Assembly (NCBI GenBank): GCA_030390025.1
Contig: CM059432.1
Location: 59,646,001-59,710,000 of the forward strand
Length of the DNA stretch: 64,000 nt
Direction of reading: 5' to 3'
Origin: Squalus acanthias
Lineage: Eukaryota
Part shown: positions 1 through 64,000 of the stretch, piece after piece
Numbering within the stretch: position 1 is the stretch's first letter
Layout of the letters: each line of letters begins with the position of its first letter
Notes under the pieces: generated by a model
Told to the model about the DNA's origin: nothing
Database searches by the model: none
Seen by the model: the letters and a program-made list of their open reading frames with translations, nothing else
Translations under genes and position numbers: made by a program

Positions 1-1356
1 AAAAAAGTGTCCTATTTGCTGAAGGTGTGTCTGACAACACAGAATAGGAGCCAACTTAGACACCCACACATTAAGGAGCCACACCTGTAAGCCTCAAATT
101 GAAAGTCACGCATCTGAAACTTAACACCTCCAGATGAATTCTGCATCACAAATGGCACAAAATACAGGAAATGGAATTTTATCTCCTCATGAATAAACAC
201 GAGAATCAGAGCGGAAGTTAAAATGTACAAACTCAAAACCCTCATTCGGTCCTGAGCTTCTTACCCCCTGTAACTTGATGCAACAATAATAAACATTCAA
301 ATGTTTTTCTAAAAGGCTCGTCTATTTGATTCTTAGTATACCTAGATAAATAACGCCATTTATTGTCTCCGTACTACAAGGTTTTAGAAGACTGAATGAT
401 AAATAATTTGCTGAAACAGAAATGTACATCAAAAAACATGTATGTTCTGGATCAAAATACACTCTAGAATTAATTAGAAGGTATACAGTACTTGAGGAAA
501 AAAATAAATGCAAATAAACTTATCTAATCTACCCAAAATCTGTGGTCTAACTTATCCTGGTAAAGCTCACTTAAAACAACTGCACTGTTACCTATATTTT
601 AAGCATTTTTCCCAAGTTAGGAACCACATTCAATTTAGGCAAGAATTTAACCACAGCATCCATTTTCAAGCCACTTGGGCAAAACATTCTTGTTACAACC
701 CACAAAATACTGCCTATCAGATTTGAAAATTGTTGTTCTTAAAAATTGATAAATGTACATATTGAGGGGGAGGGGAGAGCTCTCCAAAAATTTTAAAAGC
801 CCTTTCAAAGTTGATGTCATTGCATACTACAGACCTAAAGCAACTGATACCTTTCACCTACTACAGATGAAACTACCACTTTTGCAAAGGAAAAAAAACA
901 CACACCAGATCAATAAATATACTTTCAAGTCAAGTCACTCATGTCACCACAAGATCAGTGTAGCCTGCTGAGCACCATAAATGGCTGCTTGTATGTGTGG
1001 CTAAAAGCCTTGTCTGGGAGGAGTCACAAGCAGGAATAGATTCAAGCAGTTATTGGATTACAGGGGAATGGTATGATGAAATGCAGATATCTGGATTTTA
1101 CATGCATGAAGTCATGTAGTAAGTGCAAAGGTACAGGTTGCACAGCATATTTATGTACCAATGTGCTGTGCCAGCACATGTTAAGACACATGCCTACTAG
1201 GAAGCTTGGGGAGAGGGGATAGAGAAGAGAGGCAACCGAGAAGATTAAGGTGGTTAACTATTGTTTCTTACACACACCTTCTAGCATCCCTTTATACACC
1301 AACCTTGGCAGAGACTCTGAATATTTGTTGCCTCACTGTCCATCCTCTTGGCTGAC

Positions 1357-1988
1357 TGTACATAATTGAGAGGTCGCACAACACCAGGTTATAGTCCAAC
1401 AGTTTTATTTGAAATCACAAGCTTTCGGAGCTATCGATCGCCCCTTCCTCAGGTGAAGTAAAGAAATACAGACTCGACAAAGCATATATAGAACAAAGCA
1501 TGTGTACCTTACAATTGCAGACAACTAAATTAAATCATCCTGACTATCTGCCGAGGTGTGATAAAGTTAATCAGGTCAGCCAGGAAGGTACCACATCAAA
1601 GACATAGCAAGATACAACTGAGACAATGAGGTGGAGTCGCAGGAGGTCTAACGTGTCAAAAGCTGCCGTCTGTATGTAAAACGATAAGCTGTAAAATTTT
1701 TACTTTTTTACTGGGAACCACATCTGTGAACAAGCCAACGACGACTCGAGTCCGGATCACGTCATGTATCGTGACATAAACCCAAGATCCCGGTTGAGAC
1801 CGTCTTCATGAGTGCGGAACTTGGCTATCAGTTTCTGCTCAATGATTTTGCGTTGTCGTGTGTTCCTAAGGTTGCCTTGGAGAACGCTTACCCGCAGATC
1901 CGAGGCTGAATGTCCTTGACTGCTGAAGTGTTCCCCGACTGGGAGGTAACAATCCTGCCTGGTGATTGTTGCGCGGTGCTCGTTCATA
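1357..1988 (-). mobile_element. Penelope-like element, 5'-truncated (GIY-YIG C-terminus plus pseudo-LTR)
   Basis: ORF 1757-1987 (EHRATI...VGEHFSSQGHS...EQKLIAKFRTHEDGLNRD) fits the C-terminus of a PLE GIY-YIG endonuclease. The downstream 3' region matches the pLTR copies at 20525-21135. Confidence 0.88.
1415..1456 (-). ncRNA. Minimal type I hammerhead ribozyme motif in Penelope pLTR
   Basis: Minus strand: TCAC CTGAGGA A GGGGC-GATCGATA-GCTCC GAAA GC TT GTGA, giving a CUGANGA/GAAA core, stem II, helix I TCAC/GTGA and a palindromic AAGCTT in place of helix III. Confidence 0.75.
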
Positions 1989-2379
1989 CAGAACAGACTT
2001 TAAAAGAGAAATAGCTTAAAGGAAACAAAACCAAATTTGGGAAAAAAATGCAGACTCACAGCTTGGTTTAGGTAATTAATCATAATTTTAATAGACTTTT
2101 TCAAGCAACTATTTAGCAATAATGTACCCTTTGGGCAGGTTGCTTCTGGGCAATGAAGCTATACCCTAGGAGGGTATTTTTTTTTAAATATATATATTTT
2201 AGTAAATTTTATGTTCATCAAGGAAAGGATGTCAGTACTGGGACATGAAACACTTTCCATTTCAAGCACCCGGTGTCTGCATTACACACTCCAAGGTGAG
2301 GTACAGCATTAGGACACATTCACATTAACTGCAGCACTGGACACCAGAGCAAAGAAAAGCAAGACTTCCCTGGAAGTAT

Positions 2380-3128
2380 TGGGAAGATCGAAGCCATTGT
2401 CTTCAGTCCCCGCCACAAACTCCATTCCCTAGCCACCAACTCCATCCCTCTCCCTGGCCACCTTTCGCAACCATGGCGTTATACATGATCCCAAAATGAG
2501 CTCCCGACCCCACATCCTCTCAATCACCAAGACCGCCTACTTCCACCTCCGTAACATCATCAGTCTCCGCTCCTGCCTCAGCTCATCTGCTGCTGAAACC
2601 CTCATCCATGCCTTAGTTACCTCTAGACTCGACTATTCCAATGCTGTCTTCCCATCTTGCAAACTTGAGCTCATCCAAAACTCTGCTGCCCGTGTCTTAA
2701 CTCGCACCAATTCCCGTTCACCAATCACCCCGATGCTCGCTGACCTACACTGGCTCCTGGTCCAGCAACACCATGATTTAAAAATTCTCATCCTTGTTAT
2801 CAAATCCTGCCATGGTCTCGCCCTTCTCCAACTGTAACCTCCTCCAGCTCTGGCCTCTTGCTCAACCATGATTTTCTCTGCTTCACCAGTGGCAGCCGTG
2901 CCTTCATCTGCCTAGGCCCTAAGCTCTGGAATTACCTCCCTAAAGCTCTCTACCTCTCTCTCTTCCTTTAAGATGCTTCTTAAAACCTATCTCTGATCAA
3001 GCTTCATCACCACCTGTCAATATCTTTGTGGCTCAGAGTCAAATTTTGTTTGATAATCACTCCTGTGAAGCCCCTTGAGGAGTTTTACCATGTTAAAGGA
3101 GCTATATAAATGCAAGTTGTTGTTGTTG
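2380..3128 (+). mobile_element. L2-type LINE 3' fragment
   Basis: RT C-terminal remnant (AYFHLRNI...TSRLDYSN...QNSAARVL...LHWL) ending in a TATAAATGCAAG(TTG)n tail. Confidence 0.85.
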
Positions 3129-3587
3129 AGGAGGTAGTCTCACTCCAATTCATTTCAGAGTCAGTTTGGGCTTTGACACCCAAGTTACACTCCCCAAGTT
3201 TAGTATCAATGAATACCCTAAATAGCTATGCGCCAGTGCTAAACTTATGTGATGCACCATTAGATGCTGACTAAAGATCCTCCTCTCTGCCCCAAGACTA
3301 TGCCTTGGGCCCAAACCCAGAAGAGGATTCCTTCTACACTAGTGTGACCATTTCCCACTAGTCATTAGTGCCAAATAAGGGCAGTTCTGCACTAAGGACC
3401 GATGTCCACGAAGAACTGTATCAAAACTGGCCAAAGCAATTTCATGTAGCACCCTTCCAGCCAGTAAATGCACAATATTCATCCCGGGGCAGGATTTAAA
3501 GACAGTTTCCAGAGGTGAAAGGCCAGAGTCTAAAGCACTGCACCACCTAGTTAAGAAATCCCCCTTTTAATTAAGGTTGATCAAGAG

Positions 3588-3752
3588 CAATGTTCCCCCT
3601 AATTTTAAATATGGGTGCGCGGTTCCTTTAATGGGCTGCGCGGCCCATTTAAAGTTTTGCGCATGCGTGAAATTTGACATTGGAAAAGCTGGTCCGAGCT
3701 GCGCGGGACCGGCAGACAGCTACATGGCCACGCAGGTTTAGAGGGAACGTTG
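3588..3752. mobile_element. hAT-type MITE (165 bp)
   Basis: TIRs CAATGTTCCCCCTAA / TTAGAGGGAACGTTG; 8-bp flanks ATCAAGAG / ATGAAGAG match at 7 of 8 positions. Confidence 0.75.
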
Positions 3753-3760
3753 ATGAAGAG

Positions 3761-4660
3761 CCTGTCCCATCTGGACCAGGTGACTTCTCTACTTTGAGCG
3801 GTCAATCTTTTAAGTACATCCTCTCTATTTTTATCCTATCCAATATTGCTACTGCCTCCTTCTTGACTGCTACTTGATTGGTAGCATCCTCTTCTCTAGT
3901 GAAGACAGATGCAAAGTACTCATTTAGTACCTCAGTCATGCCCTCTGCCTTCACAAGATCTCCTTCTTTTTGGTCCCTAATCAGCCCCACCCTTCCACTA
4001 TTTATGTGTTTTTAAAATACTTTTGGGTTCCCTTTTATGTTAGCCACTAATCTATTCTCATACTCTCTCTCTTTGCCCCTCATTCCCATTTTTAGATCTC
4101 CTCTGTACTTTCTATATACAGCTTGGTTCTCTATTGTATTATGAACCTTACAATTGCCATAAGCCCCCTTTTTCGGTCTCATTTTAACCTCTATATCTTT
4201 AGTCATCCAGGGAGTTCTAGCTTGGGATGCCCTTCCTTTCCCCCCCCTCTACTCTGTACCCGAACCATCTTCTCTTTCTAGGTCTCCCATTGTTCAATTA
4301 CTGTTTTACTTACCAACTTTTGATTTCCAATCTCACCTGCGCCAGGATCCCTTTTCAACTCACTGAAGCTAGCCCGCTCCAGTTAAGTATTTTTATGCTT
4401 GATTGTACCTTGTTCTTTTCCAAAACTATTCTAAATCTGAAAATATTATGATCACTGTTCCCAAAATGCACTCCCACTGAAACAGGCTCCACTTGCCCCA
4501 CTTCATTCCCCAGAACTAGATCAGCACTGCTTCCTTGCTGGTTGGGCTGGAAACACACTTGTACACATTTCAGGAATTCCTCATGCCCTTTGCCCTTTAC
4601 ACTGTTACTATCCGAGTCTATATAAGGATAATGGAAGTCCCTCATTATCACTACTCTGTA
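3761..4660 (-). mobile_element. CR1 LINE internal fragment (endonuclease end and linker)
   Basis: Frameshifted pieces HFGNSDHN, NIKGNPKVF and VLNEYFASVFT match the other CR1 ORF2 copies in this window. Confidence 0.85.
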
Positions 4661-5462
4661 GATAGACCATAGATGAAAAGACTGCCTTGTAGGTCTGGTC
4701 ATTAGGCTCAGCTAACGAGGTTCTGGCACCAGAAATAGACATTGCAAGCTTCTTCATATCAAAGTCACTAAATAACAATTTCTGTGCTGAGCCAAAAGCC
4801 TCTCGAACAAAAGCACAAAGTGATCTCATGTCCACAAACAGTGAGTATAAAAGAACAACATGAACAAAGGAGCCTCTTGAAATCAGCTATTAGAGGATGA
4901 GCCAGTTTCAGCAAATGATGCCACACTGTCCCAATTGTGGACGAGCTGAATTTCATTTAAAATCTCCATCAAGGACACAGAGGGCAACTCACAATTTGGT
5001 TAGTCTGTCGGCCATAATCAGGTGACTTATCAGCTGTGAAAGCTTGGACTGCGTTTACTGGGAACACAAAAAGCCTAAACAGCTCCCTCCAAAAATGTCC
5101 ACCATCAATAGGGAAGGGGCAGAATAAATTTAAATTAAAAGATGCTCATACGAGCTACTACTGTACTCTAATTAGGTCAGCCAAACAACATTTGAGATCA
5201 AACTGGTCTTGGCTAGACTGACTGCTGGAAGATATGTAAATCTTTCACCCCTCCAAATTGCTTAATTTTATCTGTCTTACTGTCATTAATATCACAAAAT
5301 AAAGCTACATCAATTAGCAATACACAGGATTAAATTAAAAAATTCCACTGTGAAATACTATCCAGATAAAGGCATAGTTCTATAATATTAATACTGCTCC
5401 GGCAGCAAACAGCAGCATTTGTTAGCATGGGTGCAAAACTATCCCTAATTTGATGGCTGATG

Positions 5463-6749
5463 TGGGAAACATCCTTTATGACTGTGACAAAGGTAAACTT
5501 TCCCTCCTCATCCTTCTCGACTAGTCTGCAGCCTTTGACATGGTTGACCACTCCATCCTCCTCAAACGCCTCTCCACCGTCGTCCAGCTGGGTGGGACTG
5601 CACTCGCCTGGTTCATTCTTATCTATCTAATTGTAGCCAGAGAATCACCTGCAATGGCTTCTCTTCCCGCTCCCGCATTGTTACCACTGGTGTCCCCGAG
5701 GATCTATCCTTGGCCTCATCCTAGTTATCATCTACATGCTGCCCCTCGGAGATATCGTCCAAAAACACAGCATCACTTTCGACATGTACATTGACGACAC
5801 CCAGCTCTACCTCACCACCACTTCTCTCGACCCCTCTACGGTCTCTAAATTGTCAGTCTGCTTGTCCAGCATCCAGTACTGGATGAGCAGAAATTTTCTC
5901 CAATTAAATATTGGAAAGACCGAAGCCATTGTCTTCGATTCCCGCCACAAACTCCGTTCCCTGGCCACCAACTCCATCCCTCTCCCTAACATCTGTCTGA
6001 GGCTGAACCAGACTGTTCGCAACCTTGGTGTCATATTTGACCCTGAAATGAGCTTCCGACCACATATCCTTGCCATAACTAAGACAGCCTATTTCCACTT
6101 CCGTAACATTGCCCGTCTCCGCCCCTGCCTCAGCTCATCTGCTGCTGAAATCCTCATCCATGCCTTTGTTACCTCTAGACTTGACTATTCCAACACACTC
6201 CTGGCTGGCCTCCCATGTTCTACCCCACGCAAACTTGAGGTCATCCAAAACTCGGCTACCCATGTCCGAACTCGCACCAAGTCCCGTTCACCCATCAACC
6301 CTGTGCTCACTGACCTACATTGGCTCCCGGTTAAGTAACGCCTTGATTTTAAAATTCTTGTCCTTGTTTTCAAATCCCTCCATGGCCTCGCCCCTCCCTA
6401 TCTCTCTAATCCCACAACGCGCACACCCCCCCCCACCCCCGAGATATCTGCGCTCCTTTAATTCTGCCCTCTTGAGCATCCCTGATTTTAATCGCTCAAT
6501 CATTGGTGGCTGTGCCTTCAGCTGCCTTGGCCCTAAGCTCTGGAATTCCCTCCCTAAACCTCTCCATCTCTCTGTCCTCCTTTAAGATGCTCCTTAAAAC
6601 CTAGCTCTTTGACCAAGCTTTGGTCATCTGCCTTAATTTCTCCTTATGTGGCTCCTTGTCAAATTTTTTTCTCTTATAACACTCCTGTGAAGCGCCGTGG
6701 TATGTTTTACAATGTTAAAGGCGATATATAAATAAAAGTTGTTGTTGTT
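5463..6749 (+). mobile_element. L2-type LINE, 3' part of RT and tail
   Basis: LSAAFDMVDH region, YIDDTQLY (YADD-like), SRLDYSN, LHWLPV, then a (TTG)n tail. Confidence 0.9.
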
Positions 6750-6954
6750 ACACATACTCAAAGCGTCTTCGGGAATCCTGCTTGTTGCCATACATAATGC
6801 ATAGTGCAGGATCACTTCTATATCAAGTTTCAAATTCAAGACTGATATCCTCTTTCTTCGGAAAAAAAGGGATTTTGTGGATGTTAATGTAGCCTACATA
6901 TATCTGATCAGAATTGCATCAAAGCATATTACTTATTTAATCAATTGCCTGTTC

Positions 6955-7150
6955 AAGAAAATCTGGAACTCTCTTCCCCAAAAAGCAATTAAAAATTTCA
7001 AAACTGAGATTAATAGATTTTTTTTTAGGCAAGGATACTAAGGGATATGGAACCAAGTCGGGTAAATGCAGTTAAGATACAAGTCAGCCAGAATCTAATT
7101 AAATGGCGGAACCGGCTTGAGGGGCTGAATGGCCTACTCCTGTTCCTATG
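6955..7150 (+). mobile_element. CR1 3' end fragment
   Basis: WNSLP-coding remnant and the CR1 tail GAATGGCCTACTCCTGTTCCTATG. Confidence 0.7.
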
Positions 7151-7315
7151 TAAAAGTCATCACAAACCATAGCTCCTATGGAAATTGATTGTCTCCTTTC
7201 TGAGCAAGGTTCGAGCAGCCCACACAGTAGTGTAGCAATAAGTCTATAACATAGATTTTGGTTCTGCTCATGTAGAGAAATATTCCTGATATAATCATTG
7301 TCAAACACACCGTCA

Positions 7316-7516
<201 letters not shown>

Positions 7517-7694
7517 TTACCTTTCATTAGCAAAGACAGCAGATAAAATCACTAGCTTGTTTATAGTTGAGAGGACATTTCAATGACAATCATTCAACTT
7601 AGTTTATTCTGCATATATAGTCTACTCATGAAAATTCAAAGTGAGTCATGCTTAAATAAAATTAACTATGCAGTAATTTGAATTAAGCAATACA

Positions 7695-7960
7695 GTGGGA
7701 TTTAGCACAGAAACAGGCCATTGGGCCCAACTGGTCTATGCCAGCATTTATGCTCCACAAGAGCCTCCTCTCACCCCTCTTCATCTAACTCCATCAACAT
7801 ATCCTTCTATTCCTTTTTCCCTCATGTGCTCATCTAGCTGCTCCTTAAATGCATCTATGCTATGCACCTCAAGCGCTCCTTGTGGTAGCACATTCCACAT
7901 TCTTACCACTCTTCGGAGAAATTTCTTTACCCAGAATTCCCTATTGAATTTACGGGTTAA
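7695..7960 (-). mobile_element. CR1 3' end fragment
   Basis: RVVRMWNVLP...IDAFK...LDEHMREKGIEGY plus 3' UTR. Confidence 0.75.
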
Positions 7961-8264
7961 CAATATGGATTATTTCAGTTCCTCTATTATAAAAGAGTGA
8001 TGGCCTTAAGAAGCTCAATGTCAGATTCAAAAACTTTTCATCAGAAATTCAAGAGTTTGAATCTCCATTCTGCCCGTGGTAGGACTCCGGAGCTGCCAGA
8101 GCATCAGCTGAAGATTTGCCAGTTCTAGCTTGTATAAGTATATTCGTTCAAGGCAAATATGGTTTTAAAATATGCAAGTCTGCTAGTGTAATCACTAAAA
8201 ATTTCTATATTTCCTACCTGGATTCTGAATAAATATGTATTGTGCACAACTGCTACAATCTTCC

Positions 8265-8623
8265 CTTGAGTTTAGAAGGTTGAGGGGTGATCTAATTGAG
8301 GTGTTTAAAATGATAAAAGGATTCGATAGAGTAGATACAGTGAAGCTATTTCTTTTGGTGGTGGATTCCAGAACAAGGGGGTAGAGCTAGACCATTCAGG
8401 AGTGAAATCAGGAAACACTTGTTCACCCAAAGGGTAGCTGAAATCTGGAACTCTTCCCGAAAAGGCTGTGGATGCTGGCTCAATTGAAATTTTCAATACT
8501 AAGATTGACAGGCTTTTATAAAGCAAGAGGGATCAAAGGCGGGTAAATGGAGTTGAGGTACAGATGAGCTAATTAAATGGCAGAACAGGCTCAATGGGCT
8601 TAATAGCCTACTCTTGTTCCTAT
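8265..8623 (+). mobile_element. CR1 3' end fragment
   Basis: RRLRGDLIEVFK-like coding remnant and CR1 tail. Confidence 0.75.
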
Positions 8624-8890
8624 ATACAGTTCAATTTGCAAAACGCACAATAGAGTGCATTTCATAAAGTGATGAACAGTGGAGATAATTTGCTCTTAAT
8701 GTGTAGAATTCAGGCACACATCGAGGACTCTATTCGATATACATCATTTAATGTGTTGGAAGAGCAAAAAGTTATAAAATAGCACGAAGCACAATAGCTC
8801 ATATCACTAATGAAGTATTCTGTATAATTGCAGATCCAACATCCTTACCCATGTCTTTACAAAGCAGAAAAATTAACAGGCTGAATTAAT

Positions 8891-10831
8891 GGCCCGGATT
8901 TTACGGTGATAATGGCAGCGAAACGGTCAGCGTTCACCGTCATTACCGCTCTGAAAATGACCGTAACTTCAGGATTTAGTGCATGTGCAGGTAAATGCTG
9001 AAATCCTGAAGTTGTAGTCCGTCCCTGCTCCGCCACAGGCTGCGCTGTGAAACTCCCCATAGCCGGCAATCACTGAAATCACTTGAACTGATGAAAAGTT
9101 CCCCTTTTCTGCTCTAATAATCGGTGTTAAAAATCCCATAAAAGTTAAACCTTATTCAATGAGGTGTAACTGTTTTTTTTTTAAAAACGGCGTTGAGTAA
9201 TAACTAATGCCGAGCAACCGTTCTGGCTGTGAAAAACTAATTTTATATTTGTGAAATGTTAAATTTCTGCATTATGGAGAGGCTCAATAAGATGCCACAC
9301 AAGGGGTTATTAAACAAAATTAGGGCTCATGGGAGTAAACAAAATTAGGGCTCATGGGATTGGGGGTAATATAGTAGCATGGATTGAGGATTGGTTAACG
9401 GACAGAAAACAGAGAGTAGGAATAAACGGGTCATTTTCAGGTTGGCAGGCTGTAACTAGTGGGGTACTGCAAGGATCAGTGCTTGGGCCTCAGCTATTCA
9501 CAATCTACATCAATGATTTGGATGAGGGGACCAAATGTAATATATCCAAGTTTGCTGATGATACAAAGCTGGGTGGGAATGTAAGGTGTGAGGAGGATGC
9601 AAGGAGGCTTCAAGGGGATATAGACAGGCTAAGTGAGTGAGCAAGAACATGGCAAATGGAATATAATGTGGAGAAATGTGAACTTATCCACTTTGGTAGG
9701 AAAAATAGAAAAGCAGAGTATTTTTTAAATGGTGAGAGATTTGTTCAAAAGGGACCTGGGTGTCCTTGTACACGAATCACTGAAAGTTAACATGCAGGTA
9801 CAGCAAGCAATTAGGAAAGCAAATGGTATGTTAGCCTTTATTACAACAGGATTTGAGTGCAAGAGTAAAGATGTCTTACTGCAATTATATAGGGCCCTGG
9901 TGAGACCACACCTGGAGTACAGTTTTGATCTCCATACCTAAGGAAGGATATACTTGCCGTAGAGGGAGTGCAACAAAGTTTCACCAGACTGGTTCCTGGG
10001 ATGGAGGGATTGTCTTATGAGGACAGATTGATAGACTATGCCTATATTCTCTAGAGTTTAGAAGAATGAGACACGATCTCATTGAAACATACAAAATTCT
10101 TACAGGTCTTGACAGGGTAGATGCAGAGAGGATGTTTCCCCTGCCTGGGGAGTCTCGAACCAGGGGTCACAGTCTCAGAATAAGGAGTAGCCCATTTAGG
10201 ACTGAGATGAGGAGAAATTTCTTCACACAGAGGGTGGTGAATCTTTGGAATTCTCTACCCCAGAGTGCTGTGGAGGCTCAGTCATTGAGTATATTCAAGA
10301 CAGAGATCGATAGATTTTTGAATATTAAGGGAATCAAGGGATATGAGGATAGTTCAGGAAAGTGGAGATGAGGTAGAAGATCAGCAAAGATCTTATTGAA
10401 TGGCGGAGCAGGCTCGAAGGGCCAAATGGCCTACTCCTGCTCCTATTTCTTATGTTATGGTAAAAATTACTAGATTTTTAAAATAATTTTTAAAAATTAG
10501 AAGTTTGCTTATATGTCAGTTTCTACCTTAATCCCATGTGTATGTGCCAATCCTTATTTCACTCTTAAATTTTTTTTTAAAGTGAATGATAAAAGCTTTT
10601 TATTTCCTGGTTTACGGTCTGTGAGAATTCTTCAATGTGATTGGCTGCTTAGACAGCTTGATGACATCACTGCTGCTGTACACTGCAGATATCCTATAGA
10701 CAGTGCTACAATAAAATTAACATTGAGAAAACTAAAGTTTTCACCACAAAGATTGCGAGATCTTGTGGGCAGCTTTTTGCGAGGTCAGCAGTGATCACTG
10801 TCACTTCGCCGCTGACCGCAAATTCCGGGCC
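8891..10831. mobile_element. PIF/Harbinger-type MITE interrupted by a CR1
   Basis: TIRs GGCCCGGATTTTACGGT / ACCGCAAATTCCGGGCC and a 3-bp TSD AAT on both sides. Confidence 0.8.
9278..10458 (+). mobile_element. CR1 LINE, 5'-truncated, nested in the MITE
   Basis: RT motifs [27 protein letters not shown] and WNSLP, then the CR1 tail; possible TTATGG TSD. Confidence 0.9.
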
Positions 10832-10837
10832 AATATG

Positions 10838-10953
10838 CTTTCCTACATTACAACAGTGACTACACTACAAATGCAATTAATTTTGGCTGTGAAATATTTT
10901 AGCACATCCTGAGGTTGTGAAAGACGCTGCATAAGTGCAAGTTCATTCTTTCT
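10838..10953 (+). mobile_element. Deu-SINE 3' tail fragment
   Basis: TACATTACAACAGTGACTACAC...TCCTGAGGTTGTGAAAG...TGCAAG matches the tails of the SINEs at 35626 and 47626. Confidence 0.6.
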
Positions 10954-11842
10954 TACACTTGTTTGGAAAGGACCACAAGTACTGTGAAACTGCATAGATG
11001 GTACTGACTCCAGTGTTGCATGGCATTTACTGCACATCAGGCCTGATGCACCAGAGTCAGGCTGGCCCAACAGGCTTTTAATACAGCTTGCTTCTGGGTT
11101 GTCCATTAGTTTTTTGCCATCGTTCTAATTTTTCTTAAAAACCCAGAACACTTAAAACATTTCCCATAGTAACAAAGTAACATGGCACATTATAAAATAA
11201 GTTCCAGACAAAATAACTCAATCAGCTTCAAAATATTTATATCACCAGCTCATACCAAAACTTTAAGTACTTAATTTTCCTTTTAAACTCAGTTTGAAGC
11301 TTTCCATGGAAAGTCACGGGGACATGTTATGGTGATATCCTCTGCAAATTTTAGGTTTATGACCGTAGAGAGCATGATCTAACATGTTTGAGCATAACTA
11401 GATCAACCAGCAGCTGAGTTAACCGCAGACTTTAAACAAGGTTCTAACTACTGAATCATGCAAATATCCTCAGACATACCAAATACAGAGCATTAAAAAA
11501 CATCAGATTGAAAAATACTATTTTGACCAACTGTTCAGCAAACAAAACATCCAATAACCACATAGCTATTACCTGCAAGACATGCACAACCACAGAGGTT
11601 TCTGTGGCCTTCCCTGTAAATAACTGTAGCATAAGTTTATCATGGAGGTCTGACTTTACCCAGAGGGCACTGCTATAAAGACAAGAAATTGGCGATTTCA
11701 GTAGCTGTCACTACAAAAAAAAGCTTCAATTGCACAACCAAAATCAATTCTTAATGTCCTGCAAGTCATTGATTTTTTCTTTAAAAGCTATTAAATCAGT
11801 CTTTGGATGCAATTTTTATCTGTGAGTTCCAGCTCAGGTAGA

Positions 11843-11922
11843 AGGATAGGAGAACCAGCAAGTTAATATTTGTTTTAGCTTATTTTAATTTTCAAATATT
11901 AACTTGCTGGTTCTCCTATCCT
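11843..11922. repeat. Perfect 30-bp inverted repeat with 20-nt spacer
   Basis: AGGATAGGAGAACCAGCAAGTTAATATTTG (11843-11872) and its exact reverse complement (11893-11922). Confidence 0.95.
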
Positions 11923-13239
11923 GAAGTGGAGGTTTGACTCAGACATCTCAAATTAGACAAGCGAATATTTTAAATATAGACAAAACTCTAGATTTCCAAG
12001 TTATTTCAGACAGAAAACATGATCTGAAGAGAAATGGCTGCATATCATTTAATTACAACAATCAGCATGACTGATCGCCACAATTTGAAAATACTTACGA
12101 GCTAAACTACAGTTTGACGAGCCTAAAGGAAGATGTTTGCATCAACAACAACTTGTATTTATATAGCACCTTTAACGTAGTAAAACGTCCCAAGGCACTT
12201 CACAGGAGTATTAAAAGACAAAAAATGACAGCCAACTCTAAGCAGAGAAATGTTCTCAGGCCAACAACTGAGAATCTTTAAACTGATGATTCAACACTGA
12301 TCCTTAATATTTGCCCAATTCTTTAATTTATGCCTTTCAGGCAGATCTGAACAACAAACATTACATAAACAGATTACAGCGCATCTTCATGTACTGAGCA
12401 CAGCAAACTTATGCCCACAAATACAACTCAGTTGCTGTAAATTTCACTTACCAAAAATGTTTCACAGGTTGACCAGGTTAGAGTTTCAAATGTTTTAAGG
12501 ATCTATATATTGTAGGATTACTCACGCTTTTTCCAATTATATCGACTGGAGATGACAAAACAGCCATGTCATTTATTGCTTTGATTATAGAATTATTTTG
12601 AACTGAATAAATCTTTGCAAATGGGTATATAAATACTCCAGGTGCTTATCCTAGAAATTCTATTTTTTTGTCTTAAAAACCAATACTTCTCCTACTTTGT
12701 AGTCTGCAGTATTATACCAAGTCAAATGCCAATAAATATTTTATGACACCGAATAATCCAAACACTATTAAAGACAATACTGCACAGATTTGATTATTGT
12801 TGCAAATTCATGACCCCAGTTGCTGCTTTCGAGCTCTTGCCACATCATAATTACAATTCTGAATCTCAACAGCGACTGCTACTCCTGTACAATTATACAC
12901 AAGTGTAACCCGTTTCAATAGTTGTCATCCAATCTGAAACGGTGAAGTATCCAAATAGCCCCCAATTAAAATCAATTCATCAACCCCGCTTCCTGTTGAT
13001 CAATCTAAAACTGCAGAGTTGGTGTCAGAAGCAACCCATAAAATTCTTCTTTCAAAAGAGATGGGCTCAGATGCAAACAACAATATATTCAGGGAGACAC
13101 CAGTGAGAGTGGGGGAAATCATTGTCTGATTCAGTTCTGAAAACTGTCTGCATGGACTGCCAAAAAAGTAAAATTCACATGTGTCTGGACTTGCAATCCT
13201 ATTTAAAACCACTTTAAACTGTGATTTAAAAACATAACT

Positions 13240-13645
13240 AAACAACAAGTATTTATATAGCACCTTTAACGTAGTAAAACACCCCAAGGCGCTTCACAGG
13301 AGTATTTTAAGACACAATATTTGACACCGAGCCACATAAGGAGAAATTAAGGCAGGTGACCAAAATTCGTCAAAGAGGTAGGTTTTAAGGAGTGTCTTAA
13401 AGGAGGAAAGAGAGGTAGAGAGACGGAGAGGTTTAGGGAGGGAATTCCAGAGCTTAGGGCCTAGGCAACAGAAGGCACGACCACCAATGGTTGAGCGATT
13501 ATAATCAGGGATGCTCAAGAGGGCAGAATTAGAGGAGCACAGATATCTCGGGTGGTTGTGGGGCTGAAGGAGATTACAGAGATAGGAAGGGGCGAGACCA
13601 TGGAGGGATTTGAAAACAAGGATGAGAATTTTGAAATCGAGTCAT
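13240..13645 (-). mobile_element. L2 3' end (a shorter tail-only copy lies at about 12143-12225)
   Basis: RAFCCLGPKLWNSLP...SFKTLLKTYLF and an (AAC)n tail on the plus strand. Confidence 0.85.
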
Positions 13646-13924
13646 TAATTATCTAAGTTTTGTGCTGCACTGCATATTAATCTTTGGCTTCAAATCACGG
13701 ATCAATCAATTTATTGATACCCAGTCAATTGATTTCTCCAGTTTTTAAAAAAATCTGTTATCGAAGAATTCAAAAAATCCTTCAGGCCTTTAAAGAGGCT
13801 ACACAGAAATAGAAATTTAGGGGATACGGTAGCATAGTCGTTTTCTTTTGTATGGTGGTAGCAAAGCAAATCAAATGTCAATATCTAAGTCAGATATCCA
13901 GGCCAAAACTTCCGGATCGGCGAT

Positions 13925-14760
13925 ATACTTCTAAGTCAGGATGGTGTGTGACTTGGAGGGGAACTTGGAAGTGGTGGTGTTCCCATGCACCTGCTGCCCT
14001 TGTCCTTCTAGGTGGAAGAGGTCGCAGGTTTGAGAGGTGCTGTCAAAGAAGCCTTGGTGAGTTGCTGTAGTGCATCTTGTAGATGGTACACACTGCAGCC
14101 ACGGTACGCCGGTGGTAGAGGGAGTGAATGTTTAAGGTGGTGGATGGGGTGCCAATCAAGCGGGCTGCTTTGTCCTGGATGGTGTCGAATTTCTTGAGTG
14201 TTGTTGGAGCTGCACTCATCCAGGCAAGTGGAGAGTATTCCAGCACACTCCTTACTTGTGCCTTGTAGATGGTGGAAAGGCTTTGGGGAGTCAGGAGGTG
14301 AGACACTCGCTGCAGAATACCTAGCCTCTGACCTGTTCTTGTTGTCACAGTATTTATGTGGCTGGTCCAGTTAAGTTTCTGATCAATGGTGGCCCCCAGG
14401 ATGTTGATGGTGGGGGATTCGACGATGGTAATGCCGTTGAATGTCAAGGGGTGGTGGTTAGACTCTCGCTTGTTGGAGATAGTCATTGTCTGGCACTTGT
14501 GGGGCGCAAATGTTACCTGCCACTTATCAGCCAAGCCTGAACGTCGTCCAGGTCTTGTTGCATGTGAGCATGGACTGCTTCATTATCTGAGGAATTGTGA
14601 AAGGCAACTCCTGAGTGTCTGAACGACATAGCTGCCAGACTGAGCCTGCAGCAGGTGGTGAGAGAAAAACCTACTTGACCTCGTCCTCACCAATCTATCT
14701 GTTGCAGATGCATCTGCCCACGACAGTGACCACCGCACAGTCCTTGCGGAGACAGAGTCA
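13925..14760 (-). mobile_element. CR1/L2-group LINE of a second family (same as 56030-57668), RT C-terminal fragment
   Basis: WQVTFAPHKCQ...ILGATIDQKLNWTSHI...YKAQVRSVLEYSPLAW. Confidence 0.85.
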
Positions 14761-14769
14761 ACCGTATTG

Positions 14770-15800
14770 ACCTCGTCAACCCTCTCTGTTACCTCGTCAA
14801 AAAACTCGATCGTGTTAGTTAAACACGATTTGCCTTTACCAAATCCGTGCTGGCTTTCCTTAATTAATCAACACTTGTCCAAGTAACTGTTAACTTTGTC
14901 CCCGATTATCGTTTCCAAAAGCTTCCCCACTACCGAGGTTAAACTGACTGGCCTGCAGTTGCTGGGTTTATCCTTACATCCTTTTTTAAACAAGGGTGTA
15001 ACAATTGCAATTCTCTAGTCCACTGGCACCACCCCCGTTTCTAAGGAGGATTGGAAGATTATGGCCAATACCTCCGCGATTTCTTCTTTCACTTCCCTCA
15101 GCATCCTAGGATGCAGCCCATCTGGTCCTAGTGACTTATCTACTTTAAGTACAGCCAGCCTTTCCAGTACCTCCTCTATCAATTTTTATCCCATCCAGTA
15201 TCTCCTCTACCTCCTCCTTCACCATGTCTATGGCAGCATCTTCTTCCTTGGTGAAGACAGAAGCAAAGTACTCATTTAGCACCTCAGTCATACTCTCTGC
15301 CTCCATGTGTAAGTCTCCTTTTTGGTCCCTAATCGGCCCCATCCCCCCTCTTACTACCCGATTATTATTTATATGCCTAGAGAAGACTTCTGGATTACCT
15401 TTTATGTTAGCTGCCATTCTATTCTCATACCCTCGCTTTGCCCCTCTTATTTTCTTTTTCACTTCTCCTCTGAACTTTCTATATTTAGCCTGATTCTCAG
15501 ATGTATTCTTGACCTGACATTCGTCATACGCGCTCTTTTTCTGCTTCATCTTACTCTATCTCTTTCATCATCCAGGGAGCTCTGACTTTAGTTGCCCTAC
15601 TTTTCCCCCTACTGGGAACGTACCTCGACTGTACCCGAACTATTTCCTCTTTAAAAGCAGCCCATTGTTCCATTACAGTTTTGCCTGCCAATCTTTGATT
15701 CCAATTTACTCAGGCCAGATCCGTTCTCATCCCACTGAAATTGACCTTCCTCCAATTAAGTATTTTTACTCTAGATTGCTCCCTGTCCTTTTCCTAATTT
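14770..15800 (-). mobile_element. CR1 internal fragment
   Basis: NIKGNPEVF, VLNEYFASVFT and KSLGPDGLHP-type remnants. Confidence 0.85.
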
Positions 15801-15916
15801 AGTAATTACAAATATCTTGTACTGTTGCTTAGTACTGCTGCTACTCACCAGGGCTTCTGTTTTTAAGTAAGTGGAACAGGCAATCGTTTAATTCCTGCAT
15901 CTCAAAGAATCACTGA

Positions 15917-17070
15917 CATAGAAACATAGAAGATAGGAGCAGGAGTAGGCCATTCGGCCCCTCGAGCCTGCTCCGCCATTCGATGAGATCATGGCTGATC
16001 ATCCAAACTCAGTACCCTGTCCCTGCCTTCTCCCCATATCCCTTGATACCTTTAGCCTTAAGAAATATATCTAACTCCTTCTTGAATATATTTACTGACT
16101 TGGCCTCAACTGCCTTCTGTGGGAGAGAATTCCACAGGTTCACCACTCTCTGGGTGAAGAAATTCTTCCTCATCTCTGTCCTAAATGGCTTACCCCTTAT
16201 CTTTAGACTGTGACCTCTTGTTCTGGACTCACCCGCCATCGGGAACATCCTTCCTGCATCCAGTCTGTCTAGCCCTGTTAGAATTTTATAAGTTTCAATG
16301 AGATCTCCTCTCATTCTTCTAAACTCCAGCGAGTATAAGCCCAATCGACCCAATCTCGCCTCGTACGTCATTCCTGCCATCCCAGGTATCAGTCTGGTGA
16401 ATCTTCGTTTCACACCCTCCATGGCAAGAACATCCGTCCTCAGATAAGGCGACCAAAACTGCACACAATACTCAAGGTGTGGTCTCACCAAGGCCCTGTA
16501 CAGCTGCAGCAACACATCCTTGTTCCTGTACTCAAACCCTCTCGCTACAAAGGCCAACATACCATTTGCCTTCTTAACCGCCTGCTGCACCTGCATGCTT
16601 ACCTTCAGCGACTGGTGCACAAGGACACCCAGGTTTCGTTGCACTTCCCCTTCTCCCAATCTATTGCCGTTCAGATAATAATCTGCCTTTCTGTTTTTGC
16701 CACCAAAGTGGATAACCTCGCATTTATCCACATTATACTGCATCTGCTATGCTCTGCCCAATCACCCAACCTGTCCAAATCATACTGGAGTTTCTCGGCA
16801 TCCTCCTCGCAGCACACACGCCCACCCAGCTTTGTGTCATCTGCAAACTTGGAGATATTACATCTAGTTCCCTCGTCTAGATCATTAATATTATATAGAG
16901 TGAATAGCTGGGGTCCTAGGATCGATCCCTGCGGAACCCCACTAGTCACTGCCTGCCACTCGGAAAAAGACCCGTTTATTCCAACTCTTTGCTTCCTGTC
17001 TGCCAACCAGTTCTCTATCCAAGTCAGTACCTTGCCCCCAATCCCATGTGCCTTAACGTTACACGCTAAT
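15917..17070 (-). mobile_element. CR1 LINE, 5'-truncated
   Basis: [34 protein letters not shown] and a (TTCTATGT)-type tail; one frameshift between the listed ORFs. Confidence 0.92.
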
Positions 17071-17789
17071 ATATAAATAATAAAATCAAGTCAATAGACC
17101 TTATTTTGATTAAAATATTTGAATCCCTACCATGCTACAGATGTTTGCTTCTCCAGGCACAATAACTGTACTGGACAAGAGAACTTTCTCCTATGGTACA
17201 GCTTCTACATCAAAGCTCAAAAGTGATGTAAAGACAGACCTTACTACTTCATCAATCTTAAAACTTCTGAGCTTGGATTGGCTCAAGAGAAACTGCCTTT
17301 TGTGTCAGTTTTCAGCTGATCAACAGCCACATAGTTTTTAAAAATCTCCATGAGGCAACAACGTTCACATTTAGAACTGTACAAATAAGAGGGACTTGCC
17401 AATCCATAAACGCTACGGCATCCGACGAGAAAAACGCAACAACGTCCATTTCCTGCAGAGAACACCCTGCACCTTTGGACTGCAAGACACTGATTTGTTC
17501 GTTAGCTAACCAGTATTTGGTTCAGTTAAAGTATCCTGCTGGTTAAACCTTGCTCAGACTTTCATTCAACAGACCATCTCGAGTTACAAAAGTACAATTT
17601 TAAAGCATTTTAATGTAGTGCCGTAATTTGACAATACACTTACTGCAAAACTTTCTCACGCCCTCCAGGAATACAAACATACTGGCCAAGGCTAACCCCA
17701 AGCTCACTGACTAATAAACTACAACATCTACAGATAAAATTGTCTCTGAACTTAAACGCTTAGTCCATACTTTATATATAAACTAAAAT

Positions 17790-18630
17790 TATTCTCGCGA
17801 AATCATATGGCTCGACGCTTCAACTTTTTTAGCGACACTACGACATTTCCAGGATAGCAATGTTAAAGTTTAGATATCGGTCTAGAATTCATCTCAATAC
17901 GATCTGAAGTTGCTGTTTATATTTACTCCTCGCAATCCAGGGAGCTTGAAAACTGCGCAACGAACCCTGGTGCAATCTGCACAAAACCGGCTCAACGTCC
18001 GATCCATAAGGATTTCTTAAAGTTTTAATGATTGTGGATTCAGATTGGAGGTTTTGGCCTTGGTTTGTGACCAGACTCTCCCGGGCCCCCATCACCCAGC
18101 TCCTCTCCCGGTCGGGACGCTTGTCGCCCGGGGGTAGAGGGGGGCCTTACCCCGGGGACTTTACACGCAAGACACCCGTTTCCCAGCCCGGCGGCTTCTT
18201 ACCGTTTTCCAGCCTGACGAGCTGAGGTAACCGGTACGAACTGACTAGCGAGTCAAGCGGCCGCGCGATCCCGCTCCACTGCATCTCCTTGGTGCCGCTC
18301 AGCGTCTCCATGCTGCCCGGTGGCGCCGCTCTAACCGGCGCAGAGACAGGAGGCGCTCAGTCGCAGGCTTCCATCCGGCCTGCGAGCTGCAGGCTCCTTG
18401 GGGCGGGGGTTTGGGGTGGGCTGCGAGTGCTGTCGTGCTGGGCTTCGTGCCGTGCTCCCGAAGCGCCATGCCAGGAATCACACGCTCCAGTCCGGGGCAG
18501 CCGTGGTGCCACTCGCACTAGACGACGGGACAGAGGAGCCGCGCCGCTACCCCATCCATCCCTCCCTCCCGCTCCCGGCGGACGCAACCTTCCTTCATGG
18601 GCCGATCACATCTGCGCAGCCGTAGACACC
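17790..18630. promoter_or_regulatory. CpG island covering GAREM1 promoter, 5' UTR and exon 1
   Basis: Non-repeat, GC- and CpG-dense stretch around the start codon, with GGGGCGGGG GC-box-like motifs, in an otherwise CpG-poor background. Confidence 0.8.
18203..18311 (-). CDS. GAREM1: GAREM1 (GRB2-associated regulator of MAPK1, FAM59A), coding exon 1
   Basis: Minus strand reads ATG (context GCAGC-ATG-G) METLSGTKEMQWSGIARPLDSLVSSYRLPQLVRLEN+G, followed by a GTAAG donor at 18202. It is 109 nt, phase 1. It resembles the GAREM1 N-terminus as I recall it (WSSVAVPLDLLVSTYRLPQIARLDNG) and joins exon 2 in frame. Confidence 0.93.
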
Positions 18631-18984
18631 AACTCCCTTTCATCCCAATATTCTCAGAACTACTTTCTTGTGTATGTTGTCTAATTAATCCACCACCTAG
18701 TCTTGTACCCTTTTATTTCCACTATCACACTCTTCTGTGAAAACTGAGGCAAAGTACTCATTTAGTATCTCCACCTTTCCTTAGCCCTCTATGAGATTTT
18801 TCATCTCTAATTGGCCCTACCGTTTCTTTATATATTTTTACTTTTTATGTCCTTCACTATTTCCTTTGTTAGTTGCCACCCTTTATACCTTCTCTTAGCT
18901 TTTTCGTTTCCTCTATATTCCATTGATTTTCGTTTGTGTTATTAGACCCAGGTTTCTCCTTATCCAAGGAATCTTACCTATTTA

Positions 18985-19690
18985 TTCATAACCAGAGCAT
19001 CTTCCTGCCCCCACACCATTACCTCTGAGTCCCTCAAGGATCTACCCTAGGCACCTTCCTATTCCTCATCTACATTCTGCCCCTTGGCAATATCATCCAA
19101 CGATATGGGATCAGCTTCCAGAAGTATGCTCATAACACCCAGCTCAACCTCTCTGAACTCGTCCAATGCCTCTGTGATGTCAGACTGCTTGCTGACATCC
19201 AAATTGGATGAGCTACAATTTTATCTAGTTAAACATTGGGAAGACCAAAGCCATAATTTTTGGTCCCCATCACAAACTCCATAACCCATGCCACCGATTC
19301 CATCCCTCCTCCCCGGCCACCATCTCTGGTTGAACCTGACTGTTTGCAGCCTCGACATTCGACTTTGACCCTGAGCTGAGCTTCTGACTCTATATCCTCT
19401 GTCACAAAGACCATATATTTCCACCTCTGTAACGTTGCCCACCTCCACTCCTGCTTCAGCCCTTCTGCTGTTAAAACTCTTATCCATGCCTTTTTGTATC
19501 ACCAGACTCAACTATTCCAATACTCTCCTGACTAGCCTCCCATCCTCCATGATCTGTAAACATAAGCTGATCCAGAACTCTGCTGCACGCATCCTATCCC
19601 ACACCAAATCCCACTCACCCATCACTCCTGTCCTTGCTGACTTACATTGGTTCCTTGTTCCCCAACACTTCCAATTTAAAATTCTCATCC
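18985..19690 (+). mobile_element. Degenerate L2 fragment
   Basis: TRLNYSN...QNSAARIL...LADLHWF. It is followed by a short GGGGGTGAAAAT Harbinger-MITE-like end at about 19692-19790. Confidence 0.75.
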
Positions 19691-20574
19691 ATGGGGGTGA
19701 AAATGGCTTTGGTGAAATCGCGAAATGCCCGATAGCGAATCAGCAGCCCATTTTACACCGCGCCCGATGTTCTTTTCTATTGAAGTCAATTATTTCTCTA
19801 ATTTGTTTACATATCTCTTCCTCTTTTCCACTGTTCGGTGGTCTATAATGTACTCCCAGTAGAGTCTCAGCTCCCTTAGAGTCATAGAGTTATACAGCAC
19901 AGAAAGAGACCATTCGGCTCATCGTGTCTGCGCCGGCCATCAAGCCCTGTCTATTCTAATCCCATTTTCTAGCACTTGGTCCGTAGCCTTGTATGCTATG
20001 GCGTTTCAAGTGCTCATCTAAATGCTTCTTGAAAGTTGTGAGGGTTCCTGCCTCTGCCACCCTTTCAGGCAGTGAGTTCCAGATTCCAACCACCCTCTGG
20101 GTGAAAAAGTTTTTCCTCAAATCCCCTCTAAACCTCCTGCCCCTTACCTTGAAACTATGCCCCCTGGTTATTGACACCTCTACTAAGGGGAAAAGTTCCT
20201 TTCTACCTACCCTATCTATGCCCCTCATAATTTTATACACCTCAATCAGGTCCCCCCTCAGCCTTCTCTGCTCTAAGGAAAACAACCCCAGCCTGTCCAG
20301 TCTCTCTTCATAGCTGAAGTGCTGCAGCCCAGGTAACATCCTGGTGAATCTCCTCTGCACCCTCTCCAATGCAATCACATCCTTCCTATAGTGTGGCGAC
20401 CAGAACTGCACACAGTATTCCAGCTGTGGCCTAACTAGCGTTTTGTACAGTTCCATCATAACCTCCCTGCTCTTATATTCTGTTCATGATGCGGAGATGC
20501 CGGTGTTGGACTGGGGTGGACAAAATTGAGAGGTCGCACAACACCAGGTTATAGTCCAACAGTTTTTTTTGAAA

Positions 20575-20616
20575 TCACAAGCTTTCGGAGCTATCGATTG
20601 CCCCTTCCTCAGGTGA
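20575..20616 (-). ncRNA. Minimal hammerhead ribozyme motif (left arm)
   Basis: Exact reverse complement of the motif at 21044-21085. Confidence 0.75.
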
Positions 20617-21043
20617 AGTAAATTAGATACAGAATCGCCAAAGCATATATAGATAGAGAACAAAGCATGTGTACCTTACAATTGCAGACCACTAAATTAA
20701 ATCATCCTGACTATCTGCCGAGGTGTGATAAAGTTAATCAAGTCAGCCAGGAAGGTACCACATCAAAGACATAGCAAGATACAACTGAGACAATGAGGTG
20801 TAGTCGCAGGGGTTCTAAAGTGTCAAAACACGTTAGACACGTTAGAACCCCTGCGACTACACCTCATTGTCTCAGTTGTATCTTGCTATGTCTTTGATGT
20901 GGTACCTTCCTGGCTGACTTGATTAACTTTATCACACCTCGGCAGATAGTCAGGATGATTTAATTTAGTGGTCTGCAATTGTAAGGTACACATGCTTTGT
21001 TCTCTATCTATATATGCTTTGGCGATTCTGTATCTAATTTACT

Positions 21044-21085
21044 TCACCTGAGGAAGGGGCAATCGATAGCTCCGAAAGCTTGTGA
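21044..21085 (+). ncRNA. Minimal hammerhead ribozyme motif (right arm)
   Basis: TCAC CTGAGGA A GGGGC-AATCGATA-GCTCC GAAA GC TT GTGA, followed by AATAAA at 21091-21096. Confidence 0.78.
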
Positions 21086-21597
21086 TTTCAAATAAAACTG
21101 TTGGACTATAACCTGGTGTTGTGCGACCTCTCAATCTTATATTCTGTGCCTCGGCTAATGAAGGCAAGTATCCCATATGCCTTCTTAACCACCTTATCTA
21201 CCTGTCCTGCTGCCTTCAGGGATCTATGTACAAGGTCCCTCTGATCCTCTGTCCTTCCTAGGGTCCTACCATTCATTGTGTATTCCCTTGCCTTGTTAGT
21301 CCTCCCAAAATGCATCACCTCACACTTTTTAGGGTTAAATTCCATTTGCCACTGTTCCGCCCATCTGACCATCCCGTCTATATTGTCCTGTAGCCTGAGG
21401 CTTCCCTCCTCGCTATTTACCACCCCACCAATTTTCCTGTCATCTGCGAACTTACTGATCATACCTCCTACATTCATATCTAAATCATTAATGTACACTA
21501 CAAACAGCAACAGACCCAGCACCGATCCCTGCGGTACACCACTGGACACAGGCTTCCAGTCACAAAAACAACCTTCGACCATCACCCTCTGCCTCCT

Positions 21598-21860
21598 GAT
21601 GCGGAGATGCCGGTGTTGGACTGGGGTGGACAAAAGTGAGAAGTCGCACAACACCAGGTTATAGTCCAACAGTTTTATTTGAAATCACAAGCTTTCGGAG
21701 CTGCTGCTCCTTCTCCTTCATTGTTCTCTGTCTATATATGCTTTGCCGATTTGTATTCCTTCACTTCACCTGACGAAGGAGCAGCAGCTCCGAAAGCTTG
21801 TGATTTCAAATAAAACTGTTGGACTATAACCTGGTGTTGTGCGATTTCTCACTTTTGTCC
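21598..21860. mobile_element. Penelope mini-insertion 2 (different subfamily): tail plus inverted pLTR ends (86-bp arms)
   Basis: Arms 21628-21713 and 21775-21860 differ at 1 position. The direct repeat CCTCTGCCTCCTG occurs at 21586-21598 and 21859-21871. Confidence 0.9.
21766..21803 (+). ncRNA. Minimal hammerhead ribozyme motif
   Basis: TCAC CTGACGA A GGAGC-AGCA-GCTCC GAAA GC TT GTGA. Confidence 0.8.
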
Positions 21861-23017
21861 TCTGCCTCCTGCCACTAAGCCAATTTTGGATCCAGTGTGC
21901 CAAATTGCCCTGGATCCCATGGTATCTTAACTTCTTGCCCAGTCTCCCATGTGGGACTTTGTCAAAAGCCTTACTGAAGTCCATGTAGATTACATCAACT
22001 GCACTACCCTCATCCACACACCTAGTCACTCCCTCAAAAAATTGAATCAAATTGGTTAGACATGATCTCCCCCTGACAAAGCTATGCTGACTATCCTTGA
22101 TTAATCCTTGCCTCTCCAAGTGGAAACTAATTTTGTCCCTCAGAATTTTTTCCAATAATTTCCCTACCACTGATGTTAGGCTCACTGGCCTGTAATTCCC
22201 TGGTTTATCCCTACTACCCTTCTTGAATAATGGTACTACGTTAGCTGTCCTCCAGTCCTCTGGCACCTCCCCAGTGGCCAGAGAGGTTCTGAAAATTTGT
22301 GTCAGAGCCCCTGCAATCTCCTCTCTTGCCTCACACAGCAGCCTGGTATACATCTCGTCTGGGCCTGGGGATTTATCCACTTTTAAGCCCGCTAAAACTG
22401 CTAGTACCTCCTCCGTCTCAATGCTAATTTGTTCAAGTATATCACAATCCCCCTGCCTGATTTCTATGCCTACATCGTCCTTCTCCATAGTGAACACAGA
22501 TGCAAAATATTCATTTAAAACCTCACCTACATCTTCTGGCTCTACACACAGATTGCCACTTTGGTCCCTAATGGGCCCTACTCTTTCCCTGGTTATCCTC
22601 TTGCCCTTAATATACCGATAAAACACCTTGGGATTTTCCTTTATTTTGCACGCCAGTGTTTTTTCATGCCCCCTCTTCGCTCTCCTAATTTATTTTTTAA
22701 CTAGAGTGCAGTTTGTCACGGAGTGCAGATTGGAACAGAGTGTTAAGCTGCGAGTTTGGTGAGTGAGTGAGTGAGTGAGGGGAGGGAGGTATTCCTTTCT
22801 TTTTCCATCTTTGTCAGCTTCCAGGAGAGCAGGAGCTAAAAAGCTGCACAAGAGGGGACAGCGAACCAGCGGTGAGTATTTCTACAGTATTTCTACATTC
22901 CAGTCATTAAAGTAAAAGTAAGGTCTCTAGTTTAGAGTAAGTAGTGTTTAAAGGGAAGTAAGGTCCCTAGTGTATTTAATATTCTTTAATTTAAAGGGAG
23001 TAAATTAAGGGTAGGAC

Positions 23018-23980
23018 ATGGCAGGGCAGCTCGGCAGTGTGGAGTGCTCCTCCTGTGCTATGTTGGAAGTCAGGGACACTTTAGGTGTCCAGGGCGAACA
23101 CATGTGCAGTAAGTGTCTCCAGCTGCAGCGACTCGAAATCCGCGTTTCGGAGCTGGAGCTGCGGCTGGAGTCACTGTGGAGCATCTGCAAAACTGAGATC
23201 TTCGTGGATAGCATGTTTAACAAGGTGGTCACACCGCAGGTAAAGAGTGCACAGGCAGACAGGGAATGGGTGACCGCCAGACAGAGTAAAAGAACTCAGA
23301 AGGTAGTGCAGAAGTCCCCTGGGTCCATCTCCCTCTCCGACAGATTTTCCGTTTTGGATACTGATGGGGGAGATGGTATCTCAGGGGAATGCAGCAAGAG
23401 CCAAGTCTGTGGCACTACGAGTGGCTCAGCTGCACAGGAGGGGAGGAAAAAGAGTGGGAGAGCAATGGTGATAGGGGATTCTATCATAAGGGGAACAGAT
23501 AGACGTTTCTGTGGCCGCAGACGTGACTCTAGGATGGTATGTTGCCTCCCTGGTGCCAGGGTCAAGGATGTCACTGAACGGCTGCAGGGCATTCTGAAGG
23601 GGGAGGGTGAACAGTCAGAGGTCGTGGTTCACATTGGTACCAACGACATGGGTAGAAAGAGGGATGAGGTCCTGCAACAAGAATTTAGGGAGCCAGGTAG
23701 CAGATTAAAAAGCAGGACCTCAAAGGTTGTAATCTCTAGATTACTCCCGGTGCCACGTGCTACTGAGTATAGGAATAGGAGGATAGAGCAGATGAATGCG
23801 TGGCTAAAGAGTTGGTGCAGGAGGAGGGCTTTAGTTTCCTGGATCACTGAGTCTGCTTCTGGGGAAGGTGGGACCTGTACAAGTCAGACGGGTTGCACCT
23901 GAACCAGAACGGGATCAACATCCTTGCGGGGAGGTTTGCTAGTACTGTTGGGGGGGGGGGAGTTTAAACTAACTTTGCAG
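23018..23980 (+). pseudogene. CR1-B ORF1: zinc finger, leucine zipper and SGNH esterase; frameshifted near 23822
   Basis: CSSC...CSKC, LEIRVSELELRLESL, GDSIIRG and HIGTND; the DGLH motif continues in another frame. Confidence 0.85.
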
Positions 23981-24077
23981 GGGGATGGGATATGGAGTGG
24001 AGCTATAGTAGGGGGTGATGCACAGCCAAATATAGAGGAAAAAACAAGTCAGCCTGGAAGGCAGAGCAAATATGTAA

Positions 24078-26895
24078 TGGCACAAGGGAGTATGGCAAGG
24101 CTGGATGGCATTTATTTTAATGCAAGGAGTCTTGCGAGTAAGGCAGATGAATCGAAGGTGTTAATGAACACATGGGAGTATGATGTTGTTGCTATCACAG
24201 AGACATGGTTGAGGGAGGGGCGGGACTGGCAGCTCAATATTCCGGGGTATAGAATCTTCAGGCGAGACAGAGAGGGGTGTAAAGGAGGAGGGGGTGTTGC
24301 AATATTAATCAAGGAGTCAATTACTGCTGTAAGGAGGGATGATATCTTAGTAGGTTCCTCTAATGAGGCCAGATGGGTAGAACTTAAAAAAAAAAAGGGG
24401 GCAAGCTCTTTGCTGGGAGTGTACTATAGGCCCCCAAACAGTCAGGGGGAGATAGAGGAACAGATATGCAGGCAAATCTCAGAGAAGTGTAGAAATAATA
24501 GGGTAATAATAGTAGGGGATTTCAACTTCCCCAATATTAACTGGAATAGTCAGAGTGTGAAAGGCTTGGAGGGTGCGGGATTCTTAAAGTGCATCCAGGA
24601 GCGCTTTTTGAGTCAGCATGTCGAAAGTCCTACAAGAGAGGGGGCAGTACTGGACCTAATTCTAGGGAATGTAGCCGGGCAAGCGGTAGAAGTGTTAGTA
24701 GGAGAGCATTTTGGTGACAGTGACCATAATTTGGTGAGATTTAAGGTAGTCATGGAAAAGGCCAAAGATGGACCGGAAATAAAGGTTCTAAATTGGGGGA
24801 AGGCCGATTTTGATATGATAAGGCAGGATCTGGCCAAAGTGGACTGGGATCAGCTACTTGCAGGAAAATCCACATCAGAGCAGTGGGAGTCTTTCAGAAA
24901 GGAAACAGAGAGAGTACAACAGCAACATGTTCCCGTAAAGGTCAAGGGTGTGACCAACAAACTCAGGGAACCCTGGATGTCAAGGAATATACGAGAATGG
25001 ATTAGGAAAAAAAGGGAGGCTTTTGGCAGATACAAAGGACTAAAAATAGTGGAAGCCCTAGTGGAGTATAGAAAGTGCAGGGGGGTACTTAAAAAATAAA
25101 TTAGGAGAGCGAAGAGGGGGCATGAAATAACACTGGCGGGCAAAATAAAGGAAAATCCCAAGGTGTTTTATAAGTATATTAAGGGCAAGAGGATAACCAG
25201 GGAAAGAGTAGGGCCCATTAGTGACCAAAGTGGCAATCTGTGTGTAGAGCCAGAAGATGTAGGTGGGGTTTTAAATGAATATTTTGCATCTGTGTTCACT
25301 ATGGAGAAGGACGATGTAGGCATAGAAATCAGGCAGGGGTATTGTGATATACTTGAACAAATTAGCATTGAGACGGAGGAGGTACTAGCAGTTTTAGCGG
25401 GCTTAAAAGTGGAGAAATCCCCAGGCCCAGACTAGATGTATCCCAGGCTGCTGTGTGAGGCAAGGAGGAGATTGCAGGGGCTCTGACACAAATTTTCAGA
25501 ACCTCTCTGGCCACAGGGGAGGTGCCAGAGGACTGGAGAACAGCTAACGTAGTACCATTATTCAAGAAGGGTAGTAGGGATAATCCAGGGAATTACAGGC
25601 CAGTGAGCCTAACATCAGTGGTAGGTAAATTTTTGGAAAAAATTCTGAGGAACAGAATTAGTCTCCACTTGGCGAGGCAAGGATTAATCAAGGATAGTCA
25701 GCATGGCTTTATCAGGGGGAGATCATGTCCAACCAATTTGATTGAATTTTTCGAGGGGCTGACTAGGTGTGTGGATGAGGGTAGTGCAGTTGATGTGGTC
25801 TACATGGACTTCAGTAAGGCTTTTGACAAAGTCCCGCATGGGAGACTGGTCAAGAAGGTAAGAGCCCATGGGATCCAGGGCAACTTGGCACATTGGATCC
25901 AAAATTGGCTTAGTGGCAGGAGGCAGAGGGTGATGGTCGAAGTTTGTTTTTGTGACTGGGAGCCTGTGTCCAGTGGTGTACCGCAGGGATCGGTGCTGGG
26001 TCCTTTGCTGTTTGTAGTGTCCATTAATGATTTAGATATGAATGTAGGAGGTATGATCAGTAAGTTCGCAGATGACAGGAAAATTGGTGGGGTGGTAAAT
26101 AGCGAGGAGGGAAGCCTCGGGCTACAGGACGATATAGACGGGTTGGTCAGATGGGCAGAACAGTGGCAAATGGAATTTAACCCTGAAAAGTGTGAGGTGA
26201 TGCATTTTGGGAGGACTAACAAGGCAAGGGAATACACAATGAATGGTAGGACCCTAGGAAGGACAGAGGATCAGAGGGACCTTGTACATAGATCCCTGAA
26301 GGCAGCAGGACAGGTAGATAAGGTGGTTAAGAAGGCATATGGGATACTTGCCTTCATTAGCCGAGGCACAGAATATAAGAGCAGGGAGGTTATGATGGAA
26401 CTGTACAAAACGCTAGTTAGGCCACAGCTGGAATACTGTGTGCAGTTCTGGTCGCCACACTATAGGAAGGATGTGATTGCATTGGAGAGGGTGCAGAGGA
26501 GATTCACCAGGATGTTACCTGGGCTGCAGCGCTTCAGCTATGAAGAGAGACTGGACAGGCTGGGTTTGTTTTCCTTAGAGCAGAGAAGGCTGAGGGGGGA
26601 CCTGATTGAGGTGTACAAAATTATGAGGGGCATAGGTAGGGTAGATAGGAAGGAACTTTTCCCCTTAGTAGAGGGGTTCGTAACCAGTGGGCATAGTTTC
26701 AAGATAAGGGGCAGGAGGTTTAGAGGGGATTTGAGGAAAAACTTTTTCACCCAGAGGGTGGTTGGAATCTGGAACTCACTGCCTGAAAGAGTGGTAGAGG
26801 CAGGAACCCTCAAAACATTCAAGAAGTATTTAGATGAGCACTTGAAACGCCATAGCATACAAGGCTACGGACCAAGTGCTGGAAAATGGGATTAG
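24078..26895 (+). pseudogene. CR1-B ORF2 (APE endonuclease + RT), disrupted
   Basis: Endonuclease motifs ITETWL, YRPP, GDFNFP and SDHN; RT motifs YRPVSLTS, DFSKAFDKV, GVPQGSVLGP and FADD. Stops at 25097-25099 and 25433-25435, plus a frameshift before 25522. Confidence 0.9.
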
Positions 26896-26967
26896 AATAG
26901 ACAGGGCTTGATGGCTGGCACGGACACGATGGGCCGAAGGGCCTCTTTCTGTGCTGTGTAACTCTAT

Positions 26968-27775
26968 GGGCTCGATTTTATCAATGGAGGCGAGCAGGCG
27001 GCGGGACTCCCACTTTTGGGGTTGTAGTCCCGCCTCCATCGAGTTGTGGCCAACCCACTCGATTTTCCCTTGATTGACTTTGTTGAGCCTGCCCAGCAGG
27101 CTCAGCAGGCCAATTAAGGGCCACCCGGCAACAAGTGACGTCACAGATTGACATTTCATCTGTCATGAGCTTTTGACAGATGAAATATCAGCGTTTGACA
27201 GCTCCTTGAAGCTGTCAAACACTGACAATCTGTCTCGAAGTTAATTCCTTCCTCTCAGGCTGATTTAGAGATCTCTGCAGAACAAAAAGCAGAGGCTGCA
27301 GCTTTTGACAGCTCAATGGCCATTCTGCTTTCTGTGCCAGTGAGATTTCTGACTCCCGAGACCTGAAGGGCTGACACCTGCAGGAGGAAGTTAAGGTAAG
27401 TAAAACTTTTTCCACACTTTACACTTACCTTACACACTTACCTCTGCACACATGCACCCATCACTCACCTGCCCACCGGACATATCGACCCCTCCAACCC
27501 CTGCAGACCCACGGTCCGCCTCGCTAAAACGGCGTGGTTTGGAGCCGTCGGGTAGCCCACATTTCAGGGCTAAAAATAGGGATTTATCAACAATTGTCAC
27601 TTATCCCCTTCCCGCCTCGGGGAGGCGGCTCCCAGCACAGGTCGGGTCCCCGCCTCCTGGAACATTGGCACGGAGGCGGGTTGGGGGCGGGATGGGTTCG
27701 TTCCACCCAATTTCGCGATTTTATCCCCCCTCCCGCCTCCAATCCCACCTCCACGGGCCGATGAAAATCGAGCCC
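26968..27775. mobile_element. PIF/Harbinger-type MITE in the CR1-B tail
   Basis: Perfect 12-bp TIR GGGCTCGATTTT / AAAATCGAGCCC and TSD TAT. Confidence 0.88.
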
Positions 27776-28866
27776 TATGACTCTACCCCCCTGCACTTTC
27801 TATACTCCTCTAGGGCTTCCACTGTTTTTAGTCCTTTGTATCTGCCAAAAGCCTCCCTTTTGTTCCTAATCAATTCTTGTATATCCCTTGACATCCAGGG
27901 TTCCCTGGACTTGTTGGTCCCACCCTTGACCTTTACGGGAACATGTTGGTGCTGTACTCTCACTATTTCCTTTCTGAATGACTCCACTGCTCTGATGTGG
28001 ATTTTCCGACAAGTAGCTGATCCCAGTCCACTTTGGCCAGATCCTGCCTTATCATATTAAAATCAGCCTTCCCCCAATTTAGAACCTTTATTTCCGGTCC
28101 ATCTTTGTCCTTTTCCATGACTACCTTAAATCTCACCGAATTATGGTTACTGTCACCAAAATGCTCTCCTGCTGACACTTCTACCACTTGCCCGGCTACA
28201 TTCCCTAGAATTAGGTCCAGTACCGCCCCCTCTCTTGTAGGACTTTCTACATGCTGGCTCAAAAAGCTCTCCTGGATGCACTTTAAGAATTCCGCACCCT
28301 CCAAGCCTTTCACACTCTGACTATCCCAATTAATATTGGGGAAGTTGAAATCCCCTACTATTATTACCCTATTATTTCTACACTTCTCTGAGATTTGCCT
28401 GCATATCTGTTCCTCTATCTCCCCCTGACTGTTTGGGGGCCTATAGTACACTCCCAGCAAAGTGCTTGCCCCCTTTTTGTTTTTAAGTTCTACCCATATG
28501 GCCTCATTAGAGGAACCTGCTGAGATATCATCCCTCCTTACAGCAGTAATTGACTCATGGATTAAGATTGCGACACCCCCTCCTCTTTTACACCCTCCTC
28601 TGTCTCGCCTGAAGATTCTATACCCCGGAATATTGAGCTGCCAGTCCTGCCCCTCCCTCAACCATGTCTCTGTGATAGCAACAATATCATACTCCCATGT
28701 GTTCATCAACACCTTCAATTCATCTGCCTTACTCGCAAGACTCCTTGCATTAAAATAAATGCCATCCAGCCTTGCCATACTCCCTTGTGCCATTACATAT
28801 TTGCTCTGTCTTCCAGACTGACTTGTTTTTTTCCTCTATATTTGGCTGTGCATCACTCCCTACTAT

Positions 28867-30227
28867 CTTCTTCTTAGGCAGTCCCTCGGAACCGAGGATG
28901 ACTTGCTTCCACATTAAAAATGAGTTCTCAGGTGACTGATGAGTCCAATGCGGGACCTACAGTCTCTGTCACAGGTGGGGCAGATGGTTGTTGAAGGGGC
29001 GGGTGGGTGGGGTGCTTGGGTTGATGTGCGCTCCTTGCGCTGCCTGCGCTTGGCTTCCGCTTGCTCCCGGCGAAGAGACTCGAGGTGTTCGGCGCCTTCC
29101 CGGATGCTTCTCCTCCACTTTGTGTGGTCTTGGGCCAGGGATTCCCAGGTGTCGGTGGGGATGTTACACTTTTTCAAGGAGGCTTTGAGGGTGTCCTTGA
29201 AGCGTTTCCTCTGCCCACCTAGGGCTCTCTTCCCGTGCCGGAGCTCCGAGTGGAGCGCTTGTTTTGGGAGTCTCGTATCGGGCATGCGGACAATGTGACC
29301 CGTCCATCGGAGCTGATCAAGCGTGGTCAAAGCTTCGATGCTGGGGATGTTGGCCTGAGCGAGAACACTGACGTTGGTGCGCCTATCCTGCTAATGGATT
29401 TGCAGGATCTTGCGGAGGCAGCGTTGGTGGTACCTCTCCAGTGCTTTGAGGTGCCTGCTGTACATGGTCCATGTCTCTGAGGCATACAGCAGGGTGGGTA
29501 TCGCTGCTGCTCTGTAGACCATGAGCTTAGTGCCGGGTTTGAGGTCCTGGTCTTCAAACACTCTTTTCCTCAGGCGAGCGAAGGCTGCACTGGCACACTG
29601 AAGGTGGTGTTGGACTTCGTCATCGACGTCTGCCCTTGTTGACAGTAGGCTCCCAAGGTATGGAAAGTGGTCCACGTTGTCCAAGGCCTTGTCGTGGATT
29701 TTGATAATCGGGGGGCAGTACTGTGTGTTGGGGGCAGGTTGGTAGAGGACCTTTGTCTTACGGATGTTTAGTGTAAGGCCCATGCTCTCGTACGCTTCGG
29801 TGAAGGTGTTGACGATGGTTTGGAGTTCGACCTCCGGGTGAGCACAGATGCAAGCGTCGTTTGCATACTCTAATTCGATGACAGAGGATGGTACGATCTT
29901 GGATCTGGACTGGAGGTGACGGAGGTTGAACAATTTCCCGTTTGTTCTGTAAATTAGCTCCACTCCAGTGGGGAGCTTACTGAGGGTGAGATGGAGCATT
30001 GCAGCAAGGAAGATCGAGAAGAGCGTTGGTGCGATGACACAGCCTTGCTTGACCCCGGTTCATACGTGAATTGGGTCTGTGGTGGAACCATTGGTCAGGA
30101 TCACGGCTAGCATGTCGTCGTGAAGCAGGCGGAGGATGGTGACAAACTTTTGAGGGCAGCCGAATTTGCGGAGGACACTCCATAATCCCTCACGGTTGAC
30201 AGTGTCGAAGACCTTTGTGAGATCTAT
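28867..30227 (-). mobile_element. RTE-clade LINE, 5'-truncated, inserted in CR1-A
   Basis: DLTKVFDTVNR, LEYANDAC (YADD-like), FPYLGS, LLYASETWT, LRWTGHIVRM and C-terminal CPTC...HLRTH, with an (AAG)n tail. Confidence 0.9.
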
Positions 30228-32546
30228 AGCTCCACTATAGCTCAACTCCGTATCCCATCCCCCTGCCAAGTTAGTTTTAAACCCCCCCCAACAGCACTAG
30301 CAAACCTCCCCGCAAGGATGTTGGTCCCGTTCCAGTTCAGGTGCAACCCGTCCGACTTGTACAGGTCCCACCTTCCCCAGAAACAGACCCAGTGATCCAG
30401 GAAACTAAAGCCCTCCCTCCTGCACCAACTCTTTAGCCACGCATTCATCTGCTCCAACTTCCTATTCCTATACTCACTAGCACGTGGCACCTGGAGTAAT
30501 CCAGAGATTACAACCTTTGAGGTCCTGCTTTTTAATCTGCTACCTAGCTCCCTAAATTCTTGTTGCAGGACCTCATCCCTCTTTCTACCTATGTCGTTGG
30601 TACCAATGTGAACCACGTCCTCTGACTGTTCGCCCTCCCCCTTCAGAATGCCCTGCAACCATTCAGTGACATCCTTGACCCTGGCACCAGGGAGGCAACA
30701 TACCATCCTGGAGTCACGTCTGCGGCCGCAGAAACGCCTGTCTGCACCCCTCACTATTGAGTCTCCTACCACTATTGCCCTTCCACTCTTACTCCTCCCA
30801 CCTTGTGCAGCTGAGCCACCCACAGTGCCGTGAACTTGGCTCTGGCTGCACTCCCCAGAGGAACCATCACTTTCACCATTTTCCAACAAAGAAAAATGGT
30901 TGTTGTTTGAGATGCACTCTGGGGCTTTCCTGACTACCTGCCTGCCCCCCTTCTGACTGGTGGTCTCCCATTCCCTCTCTGACTGCACTTTCTTAAGCTG
31001 CGGGGTGACCACGTCTAAAAACGTGCTATCCACGTAACTCTCAGCCTCACAGATACACCGACCGCAGTGCCTCCAGCTGACGCTCGAGCTCCGAAAACAG
31101 GATCTCAAGTTGGCCAAACCGTTGGCACTTACTGCACATGTGGTCATCCTGACTGCAAGAAGCGTCTAGGAATTCCCACATGCTCCAGGCCGTGCAACTC
31201 CCTTCTTATTCCTTAACTCTAATCAAATATATTCAACTTTTGCACCATCCCCTATATTATCCCTATGCTCTAGTGATGTAATTAAATCTTTGACGAACAC
31301 TGCCAGCCCTCCTCCACTTTTGCTGCTCTATCCCTACTGAATATTTTGTAACTGGGAATATTCAGCTCCCTTTCTAAACTACATCTCTAGTAATGCTATT
31401 ATTTCATATTCCCCATAGCAATTCGTGGATCTGCTCACCAATTTTATTCACAATATTTTGTTGCATTTACATACATACATGTTTTTTCTCTGATGTAAAG
31501 AATTACTTCACTATTTGTGTTGAATTCACAATTGAGCCTGACACAATAAAATTAAGGCAGCCAAATGTTCTTGGTAAATAAGCCCCCTCCCCTCCCCCAT
31601 TCCTTCCCTGCTAAAAGGATTTTAAGCTGATATACTATGTTGTGAAACAGAGATTTTCGCAGAAAAATTGAACCCTCTTTGGATTTTCAGAGAGATTTTG
31701 ACAATCGTCAGTATTTTGCAAAATCTTTTAGTTCAGTTTATCTGGTCTCTTTTCTCCAAATTCCTTTGTGTTAATTTTGAAGGTTGTTTAATTGGATTAA
31801 AATCTATACTAAAATCTACTAGTTTTAATTTGCTGTTTATTCTTGCTCTTCGTTCTCTCTAAATAGCCCCTGATGTGAATGTCCTTGTGTCTGTTTACTT
31901 GTAAGTTACATTGATAGCTAAATTAATTTCCATAATTGCCGATATTATTGAATCTTTTTAAAAGGTTTGGATTTCATTTCATCAGCACTTCAGCAGTCTC
32001 TCCACATCAAGGGTGGAGACAGTGAGTCAGCTTTTATTTGAGTCCTTTTCTTTGTAACTGGAAACATCAGGCTTGTTCTGATTTACCCCAGACTTTTAAA
32101 CTGCTATTTGAAACAGTAATAAATAGTACAACTGTTTAACCATGGATGGTTAAATTCTGTACAGAATTAGTGAGAGCTCATCTAGCTGGTGGCCATTCAA
32201 TACAGCAATGCTAGGAACTGTAGCTATTTCTTGCTGGTTGTAAATCCTCGCCCACCCACAGAATTATTCAACCCTCCCTTGATGTATTAGGGCTAGTTGC
32301 AAATGAACAGCCATTTTCCAACTGCAAAATGGGGCATTCTTTTAGGATATCTGTCTTTTCTTTGGCAATATATGTATTCTTGGCAAACTAAAATGATCTA
32401 GTAGAGACAAAAAGAAAAAAACGTAAATGAAATAAAAATAAAAATGCTGTCAGCATCTGACAGAGAAAATGGGTGAGAGTCTTCACTGCTCGTTTGTGGG
32501 TGGATTTGGGGTACTAAACTGAGTAATATGGACCAATAGGCTTACT

Positions 32547-32964
32547 GGGGGAAAAATTGAGTCGCGCCCCCGGGGGGGGTGCTCAGGAGGCCAGGGATGG
32601 CAACGGAGGCAGGTGCTGGCAGGCGGCCAGCAACAAAAATGGCCGCCCGGCACCTCCTTTAATTAGTGCCACCTCAGCCGTAGGTAGGCCCCCCTGACCC
32701 CGTCGGACATAGCGTCCAGCGGTAAGTCAGGGGGCGCTACCGAAGATCATGGCCGGGGCGCGAGCGGGGTGCTGTGCACGGCGATGACATCATCGCCGGT
32801 GGCGCAGCGCCGCGGGGCGCTAACGGTTATCACCGCCACTAATCTCCCGCTGAATTTCGCTGGAGGCATTGGCGGCGCCGCGCCAGGGCGTTAGTTGCTT
32901 TGCGCCCCGTTAACACCCTCTTAGGGTGCTAACAGGAGGTGCAAAACAATCAAATTTTTCCCCC
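32547..32964. mobile_element. GC-rich PIF/Harbinger-type MITE
   Basis: TIR GGGGGAAAAATT / AATTTTTCCCCC and TSD ACT; related ends to the MITE at 61842-62736. Confidence 0.85.
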
Positions 32965-33312
32965 ACTGACTCAAATGAGTCCCAGAAAAACTGCACTGGA
33001 ATTGCCCTTCTCTAAATCCATCATTTCCCTCTAGAGAGCCATCAGCATCTGTGCCCATGCAAAACACAGCCTTAGAGGTGCTAATGGTCAGTGTGAATAC
33101 AGACCGAATAGCGTTAGTTTTGGTAGCCCTGTGAAATGTTGTGTTCAGGCTGATTCTCAAAGCTCCAATTTCAGCAGTGTTAGTTGCCACTCTAGAAGTT
33201 GCCATTGACCTTAGAACATCTTGGTGCCTTGCTGCCTCAGAAATCTCCCAGGCAGTCATGTGTCCAGGGTGTTCCAAGATCTTAATTCCTGCAATTTGTT
33301 TTAGATGTGTAT

Positions 33313-33617
33313 CACAGAATCCCCACAGTGCAGATAGAGGCCATTTCGGCCCACCAAGCCTGCACCGACACATATCCCACCCTATCCCTGTAACCCCACT
33401 AATCCCCCTAACACTAAAGGTCAATTTATCATAGCCAAATCAACCTAACCCACACATCTTTGGACTGTGGGAGGAAACCGGAGCACCCGAAGGAAACCCA
33501 CGCAGACACGGGGAGAATGTGCAAACTCCACACAGACAGTCACCCGAGGCCGGATTCGAACCCGGGTCCCTGGCGCTGTGAGGCAACAGTGCTAACCACT
33601 ATGCCACCATGTTGCCC
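33313..33617 (-). mobile_element. HE1-like V-SINE
   Basis: tRNA-like head (TGGCATAGTGG / GGTTCGAATCC), V-domain GTGTGGAGTTTGCACATTCTCCCCGTGTCTGCGTGGGTTTCC, CR1-derived tail and a perfect 8-bp TSD ATGTGTAT. Confidence 0.9.
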
Positions 33618-34584
33618 ATGTGTATAGTGAACTTCTCCCACTTCTTCATCACCTCAACCATACGCACAGAAACTGTCTCCAGTGCTTGCACAAAATGTTC
33701 TTGATGACTTGGCCACTGAGATGTCAGTCTCTGGTTTCCTCAGTTGAGGGTGGTCATTTCTACACCCTCGGTGGAGGATGACACTTTCTCACTCTTCTAC
33801 TCCCAGGTTCTCATGTTCACTGGTGCTTGGTGTTTCACCCAATGAAACTCTTCTGACTCACTAACTACTTCCTTCTGAGTAAGTGTCTCTAGGCTGGTGC
33901 TGGAGTAGATAAAGTTGGTGAAGATGTGGCAGCAGTTGTGGTCTGGACATGGCAGAAGTCTTGATCTGTAAGTGCCCTCTTCCTCCAAGGCACCCCCTAT
34001 ATTGTGAAAAACAGAAAAGCTTGTTTAGCTGTGTACACAGTGATATTTCTCCTTGAAGAAATATTGGCTGAGCGTAAATGCATTGCAATACTTTGAGAAA
34101 GGATGTAAAGCTGACACTGCCTATGCTGAGCCTTGCCCAGTATTTACCAACCTCTCTGTCACCTCTCCACCTCACTTCCCCCTTGCCATCTCCAAAAGCC
34201 TCTCCTGCCTATCTGCCTATTTTCTGCAGAGCTCTTCTTCAGTAGTGGTGTATATCCTTGTTTGCATTTCTCTGGTGCTGGTTGTAGGTGACCTTTCCCT
34301 TTCCAGAGAAAGAACTCAATGTTATAGGAATGTGAGTGGCATGGCCACGTTTTTCCCTGATATGAGTGCATGCATTCCATGATGATAAGATCTGCAGGTG
34401 CATTGACCTTTCAGCCAACTATCTTTCAAGACTAGCAGAGGCAATGTGAACTTGCTGTGCTTCATTATTTGCAGAAGTTTCCTGACACCGAGGTGATTAC
34501 ACAGAAAACCATGAAAGGTAAGGAGTTGAATGAAGCCTCTATCATTAGCACAGGATGTACATTGGGAACAGTGCCTTGACTTGC

Positions 34585-34795
34585 CTTGCCCATTCTTCTG
34601 AGATCATTGAACCTCTTCCTGTACTGTTTGTCAGTTCTTGGGATGGTGAGTATTGCACATACTGCTTCAGCAATTTCTCTTCATAGGGCCTGAACCATCT
34701 TCTTATGGTGCTACTTGCTCTCAGTCCCAAACACTTCCTTTCTAGCCCTAACTTCAGCCAGTAAAACATCCACGGATCTGCCTGGGAACCCTTCC
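34585..34795 (-). pseudogene. Degenerate Harbinger Myb/SANT-like exon (element about 33000-35085)
   Basis: RFPGRSVDVLLAEVRARKEVFG...*REIAEAV...PRTDKQYRKRFNDLRRMGK parallels the exons at 55767 and 58218. A TIR-like GAAAATCCAACC lies near 35074-35085. Confidence 0.65.
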
Positions 34796-35625
34796 TGCTC
34801 CTGAAACACCTCAACGTCCCCCCCCACTCCCTAAAGTTGATGCTCTCTCAGTCATTGTGGGTCCTGCTCGCCAAAAGTACAAGCCCACCCCCCGCTAAAA
34901 TTAGCTACAGAGTTTTAAATGTTGCAGCATCACTGTATTTCCCTCCCTCCCAGTTGCAGTAACCCAATGAGAAGCAGTATTACTGCTCCTAACTTGCCCG
35001 CATACCTAATTAGGGATCTTGGAGTCACATGGGTGGGCGGAAGTCGCACCCACCACTGACTCGCTAATCCGAGGAAAATCCAACCTTTTTCTTCACAAAG
35101 GCATTTCCACTTAGTCTAATGCCTGTGCCAGATAGATTGGTGAGCATTATGTTAAGTAGCTTATTCCCTTGTGTTGGTTCCCTTACCACTTGCTGCAAGT
35201 CCAGTTTGACAGCTATATCGTTCATGATTCAGTCAGCTTGGTCAATGGTGATAACAACTACTCTTCATGGTGGATATTGAAGTTCCATACGGAGTTCATT
35301 TTGTGCATTTGGTTCTTTCAGTGCTTGCTTTATGCTTATCATAGAAGAGTGTTGATTCATCAATTCATGAGGGGCGGTACGTGGTAATTAGTGGAAGGTT
35401 TCCTTGATCTTGTTTAACCTGAGGTCTTTGAAGTCAATGTTGGGAAATCCCAGGCTCAAGCCCACCTTGCTGTATACCACAGTAGGTCTATCTACCTCTG
35501 GTAGGTCTATCCTGTTAGTGGGACAGAACATACCCAGAGATTCTGATAGAAGAGTCTGGGATGTTGGCTGATAGATGTTACTCTGTAAGTATCAATATTT
35601 CAGGCTGTTGCTTAAATAGTATGAA

Positions 35626-36080
35626 ACAAAGAAAGACTTGCATTTATATAGAGCCTTTCACAACCCCAGGACATCCCAAAGCACTTTACAGTCAATGAAG
35701 TACTTTTGAAGTGTAGTTACTTTTGTAATGTAGGAAATGTGGCAGCCAATTTACGCACAGCAAGGTCCCTCAAATGTGATAATGACCAAATAATCCGTTT
35801 TAGTGATGTTGGTTGAAGGATAAATATTGGTCAGGTCACCAAGGAGAACTTCCCTGCTCTTCTTCGAGATAGTGCTATGGGATCTTTTACGCCATCTAAG
35901 AGGGCAGACAGGGCCTCGGTGTAATGTTTCATGAAAGTCAGTACCTCCGATAGTGCAGCACTCCCTCAGTAATACACTGGAGTACCAGCCTAGATTTTGT
36001 GCTCAAATCTCTGGAGTGGGACTTAACTCACAAGCTTCTGACTCAGGTGAGAGTGTTATCAACTGGGCCATGACTGACAC
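35626..36080 (-). mobile_element. Deu-domain SINE (SacSINE1/AmnSINE-like)
   Basis: tRNA-like head at the right end; Deu-core-like GCTGCACTATCGGAGGTAC...CCGAGGCCCTGTCTGCCCTCT...TAAAAGATCCCATAGCAC; L2-like tail TATATAAATGCAAGTCTTT. Confidence 0.8.
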
Positions 36081-36587
36081 CTGTGGGACAGTTTTCCCAA
36101 CTTGGGCACCAGTCCCCACGTTAGTGAGGAGGACTTCACAGGATCATCATGGTTGGGATTGCCATTGTCTTGAATTGATCCTGGGTTATTGGCAATAGGT
36201 TTGCCTGATATTTCATTTATGATTCTGTTCTGTAATGATTCTTTTACAGCTGAATGACTTGCTAGAGTCGACCACATATTACAGGACTGGAGTCACGTGT
36301 GAAACAGATAGGGTATGGATGGCAGCTTCCCTTCCCTGAAGGACATTAGTGAACCAGTGGGTTTCTAATTACAATTTGGCAGTTTAGATGATCAATTTAC
36401 CAGATTTATTAAATTCAATTGCACAACTTGTCATGGTGGGATTTGGACTCATGATTGCTGAGTTGCTAGTCCAGTACCATAACCATTACATTACCATACC
36501 CAAGTAGATTTGGGCGTAAAACCATTGGAAAACAAGGAGGCATGGTAGCCAAGACCACAACAGCGTTCCTGGAGTCTTGTGCCTTAT

Positions 36588-38215
36588 CATAGAATCATAG
36601 AAAGTTACAGCACGGAAGGAGGCCATTTCGGCCCATTGTGTCCGCGCCGGCCAGCAAAGAGCTATCCAGCCTAATCCCACTTCCCAGCTCTTGGTCCGTA
36701 GCCCTGCAGGTTAGAGCATCCCAAGTGCACATCCAAGTACTTTTTAAATGTGGTTAGGGTTCCTGCCTCTACCACCCTTTCAGGCAGTGAGTTCCAGACC
36801 CCCACAACCCTCTGGGTGAAGAAATTTCCCCTCAAATCCCCTCTAAACCTTCCACCAGTTACTTTAAATCTGTGTCCCCTAGTTTTTGACCCCTCTGCTA
36901 AGGGAAATAGGTCCTTTCTATCCACTTTATCTATGCCCCTCATAATTTTATACACCTCAATAAGGTCTCCCCTCAGCCTCCTCTGTTCCAAGGAAAACAG
37001 ACCCAGCCTATCCAGTCTTTCCTCATAGCTAAGATTCTCTACTCCCGGCAACATCCTTGTAAATCTCTTCTGTACCCTCTCTAGTGCAATCACATCTTTC
37101 CTGTAATGTGGTGACCAGAACTGCACGCAGTACTCTAGCTGAGGCCTAACTAGTGTTTTATACAGTTGAAGCATAACCCCCCTGCTCTTGTATTCTATGC
37201 CACGGCTAATAAAGGCAAGCATTCCGTATGCCTTCTTAACCTTATCTACCTGGCCTGCTACCTTCAGGGATCTGTGGACATGCACTCCAAGGTCCCTTTG
37301 TTCCTCTACACTACTCAGTGTCCTACCATTTAATGTGTATTCCCTTTCCTTGTTAGCCCTCCCCAAATGCATTACCTCACACTTCTCTGGATTGAATTCC
37401 ATTTGCCACTGTTCTGCCCACCTGACCAATTTATTGATATCTTCCTGCAGTCTACAGCTTCCTTCTTCAGTATCAACCACACAGCCGATTTTAGTATCAT
37501 CTGCAAACTTCTTAATCATACCCCCTATATTCAAGTCTAGATCATTGATATATACCACAAAAAGCAAGGAACTTAGTACTGAGCCCTGCGGAACCCCACT
37601 GGAAACAGCCTTCCAGTCACAAAAACACCCATCAACCATTACCCTCTGCTTCCTGTCTCCGAGCCAGTTTTGAATCCAACTTGACACTTTGCCCTGGATC
37701 CCATGGGCTTTCAACTTCATGACCAGTCTGCCATGTGGATACTTATCAAAAGTATTGCTAAAGTCCATATACACTACATCAAATGCACTATCCTCATCTA
37801 CCCTCCTTGTTACCTCCTCAAAAAATTCAATCAAGTTTGTCAGACACGACCTTCCCTTAACAAATCTATGCTGACTATCCTTGATTAATCCGTGTCTTTC
37901 TAAATGAAGATTTATCCTGTCCTTCAGAATTCTTTCCAATAATTTTCCCACCACCGAGGTTAGGCTGACTGGCCTGTAATTACTCGGTCTATCCTTTTCT
38001 CCCTTTTTAAACAAGGGTACCACATTAGCAATCCTCCAGTCCTCTGGCACCACACCTGAAGCCAGAGAGGATTGAAAAATGATGGTCAGGGCCTCTGCTA
38101 TTTCCTCTTTTGCTTCGCTTAACAGCCTGGGATACATTTCATCTGGGCCTGGGGATTTATCCACTTTTAAAGCTGCTAAACCCCTTAATACTTCCCCTCT
38201 CACTATGTTTACCAC
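36588..38215 (-). mobile_element. CR1 LINE, 5'-truncated, with an uninterrupted 514-aa RT reading frame
   Basis: ORF 36671-38215 contains all RT motifs (FADDTK) through WNSLP...GKWD, followed by a (CTATGATT) tail. Confidence 0.93.
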
Positions 38216-39739
38216 TTATACCAAAGGTCATAAGCCCTGAGCTAGAATAGTAGTTGCTGGGTACCAGGGAAAGAAGCATACCTGGATTGACTCTAGCTAA
38301 ATTCACTCAGGGAAGTTGGACAGCAGTGCAACCATGGGATCAGACATAGTTTACATATTGGTGATGTCATCAGTATTCTGAACAGAAGCCGCAAGGGTAT
38401 TACGAGTAATGAGTTAAGATGTAATAAATTTGGAAATCATTTATTGATTGAATCACTTCAACTAATTTATTCAATTGATTATTTCTTGTTTTTGTGATAC
38501 TGTGTTTGTGCCGTTTAATCCATTTTATCTGTTCTCTGCTGCATTTGGTTTCTGCTTCTTTTTGTGTTTGTTCATAGTCTACACCATTGTTTATAATTAT
38601 TATTTTTGCTCACTCCTTTTCCTCCTTTAAATGGTCTGTTTATTGTGGTTCTTGTCCAGTATATGTCATGTTAGCTACTATTTCCTCATATTAATCCTTT
38701 CATTTTCTCCCCCCACATTTCCCTGCCATGCTAAATTTATGTTCACAGAATGGTGTCATGCAGATGCCATCACAAAATTTAATTCATAGTGTCACATCTG
38801 TTGATAGCGTGTAGGACGGTTCTGTAGAACTGTAAAAATGTAAACAACAACAACTATAGATAAAATGATAGAGATTTTGGGTATGGCTTTATGCCTATGA
38901 GTATGGCATTTGAAGTCTTAGAACACAACCTTTCTGTTAAGGGTGACTCCCAACATTTTAAACTCTATGCAACAAGAATGCACACGAAACAAGAACCCTG
39001 ATTCCAATAAGATTGTGCAGTAAGACAACATACATTGTTTCCTCTAATTTCTTTTATTTTTCAATTAGTAATTTTTCCAGGGTAAGGAACTATTCTTTAG
39101 TCCACCTGGATTCATGCCTCTGTTACCGAGAGAACAAGAGAGCAGACTGTTCCCAGGCCCTGATAAAAATGCTGGTTGCAATGATGTACTCTGAAAGATT
39201 AGGAGAAAGATACCTGCATTTCATACTTAAGAGCAATTTGACATCACCAATACAAAGCAGGTGTTGCATCTGATACATGATGTGCATCTGTCTGTTTCAG
39301 CAAACATGATGTGTGTCCTCAGTTTGCCTTAACTGCCTTTCAAATGAGACCCAAGGACAGTTAGCAACCAATCAAATACAGAAAAGAACAATGAACAAGT
39401 TACATATCATGGACTGCAGCAAGTTATGCTGACCTCAGGATTTTAAATAGCATTTTGTTCAGTTCAATTGGACGCTGATAACCACATTAGCTTACAAAGA
39501 CATTTGTAGTCAGGATTTGTATAAATTGTTTCATATGCATACGTAGTAATAAAAATTACAAATATCTCTGTCCATTTATAATGCAAGTCAAAATGTATGT
39601 AAATTAAAACAACTTTATTATACAAAATGTATTATTTTAAGAAATTAGTCAGTGTGAGTAAAGGAAGTGAATATTGTAAACCTGAATGGCAACTTTTGCT
39701 ATCATGTAACATGGTAAGGGCAGGGGTAAAGCAAGACTC

Positions 39740-41215
39740 AGGTGGCAATTTTAACCTTGCTTATATTCCTGTTTACATCTAAAAATGGGGCAGTAGCGAG
39801 ACAAAAATTAAATGGAGAACAGAACCATCAACTTATCATTGGTTGTCCTCAGGTTCCAATTTTTGGGTGAACCTCAATTTAGGTGACTGCTGTTCCTGCC
39901 GGAAACAGGCAGCCTATTAAATATGTACAAATCGGTGTCAAATAACCTTGTCATGATCCCCAACAGCATTTTCACCTCTGGCTATGTTGCTACTGCCAGT
40001 TCCTTATCCCTCCTACAAACCATGAATAGTACGTCAGGAAGAGGCCATTTCCAGGAGTACTTGAAAGGATCCTCAGCTGCTCTCAGGTAAAATGCTGGAA
40101 AGTTTTGAGAGACATTTTGTTTGTATTACATTGCATTTTTTGGCTACTTAGCCCATTTCAAAAGTGCTTTCAGTGGCTGTAGAACATTCGGAACTCTTAA
40201 GGGGTTTATGCCAACGCACATTTTTATTCATGGGGACCATTTTAGTAATTCCACTCTGGCAAGAGGAAGAGGAGGAGGAGCTGCAACAGTAGGAGGGAGG
40301 AACAAACAGGGCTGCAGTGGCAGGGAGAGCAAATGCAAGGAAGCACGCTAGCAAGAATCCATACCCATCCAACAAAGTTTATAGGGCCAGGACAACATAC
40401 CTGTAGTTCTATGAGTAGCAGTGTATAAGGAGGCTTCACCTCTCTAGGGAGGCTGTCACAGAGTTGTGTCACCTTCTGCAACAAGACCTACAATCAGCTG
40501 CCACAGCTAGCACAGCATTACTGCAGCCCTCAACTTCTTTGCCTCCAGCTACCTTCAAGGCTGCTACAAGGGATGTCAGTAACAGCAGCCAGTCTGTAGT
40601 TTACGCTTACATTAAACAGATGACTGATGCCATTTTTTTGTTCTCATTAAGCAGGTGACAGATTCCATGTTTGCTCAAGCAAACAATTTCATTGTATTCC
40701 CTCTGGCCATCCGGAAGCAACAGGATAGAGCTTTGGGGTTAGCACAGATTGCAGGCTTCTCCTAATTCCTTGGCCTCATTGACTGCACCCATGTTGCCCT
40801 CTGGCCTCTTTCAGATGACCCCACTGTCTTCATGAATCACAAGGGCTTCCACTCCATTAATGTGAAACTGGTGTGTGATCACCAGCAGCTTGTCATGTAG
40901 GTTTGTGTCTGCTTTCCTTGTAGTTGCCATGATGCATTTATAATGCAGCAAACCTCAATCTCCCACTCTTTGCCCCTGCATGCAAGTGAATGGCTGGCTG
41001 CTTGAGGACATGGACTATTCTCTGCTCACTTGGCTCATGACTCCTCTGAGGAACCCACGTTCAGTAGCCAAACTGCGCTACAATCCGATCCATGGCCCAA
41101 CTAAAGCTCTCATTGAACAGAACATTGTTGCCTGGACAGGTCTGGTGGCTTCCTGCAATACAACCCACAAAGAAAGTCCCGTATGATGCTGTATGCTGCA
41201 TAACATTGTACTGCA
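39740..41215 (+). mobile_element. Degenerate PIF/Harbinger element with HARBI1-like transposase remnant
   Basis: Pieces ELCHLLQQDL, GLIDCTHVAL, FMNHKGFHSINVKLVCDH, CHDAFI and WLMTPLRNP, with stops and frameshifts. Confidence 0.8.
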
Positions 41216-41219
41216 CTAA

Positions 41220-42510
41220 TGAATAGTCAGCATGGATTTCAAAAGGGAAAGTCTTGCTTGACCAACCTCATTGAATTTTTTGAAGAGGTAACAGAGAGTA
41301 GACAAGGGTAATGTAGTAAATGTAATTTATCTAGATTTTCAAAAAGCCTTCGATAAGGTATCACGTAATAGACTAATGAATAAGGTCAGAGAATGCGGAG
41401 GCAGGGGACAAGTAGCAGAATGGATAGCTAGCTGGCTTCAAGATGGAAAGCAAAGAGTAGAAGTAAAAGTAGCTATTCAGAGTGTCAAAAGGTGGTAAGT
41501 GATGTTCCACAAGGATCAGTGCTGGGACCAAAATTGTTCACAATTTATATTAACGATTTAGACTTTAGAATCAAAAACACAATTTCTAAATTTGCGGATG
41601 ACATCAAATTGGGGAGGGGGAGATAGTCAATACTGAGGAGGACTGCAACAAATTACAAGAAGACATTAATAAACTTGCAGATGGGCACATAATTGGCAAA
41701 TGAATTTCAACACAGAAATGTGAGGTATTACATTTTGGTAAGAAAAATAGGGAGGTCACATATTACTTGGAAAATAAGAATCTAATCGGGGTAGATGAGC
41801 AAAGGGATCTCGGAGTACAAATACACAAATCACTGAAAGTAGCGACGCAGGTTAACAAGGCCATAAAATAAGCAAACCAAGCACTAAGGTTTATTTCTAG
41901 AGGGATTGAATTGAAAAGTAGAGAAGTTATGCTAAACTTGTATCGAACCTTGGTTAGTCCACAATTGGAGTACTGTGTACAGCTCTGGTCTCCATATTAT
42001 AAAAAGGATAGAGGCACTGGAGAGGGTGCAAAAATATATTTACAAGGAAGATACCAGAAATGCGAGGGTATACCTATCGGGAAAGGATGAACAAGCTGAG
42101 TCTCTTTTCTCTTGAAAAGAGAAGGCTGAGGGGTGACCTATTAGAGGTCTTTAAAATTATGAATGGTTTTGATAGAGTACACAGAGAGAGTGTTTCCACT
42201 TGTGGGGAAGAGCAAAACTAGAGGCCATTAATATAAGATAGTCACCAAGAAATCCAATAGGGAATTCAGAAGAAACTTCTTTACCCAGAGAGTGGTGAAA
42301 ATGTGGAACTCGCTACCAAAGGGAGTGGTTGAAGCAAATAGTATAGATCCATTTAAGGGGAGGCCAGATAAGCACATGAGAGAGAATAGAATAGAGGGTT
42401 ATGCTGATAGAGTTAGATGAGGAAAGACGGGAAGAGGCTCGAGTGGAGCATAAATGCCGGCATAGACTGGTTGGGCCAAATGGCCTGTTTCAGTGCTGTA
42501 TACCCTATGT
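41220..42510 (+). mobile_element. Old AT-rich CR1 3' fragment
   Basis: SQHGFQKGKSCLTNL, KFADDIKL, WNSLP and 3' UTR remnants. Another short CR1 piece follows to about 42726. Confidence 0.85.
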
Positions 42511-42726
42511 AACCCTAGATACCGAGAGCTAAATACTGCTGAAAGCCTAGAGGAGTATCGAAAGTGCAAGGAGAAATTAGGAAAGCAAAGAGCGTGCATG
42601 CAAAAATATTAGCAAGTAAAATCAAGGAAAACACAAAGATGTTTTATAAATAAATAAAAAGGAGGTTAACTAATAAAGAGTAGGGCCTATTTGAGACCAA
42701 AAAGGTAACCTGTGTGTGGAGGCAGA

Positions 42727-44276
42727 ACATATGAACATAAGAATTAGGAGCAGGAGTAGGCCATATGGCCCCTTGAGCCTGCTCCGCCATTCAATAAGAT
42801 CATGGCTGATCTTCGACTTCAACTCCACTTTCCTGCATGATCCCCCTAGAGTCCAAAAATCTATCTATCTCAGCCATTCCAATGATTCACAACCCTCTGA
42901 GTGAATAAATTCCTTCTCATCTCAGTTAAATGGCCAACCCCTTATCCTGAGACTATGCCCCATAGTTCTAGACTCTCCAGCCAGGGGAAACAACCTCAGC
43001 ATCTACCCTGTCAATCCCCTTCAGATCTTGTATGTTTCAATGAGATCACCTCTCATTCTTCTAAACTCCAGAGAGTATAGGCCCATTCTACACAATCTCT
43101 CCTCATAGGACAGCCCTCTCATCCCAAGAATCAACCTAGTGAACCTTCACTGCACCACCACTAAGGCATGTATATCTTTCCTCAGATAAGGAGACCAAAA
43201 CTGTGCACAGTACTCCAGGTGTGGTCTTAGTAAAGCCCTGTACAATTGTAGTAAGACTTCCTCACTTTTGTACTTCAACCTCCTTGCAATAAAGGCCAAC
43301 ATGCCATTTGCCTTCCTAATTGCTTGCTATACCTGCATGCTAACTCTCTGGCCCAGATTTCCCGGGGCCATTGACCTCCGTAAGTGCCCCGCAAGTTCCG
43401 GGTTTCCGCATGTGACGTGCATATGTGAAAACCTGGAACTTGCGATCTGACAAGAATTTTCTTGACAGATCATCCGCATCCCGGGAAATGGACATTCGCT
43501 GGCGGAGAGTTGGGCTATTTGCCCAACTACTTTCTAGTGAATGCCCATGAAACTCTTACACCTGGTAAAAGCAGGCATAAGGCCTTCTTTTACCAGTGTA
43601 AGGGTTTAAATAAATATTAAAATAAAATTTTAAAAATCATTTTAACATTCAAAAACCTGTAAAATAAGTTTAGGTATTTTGGTCCCTTGAAAAATGTTTA
43701 AATATATTTTTCAAAAAATTTAATTTTTGTTTTAAATGTTTAATTAAATTGTATTTTAATTAATGTTAAACATGTAATGATATTTTTTTATTTCAGTGTT
43801 GTGTACGTGTATTTTTTGGGTGATTCCTATTAAGCTTATGGGGATTCCGTACGTAAATGGAATCCCCCCATAAGCATAATGGGAATCCCCTTTCTGATTG
43901 GTTGGGCCGGCCCACGTGCTTCCAGGGACGCTTGCAAACCGCATGCGCCCTGGGATACGTGAGCCTTTACGCATAGAGGCCCAGGAGCGTGAGTCTCCGT
44001 GGATCCAGGAGCATCAGGTAGGTTCTTAGTTTTATTGCGGTTCGGAGGCATCCGCCGCGGGAAACCTCCGACCACAATTTCAGGCCCTCTGTGCTTTCTG
44101 TATGAGGACACCTAAATCTCTCTGAACACCGACATTTAATAGTTTCTCACCATTTAAAAAATGTTTTTCTATTCTTCCTACCAAAGTGAATAACCTCACA
44201 TTCACCCACATTATACTCCAGCTGCCACCTTATTGCCCACTCACTTAACTTGTCTATATCCCTTTGCAGGCTCTTT
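42727..44276 (-). mobile_element. CR1 3' fragment interrupted by a MITE
   Basis: CR1 tail at the left end, PHLEYCAQFWSP-coding remnant, and resumption after 44087. Confidence 0.85.
43350..44087. mobile_element. PIF/Harbinger-type MITE
   Basis: Imperfect TIRs GGCCCAGATTT / AATTTCAGGCCC and TSD TCT. The interior is similar to 49166-54701. Confidence 0.75.
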
Positions 44277-44681
44277 GGGCTGGATTTTCAATGACCCGTG
44301 GAGTCGGGTTTGGAGGCGTGTGGGGGGTTAAAGTTGCAGATTCGGGGGTCCCGACCCCATCCCGACTCCACGCAATTTTGACAAAATCGGTCGCGGGGTT
44401 CCCGACTCTGTCCCGCCTCCAAGAGGCGGGAGAGGCCATTAAAGCCCTTAACAAGCCCTAAATTGGCTCTGTAATGCCATTTTGAAATGTTTTAGCTAGT
44501 TTAACCCTTTTCCAACGTGAAGTACGCCTGATGTGAAACACGCCAGTGAAACCTGGCGGGAGCACAAGTGGATAGCTGACTATCAACTGCAGGTCCACTA
44601 TTACAACAGAGATGTGATGAAGGTAGTAGTAGTATTAGGTCTGAAAGTCGCCTCTGATGCTGCTGCATTGGATGTCTTCAC

Positions 44682-44714
<33 letters not shown>

Positions 44715-44976
44715 GCTCATTTTGCATCCAGGTCCTCTCACAGCAAAGGCCAGGCAATCTCTGAGACCAGGCAGTCTCTGACCTGCAATGATGACATCAT
44801 CAGAGGTGACTTTCAGACTGAAACCACTAATTGGTTCATGGGTTCCCACATGCTGGAACTCAATTGCCCAATTAAGTGAAAATTGCATCAATCTCCCACA
44901 TCCAATTGCAGGCGGGTGGATAACACGAAATGCGGATGACACGACCCCAACCCGCCCCAGTATCAAAATCCAGCCC
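44277..44976. mobile_element. PIF/Harbinger-type MITE containing a (CT)n tract
   Basis: Perfect 12-bp TIR GGGCTGGATTTT / AAAATCCAGCCC; flanks TTT / TTC. Confidence 0.82.
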
Positions 44977-45046
44977 TTCCACTCTCTCCAAATTCCCAAT
45001 TTTAACACTCTTGTTTAGAAGCACTCTGTTTAAGAACACTCTGTAC

Positions 45047-45341
45047 GCGACCTCCACCACCTAGAAGGACAGGGGCAGCAGGCGCGTGGGAACACCATCA
45101 CCTCCAAGTTCCCCTTCAAGTCACACACCATCCTGACTTGGAAATATATTGCTGTTCCTTAATTGTCACTGGGTCAAAATCCTGGAACTCCCTCCTTAAC
45201 AGCACTATGGGAGTATCTTCACCACAAGGACTGTAGCGGTTCAAGAAGGTGGTTCACCACCACATTCTCAAGGGCAATTAGAAATGGGCACTATATGCTG
45301 ACCTTGCCAGTGATGCCCACATCCCAGGAATGAATAAAAAA
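45047..45341 (+). mobile_element. 3' end of the second LINE family
   Basis: Matches about 57375-57668 (WNSL remnant, CAAGGGCAATTAG...CACATCCCAGGAATGAAT-An). Confidence 0.8.
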
Positions 45342-45394
45342 CACTGTTTAGAAGCACACCGTTTAAAACCACTCTGTACAGACCACTCTTACAG

Positions 45395-47402
45395 AAGACA
45401 TGGGTATGGTTCTTAGTGAATACTTTGTGTCTGTCTTCAAAAAAGAGAGGGCGATGCAGACATTGAAATTAAGGAGGAGGAGTGTGAAATAAACATAGAT
45501 GAGATAAACATAGTGAGAGAGAAAATATTAAGGGGTTCAGCATCTTTGAAAGTAGATAAATCACCAGGCCCAGATGAAATGTAAGAGAAGTAAGGCAAAA
45601 ATAGCGGAGGCACTGACCATCATTTTTCAATCCTCTCTGGCTATAGGTGTGGTGCTGGAGGACTGGAGGACAGCTAATGTTGTACCATTGTTTAAAAGGG
45701 GAGTAAGAGATAGACCAAGTAATTACAGGCCAGCCAGCTATTGGAAAAAATTCTGAGGGACAGTATTAATCATCATTTAGAAAGGCATGGATTAATCAAG
45801 GGCAGTCAGCATGGATTTGTTAAGGAAAGGTTGTGTCTGACTAACTTTATTGAATTTTTTAAGGAGTTAACAAGGAGGGTCAATGAGGGTAGCGCATTTG
45901 ATGTAGTATACATGGATTTTAACAAGGCTTTTGACAAGGTCCCACATGGCAGACTGTTCAGAAAAGAAAAAGCCCATGGGATCCAAGGGAAAGTGACAAG
46001 ATGGATTCAAAATTGGCTAAGTGGCAGGAAGCAAAGGGTAGTGTTTTTGTGACTGGAAGGATGTTTCCAGTGGGGTTCTGCAGGGCTCAGTACTGTGTCC
46101 CTTGCTTTTTGTGGTACAGGAAACTCTCTTTTAACCGGCACCCAAATAACCGGAAATCTCTCTTAACCGGCAAAATTCTTGAGTAGGTAACCGGGGTTTT
46201 CCTTCATCTCTCCTTTAAAAATAACTTTGAAAAAAACCCCGAGGCGTTTGCCTTGTATCGGAGCGTGTAGATTGGGAGGGGAATGTGCAGCCCGGGTAGG
46301 CAGCGGACACGACAAATGGTCAGCTGGCGGTCCCCGGGGAGACGGAGCTCCAAATGCAGGCGCATGTCAGTGTGTACGGGGCTCTCGTACGTTGGGAGAT
46401 ATAACTCTCCATTATCCGGACTTTTTGATTAACCGGCACCATGCCGGTCCCGTCGGTGCCGGTTAATAAAGAGTTTCCTGTATATATCAATGATTTAGAC
46501 ATCAATGTAGGGGACATGATTACGAAGTATGCAGACGATACAAAAATTGGCTGTGAGGAAGAAAACTGTAGACTGCAGAAAGATATCAATGACCTGGTCA
46601 GGTGGGCAGAAAAGTGTCAAATGGAATTCAATCCAGAGAAGTGTGAAGTACTGCATTTGGGGAGGGCTAACAAGGCAATGGAAGACACAATAAATGGTAG
46701 GATACTGAGAAGTGTAGAGGAACAGAGGGACCTTGCAGTTCATGTCCATAGATCCCTGAAGGTAGATAAGGTGGTTAAGAAGGCATACGGGATACTTTCC
46801 TTTATTAGCTGAGGCATAGAATATAAGAGCGGTGAGGTTATGCTTGAACTGTATAAAACACTAGTTAGGCCACAGCTAGACTACCATGTACCATTCTGGT
46901 CACCACATTGCAGGAAAGATGTGATTGCACTGGAGAGGGTACAAAGGAGATTTACAAGGATGTTGCCAGGACTGGAGAATTGCAGCTATGAGGAAAGATT
47001 GGATAGGCTGGGGTTGTTTTCTTTGGAACAGAGGAGACTGAGGGGAGACTTAATTGAGGTGTATAAAATTATGAGGGGCCTAGATAGAGTAGATAGGAAG
47101 GACCTATTTCCCTTAGCAGAGAGGATAATAACTAGGGGGCATAGATTTAAAGTAATTGATCGAAGGATTAGAGGGGAGTTGAGAACTTTTTTTCACCCAG
47201 AGGGTGATGGGGGTCTGAAATTCACTGCTTGAAAGGGTGGTAGTGGCAGAAACACTCATCGCATTTAAAAAGTATTTGGTTATACAAGGCTACGGACCAA
47301 GAGCTGTAAAATGGGATTAGGCTGGATAGCTCTTTTTCGGCCGGCACAGACACGATGGGCCGAATGGCCTCCTTCTGTGCTGTAAATTTCTATGCTTCTA
47401 TG
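45395..47402 (+). mobile_element. CR1 LINE, 5'-truncated, interrupted by a Tc1/mariner MITE
   Basis: DWRTANVVPLFK, DFNKAFDKV, KYADDTK and LVRPQLDY, then the tail. Confidence 0.9.
46117..46480. mobile_element. Tc1/mariner-superfamily (pogo/Tigger-like) MITE, 364 bp
   Basis: 26-bp TIR CAGGAAACTCTCTTTTAACCGGCACC with 2 mismatches and a TA TSD. The CR1 sequence resumes precisely across it. Confidence 0.88.
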
Positions 47403-47625
47403 TACATTGAGATAGATTTTTTTTGTATTTCAGGAGTATTCAATAGAGATAATTCAATAACCTGTACTACAATTAGGGAGCTGCACTCAGAGGGAGCGTC
47501 TCTTGAAAATAGGGCTACAACATGGTGGATTTGCCTTATTATGAATTAATTATGAAAATCAAACAGTGTGAGGAATTTTTTTTCTTGGAAATTTTTCTGT
47601 AAATCATGTAAAAGCTTTATCAATA

Positions 47626-48066
47626 AAGAAAGATGTTGTCTTTCACAATCTCAAGATGTCCTATAGTGCTTCACACCCAATTAAGTGTAGTGTCTATTGT
47701 AATGTAGGGAAACGTGGCAGCCAATTTGAGTTTTGCAAAGTCTCAGAAACAGCAATGAGATAAATGAGCAGATAATCCGTATTTTCAGTGATGTTAGTAT
47801 AGGAATAATATTGGCCAGGACACTGCGAGAACTCTCCTGCTCTTCTTCGAAAAGTGTCATACGACCTTTTATGTCCATCTGAGAGGACAGATGAGATCTC
47901 GGTTTAATGTCTCTTCCAAAAGATAGCACCTTTGACCATACAGAACTTCCTCAGTACTTCACTGAAGTGCCAGCCTAGATTATGTGCTTAAGTCTCGTGG
48001 AGTGAGGTTTGAACCCACAACCTTCTAGTTCAGAGGCAAGAATGCTATCACGGAGCCAAGTCTGAT
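47626..48066 (-). mobile_element. Deu-domain SINE
   Basis: Collinear with 35626-36080. Confidence 0.78.
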
Positions 48067-49249
48067 TCCTAAATTTAAAAAATATAACTTCAGTTATTTA
48101 CTTCAAATGAAAGACACTTGAATTAATTCTGCCTTATCTACAGCTTGGCATTGCTCCTGATTGCTGCCCTGACTCTAGTTCCGATCCTGCTTCTGAGTAC
48201 CAAATCTGTAATTATCAACATTTACATTATGTGCCTATTCATGATTGGTTTCATAAAATAAATAAATGTGGTAAATTTTCTTGAAAACAAAAAGTATCAA
48301 TAATATATCTGGGATCCTCTATAATTGGTGGAAATATATGCTTTTGCACATTGGAATTCTATGTTTGGATCGAGTATGTGTTCATATGAACTTAACTTGA
48401 GCAGCAGATTAGGTAAGTACTTTGTCACCTTTGGGCTAGACTAAATCCAGTTTCTTGGCCATCTTTGTCAGAGATTTTAAGTGCAAGCATTTTCTGAGTC
48501 ATAGCATCAGCCCAATCTATAGCAAAGAGCTCATTTAGATAGATTCAACGTATCGAAGATTGGATAGCTGCTGTAGGATTATCCAGTTATTATGAAGCAT
48601 ATTTTCCAATTGACAAAGTTCACGTTTGAATGCTTGATGTAAAAAAAAGGAAAAATTGCATTTTTCTAGTGCCTTTCATAACCTCAGGACACCCCAAAGC
48701 CCTTTACAGCCAATAAAGTACTTTTGAAGTGCAGTCAGTTATAATGTTGGTACTACTTTCCTTTGTGCTACTTTTAGGCAGGTAGATAAGCTGTTTATTT
48801 TAAATACTGCAACTAAGGTAAACAAATTTAGTAATCCTAGTCAGAAATATTGAAATGAGATCTGTGTTTAATTCAGGGGAACCGCCATCTCAAAAAAGGC
48901 CAAGAATGCCCATGCAGCTTATGTGAGGGCTCTGCCCTGCTAAATTAGTTATTGTTGTGCCGCCTCTAGGCTCATAAAATGGGTGCAACGATGTTAAATT
49001 TAAGCCCCATTGTGTCAGATACGTGTAATACAACAAAAGGACAGGAGCGGGAATGCTGTGTCAACAGATGGGGAACCAGTGTAGACTGGTGGGGACCAGT
49101 TATGTTAAGAACAAAAAAAGGGTGAGGAGAGATGTGGAACTGCAACAGAAGCACTTCGGAATATTGGCCCAGATATTCCGATCCCTACGGGTGGGTACGC
49201 GCTGTGTACCCACCTGTAGGGACATCGGAAATGCCGGTTTCATGTATGC

Positions 49250-49690
49250 ACAGCGACACGGTGGCATAGTGGTTAGCACTGGTGCCTCACAGCGCCAGGG
49301 ACCTGGGTTCGAATCTGGCCTCGGGTGACTGTCTGTGTGGAGTTTGCACATTCTCCCCGTGTCTGCGTGGGTTTCCTCCGGGTGCTCCGGTTTCCTCCCA
49401 CAGTCCAAAAATGTGCAGGTTAGGTTGATTTGGCTATGATAAATTGACCCTTAGTGTTAGGGGGGGATTAAATATGTGGGGTTATGAGGATAGGAAGGGA
49501 TATGTTAGGGGGAATTAAATACGTGGGGTTACGGGGATAGGGTGGGATATGTGTCGGTGCAGGCTCGATGGGGATTCTGTGTGAGAAAGCAGGGACAGGG
49601 ATTTGGATGATCAGCCATGATCGTATTGAATGGTGGAGCAGGCTCAACGGGCCGAATGGCCTACTCCTGCTCCTAGTTTCTATGTTTCTA
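49250..49690 (+). mobile_element. HE1-like V-SINE with CR1-type tail
   Basis: Same head and V-domain as 33313-33617; ends GAATGGCCTACTCCTGCTCCTAGTTTCTATGTTTCTA. Confidence 0.88.
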
Positions 49691-50054
49691 AAACCAGCAT
49701 TTCTGATCTGTCAAGCATGGTCTTGACAGATCCTCCGGCTGCCCTGGAGAAGGGCCTCTGAGGGCGGATAGTTCCGCTTTTTGGAGACCCTCCGCCCGCA
49801 GAAAACACTTACAATTCTTACGCCTGGTAAAAGCGCATAAGGCCTGCTTTTACCAGGATAAGAGTTGAAAAAAAAGTTAAAAAAAAAATTTTTTTTTCAC
49901 TTATTTATCATTTAAAATACTTTAAAAAAAGGTAGGTTTATTTTTAGCCCCGTAAAAAACTTTAATTATTTTTTTCAAAAAATTAAATTCGTTTAAAATA
50001 CTTAATTTATTGTAATTTCAAGTCATTTTAAAAATGTGATTTAAAAAAAAATGT

Positions 50055-50295
50055 TGTTGAGGCTGCCGCGAAACACGAATTAAGGCTGAATCCATTTGTG
50101 TTTAACAAGAGACTTTTTAATCACAGCATGGCACAAAATGGCAGAACCGAAAAGCTCCCAGAATTCTCTGGGTAAAACCTGAGGCCCCGCCCCCTCCTGC
50201 CTTAAAGGTAAGGTGCCTTAAAGGGAAGGGGCTGAAAATTTGTCCACAGATGGAAGAGTGGATTATGCCCGTTTTAAGTGGCGATCCGCCACACA
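50055..50295 (-). repeat. 3' LTR
   Basis: Direct repeat of 54166-54406, preceded on the minus strand by a polypurine tract. Confidence 0.95.
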
Positions 50296-50313
50296 GCTCC
50301 CCCCAGAATCCGC

Positions 50314-53300
50314 TTAGGAGGTGTGGACGAGACGGTGCGGCGGTCTGATGGGCTGGCCGGAGCGGCTCTTGTAGGACGCCGGTGGACGTGGAACGGCCGG
50401 GCGTGGAGCAGCCGGGTGAACCGGCTTGAGGGCAGGTCGGCCGCGTGGAGGTGGACGAGCTACAGGGACCTGCTCACTGGGCTCCGAGTGTGCTGGCTTG
50501 AGTCGGTCAACCGACACTTTTTCGGTCCTGTCACCCACTTGCAGGGTGAAAAATTTGTCCCCAGCCTGTAGCACCTTGTAGGGCCCGTCATATGGGGGTT
50601 GAAGGGGTCTGCGGTGGGCGTCGTGCCGGACGAAAACAAACCGTGCCTGGTGCAGGCTTAGTGGGACGTGTGAGGTGGATTCGCCGTGTCGGGCAATGGG
50701 CACCGGGGCGAACTGCAGCGCCGGTGAGGTGAAGTTGTGGCGTTGCTGGTCGGCTGACCAGGGTGTCGTGGCGGTGGGCAGGAACTCGCCGGGTACGCGC
50801 AGCGGCTGACCGTACACGAGCTCTGCTGCCGATGCGTGGAGGTCTTCTTTAACCGCGGTGCGCAGGCCGAGGAGGACCCACGGAAGTCGGTCGGTCCCGG
50901 CGCCGTCTTGGAGGCTGGCTCGAAGAGATGCCTTCAAGGATCTGTGGAACTGCTCACACAGTCCGTTGGCTTGGGGGTGGTACGCTATGGTGCGGTGAAT
51001 GGTCACCCCGAGATTGAGTGCGACGGCGGTCCAGAGTTCAGAGGTAAATTGCGGACCTCTGTCCAACGTCATGTTGGAGGGGACGCCGAACTGTGCGACC
51101 CAGGTGCTGACGACGGCTCTGGCGATGTCGGCGGTGGTGGTAGAGGTCAGTGGAATTGCCTCAGGCCAGCGTGTGGTGCGGTCAACGATGGTCAGCAAGT
51201 GTTGTGGCCTTGCGACGGCGGCAGGGGCCCGACGATGTCCACGTGGATGTGGTCGAATCTCCGCGAGGGGACAGTAAACTCCTCGAGGGATGCTTTTGTG
51301 TGTTGCTGTACCTTGGCCCGTTGGCAGGCTAGGCAAGAGTTGGCCCAAGTACGCACATCCTTGCGAAGGCCGCGCCAGACGAAGCGGTTGGCTACCAATT
51401 TGATGGATGCGCAGGCGCCGGGGTGGGAGAGGTTGTGGAGAATGTCGAATACCCGGCGGCGCCAGGACGCTGGGACGACGGGCCGAGGTTGACATAGGGA
51501 TATGTCGCACTTGACCGTGACAGCGGTCGGCCCACAGGCGACGTCGGCCAGGCGTAGCCCTGGTAGGTTGGTGGGTGCGGAGAGCAGATCAGGGTCGGTG
51601 ATCTGGTCTGCTGCGAGTCGAGCGTAGTCGACTGCTAGGTGTGCGGCGTGGATGGCGGGGCGGGAGAGGCAGTCGGCTACCACATTGTCTCAGCCGGAGA
51701 CATGTTGAATGTCCGTGGTGAACTCGGACACTGCCACGAGCTGGCGCTGCTGCCTGGCGGACCAGGGGTCGGTTGTCTTTGCCATTGCGAATGTCAGGGG
51801 CTTGTGGTTGACAAACGCAGTGAAGGGGTGGCCCTCAAGCAAAAACCGGAAATGGCGGACCGCCAGGAACAGCGCGAGGAGCTAGCGGTCGAAGGTGCTG
51901 TACTTGACCTCCGGGGGGCGTAGTTGGCGGCTGAAGAAGGCAAGTGGTTGCCAGGCGCCGTCGACCCACTGCTCATACACGGCGCCGACCGCGTGGTCGG
52001 AGGCATCCGTGGTGAGCGCTACCCTGGCATTGGGCCGTGGGTGCGCGAGCAGGGTGGCGTTGGCGAGCGCAGTCTTGGTGGAATCGAAGGCGGCGGACGC
52101 GTCTGCCGTCCATTCGACCGCCATCTTGCCGCTCCTGCCCCGGAGGGCTTCATACAGGGGCCTCATGAGGGACGCCACTTTGGGGATGAAGCGGTTATAG
52201 AAATTCACCATCCCGAGGAACTCCTGGAGGCCTTTGATGGTGGTGGGGCGGGGAAATTGTTGGACGGCCTGCACCTTGGTGGGCAGGGGAATGGCCCCAG
52301 CATGGGTGATGTGGTGGCCGAGGAAGTCGATCTTGTCCAGGCCGAACTGGCATTTGGCTGGGCTGAGGATGAGCCCATGGTCGCTGAGGCGCCCGAACAG
52401 GATGCGAAGGTGTTCGAGGTGTTCCTGCTTGGAGGAACTGGCTACCAGGATGTCGTCCAGGTAGACGAACAGGAACTTCAGGTCCCGAAGGACCGAGTCC
52501 ATGAGCCGTTGGAATGCCTGGGCCGCGTTTTTGAGGCCGAAGGGCATCCGCAGGAACTCGAACAGGCCGAAGGGGGTGATTACGGCCATCTTTGGGACGT
52601 CCGCGGGGTGGACGGGGACTTGGTGGTAGCCGCGCACCAGGTCGACCTTGGAAAAGACTGAGCGGCCGGCCAGTCTAGCCGGGAAGTCCTGAATGTGCGG
52701 CACGGGGTACCGATCAGGGGTGGTGGCGTCATTGAGGCGGCGGTAATCCCCGCAGGGGCGCCAACCTCCGCCTGGTTTGGGGGCGATGTGGAGTGGGGAG
52801 GCCCAGGGACTGTTGGAGCGGCGGATGATGCCGAGCTGTTCCATGGTGGCAAACTCGGTCCGCGCGATCTCCAGTTTGGCCGGGTCCAGCCTGCGGGTGT
52901 GGGCGTACACTGGGGGGCCTGTGGTGGGCATGAAGTGTTCCACCCCGTGTTTGGCGGCCTCCGCGGAGAAGGTCGGATTGGTAAGGGCCGGGAATTCGGC
53001 CAGGAGTGCCGAGTAGTCATCCGTGGCCCGGGCGTGGCACTGTGACGCCATGTCGGCGGGTTGACGGGGGGCCATGGCGCCCAGGATGGGGGACATGGTG
53101 TTCATGTCCACGAGGCGGTGACGAGGGATGTCTACCAGTAGGCCGTGGGCGCACAGGAAATCTGCGCCGATGAGAGGGGAGAGCACCTTGGCAGTGATGA
53201 ACTCCCATCGGTAGCGGTGACCAGCGAGGTCGAGGGTAACTGTCCGGGTGCCATACGTCTGGATTTCCGAGCCGTTAGCAGCAGCCAGCGCCGGTCCTCG

Positions 53301-54125
53301 TTCACCCTTTTGGATGTCGAGGGAGGAGGCCGGGATGATGCTGTGCTGAGCCCCAGTGTCGCACAGGAACCGGCGGCCGGTTTTGTCATCTGTGACGAAC
53401 AGCAGGGAGCCCGCGTGGCCCACGGCCATCGCGGGGGCTGGAACGGGGGCAGACTTGAAAGAGCAGGGAGGTGTGCACCGTTGTGCCCTGGCGCCGAACC
53501 GTGCGTGGTAGTAACAGTGGCCCGGGTTAGTGGGCCGTGAAGGCCCCGTGGGCCTGGTGACAGGCCCTTTTGGCCGCGTGGTGGCCGGTGAGGGGCGCGC
53601 CCAGGCATTGGCTGCCAGGTCCGGAGTGACGTCACGGCTGGAGTGAGCGGACAGCAGCTTGTCGGCCTCATCGGCCAGGGCTTCCAGGTTCGTGAGGCCG
53701 GACGCCACGATCGCTGGGCGGATGCTGAGAGGGAGCTGGCGGATGAACAGCGTTCGGAAGAGGGATCCGGGTGGGCTCTCGTCGGTGAGGGAGAGCATGT
53801 GGGAGAGGAGGTCTGATGGTGAGGCATCACCGAGGCCTGGAAGGTCGAGGAGGTGGCAGTTTCGCTGATATGACGAGGCCGTAAATTTTTTAAGGAGCGC
53901 TGTCCTGAGATGTGCGTACTTGCCTTCCTCTGGTGGGTTCTGCAGCGTTGTCCAAACCTTGGAAACTGTGGTGCTACCGAGTGATGTGACGAGATAGTCG
54001 TACTTCGTCCCATCTGCGGTGATATTTTGCAGCCGGAAGCGAGATTCAGCTTGGAGAAACCAGGCTTCGGGCTGGTTTTCCCAAAACTCCGGCAGTTTCA
54101 CGGAAACTGCGTTCGTGTCCGCCAT
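50314..54125 (-). pseudogene. Gypsy gag-pol polyprotein, lightly disrupted
   Basis: Gag KLPEFW...CYYHARFGARAQRCTPPC; protease LCDTGA; RT YLDD; RNase H TDAS; integrase HHCC, HVDIVGP, DRGPQF, NGLCEQFHR and GPY. Stops near 51882 and 51690 and a frameshift near 51200. Confidence 0.92.
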
Positions 54126-54150
54126 TGCAGTGCTCGGAATACGTTCTGAG

Positions 54151-54164
54151 CGTCGGGGTCACCA
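54151..54164 (-). promoter_or_regulatory. Primer-binding site, tRNA-Trp
   Basis: TGGTGACCCCGACG lies 1 nt after the LTR and is complementary to the tRNA-Trp 3' end (CGTCGGGGTCACCA). Confidence 0.85.
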
Positions 54165-54165
54165 A

Positions 54166-54406
54166 TGTTGAGGCTGCCGCGAAACACGAATTAAGGCTGA
54201 ATCCATTTGTGTTAAACAAGAGACTTTTTAATCACAGCATGGCACAAAATGGCAGAACCGAAAAGCTCCCAGAATTCTCTGGGTAAAACCTGAGGCCCCG
54301 CCCCCTCCTGCCTTAAAGGTAAGGTGCCTTAAAGGGAAGCGGCTGGAAATTTGTCCACAGACGGAAGAGTGTATTATGCCTGTTTTAGGTGGCGATCCGC
54401 CACACA
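54166..54406 (-). repeat. 5' LTR
   Basis: Direct repeat of 50055-50295 with 7 substitutions. Confidence 0.95.
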
Positions 54407-55452
54407 GTATTTAAAGTTTTACTATGTTTTTTCATTGATCTCCATTCATATATTTGACAGGTCTTCCTGTCAAATGTATGAAGGGAGATTCCCTTCCGTG
54501 ATTGGCTCCCCATGGCCCACGTGATCCCAGGGACGCTGCGAACTACATGCGCCCATGGGATATGTGGGCCCTGCGCACTTCAAGTTTGGTGAGGCCCAGG
54601 AGCGAAAGCATGTGCGTCCCGGGAGCCCTCAGGTAAGGGCGTAGATTTTTCAGATCGCAGGCTTCCGCCCGTGGGAGGCCTGCGATCGGAAAATACGGGC
54701 CAAAGTATTGTTGTTATTACTATGCAGTGTCTGAGTCTATTCTAGTTGAAACTAATACAACAGAAGCATATGTGGATATTGAACAGGATTGTTAATTTAG
54801 GAAAGCTAAATACTTTACCTTACAGTTGCTCAGAAATTACTATTGGACGTGACAAATAGGTGTAACCAAGCACAAGGTTGCAACATCGGTTGTTGAGCAA
54901 AGCTAGGGGATAACGGGTATTGGGTCTCATGGGGTTTGAGATCTCACAAAAATTAGCTATAATTACCACAATGGAACCACCATAAGTTTATTTTGTAACT
55001 TTATTATACAGTTTAATGTTTACCCTCCCACTAGTGCCTTCAGACAGCCTAATGTACACCACCATTTGAGATGTTTCAGCAGGCAAGATCTATTTCTTGT
55101 GTTCTACTTTAATCCCTAGGTAAAGTTAAATACAATTACTCTTTTTGTCTGATTCTGTTACTTAAAAAAAAAATGGAAGTCACAAATGCATCCACCAAAT
55201 ATGTTTTTAAATGAATCAAACAATTTAAAATGCCAATTTATAATCATATCTTTAAAATCATAAGTCACAAAACAAAGAGGTACAAATTTCTTGCCAGTTC
55301 AATCTTGTTAAACAGAAAATGCAGTAATGCAAACTCTCACTTTTTATTAAGGCCTATTTAGATTTCACAGTTTTATGATTAAAAAGTGTGGCAAGAGTTA
55401 AACGCACATTATGCACATTTCCTTGTCATACAAGTCCAAAGACACAATTTGT

Positions 55453-56020
55453 GGGCTAAATTCGATAGCCCCCAAAAATGGGCGCAGGGATCATGATGTG
55501 TGATTAACCCACGCCCGTTGCTTCCAATGCAGGCAGCATGTCAACTTCTTGCTGCCTGCTGATTAACATGATTGCAGCGTGCAACCAGCGCTAACCACAC
55601 TGTTGATTGGCTGCACACATCAGCAGTGGGCCCAAAATCGTACTACTTAAAGCTAGCCTGCACTGCTTAAAGCTAGCCTGCACCTCTTCAAGGGGAGATG
55701 CATTGTGGCTGGAGCAGGTTCTGGAAGTCATTCTACAACTGATTCTGACCTGGGAAACACTCAATAATGGCACAACATAGGGGAGAGCAGGCTCCAAGAT
55801 TTACTGACGCTGCACTGGAGGCCTTGTTGGAGGAGGTGGAAAGGAGGAGAGATGTGCTGCATCCACAGGGGGCCAGGTGGCCCTCCAGACACATGCTCAG
55901 AAGGCAGTAGGAGCAGATAGCCATGGCGGTCAAGCCCCGAGGACCTAGACCCAGTGCCGTAAGAAGTTCAATAACCTCACAGGAGTGGTCAAGGTCAGTG
56001 AATGCATCTTCAAATGCCAT
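55453..56020 (+). mobile_element. Harbinger left end with degenerate Myb/SANT exon (55767-55993)
   Basis: GGGCTAAATT end; MAQHRGEQAPRFTDAALEALLEEVERRRDVL...QCRKKFNNLTGVVK followed by GTCAGT. Confidence 0.75.
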
Positions 56021-56029
56021 ATCTGAACC

Positions 56030-57668
56030 ATATCATCCTCCTCCTGAGGTCCCCACCATCACAGAAGCCAGTCTTCAGCCAATTCGATTCACTCCACATG
56101 AGATCAAGAAATGGCTGAGCGCACTGGATACAGCAAAGGCTATGGGCCCCGACAACATCTCACCTGTCGTGCTGAAAACCTGTGCTCCAGAACTAGCCGT
56201 GCCTCTAGCCAAGCTGTTCCAGTACAGCTTTGATACTGGCATCTACCCGACAATGTGGAAAACTGCCCAGGTATGTTCTGTCCATAAAAAACAGGACAAA
56301 TCCAATCCAGCCAATTACTACCCCATCACTCTACTTTCAATCATCAGCAAAGTGATAGAAGGTGTTGTTGACAGTACTATAAGGTGGCACTTACTCACCA
56401 ATAACCTGCTCACCGATGCTCAGTTTGGGATCTGCCAAGACCACTCGGCTCCAGACCACATTACAGCCTTGGTCCAAACATGGACAAAAGAGCTGAAATC
56501 CAGAGGTGAGGTGAGAGTGACTGCACTTGACATCAAGGCAGCATTTGACTGAGTGTGGCATCAAGGAGCCAAAGTAAAATTGAACTCAATGGGAATCGGG
56601 GGAAAACTCTCCACTGGCTGGAGTCATACCTAGCACAAAGGAAGATGGTTGTGGTGGTTGGAGGCCAATCATCACAGCCCCTGGACATAGCTGCAGGAGT
56701 TCCTCAGGGCAGTGTTTACGCCCAACCATCTTCAGCTGCTTCATCAATGACCTGCTCTCCATCATGAGGTCAGAAGTAGGGATGTTTGCTGATGACTGCA
56801 ACTCCTCAGATAAGGAAGCAGTCTCTGCCAACATGCAGCAAGACCTGGATGACATTCAGGCTTGGGCTGGTAAGTGGCAAGTAACATTCGCGCCACACAA
56901 GTGCCAGGCAATGACTATCTCTAACAAGCGAGTGTTTAACCATTGTCCCTTGACATTCAATGGCATAACCATCGCTGAATTCCCCACCATCAACATCGTG
57001 GGGGTCACCATTGACCAGAAACTTAACTGGACCAGCCACATAAATACTGTGGCTACAAGAGCAGGTCAGAGACTGGGTATTCTGTAGCGAGTGTCACACC
57101 TCCTGACTCCCCAAAGCCTTTCCACCATCTATGAGGCACAAGTCAGGAGTGTGACCAAATACTCTCCACTTGCCTGGATGAGTGCAGCTCCGACAACACT
57201 CAAGAAGCTCGACAGCATCCAGGACAAAGCAACGCGCTTGACTGGCACGCCATCTATCACCTTAAATATTCACTCCCTCCACCATTGGCGCACCATGGCT
57301 GCAGTGTGTACCATCTGCAAGATGTACTGCAGCAACTCGCCAAGGCTTCTTCGACAGCACCTCCCAAACCCACGAACTCTACTACTTAGAATAACAAGGG
57401 CAGCAGGCGCATGGGAACACCATCACCTCCAAGTTCCCCTCCAAGTCACACACCATCCTGACTTGGAAATATATCACCGTTCCTTCATCGTCGCTGGGCC
57501 AAAATCCTGGAACTCCCTCCCTAACAGCACTATAGGAGTACCTTCACCACTTGGACTGCAGCGGTTCAACAAGGCGGTTCACCACCACCTTCTCAAGGGC
57601 AATTAGGGATGGGCAATAAATGCTGGCGTTGCCAGCAACTTCCACATCCTAGGAATGAATTAAAAAAA
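56030..57668 (+). mobile_element. CR1/L2-group LINE of the second family, RT region and 3' end
   Basis: KAMGPDNI, ANYYPITLLS, LDIKAAFD, GVPQGS, MFADDC and WNSLP, then an A-rich tail. Confidence 0.9.
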
Positions 57669-58217
57669 GGTGGGAAGTGGTGTTCCACAAGGATCGCTAC
57701 TAGGACCACTGTTGTTCACATTTACATAAACGATTCGGATCCGGGAATTGGAAGTACGATGACACCAAATTGGGGGGTGTAGTTAATTCAGAGGAGGACT
57801 GTGACAAAATATAGGAATAAATGAATAAACTTGCAGAATGGGCGTGCAATTGGCAAATTAAATTCAATATAGATAAGTGTGAGGTGGCATATTTTAATAG
57901 CAAGAATAAAGAAGCCACATATTCATTGGAAATTATGGCCGGAATTTTCTGTAATTGGGCAGGAAGGGTGCGGGCGGTCGGCGTAGCTGGTCATGACCCC
58001 ATTCCTCATTCCATTCTGCATCCTGAGATCGACTTTCCCTTAATGGCGCCTATTAAGGTAGCCCTGTGCGTTACCCGGCCCTATTAAATGGTGCGGGTCT
58101 CATGATGTCATCGATGACGCGTTTTCAGCTGGGATATTTAAAGCAGCCATGGCCACATTGCATTTGAAGGTTCATCTTGGATTGTGCAGGCACTGTATTG
58201 GAGCAAGACTTGGAAAC

Positions 58218-60085
58218 ATGACTGTACAGAGGCAGAGGGCTGCACCCAGGTTCTCAGATGACTCCCTCCATATGCGTGTGGAGGGAGTAAGAGCATGCAG
58301 GGAAGTCCTCTTCCCTTTGGATGGGCGGAAACGGCCTCCCCAGCAGAGCAAATGAACCTGGTTGGAGATTGCAGAGGAGGTGAACAGCAGGGATGTTGTC
58401 AGGAGGACCTGGATGAAGTGCCGGAAACGTTTCAATAATCTCATTAGATCAGGAAAGGTGAGTGCAAAGCCACAGTCAACCTCATCCTGAAGTGCCTGTC
58501 ACCACATCCCCATCACTCTGCCTTCCCAAGCTTGCTCCTGCACATCATTACTCGCACCAACATACCTTGCATGTCCACCCATCCCTTTCTCTCTATCTAC
58601 ATTATCACATCGCCATCTGACTAACCATCCCTCACACTCACCCTCATCCTAATGCAATCATACCAACTAACAACATACAAGGAGGCCATTTGGCATTGGC
58701 ACCCCACTCCATCATAGTAACCCTCTAAAGATGTTTCCCATCCATTCCTTACACTCACTCCATGATTCTCACTCAAACTTCTCTTTCCCTCCTTGCAGGA
58801 GAGCCCACAATAAGAGGCAGAGGGAGAGAACCAGTGGTGGCCCTCCATCATTGGCCACCTTAACAGCAGCAGAGGAGGTCGCCCTGGGAGTATCAGGAAT
58901 CGCAGAGCAGCTGGCGGTGCGAGACGGAGAGAGGGGGACATCTCAGCAACCTGGTGACAGAATTAGATCTCATACAGCCACATGGCATACAGCAGTCACG
59001 TATATGGGGACTGATCTCAGCAGACAGTGAATGCATAATGGTATCGTTACCCATTCTTGATATGACTTTTTAAAATCATCTCTTTACTCTCCCATCAAGA
59101 GCACCCCCACCCCACTGTCCAGGAGGAAGAGGAAGACGACTCCTCATAGGAGCCTCCAGCCTCTGAGGGTGCATCGTCAGCAGACAAAAGCGCACCCAGC
59201 ACCAACGCAGATAATTCCACCACGGTGGGTCTCACGTGACATAGAGTAGTGTTGTCACCTGGTGTCTCACAAGTCACAAGTGAGCAAGAGGAGATGGTGG
59301 AGACAGGGACAGCAGTGGAGAGTCCTCGCCGGACGGCGCAGGATGCTTCCAGCTCTGTTCAGCTGCATGCAGACGCTGAGCCTCCGGGGCCATCCAGAAA
59401 GAGGGTATTCCTGGAGGTGCAGGAAGAAGTGCAGGAGGCTTTGACAGGTTTTGCGACTGCGATGTTTGCAAATGTGCAGAGAATGGAGAGATCCATCTCC
59501 AACACGAGCACCACCGTGTCGCAGGTGATGGCGACTGTATGCTCTTCCATGGAAAGGATGACCACCTGCATGGAGCAGCTAATGCGCCACTCACATGAGC
59601 ACATGGTATCTATGGAGAATAGATGGCTATCTATGGAGTGTAGATGGCAGATACTCATAGACCTCCTCTCTAGGAGGGATGTCAATGTAGATTTGGGTCC
59701 TCATGGCCCCACTGCTGTGCAGCAAGGTGCATTCCAGCTCCTTGCTAGCAGGGAAGTACGGGTGGCCCACGAGAGGGATGACAGTGAGAGGGGACATGGA
59801 ATTGGGGGCTCCTCTCAAAGCACTCACACTATTCTCCTATTGCATCTCCCTCAGTCAGAGCCCCACATGCCTCCTGGGATCGCGATGGCCGAGTCTGCCC
59901 CTGCACAGTCGCAGGAGGAGCAGACTTTGGCAGGGCCATCACAGGCTTCAAGACCCAGAGGACATCCGCCAGAAGTGTCCATGCAGTCGCAGCAGGGAAG
60001 TGAGCAGAGTGCCTCTACCTCTGCTGAAGCCACAGGGGTAGCACCTCGTAGAAGCGCGCATAAGAGAAAGATGAAACACAAGTAG
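58218..60085 (+). pseudogene. Harbinger Myb/SANT-like DNA-binding protein gene, 3 exons (58218-58457, about 58799-58953, about 59099-60085)
   Basis: Exon 1 reads RAAPRFSDDSL...*TWLEIAEEVNS...RTWMKCRKRFNNL then GTGAGT. Exon 2 follows ccttgcAG and reads RAHNKRQRERTSGGP. The last exon is acidic and coiled-coil-like and ends RRSAHKRKMKHK. Contains stops and a frameshift. Confidence 0.82.
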
Positions 60086-60383
60086 ATGCACAAGGGTAAG
60101 CACTTGGGTGTTTTAATAATTGTTTGTGTTAAGTTTCCATTACTCTGATGTCACAGATAAAAATAATTATTTTCACCACTTTCTGGTCATGGCCAATTTT
60201 GTCTGCAACTTTGGAAGTGGCTTAGTGAGTTGGAGTGAATGGTCAGAAATAACTTTACATCTAGCAATGGTGGTCAGTGTGAAAGGAATGGCTTGGTCAT
60301 TGTAGGGATGCTTTATGGTGTTGCTGTGGGGTGGTGGGAACCTGGCGCATCATATGGCAGCCATATAGGTGTAATGCCTTAAG

Positions 60384-61207
60384 TTAAGTAAATCTGGCCA
60401 TGATGAGGCCATCCCTGGCCTCCTGGGCAGCAATGTCCTCAGGTGCTGGTGGGATATGGACCGCAGGTTCCTCCTGATCCTCCTCCTCCTCGTCTTTCAG
60501 CTGATGCTCCTCCTCCTCTGAAGAGGCTGTGCGCTCAGAGTCTTGCTCCTCATGCAGTGCTAATCCTCGCTGCTGCGTTATGTTGTGCAGGGCGCAGAAG
60601 ACCACAACGATTCTGGAGACCTTGGCTGGTGTGTACTGAAGGGATCCTCCAGACCCTAGCTGGTGCGTAATGAAGCACATTTTCAGCATGCATATTGTCT
60701 GCTCTATGACACATCTGGTGGAAATGTGGCTTTCGTTATATCTCTCCTCAGTCTCAGTACTTGACCTCCTCAAGGGTGTCATGAGCAACGTCTTCAGTGG
60801 ATAGCCCTTGTCTCCAAGCAGCCAGCAGGAAAGTCTGTTTGGAGGTGCGAAGAGCTGAGGGAGGGTGGACTGGCACAGGACGAAAGAGTCATGGCAGCTG
60901 CCAGGGAACTTGGCGCTCACATGCATGATAATCTTCCTACGGTTGCAGACGAGCTGCACATTAAGGGAGTGGAAGCCCCTGTGGTTGACAAAGACTCCTG
61001 GGTGATGATGGGGTGCCCTGATGGCCACATGTGTGCAGTTGATGATGCCCTGCACCCGTGGGAAGCCAGCCAGCGTGGCAAAGGCCAGCGCCCGCTCAGT
61101 AACACTGGCAAAGTTGAGATAATTGGTTGACTTGTCAAACAGGACATCGATGACCTGTGTGATGCATCTGTGGGCGATGAACTGCAAAATATGCAGATGC
61201 CTGGAAG
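60384..61207 (-). pseudogene. HARBI1-like DDE transposase, C-terminal part
   Basis: [15 protein letters not shown] (first catalytic Asp replaced by Asn), [38 protein letters not shown] and CALHN. The N-terminal part of the listed ORF is CR1 tail sequence. Confidence 0.9.
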
Positions 61208-64000
61208 GAGTCATAGAGTCATACGGCACAGAAGGAGGCCATTCGGCCCATCGAGTCCATGCTGGCTCTCTGTAGAGCAATCCAGTCAGTCCCATTCCCC
61301 CGCTCTATCCCCGTAGCCCTGCAAGTTTATTTCCCTCAAGTGCCTATCCAGTCTCCCCTTGAAAACATTGAGTGTCTCCGCTTCAACCACTTCCGTCGGC
61401 AGCGAATTCCAGGTCATCACCACTCGCTGCGTAAAAAAGCTTTTCCTCACATCCCCCCTGTATCCCTTGCCCAAAACCTTAAATCTGTGTCCCCTGGTCC
61501 TTGTACTATCAACTAGTGGGAACAGTCTTTCCCGTCTAGCCTATCCAAACCCGTCATAATCTTGTACACCTCTATCAAATCACCCCTCAACCTCCTTTGC
61601 TCTAATGAAAACAAATCCTGCTTCTCCAACCTGTCCTTGTAGCTAAGATCCCCCATCCCCGGAACCATTCTGGTAAACCTCCTCTGCACCCTCTCAAGGG
61701 CCTTCACATCCTTCCTAAAATGTGGTGACCAGAACTGGACGCAATACTCCAGTTGTAGCCTAACCAGTGCTTTATAAAGGTTCAGCATAACTTCTCTACG
61801 GTTGTACTCAATACCTCTATTTATGAAGCCCAAGAAACCGTGGGGGAAAAATTCAGTTGGTTGCGCCTCCCGTTAGCGCCTTAAGAGGGCGCTAATGGGG
61901 CGCAAAGCATCTAGCGCCCAGGCGCGGCGAAGTTTGCGCCGCTCGCGAAATTAACTAGACATTTTGCGGCGGCGCTAAACACTACCGCCACGATCTCCTG
62001 CACCGGCAGATCGTGACGTCAGTTGAGTGCGCAATGCCCCGGTATCGCCCCGGAGCGGATATTGAGTGGCGCCCCCTGCCTTACCGCCTGACGCTAGCAA
62101 CGACAGGTTGAGGGGAGCATTCTGCAGTCATGAAGGGAAAGGGGGAGCGCTATTTAAACGTGACCACTTCCTGCCTTTTATTGTTGGTGCCATTTTTGGC
62201 CTACGCATTCTGAGAGAGAGAGAGGGAGAGACTTCTGGAGAGATTCAACGTTGTGTGAAGGAGTTTTGGGTACTGAGCAGCACTTTGCAGGTTCATTTTG
62301 ATTTGCCATTCCTTGTATCGATTTAGAAGAGACTGTGGGGGCTGCACTCTGAGCTCTTTGCCTGGTACTCTCCATTGTTCTTTCCAGCAGATTTGATGTG
62401 CAGGTCTCTCCAGGCCGAGATTCAAGGCTGCAATGAGCAGGATGTGGATGGAAAGCAAGATTAACCATCCCCTTTAAGAACTGGCCCGTGCCATTGTGTG
62501 TGTGTTCCATTGCTGACTGACATTACATGAGCTTCGCCAGTGCTCTGAGGTAGCGCCTCGCTCCTCGGCCTTTGCGCCTTAAGACATGTGTGAAGCGCCT
62601 GATTTAGCACTGCAATCACCTCCAGGGGCGATAAAAGTCAAGTTTGCAGTCGGTGGCGATAATTAGCGCCAGGCGCTAATCTTTGCGCCCGGCCGATAAT
62701 TGCGCCCCAAATGGGGCGATACTGAATTTCTCCCCCCATATGCTTTGCTAACCACTCTCTCAATATGTCCTGCCACCTTCAGGGACCTATGCACATTAAC
62801 TCCCAGGTCCATCTGTCCCTGCTCTTTAAAACTGTGCCATTAAGTGTATATTGCCTCTCCCTGTTCTTTCTGCCAAAAAGCATCACCTCACACTTCTCTG
62901 TATTAAATTCCATCTGCCACTTGTCTGCCCATTCTGCTAGCCTTTCTATGTCCTGTTGCAGTCGATTGGTATCATCATCACTGTTTGACACCCCCCCAAG
63001 TTTGGTGTCATCGGTATTTTTAGAAATTCTACTCTGTATTCCAATATCCAGGTCATTTATATATATCAAAAAAAGCAGTGGCCCCAGCACTGACCCTTGG
63101 GGAACACCACTGTCTACCATCCTCCAGTCAGTCTGAAAAACAGCCATTTACCACAACACGCTGTTTTCTGTCCTTAAGCCAATTCCTTATCCAAGCTGCC
63201 ACTGACCCACCTATTCCATGAGCCTCAATTTTGTTAACCAGCCTTCTATGTGGTACTTTGTCAAACGCCTTCCGAAAATCCATGCAGACAACATCCATTG
63301 GATTCCCTTCATCAATCCTCTCTGTTACTTCATCAAAAAATTCAATTAGAGTAGTCAAACACGATCTGCCTTTTACAAATCTGTGTTGGCTCTCCTTAAT
63401 TAGCTTAAACCTCTCCAAGTGCCCGTTAATTTTTTCCTTGATTATTGTTTCTAAAACTTTACCCACCATTGATGTTAAACTGACCGGCCTGTAGTTACTA
63501 GGATTGTCCTTACACCCTTTCTTGAACAATGGTGTCACATTTGCCACTTTCCAATCCCAAGGCACCTCCCCCGCATCTAGGGAAGATTGGAAAATTATGG
63601 CAAGCCCTTCCGCTATCTCCTCCCCCAATTCCCTTAGCAATCTGGGATGCAAGCCATCTGGACCAGGCGACTTATCCACTCTAAGCATACCCAGCCTTTC
63701 TCGTACATCCTGTCTATCAATTTTCACCCCTTCTATTGCTTACACCTTTTCCACTGCTACCGATATTTTGTCAGCATCCACCTCCTCAGTAAACACCGAT
63801 ACAAATTACTCATTGAGTATTCTAGCCTTGCCCTGTGCCTCTAAGCATATAACACCTTCTTTGTCGCTAATAGGCCCCACCCCGCCTCTTACTACTCGCT
63901 TACTGTTTACATGCCGGTAGAAGATTTTTGGGTTCCCTTTTATGTTAACCGCCATTCTACTCTCATATTCTATCTTTGTCAATCTTATTTTCATCTTCAC
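61208..64000 (-). mobile_element. CR1 LINE inserted in the transposase, running off the window
   Basis: (TATGACTC) tail at the left end; RT motifs KSPGPDGLHP, DFRKAFDKV and GVPQGSVLGP. Confidence 0.92.
61842..62736. mobile_element. PIF/Harbinger-type MITE in the CR1
   Basis: TIR GGGGGAAAAATTCAG / CTGAATTTCTCCCCC; flanks CGT / CAT; the CR1 resumes across it. Confidence 0.85.

Follow-up and report, generated by a model that had tools for sequence, protein, structure and literature searches.

On sequence grounds, a near-perfect 611-bp palindrome of Squalus acanthias, hereafter A, is a dead, 5'-truncated Penelope-like insertion in which two head-to-head copies of the 3' end of the element lie within one target-site duplication (TSD). 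We have hardly any doubt that A is an ordinary inverted insertion of a Penelope-like element (PLE), and each of its architectural features has already been published (PMC8557442, PMC3846280, PMC4209133). The palindrome lies in a 64,000-nt window (assembly GCA_030390025.1, contig CM059432.1, positions 59,646,001 to 59,710,000 of the forward strand), in which all positions are given below. The window also holds two relatives of A, named B and C, and it is the comparison of A with both that bears on how its inverted arms were built.

Self-alignment of A gave two arms of 300 nt each (20525-20824 and 20836-21135) that differ at 2 of 300 positions (20567 and 20819) and are separated by a spacer at 20825-20835. 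The longest exact inverted match was 251 nt, compared with at most 16 nt across 200 shuffles. At both mismatches copy C has the base of the right arm, so both changes took place on the left arm. The change at 20567 turned AATAAA into a run of A on the sense strand of the element; AATAAA is intact at 21091-21096 in the right arm and also in copies B and C. Read against the family template, the left arm (20525-20828, sense on the minus strand) is a 5'-truncated 3' UTR of a Neptune-type PLE, which matches the template up to 20828 (93% identity to copy C over 312 columns). The right arm (20836-21135, plus strand) repeats this 3' UTR in inverted orientation and without the tail, and folding predicts a 3' hairpin with the end point of this arm in its apical loop. 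Between them stands the heptamer CACGTTA (20829-20835), a templated copy of the right-arm start that is missing from the copy C template and creates the tandem ACACGTTAG (20828-20845) at the apex. In this reading of the junctions the two arms end 4 nt apart, and all differences from copy C are common to both. The left arm alone continues into a tail of 41 nt (20484-20524, minus strand), the extreme 3' extension of the element, whose sense-strand end is CATCATGA; that the ATG in it is the start of the next ORF is a guess. The geometry described in an earlier note on this DNA, with 300-bp arms, 2 mismatches, a one-sided 41-nt tail and a tandem ACACGTTAG apex, was thus re-found in full.

A was inserted into a fragment of a CR1-type LINE (19883-22703 on the minus strand, delimited by self-BLAST, with RVT_1 in 21769-22689), which received B as well. 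A 13-nt sequence, TCTTATATTCTGT, flanks A on the left (20471-20483) and on the right (21135-21147), and the duplication is 12 nt long if the T at 21135 is counted as part of the element. A paralogous 3' part of the LINE (25086-26968, plus strand), 96-98% identical to the host LINE, holds the empty sites of A and B. There, at the matching empty site (26330-26420), TCTTATATTCTGT is single, and the LINE sequence picks up in register past the 12-13-bp duplication of A. One TSD therefore encloses both arms, and the proposal of a single, non-coding insertion event is supported by the empty paralogous site. The view that A is relatively young is also supported. Its arms differ at 2 of 300 positions, while copy C stands 10-12 substitutions away and the host LINE differs from its paralogue at 25/601 and 10/451 positions; homogenisation of palindrome arms may make A look too young by the first of these figures.

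The two LINE copies (19883-22703 and 25086-26968) face each other and form a large inverted pair with a 2.4-kb spacer, which contains ORF1 and the endonuclease part. The LINE that starts from 23015 has an ORF1 of GDSL-esterase type and an ORF2 with endonuclease and RT, and 25086-26968 is part of it. Both A and B were inserted in the left copy of the pair, and TGCC is found at the top-strand nick in both targets. A further stretch, 27784-28866, repeats 24005-25087 in inverted orientation at 95% identity.

Copy C (1357-1987, minus strand) comprises the tail-less arm, 95 nt more of the 3' UTR and the last 75 codons of an ORF. It carries the arm of A at 93-94% identity, and its coding part is the C-terminal half of a GIY-YIG domain. 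Because copy C joins the arm to a Penelope-like ORF, the arms of A can be identified as 5'-truncated 3' UTR, which stops 95 nt before the ORF stop when copy C is taken as template. Copy C lacks an inverted arm, and a search for flanking TSDs of at least 6 nt found none. Its tail-less end lies a few bases from the position of the right end of A.

The 75 codons of copy C are 87% identical to the C-terminus of a Heptranchias RT protein, P0001, a shark PLE protein, and the suspected Penelope origin of A is borne out by this match. RVT_1 was called on P0001 by Pfam, and the residues of a GIY-YIG/CCHH domain were found in it by eye, namely the CX4CXXC linker CHSNLCKTC, VVYLIRC-C-WYIG and two His. 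No GIY-YIG domain was called by Pfam on the copy C fragment, P0001 or P0011; P0022 (53% identical) carries PF01541. The ORF fragment of copy C starts past the linker, and CX4CXXC is therefore read in its 87% relative P0001. A CX2-5CxxC linker ahead of GIY-YIG is a mark of Neptune and Nematis PLEs (PMC8557442). Judged by these residues, the source of A, B and C is an EN+ PLE that is Neptune-like. The features found agree with those of EN+ PLEs: an RT with a C-terminal GIY-YIG/CCHH domain (by way of the relative of copy C, A itself being non-coding), an inverted 5'-truncated copy (A and B), a tail at one end only (of 41 nt for A and 31 nt for B) and a TSD of variable length (12-13 bp for A and a 13-nt repeat for B). 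The 64-kb window contains no RT that belongs to the family.

The arms of A had been described as two Penelope pLTRs. The Penelope-like origin in that description holds, but the arms are truncated 3' UTR and not delimited pLTR units; they would form part of a pLTR, and no tandem (direct-repeat) copy that forms one was found within the window. Two more copies of the family, B and C, which the earlier note did not list, lie in the same 64 kb.

Copy B (21597-21860) is a second insertion, of a sister subfamily, 460 bp from A in the same LINE. It has a 31-nt tail on the left and arms of 86 nt (21628-21713 and 21775-21860) that are identical at 85 of 86 positions, with a 61-nt spacer and a 6-nt duplication, TCCTTC, at the apex (21714-21719). 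The tail-side arm stops at 21713, and a further 54 nt (21721-21774) are present on the tail-less arm only. With the tail on one arm and the 54 extra nt on the other, neither arm of B contains the other. A 13-nt direct repeat (21586-21598 and 21859-21871) encloses copy B, with a 2-nt homology at each inner end. A and B therefore follow one design (a one-sided tail, inverted arms, a target repeat and an apex duplication) with different apexes, and the apex signature, a short templated repeat with 1-nt homology, is found in both palindromes.

Family termini were examined in public contigs with a query of 20401-20850 (flank, one arm, the apex and the first 15 nt of the other arm) against 4 of 24 listed short-read runs (X1, X5, X6 and X8). 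X1 and X5 are runs of the best-matching organism; the records are filtered, and the animals may be without the A insertion. Between 3,526 and 15,568 contigs aligned per run, with those that match the LINE flank counted. Loose ends with unrelated flanks at 20484-20486 were found in at least 148 contigs of X5, at least 28 of X6 and at least 29 of X8, as counted over the best 24 of 597 matches. In the 10 joints listed, 11 of 13 contigs pass from LINE flank to a family end, 8 of these 11 at 20522-20527 and the other 3 at 20486-20489. The clustering of junctions at 20484-20489 and at 20522-20527 indicates that each end of A coincides with a standard terminus of the family, the two termini being spaced by about 40 nt.

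These contigs also bear on the target. At LINE position 20481, 2-3 nt from the nick of A, 5 of the 11 LINE-to-element contigs among the joints listed are joined to the tail-less end. They represent at least four junction forms from two runs, at depths of 24 to 1,340 as against 10 to 22 at the six other positions, where contig depth is not copy number. This suggests that A lies at a recurrent target within the LINE (20481-20483, TATTCT/ATGCC and variants), possibly an insertion hot spot, which we regard as a lead. Contigs with the empty site derive from many LINE paralogues and so carry no information on polymorphism of the insertion.

At the apex, five contigs of X1 diverge from the reference at 20828 and from there continue along the element template as copy C has it. 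Depth at 20836-20850 was zero in all four runs, with family contigs in the neighbouring bins in X1 and X5, and no strand-changing joint occurs among the 10 joints listed; contigs of this kind show presence, not absence. No apex of any copy was seen by the contig method, and the zero depth therefore argues only weakly against a recurring unit. In the runs of two other organisms, only the last ~110 nt of the element are in common. Exact family patterns gave no matches in metagenome contigs and none in viral contigs. Two matches in bacterial genomes were dismissed as chance, being confined to a 19-20-nt pattern, and the one locus returned by a protein scan of metagenome contigs, at 30% identity, was excluded.

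Among known systems, A is most readily compared with the complex insertions of EN+ PLEs. An inverted 5'-truncated copy together with a one-sided tail of 30-40 bp is typical of PLEs (PMC8557442), and inverted pLTRs with TSDs of 8-10 bp were described in Adineta (PMC3846280). A shares with these insertions the head-to-head copies, the one-sided tail, a TSD of about 10 bp, a palindrome at the inverted junction and a target that is another non-LTR element (PMC8557442; PMC3846280). Unlike in those insertions, both copies of A end within the 3' UTR, there is no ORF, the whole insert is one 611-bp hairpin, the TSD is 12-13 bp and the apex carries a short templated repeat. In PAc, a Poseidon element of Anolis carolinensis, reverse transcription starts at two sites that lie one genomic tail length apart, with a start in a stem-loop, and both strands are nicked and extended (PMC11167929). 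The family of A resembles PAc in having two termini spaced by the tail, with the tail-less end in a predicted stem-loop, but its hammerhead lies ~95 nt before the tail end, whereas that of PAc overlaps the ORF start (PMC11167929). A is also like the non-LTR retrozymes, which are non-coding, bear hammerheads and come from PLE pLTRs (bioRxiv 10.64898/2026.07.22.740005). Retrozymes, however, are head-to-tail units with two sense hammerheads, while A is inverted with one sense motif per transcript (bioRxiv 10.64898/2026.07.22.740005), and a retrozyme was ruled out for A, its copies being inverted and without a head-to-tail tandem. A MITE or DNA transposon was likewise ruled out by the PLE 3' UTR arms, the one-sided tail and the 12-13-bp TSD.

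The building of inverted arms is an unsettled step according to both PMC8557442 and PMC11167929. For A and B, we favour, with moderate confidence in the whole mechanism, priming at two nicks combined with a snap-back of the longer cDNA. Its established base is that both arms are family 3' UTR, that there is one 12-13-bp duplication and that there are two recurrent termini. The enzyme would nick both strands, a step suggested by in-vitro work on the anole Penelope element (PMC11167929). One 3'-OH would prime at the tail end and the other, by analogy, at an internal start in the 3' stem-loop; priming at two different start sites would leave the tail on one side only. The tail-less end of A does lie in a predicted hairpin loop, resembling the stem-loop start site in PMC11167929. 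As the junctions suggest, the longer of the two cDNAs (that of the top strand in A and that of the bottom strand in B) would then halt and snap back on a 1-nt pairing, copy 7-9 nt, slip and restart, leaving the apex duplication. The restarted cDNA would copy itself and then anneal to the shorter cDNA, so that the palindrome would be a by-product of insertion, made anew at each event.

This mechanism draws on two insertions, A and B, and each pulls in its own direction. The layout of B, in which the tail and the 54 extra nt sit on opposite arms, calls for two primed ends, and that of A, with arm ends within 4 nt and shared differences from copy C, calls for arms that are coupled. Dual priming with snap-back fits both. 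The apex duplications fit slippage where the shorter cDNA ends and a templated insertion made by repair equally well, and B could be a longer palindrome that was trimmed asymmetrically afterwards. Against a transfer of the mechanism, the in-vitro data concern a Poseidon-clade element, and the family of A, B and C is Neptune-like. Palindromic junctions have been ascribed to self-priming on an antisense RNA template (PMC3846280), and each half of our combined model is already in print; the combination of dual priming and snap-back was not found in the mostly open literature searched, and Fig. S2 of PMC11167929 may already show inverted ends.

A fold-back primed once was the origin proposed in the earlier note, and it comes close to the self-priming idea in PMC3846280. 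The near-symmetric apex of A fits the snap-back that this requires, and the right arm of A lies entirely inside the left, but the layout of B exceeds what one tail-side fold-back gives. If the tail-side nick alone primed and the product joined the second nick ~40 nt short, A would be accounted for, and B only with a later deletion. Asymmetric central deletion is established for long palindromes and could have trimmed B in this way. It is nevertheless an additional event that B demands, copy C presents a long tail-less end without a tail-side partner, and the cluster of tail-less ends at 20522-20527 is better explained by a priming site than by a random stop, for which reasons we consider a single fold-back unlikely. 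Each nick could instead have primed its own cDNA, either on a single RNA that was read twice or on two RNAs held by a dimer, and the two products could have been end-joined head to head without any fold-back. PAc, a predicted dimer, cleaves both strands and extends both (PMC11167929), the arm ends of B lie 54 nt apart as free cDNAs would leave them, and the apex duplication of A is readable as 9-nt slippage on a 2-nt homology. Independent truncations would rarely fall within 4 nt of each other, however, and the symmetry of A becomes a coincidence unless both cDNAs ran off the same RNA end; two freely joined cDNAs are thus quite improbable.

The remaining explanations place the palindrome outside a single PLE insertion. 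A self-propagating palindromic family had been raised as a possibility, in which a non-autonomous unit re-inserts its hairpin transcript whole. A does keep the family 3' end, with the tail and a hammerhead motif that could act in cis, and pLTRs are described as acting in trans on other sequence (PMC3846280). Yet each of the three copies has a 5' end of its own, the apexes of A and B differ, which argues against a mobile palindromic unit, and the five X1 contigs run past the apex position into the element template; the zero depth at 20836-20850 adds weakly to this. We therefore set the proposal aside as very improbable, and the apex as a natural boundary of the family was ruled out by copy C and the same five contigs, which read through it. 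An assembly or sequencing fold-back can hardly be credited at all. The apex is crossed by no contig in X1 and X5, as an artefact would have it, but the LINE is in register after the 12-13-bp duplication, the arms differ at two positions, the tail is on one side only, B has the same design with a 61-nt spacer, and a fold-back at read level would also mirror the flank.

The presence of a hammerhead motif on each strand of A, reported earlier, was reproduced by pattern scan and folding. The motifs are of minimal type I and lie at 20575-20616 in the left arm (minus strand, core 20612-20579) and at 21044-21085 in the right arm (plus strand, core 21048-21081, with a predicted cut after 21081), their cores being ~440 bp apart. 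Each has a helix I of 4 bp, CUGAGGA, an extra A, a helix II of 5 bp, GAAA and a palindromic AGCU. B has a complete motif on the plus strand only (21770-21799), and helix II shows covariation, being GGGGC/GCUCC in A and GGAGC/GCUCC in B. The features of minimal hammerheads were all found, that is, a CUGANGA/GAAA/UH core, a base between 9 and 10.1, G10.1-C11.1, a palindromic 15.2-16.2 and a helix I of 4-5 bp. Like the minimal hammerheads of metazoan PLEs, those of A have a short helix I, the extra base 9/10.1, G10.1-C11.1, the palindromic 15.2-16.2 and a partner on the opposite strand, and they differ from those of PMC4209133 in a helix II of 5 bp and a predicted cleavage triplet CUU. An Rfam scan of 19500-22500 returned no hammerhead family; its six matches at E<=1 were unrelated and below gathering scores, and miRNA matches, also below gathering scores, were rejected as reflecting hairpin shape only.

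Dual PLE hammerheads lie ~100-700 bp apart on opposite strands, and a single minimal motif shows no cleavage, with low-level cleavage by dimers (PMC4209133). The arms of A diverge from the apex, so that a transcript from either side has the antisense arm first. In equilibrium folding, the predicted pairing of helix II was 0.96 for the isolated motif and dropped to 0.00, on either strand, once the whole element was folded. The earlier picture of a hairpin with one sense hammerhead holds as far as there is one sense motif in either direction, and a working ribozyme is weakened by this loss of stem II pairing. A ribozyme role at palindrome A is, on these folding models, unlikely; the hammerheads would be passengers, and any read-through of the locus is predicted to trap them in duplex.

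GAREM1 is the nearby gene named in the earlier note, which placed A about 2.2 kb upstream of its start codon, and the distance was measured as 2,173 bp. Exon 1 lies at 18203-18311 on the minus strand, with the ATG at 18311, and its product shares 27 of 36 residues with the white shark GAREM1 N-terminus; against Heptranchias isoform X2 exon 1 gave no match. Exon 2 lies near 7477 on the minus strand and is 98% identical to shark GAREM1. The protein matches of the window point to a cartilaginous fish. A role of A specific to GAREM1 was rejected, A being inside a LINE at a site hit repeatedly elsewhere, and a recurrent LINE target would account for its place near the gene without selection. In intron 1 of GAREM1, 11843-11922 is a perfect inverted repeat with 30-nt arms and a 20-nt AT-rich spacer, which has no match to the Penelope family in the self-comparison of the window. 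Elsewhere, 50055-54407 is an LTR retrotransposon with 242-bp direct repeats (50055-50296 and 54166-54407) that are 97% identical; its DUF7041, RT, RNase H and integrase domains are spread over two frames of the minus strand.

As a lone locus A carries little weight, being one further truncated PLE insertion of the published layout. It is useful as a clean example: the window also supplies an empty-site paralogue and a template copy, so that every junction base can be assigned, and together with B it separates the models of how inverted arms are built in Penelope elements. If read-through transcription crosses loci such as A, they would yield 300 bp of perfect dsRNA, a possible source of silencing RNA against the family. 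More tentatively, and at somewhat less than even confidence, such stump palindromes may be a fossil record of the late steps of Penelope insertion, namely priming at two sites, an abortive snap-back of 7-9 nt and closure by annealing. If this is true, young shark copies, some of them at recurrent LINE hot spots with empty sites, could be used to test these late steps.
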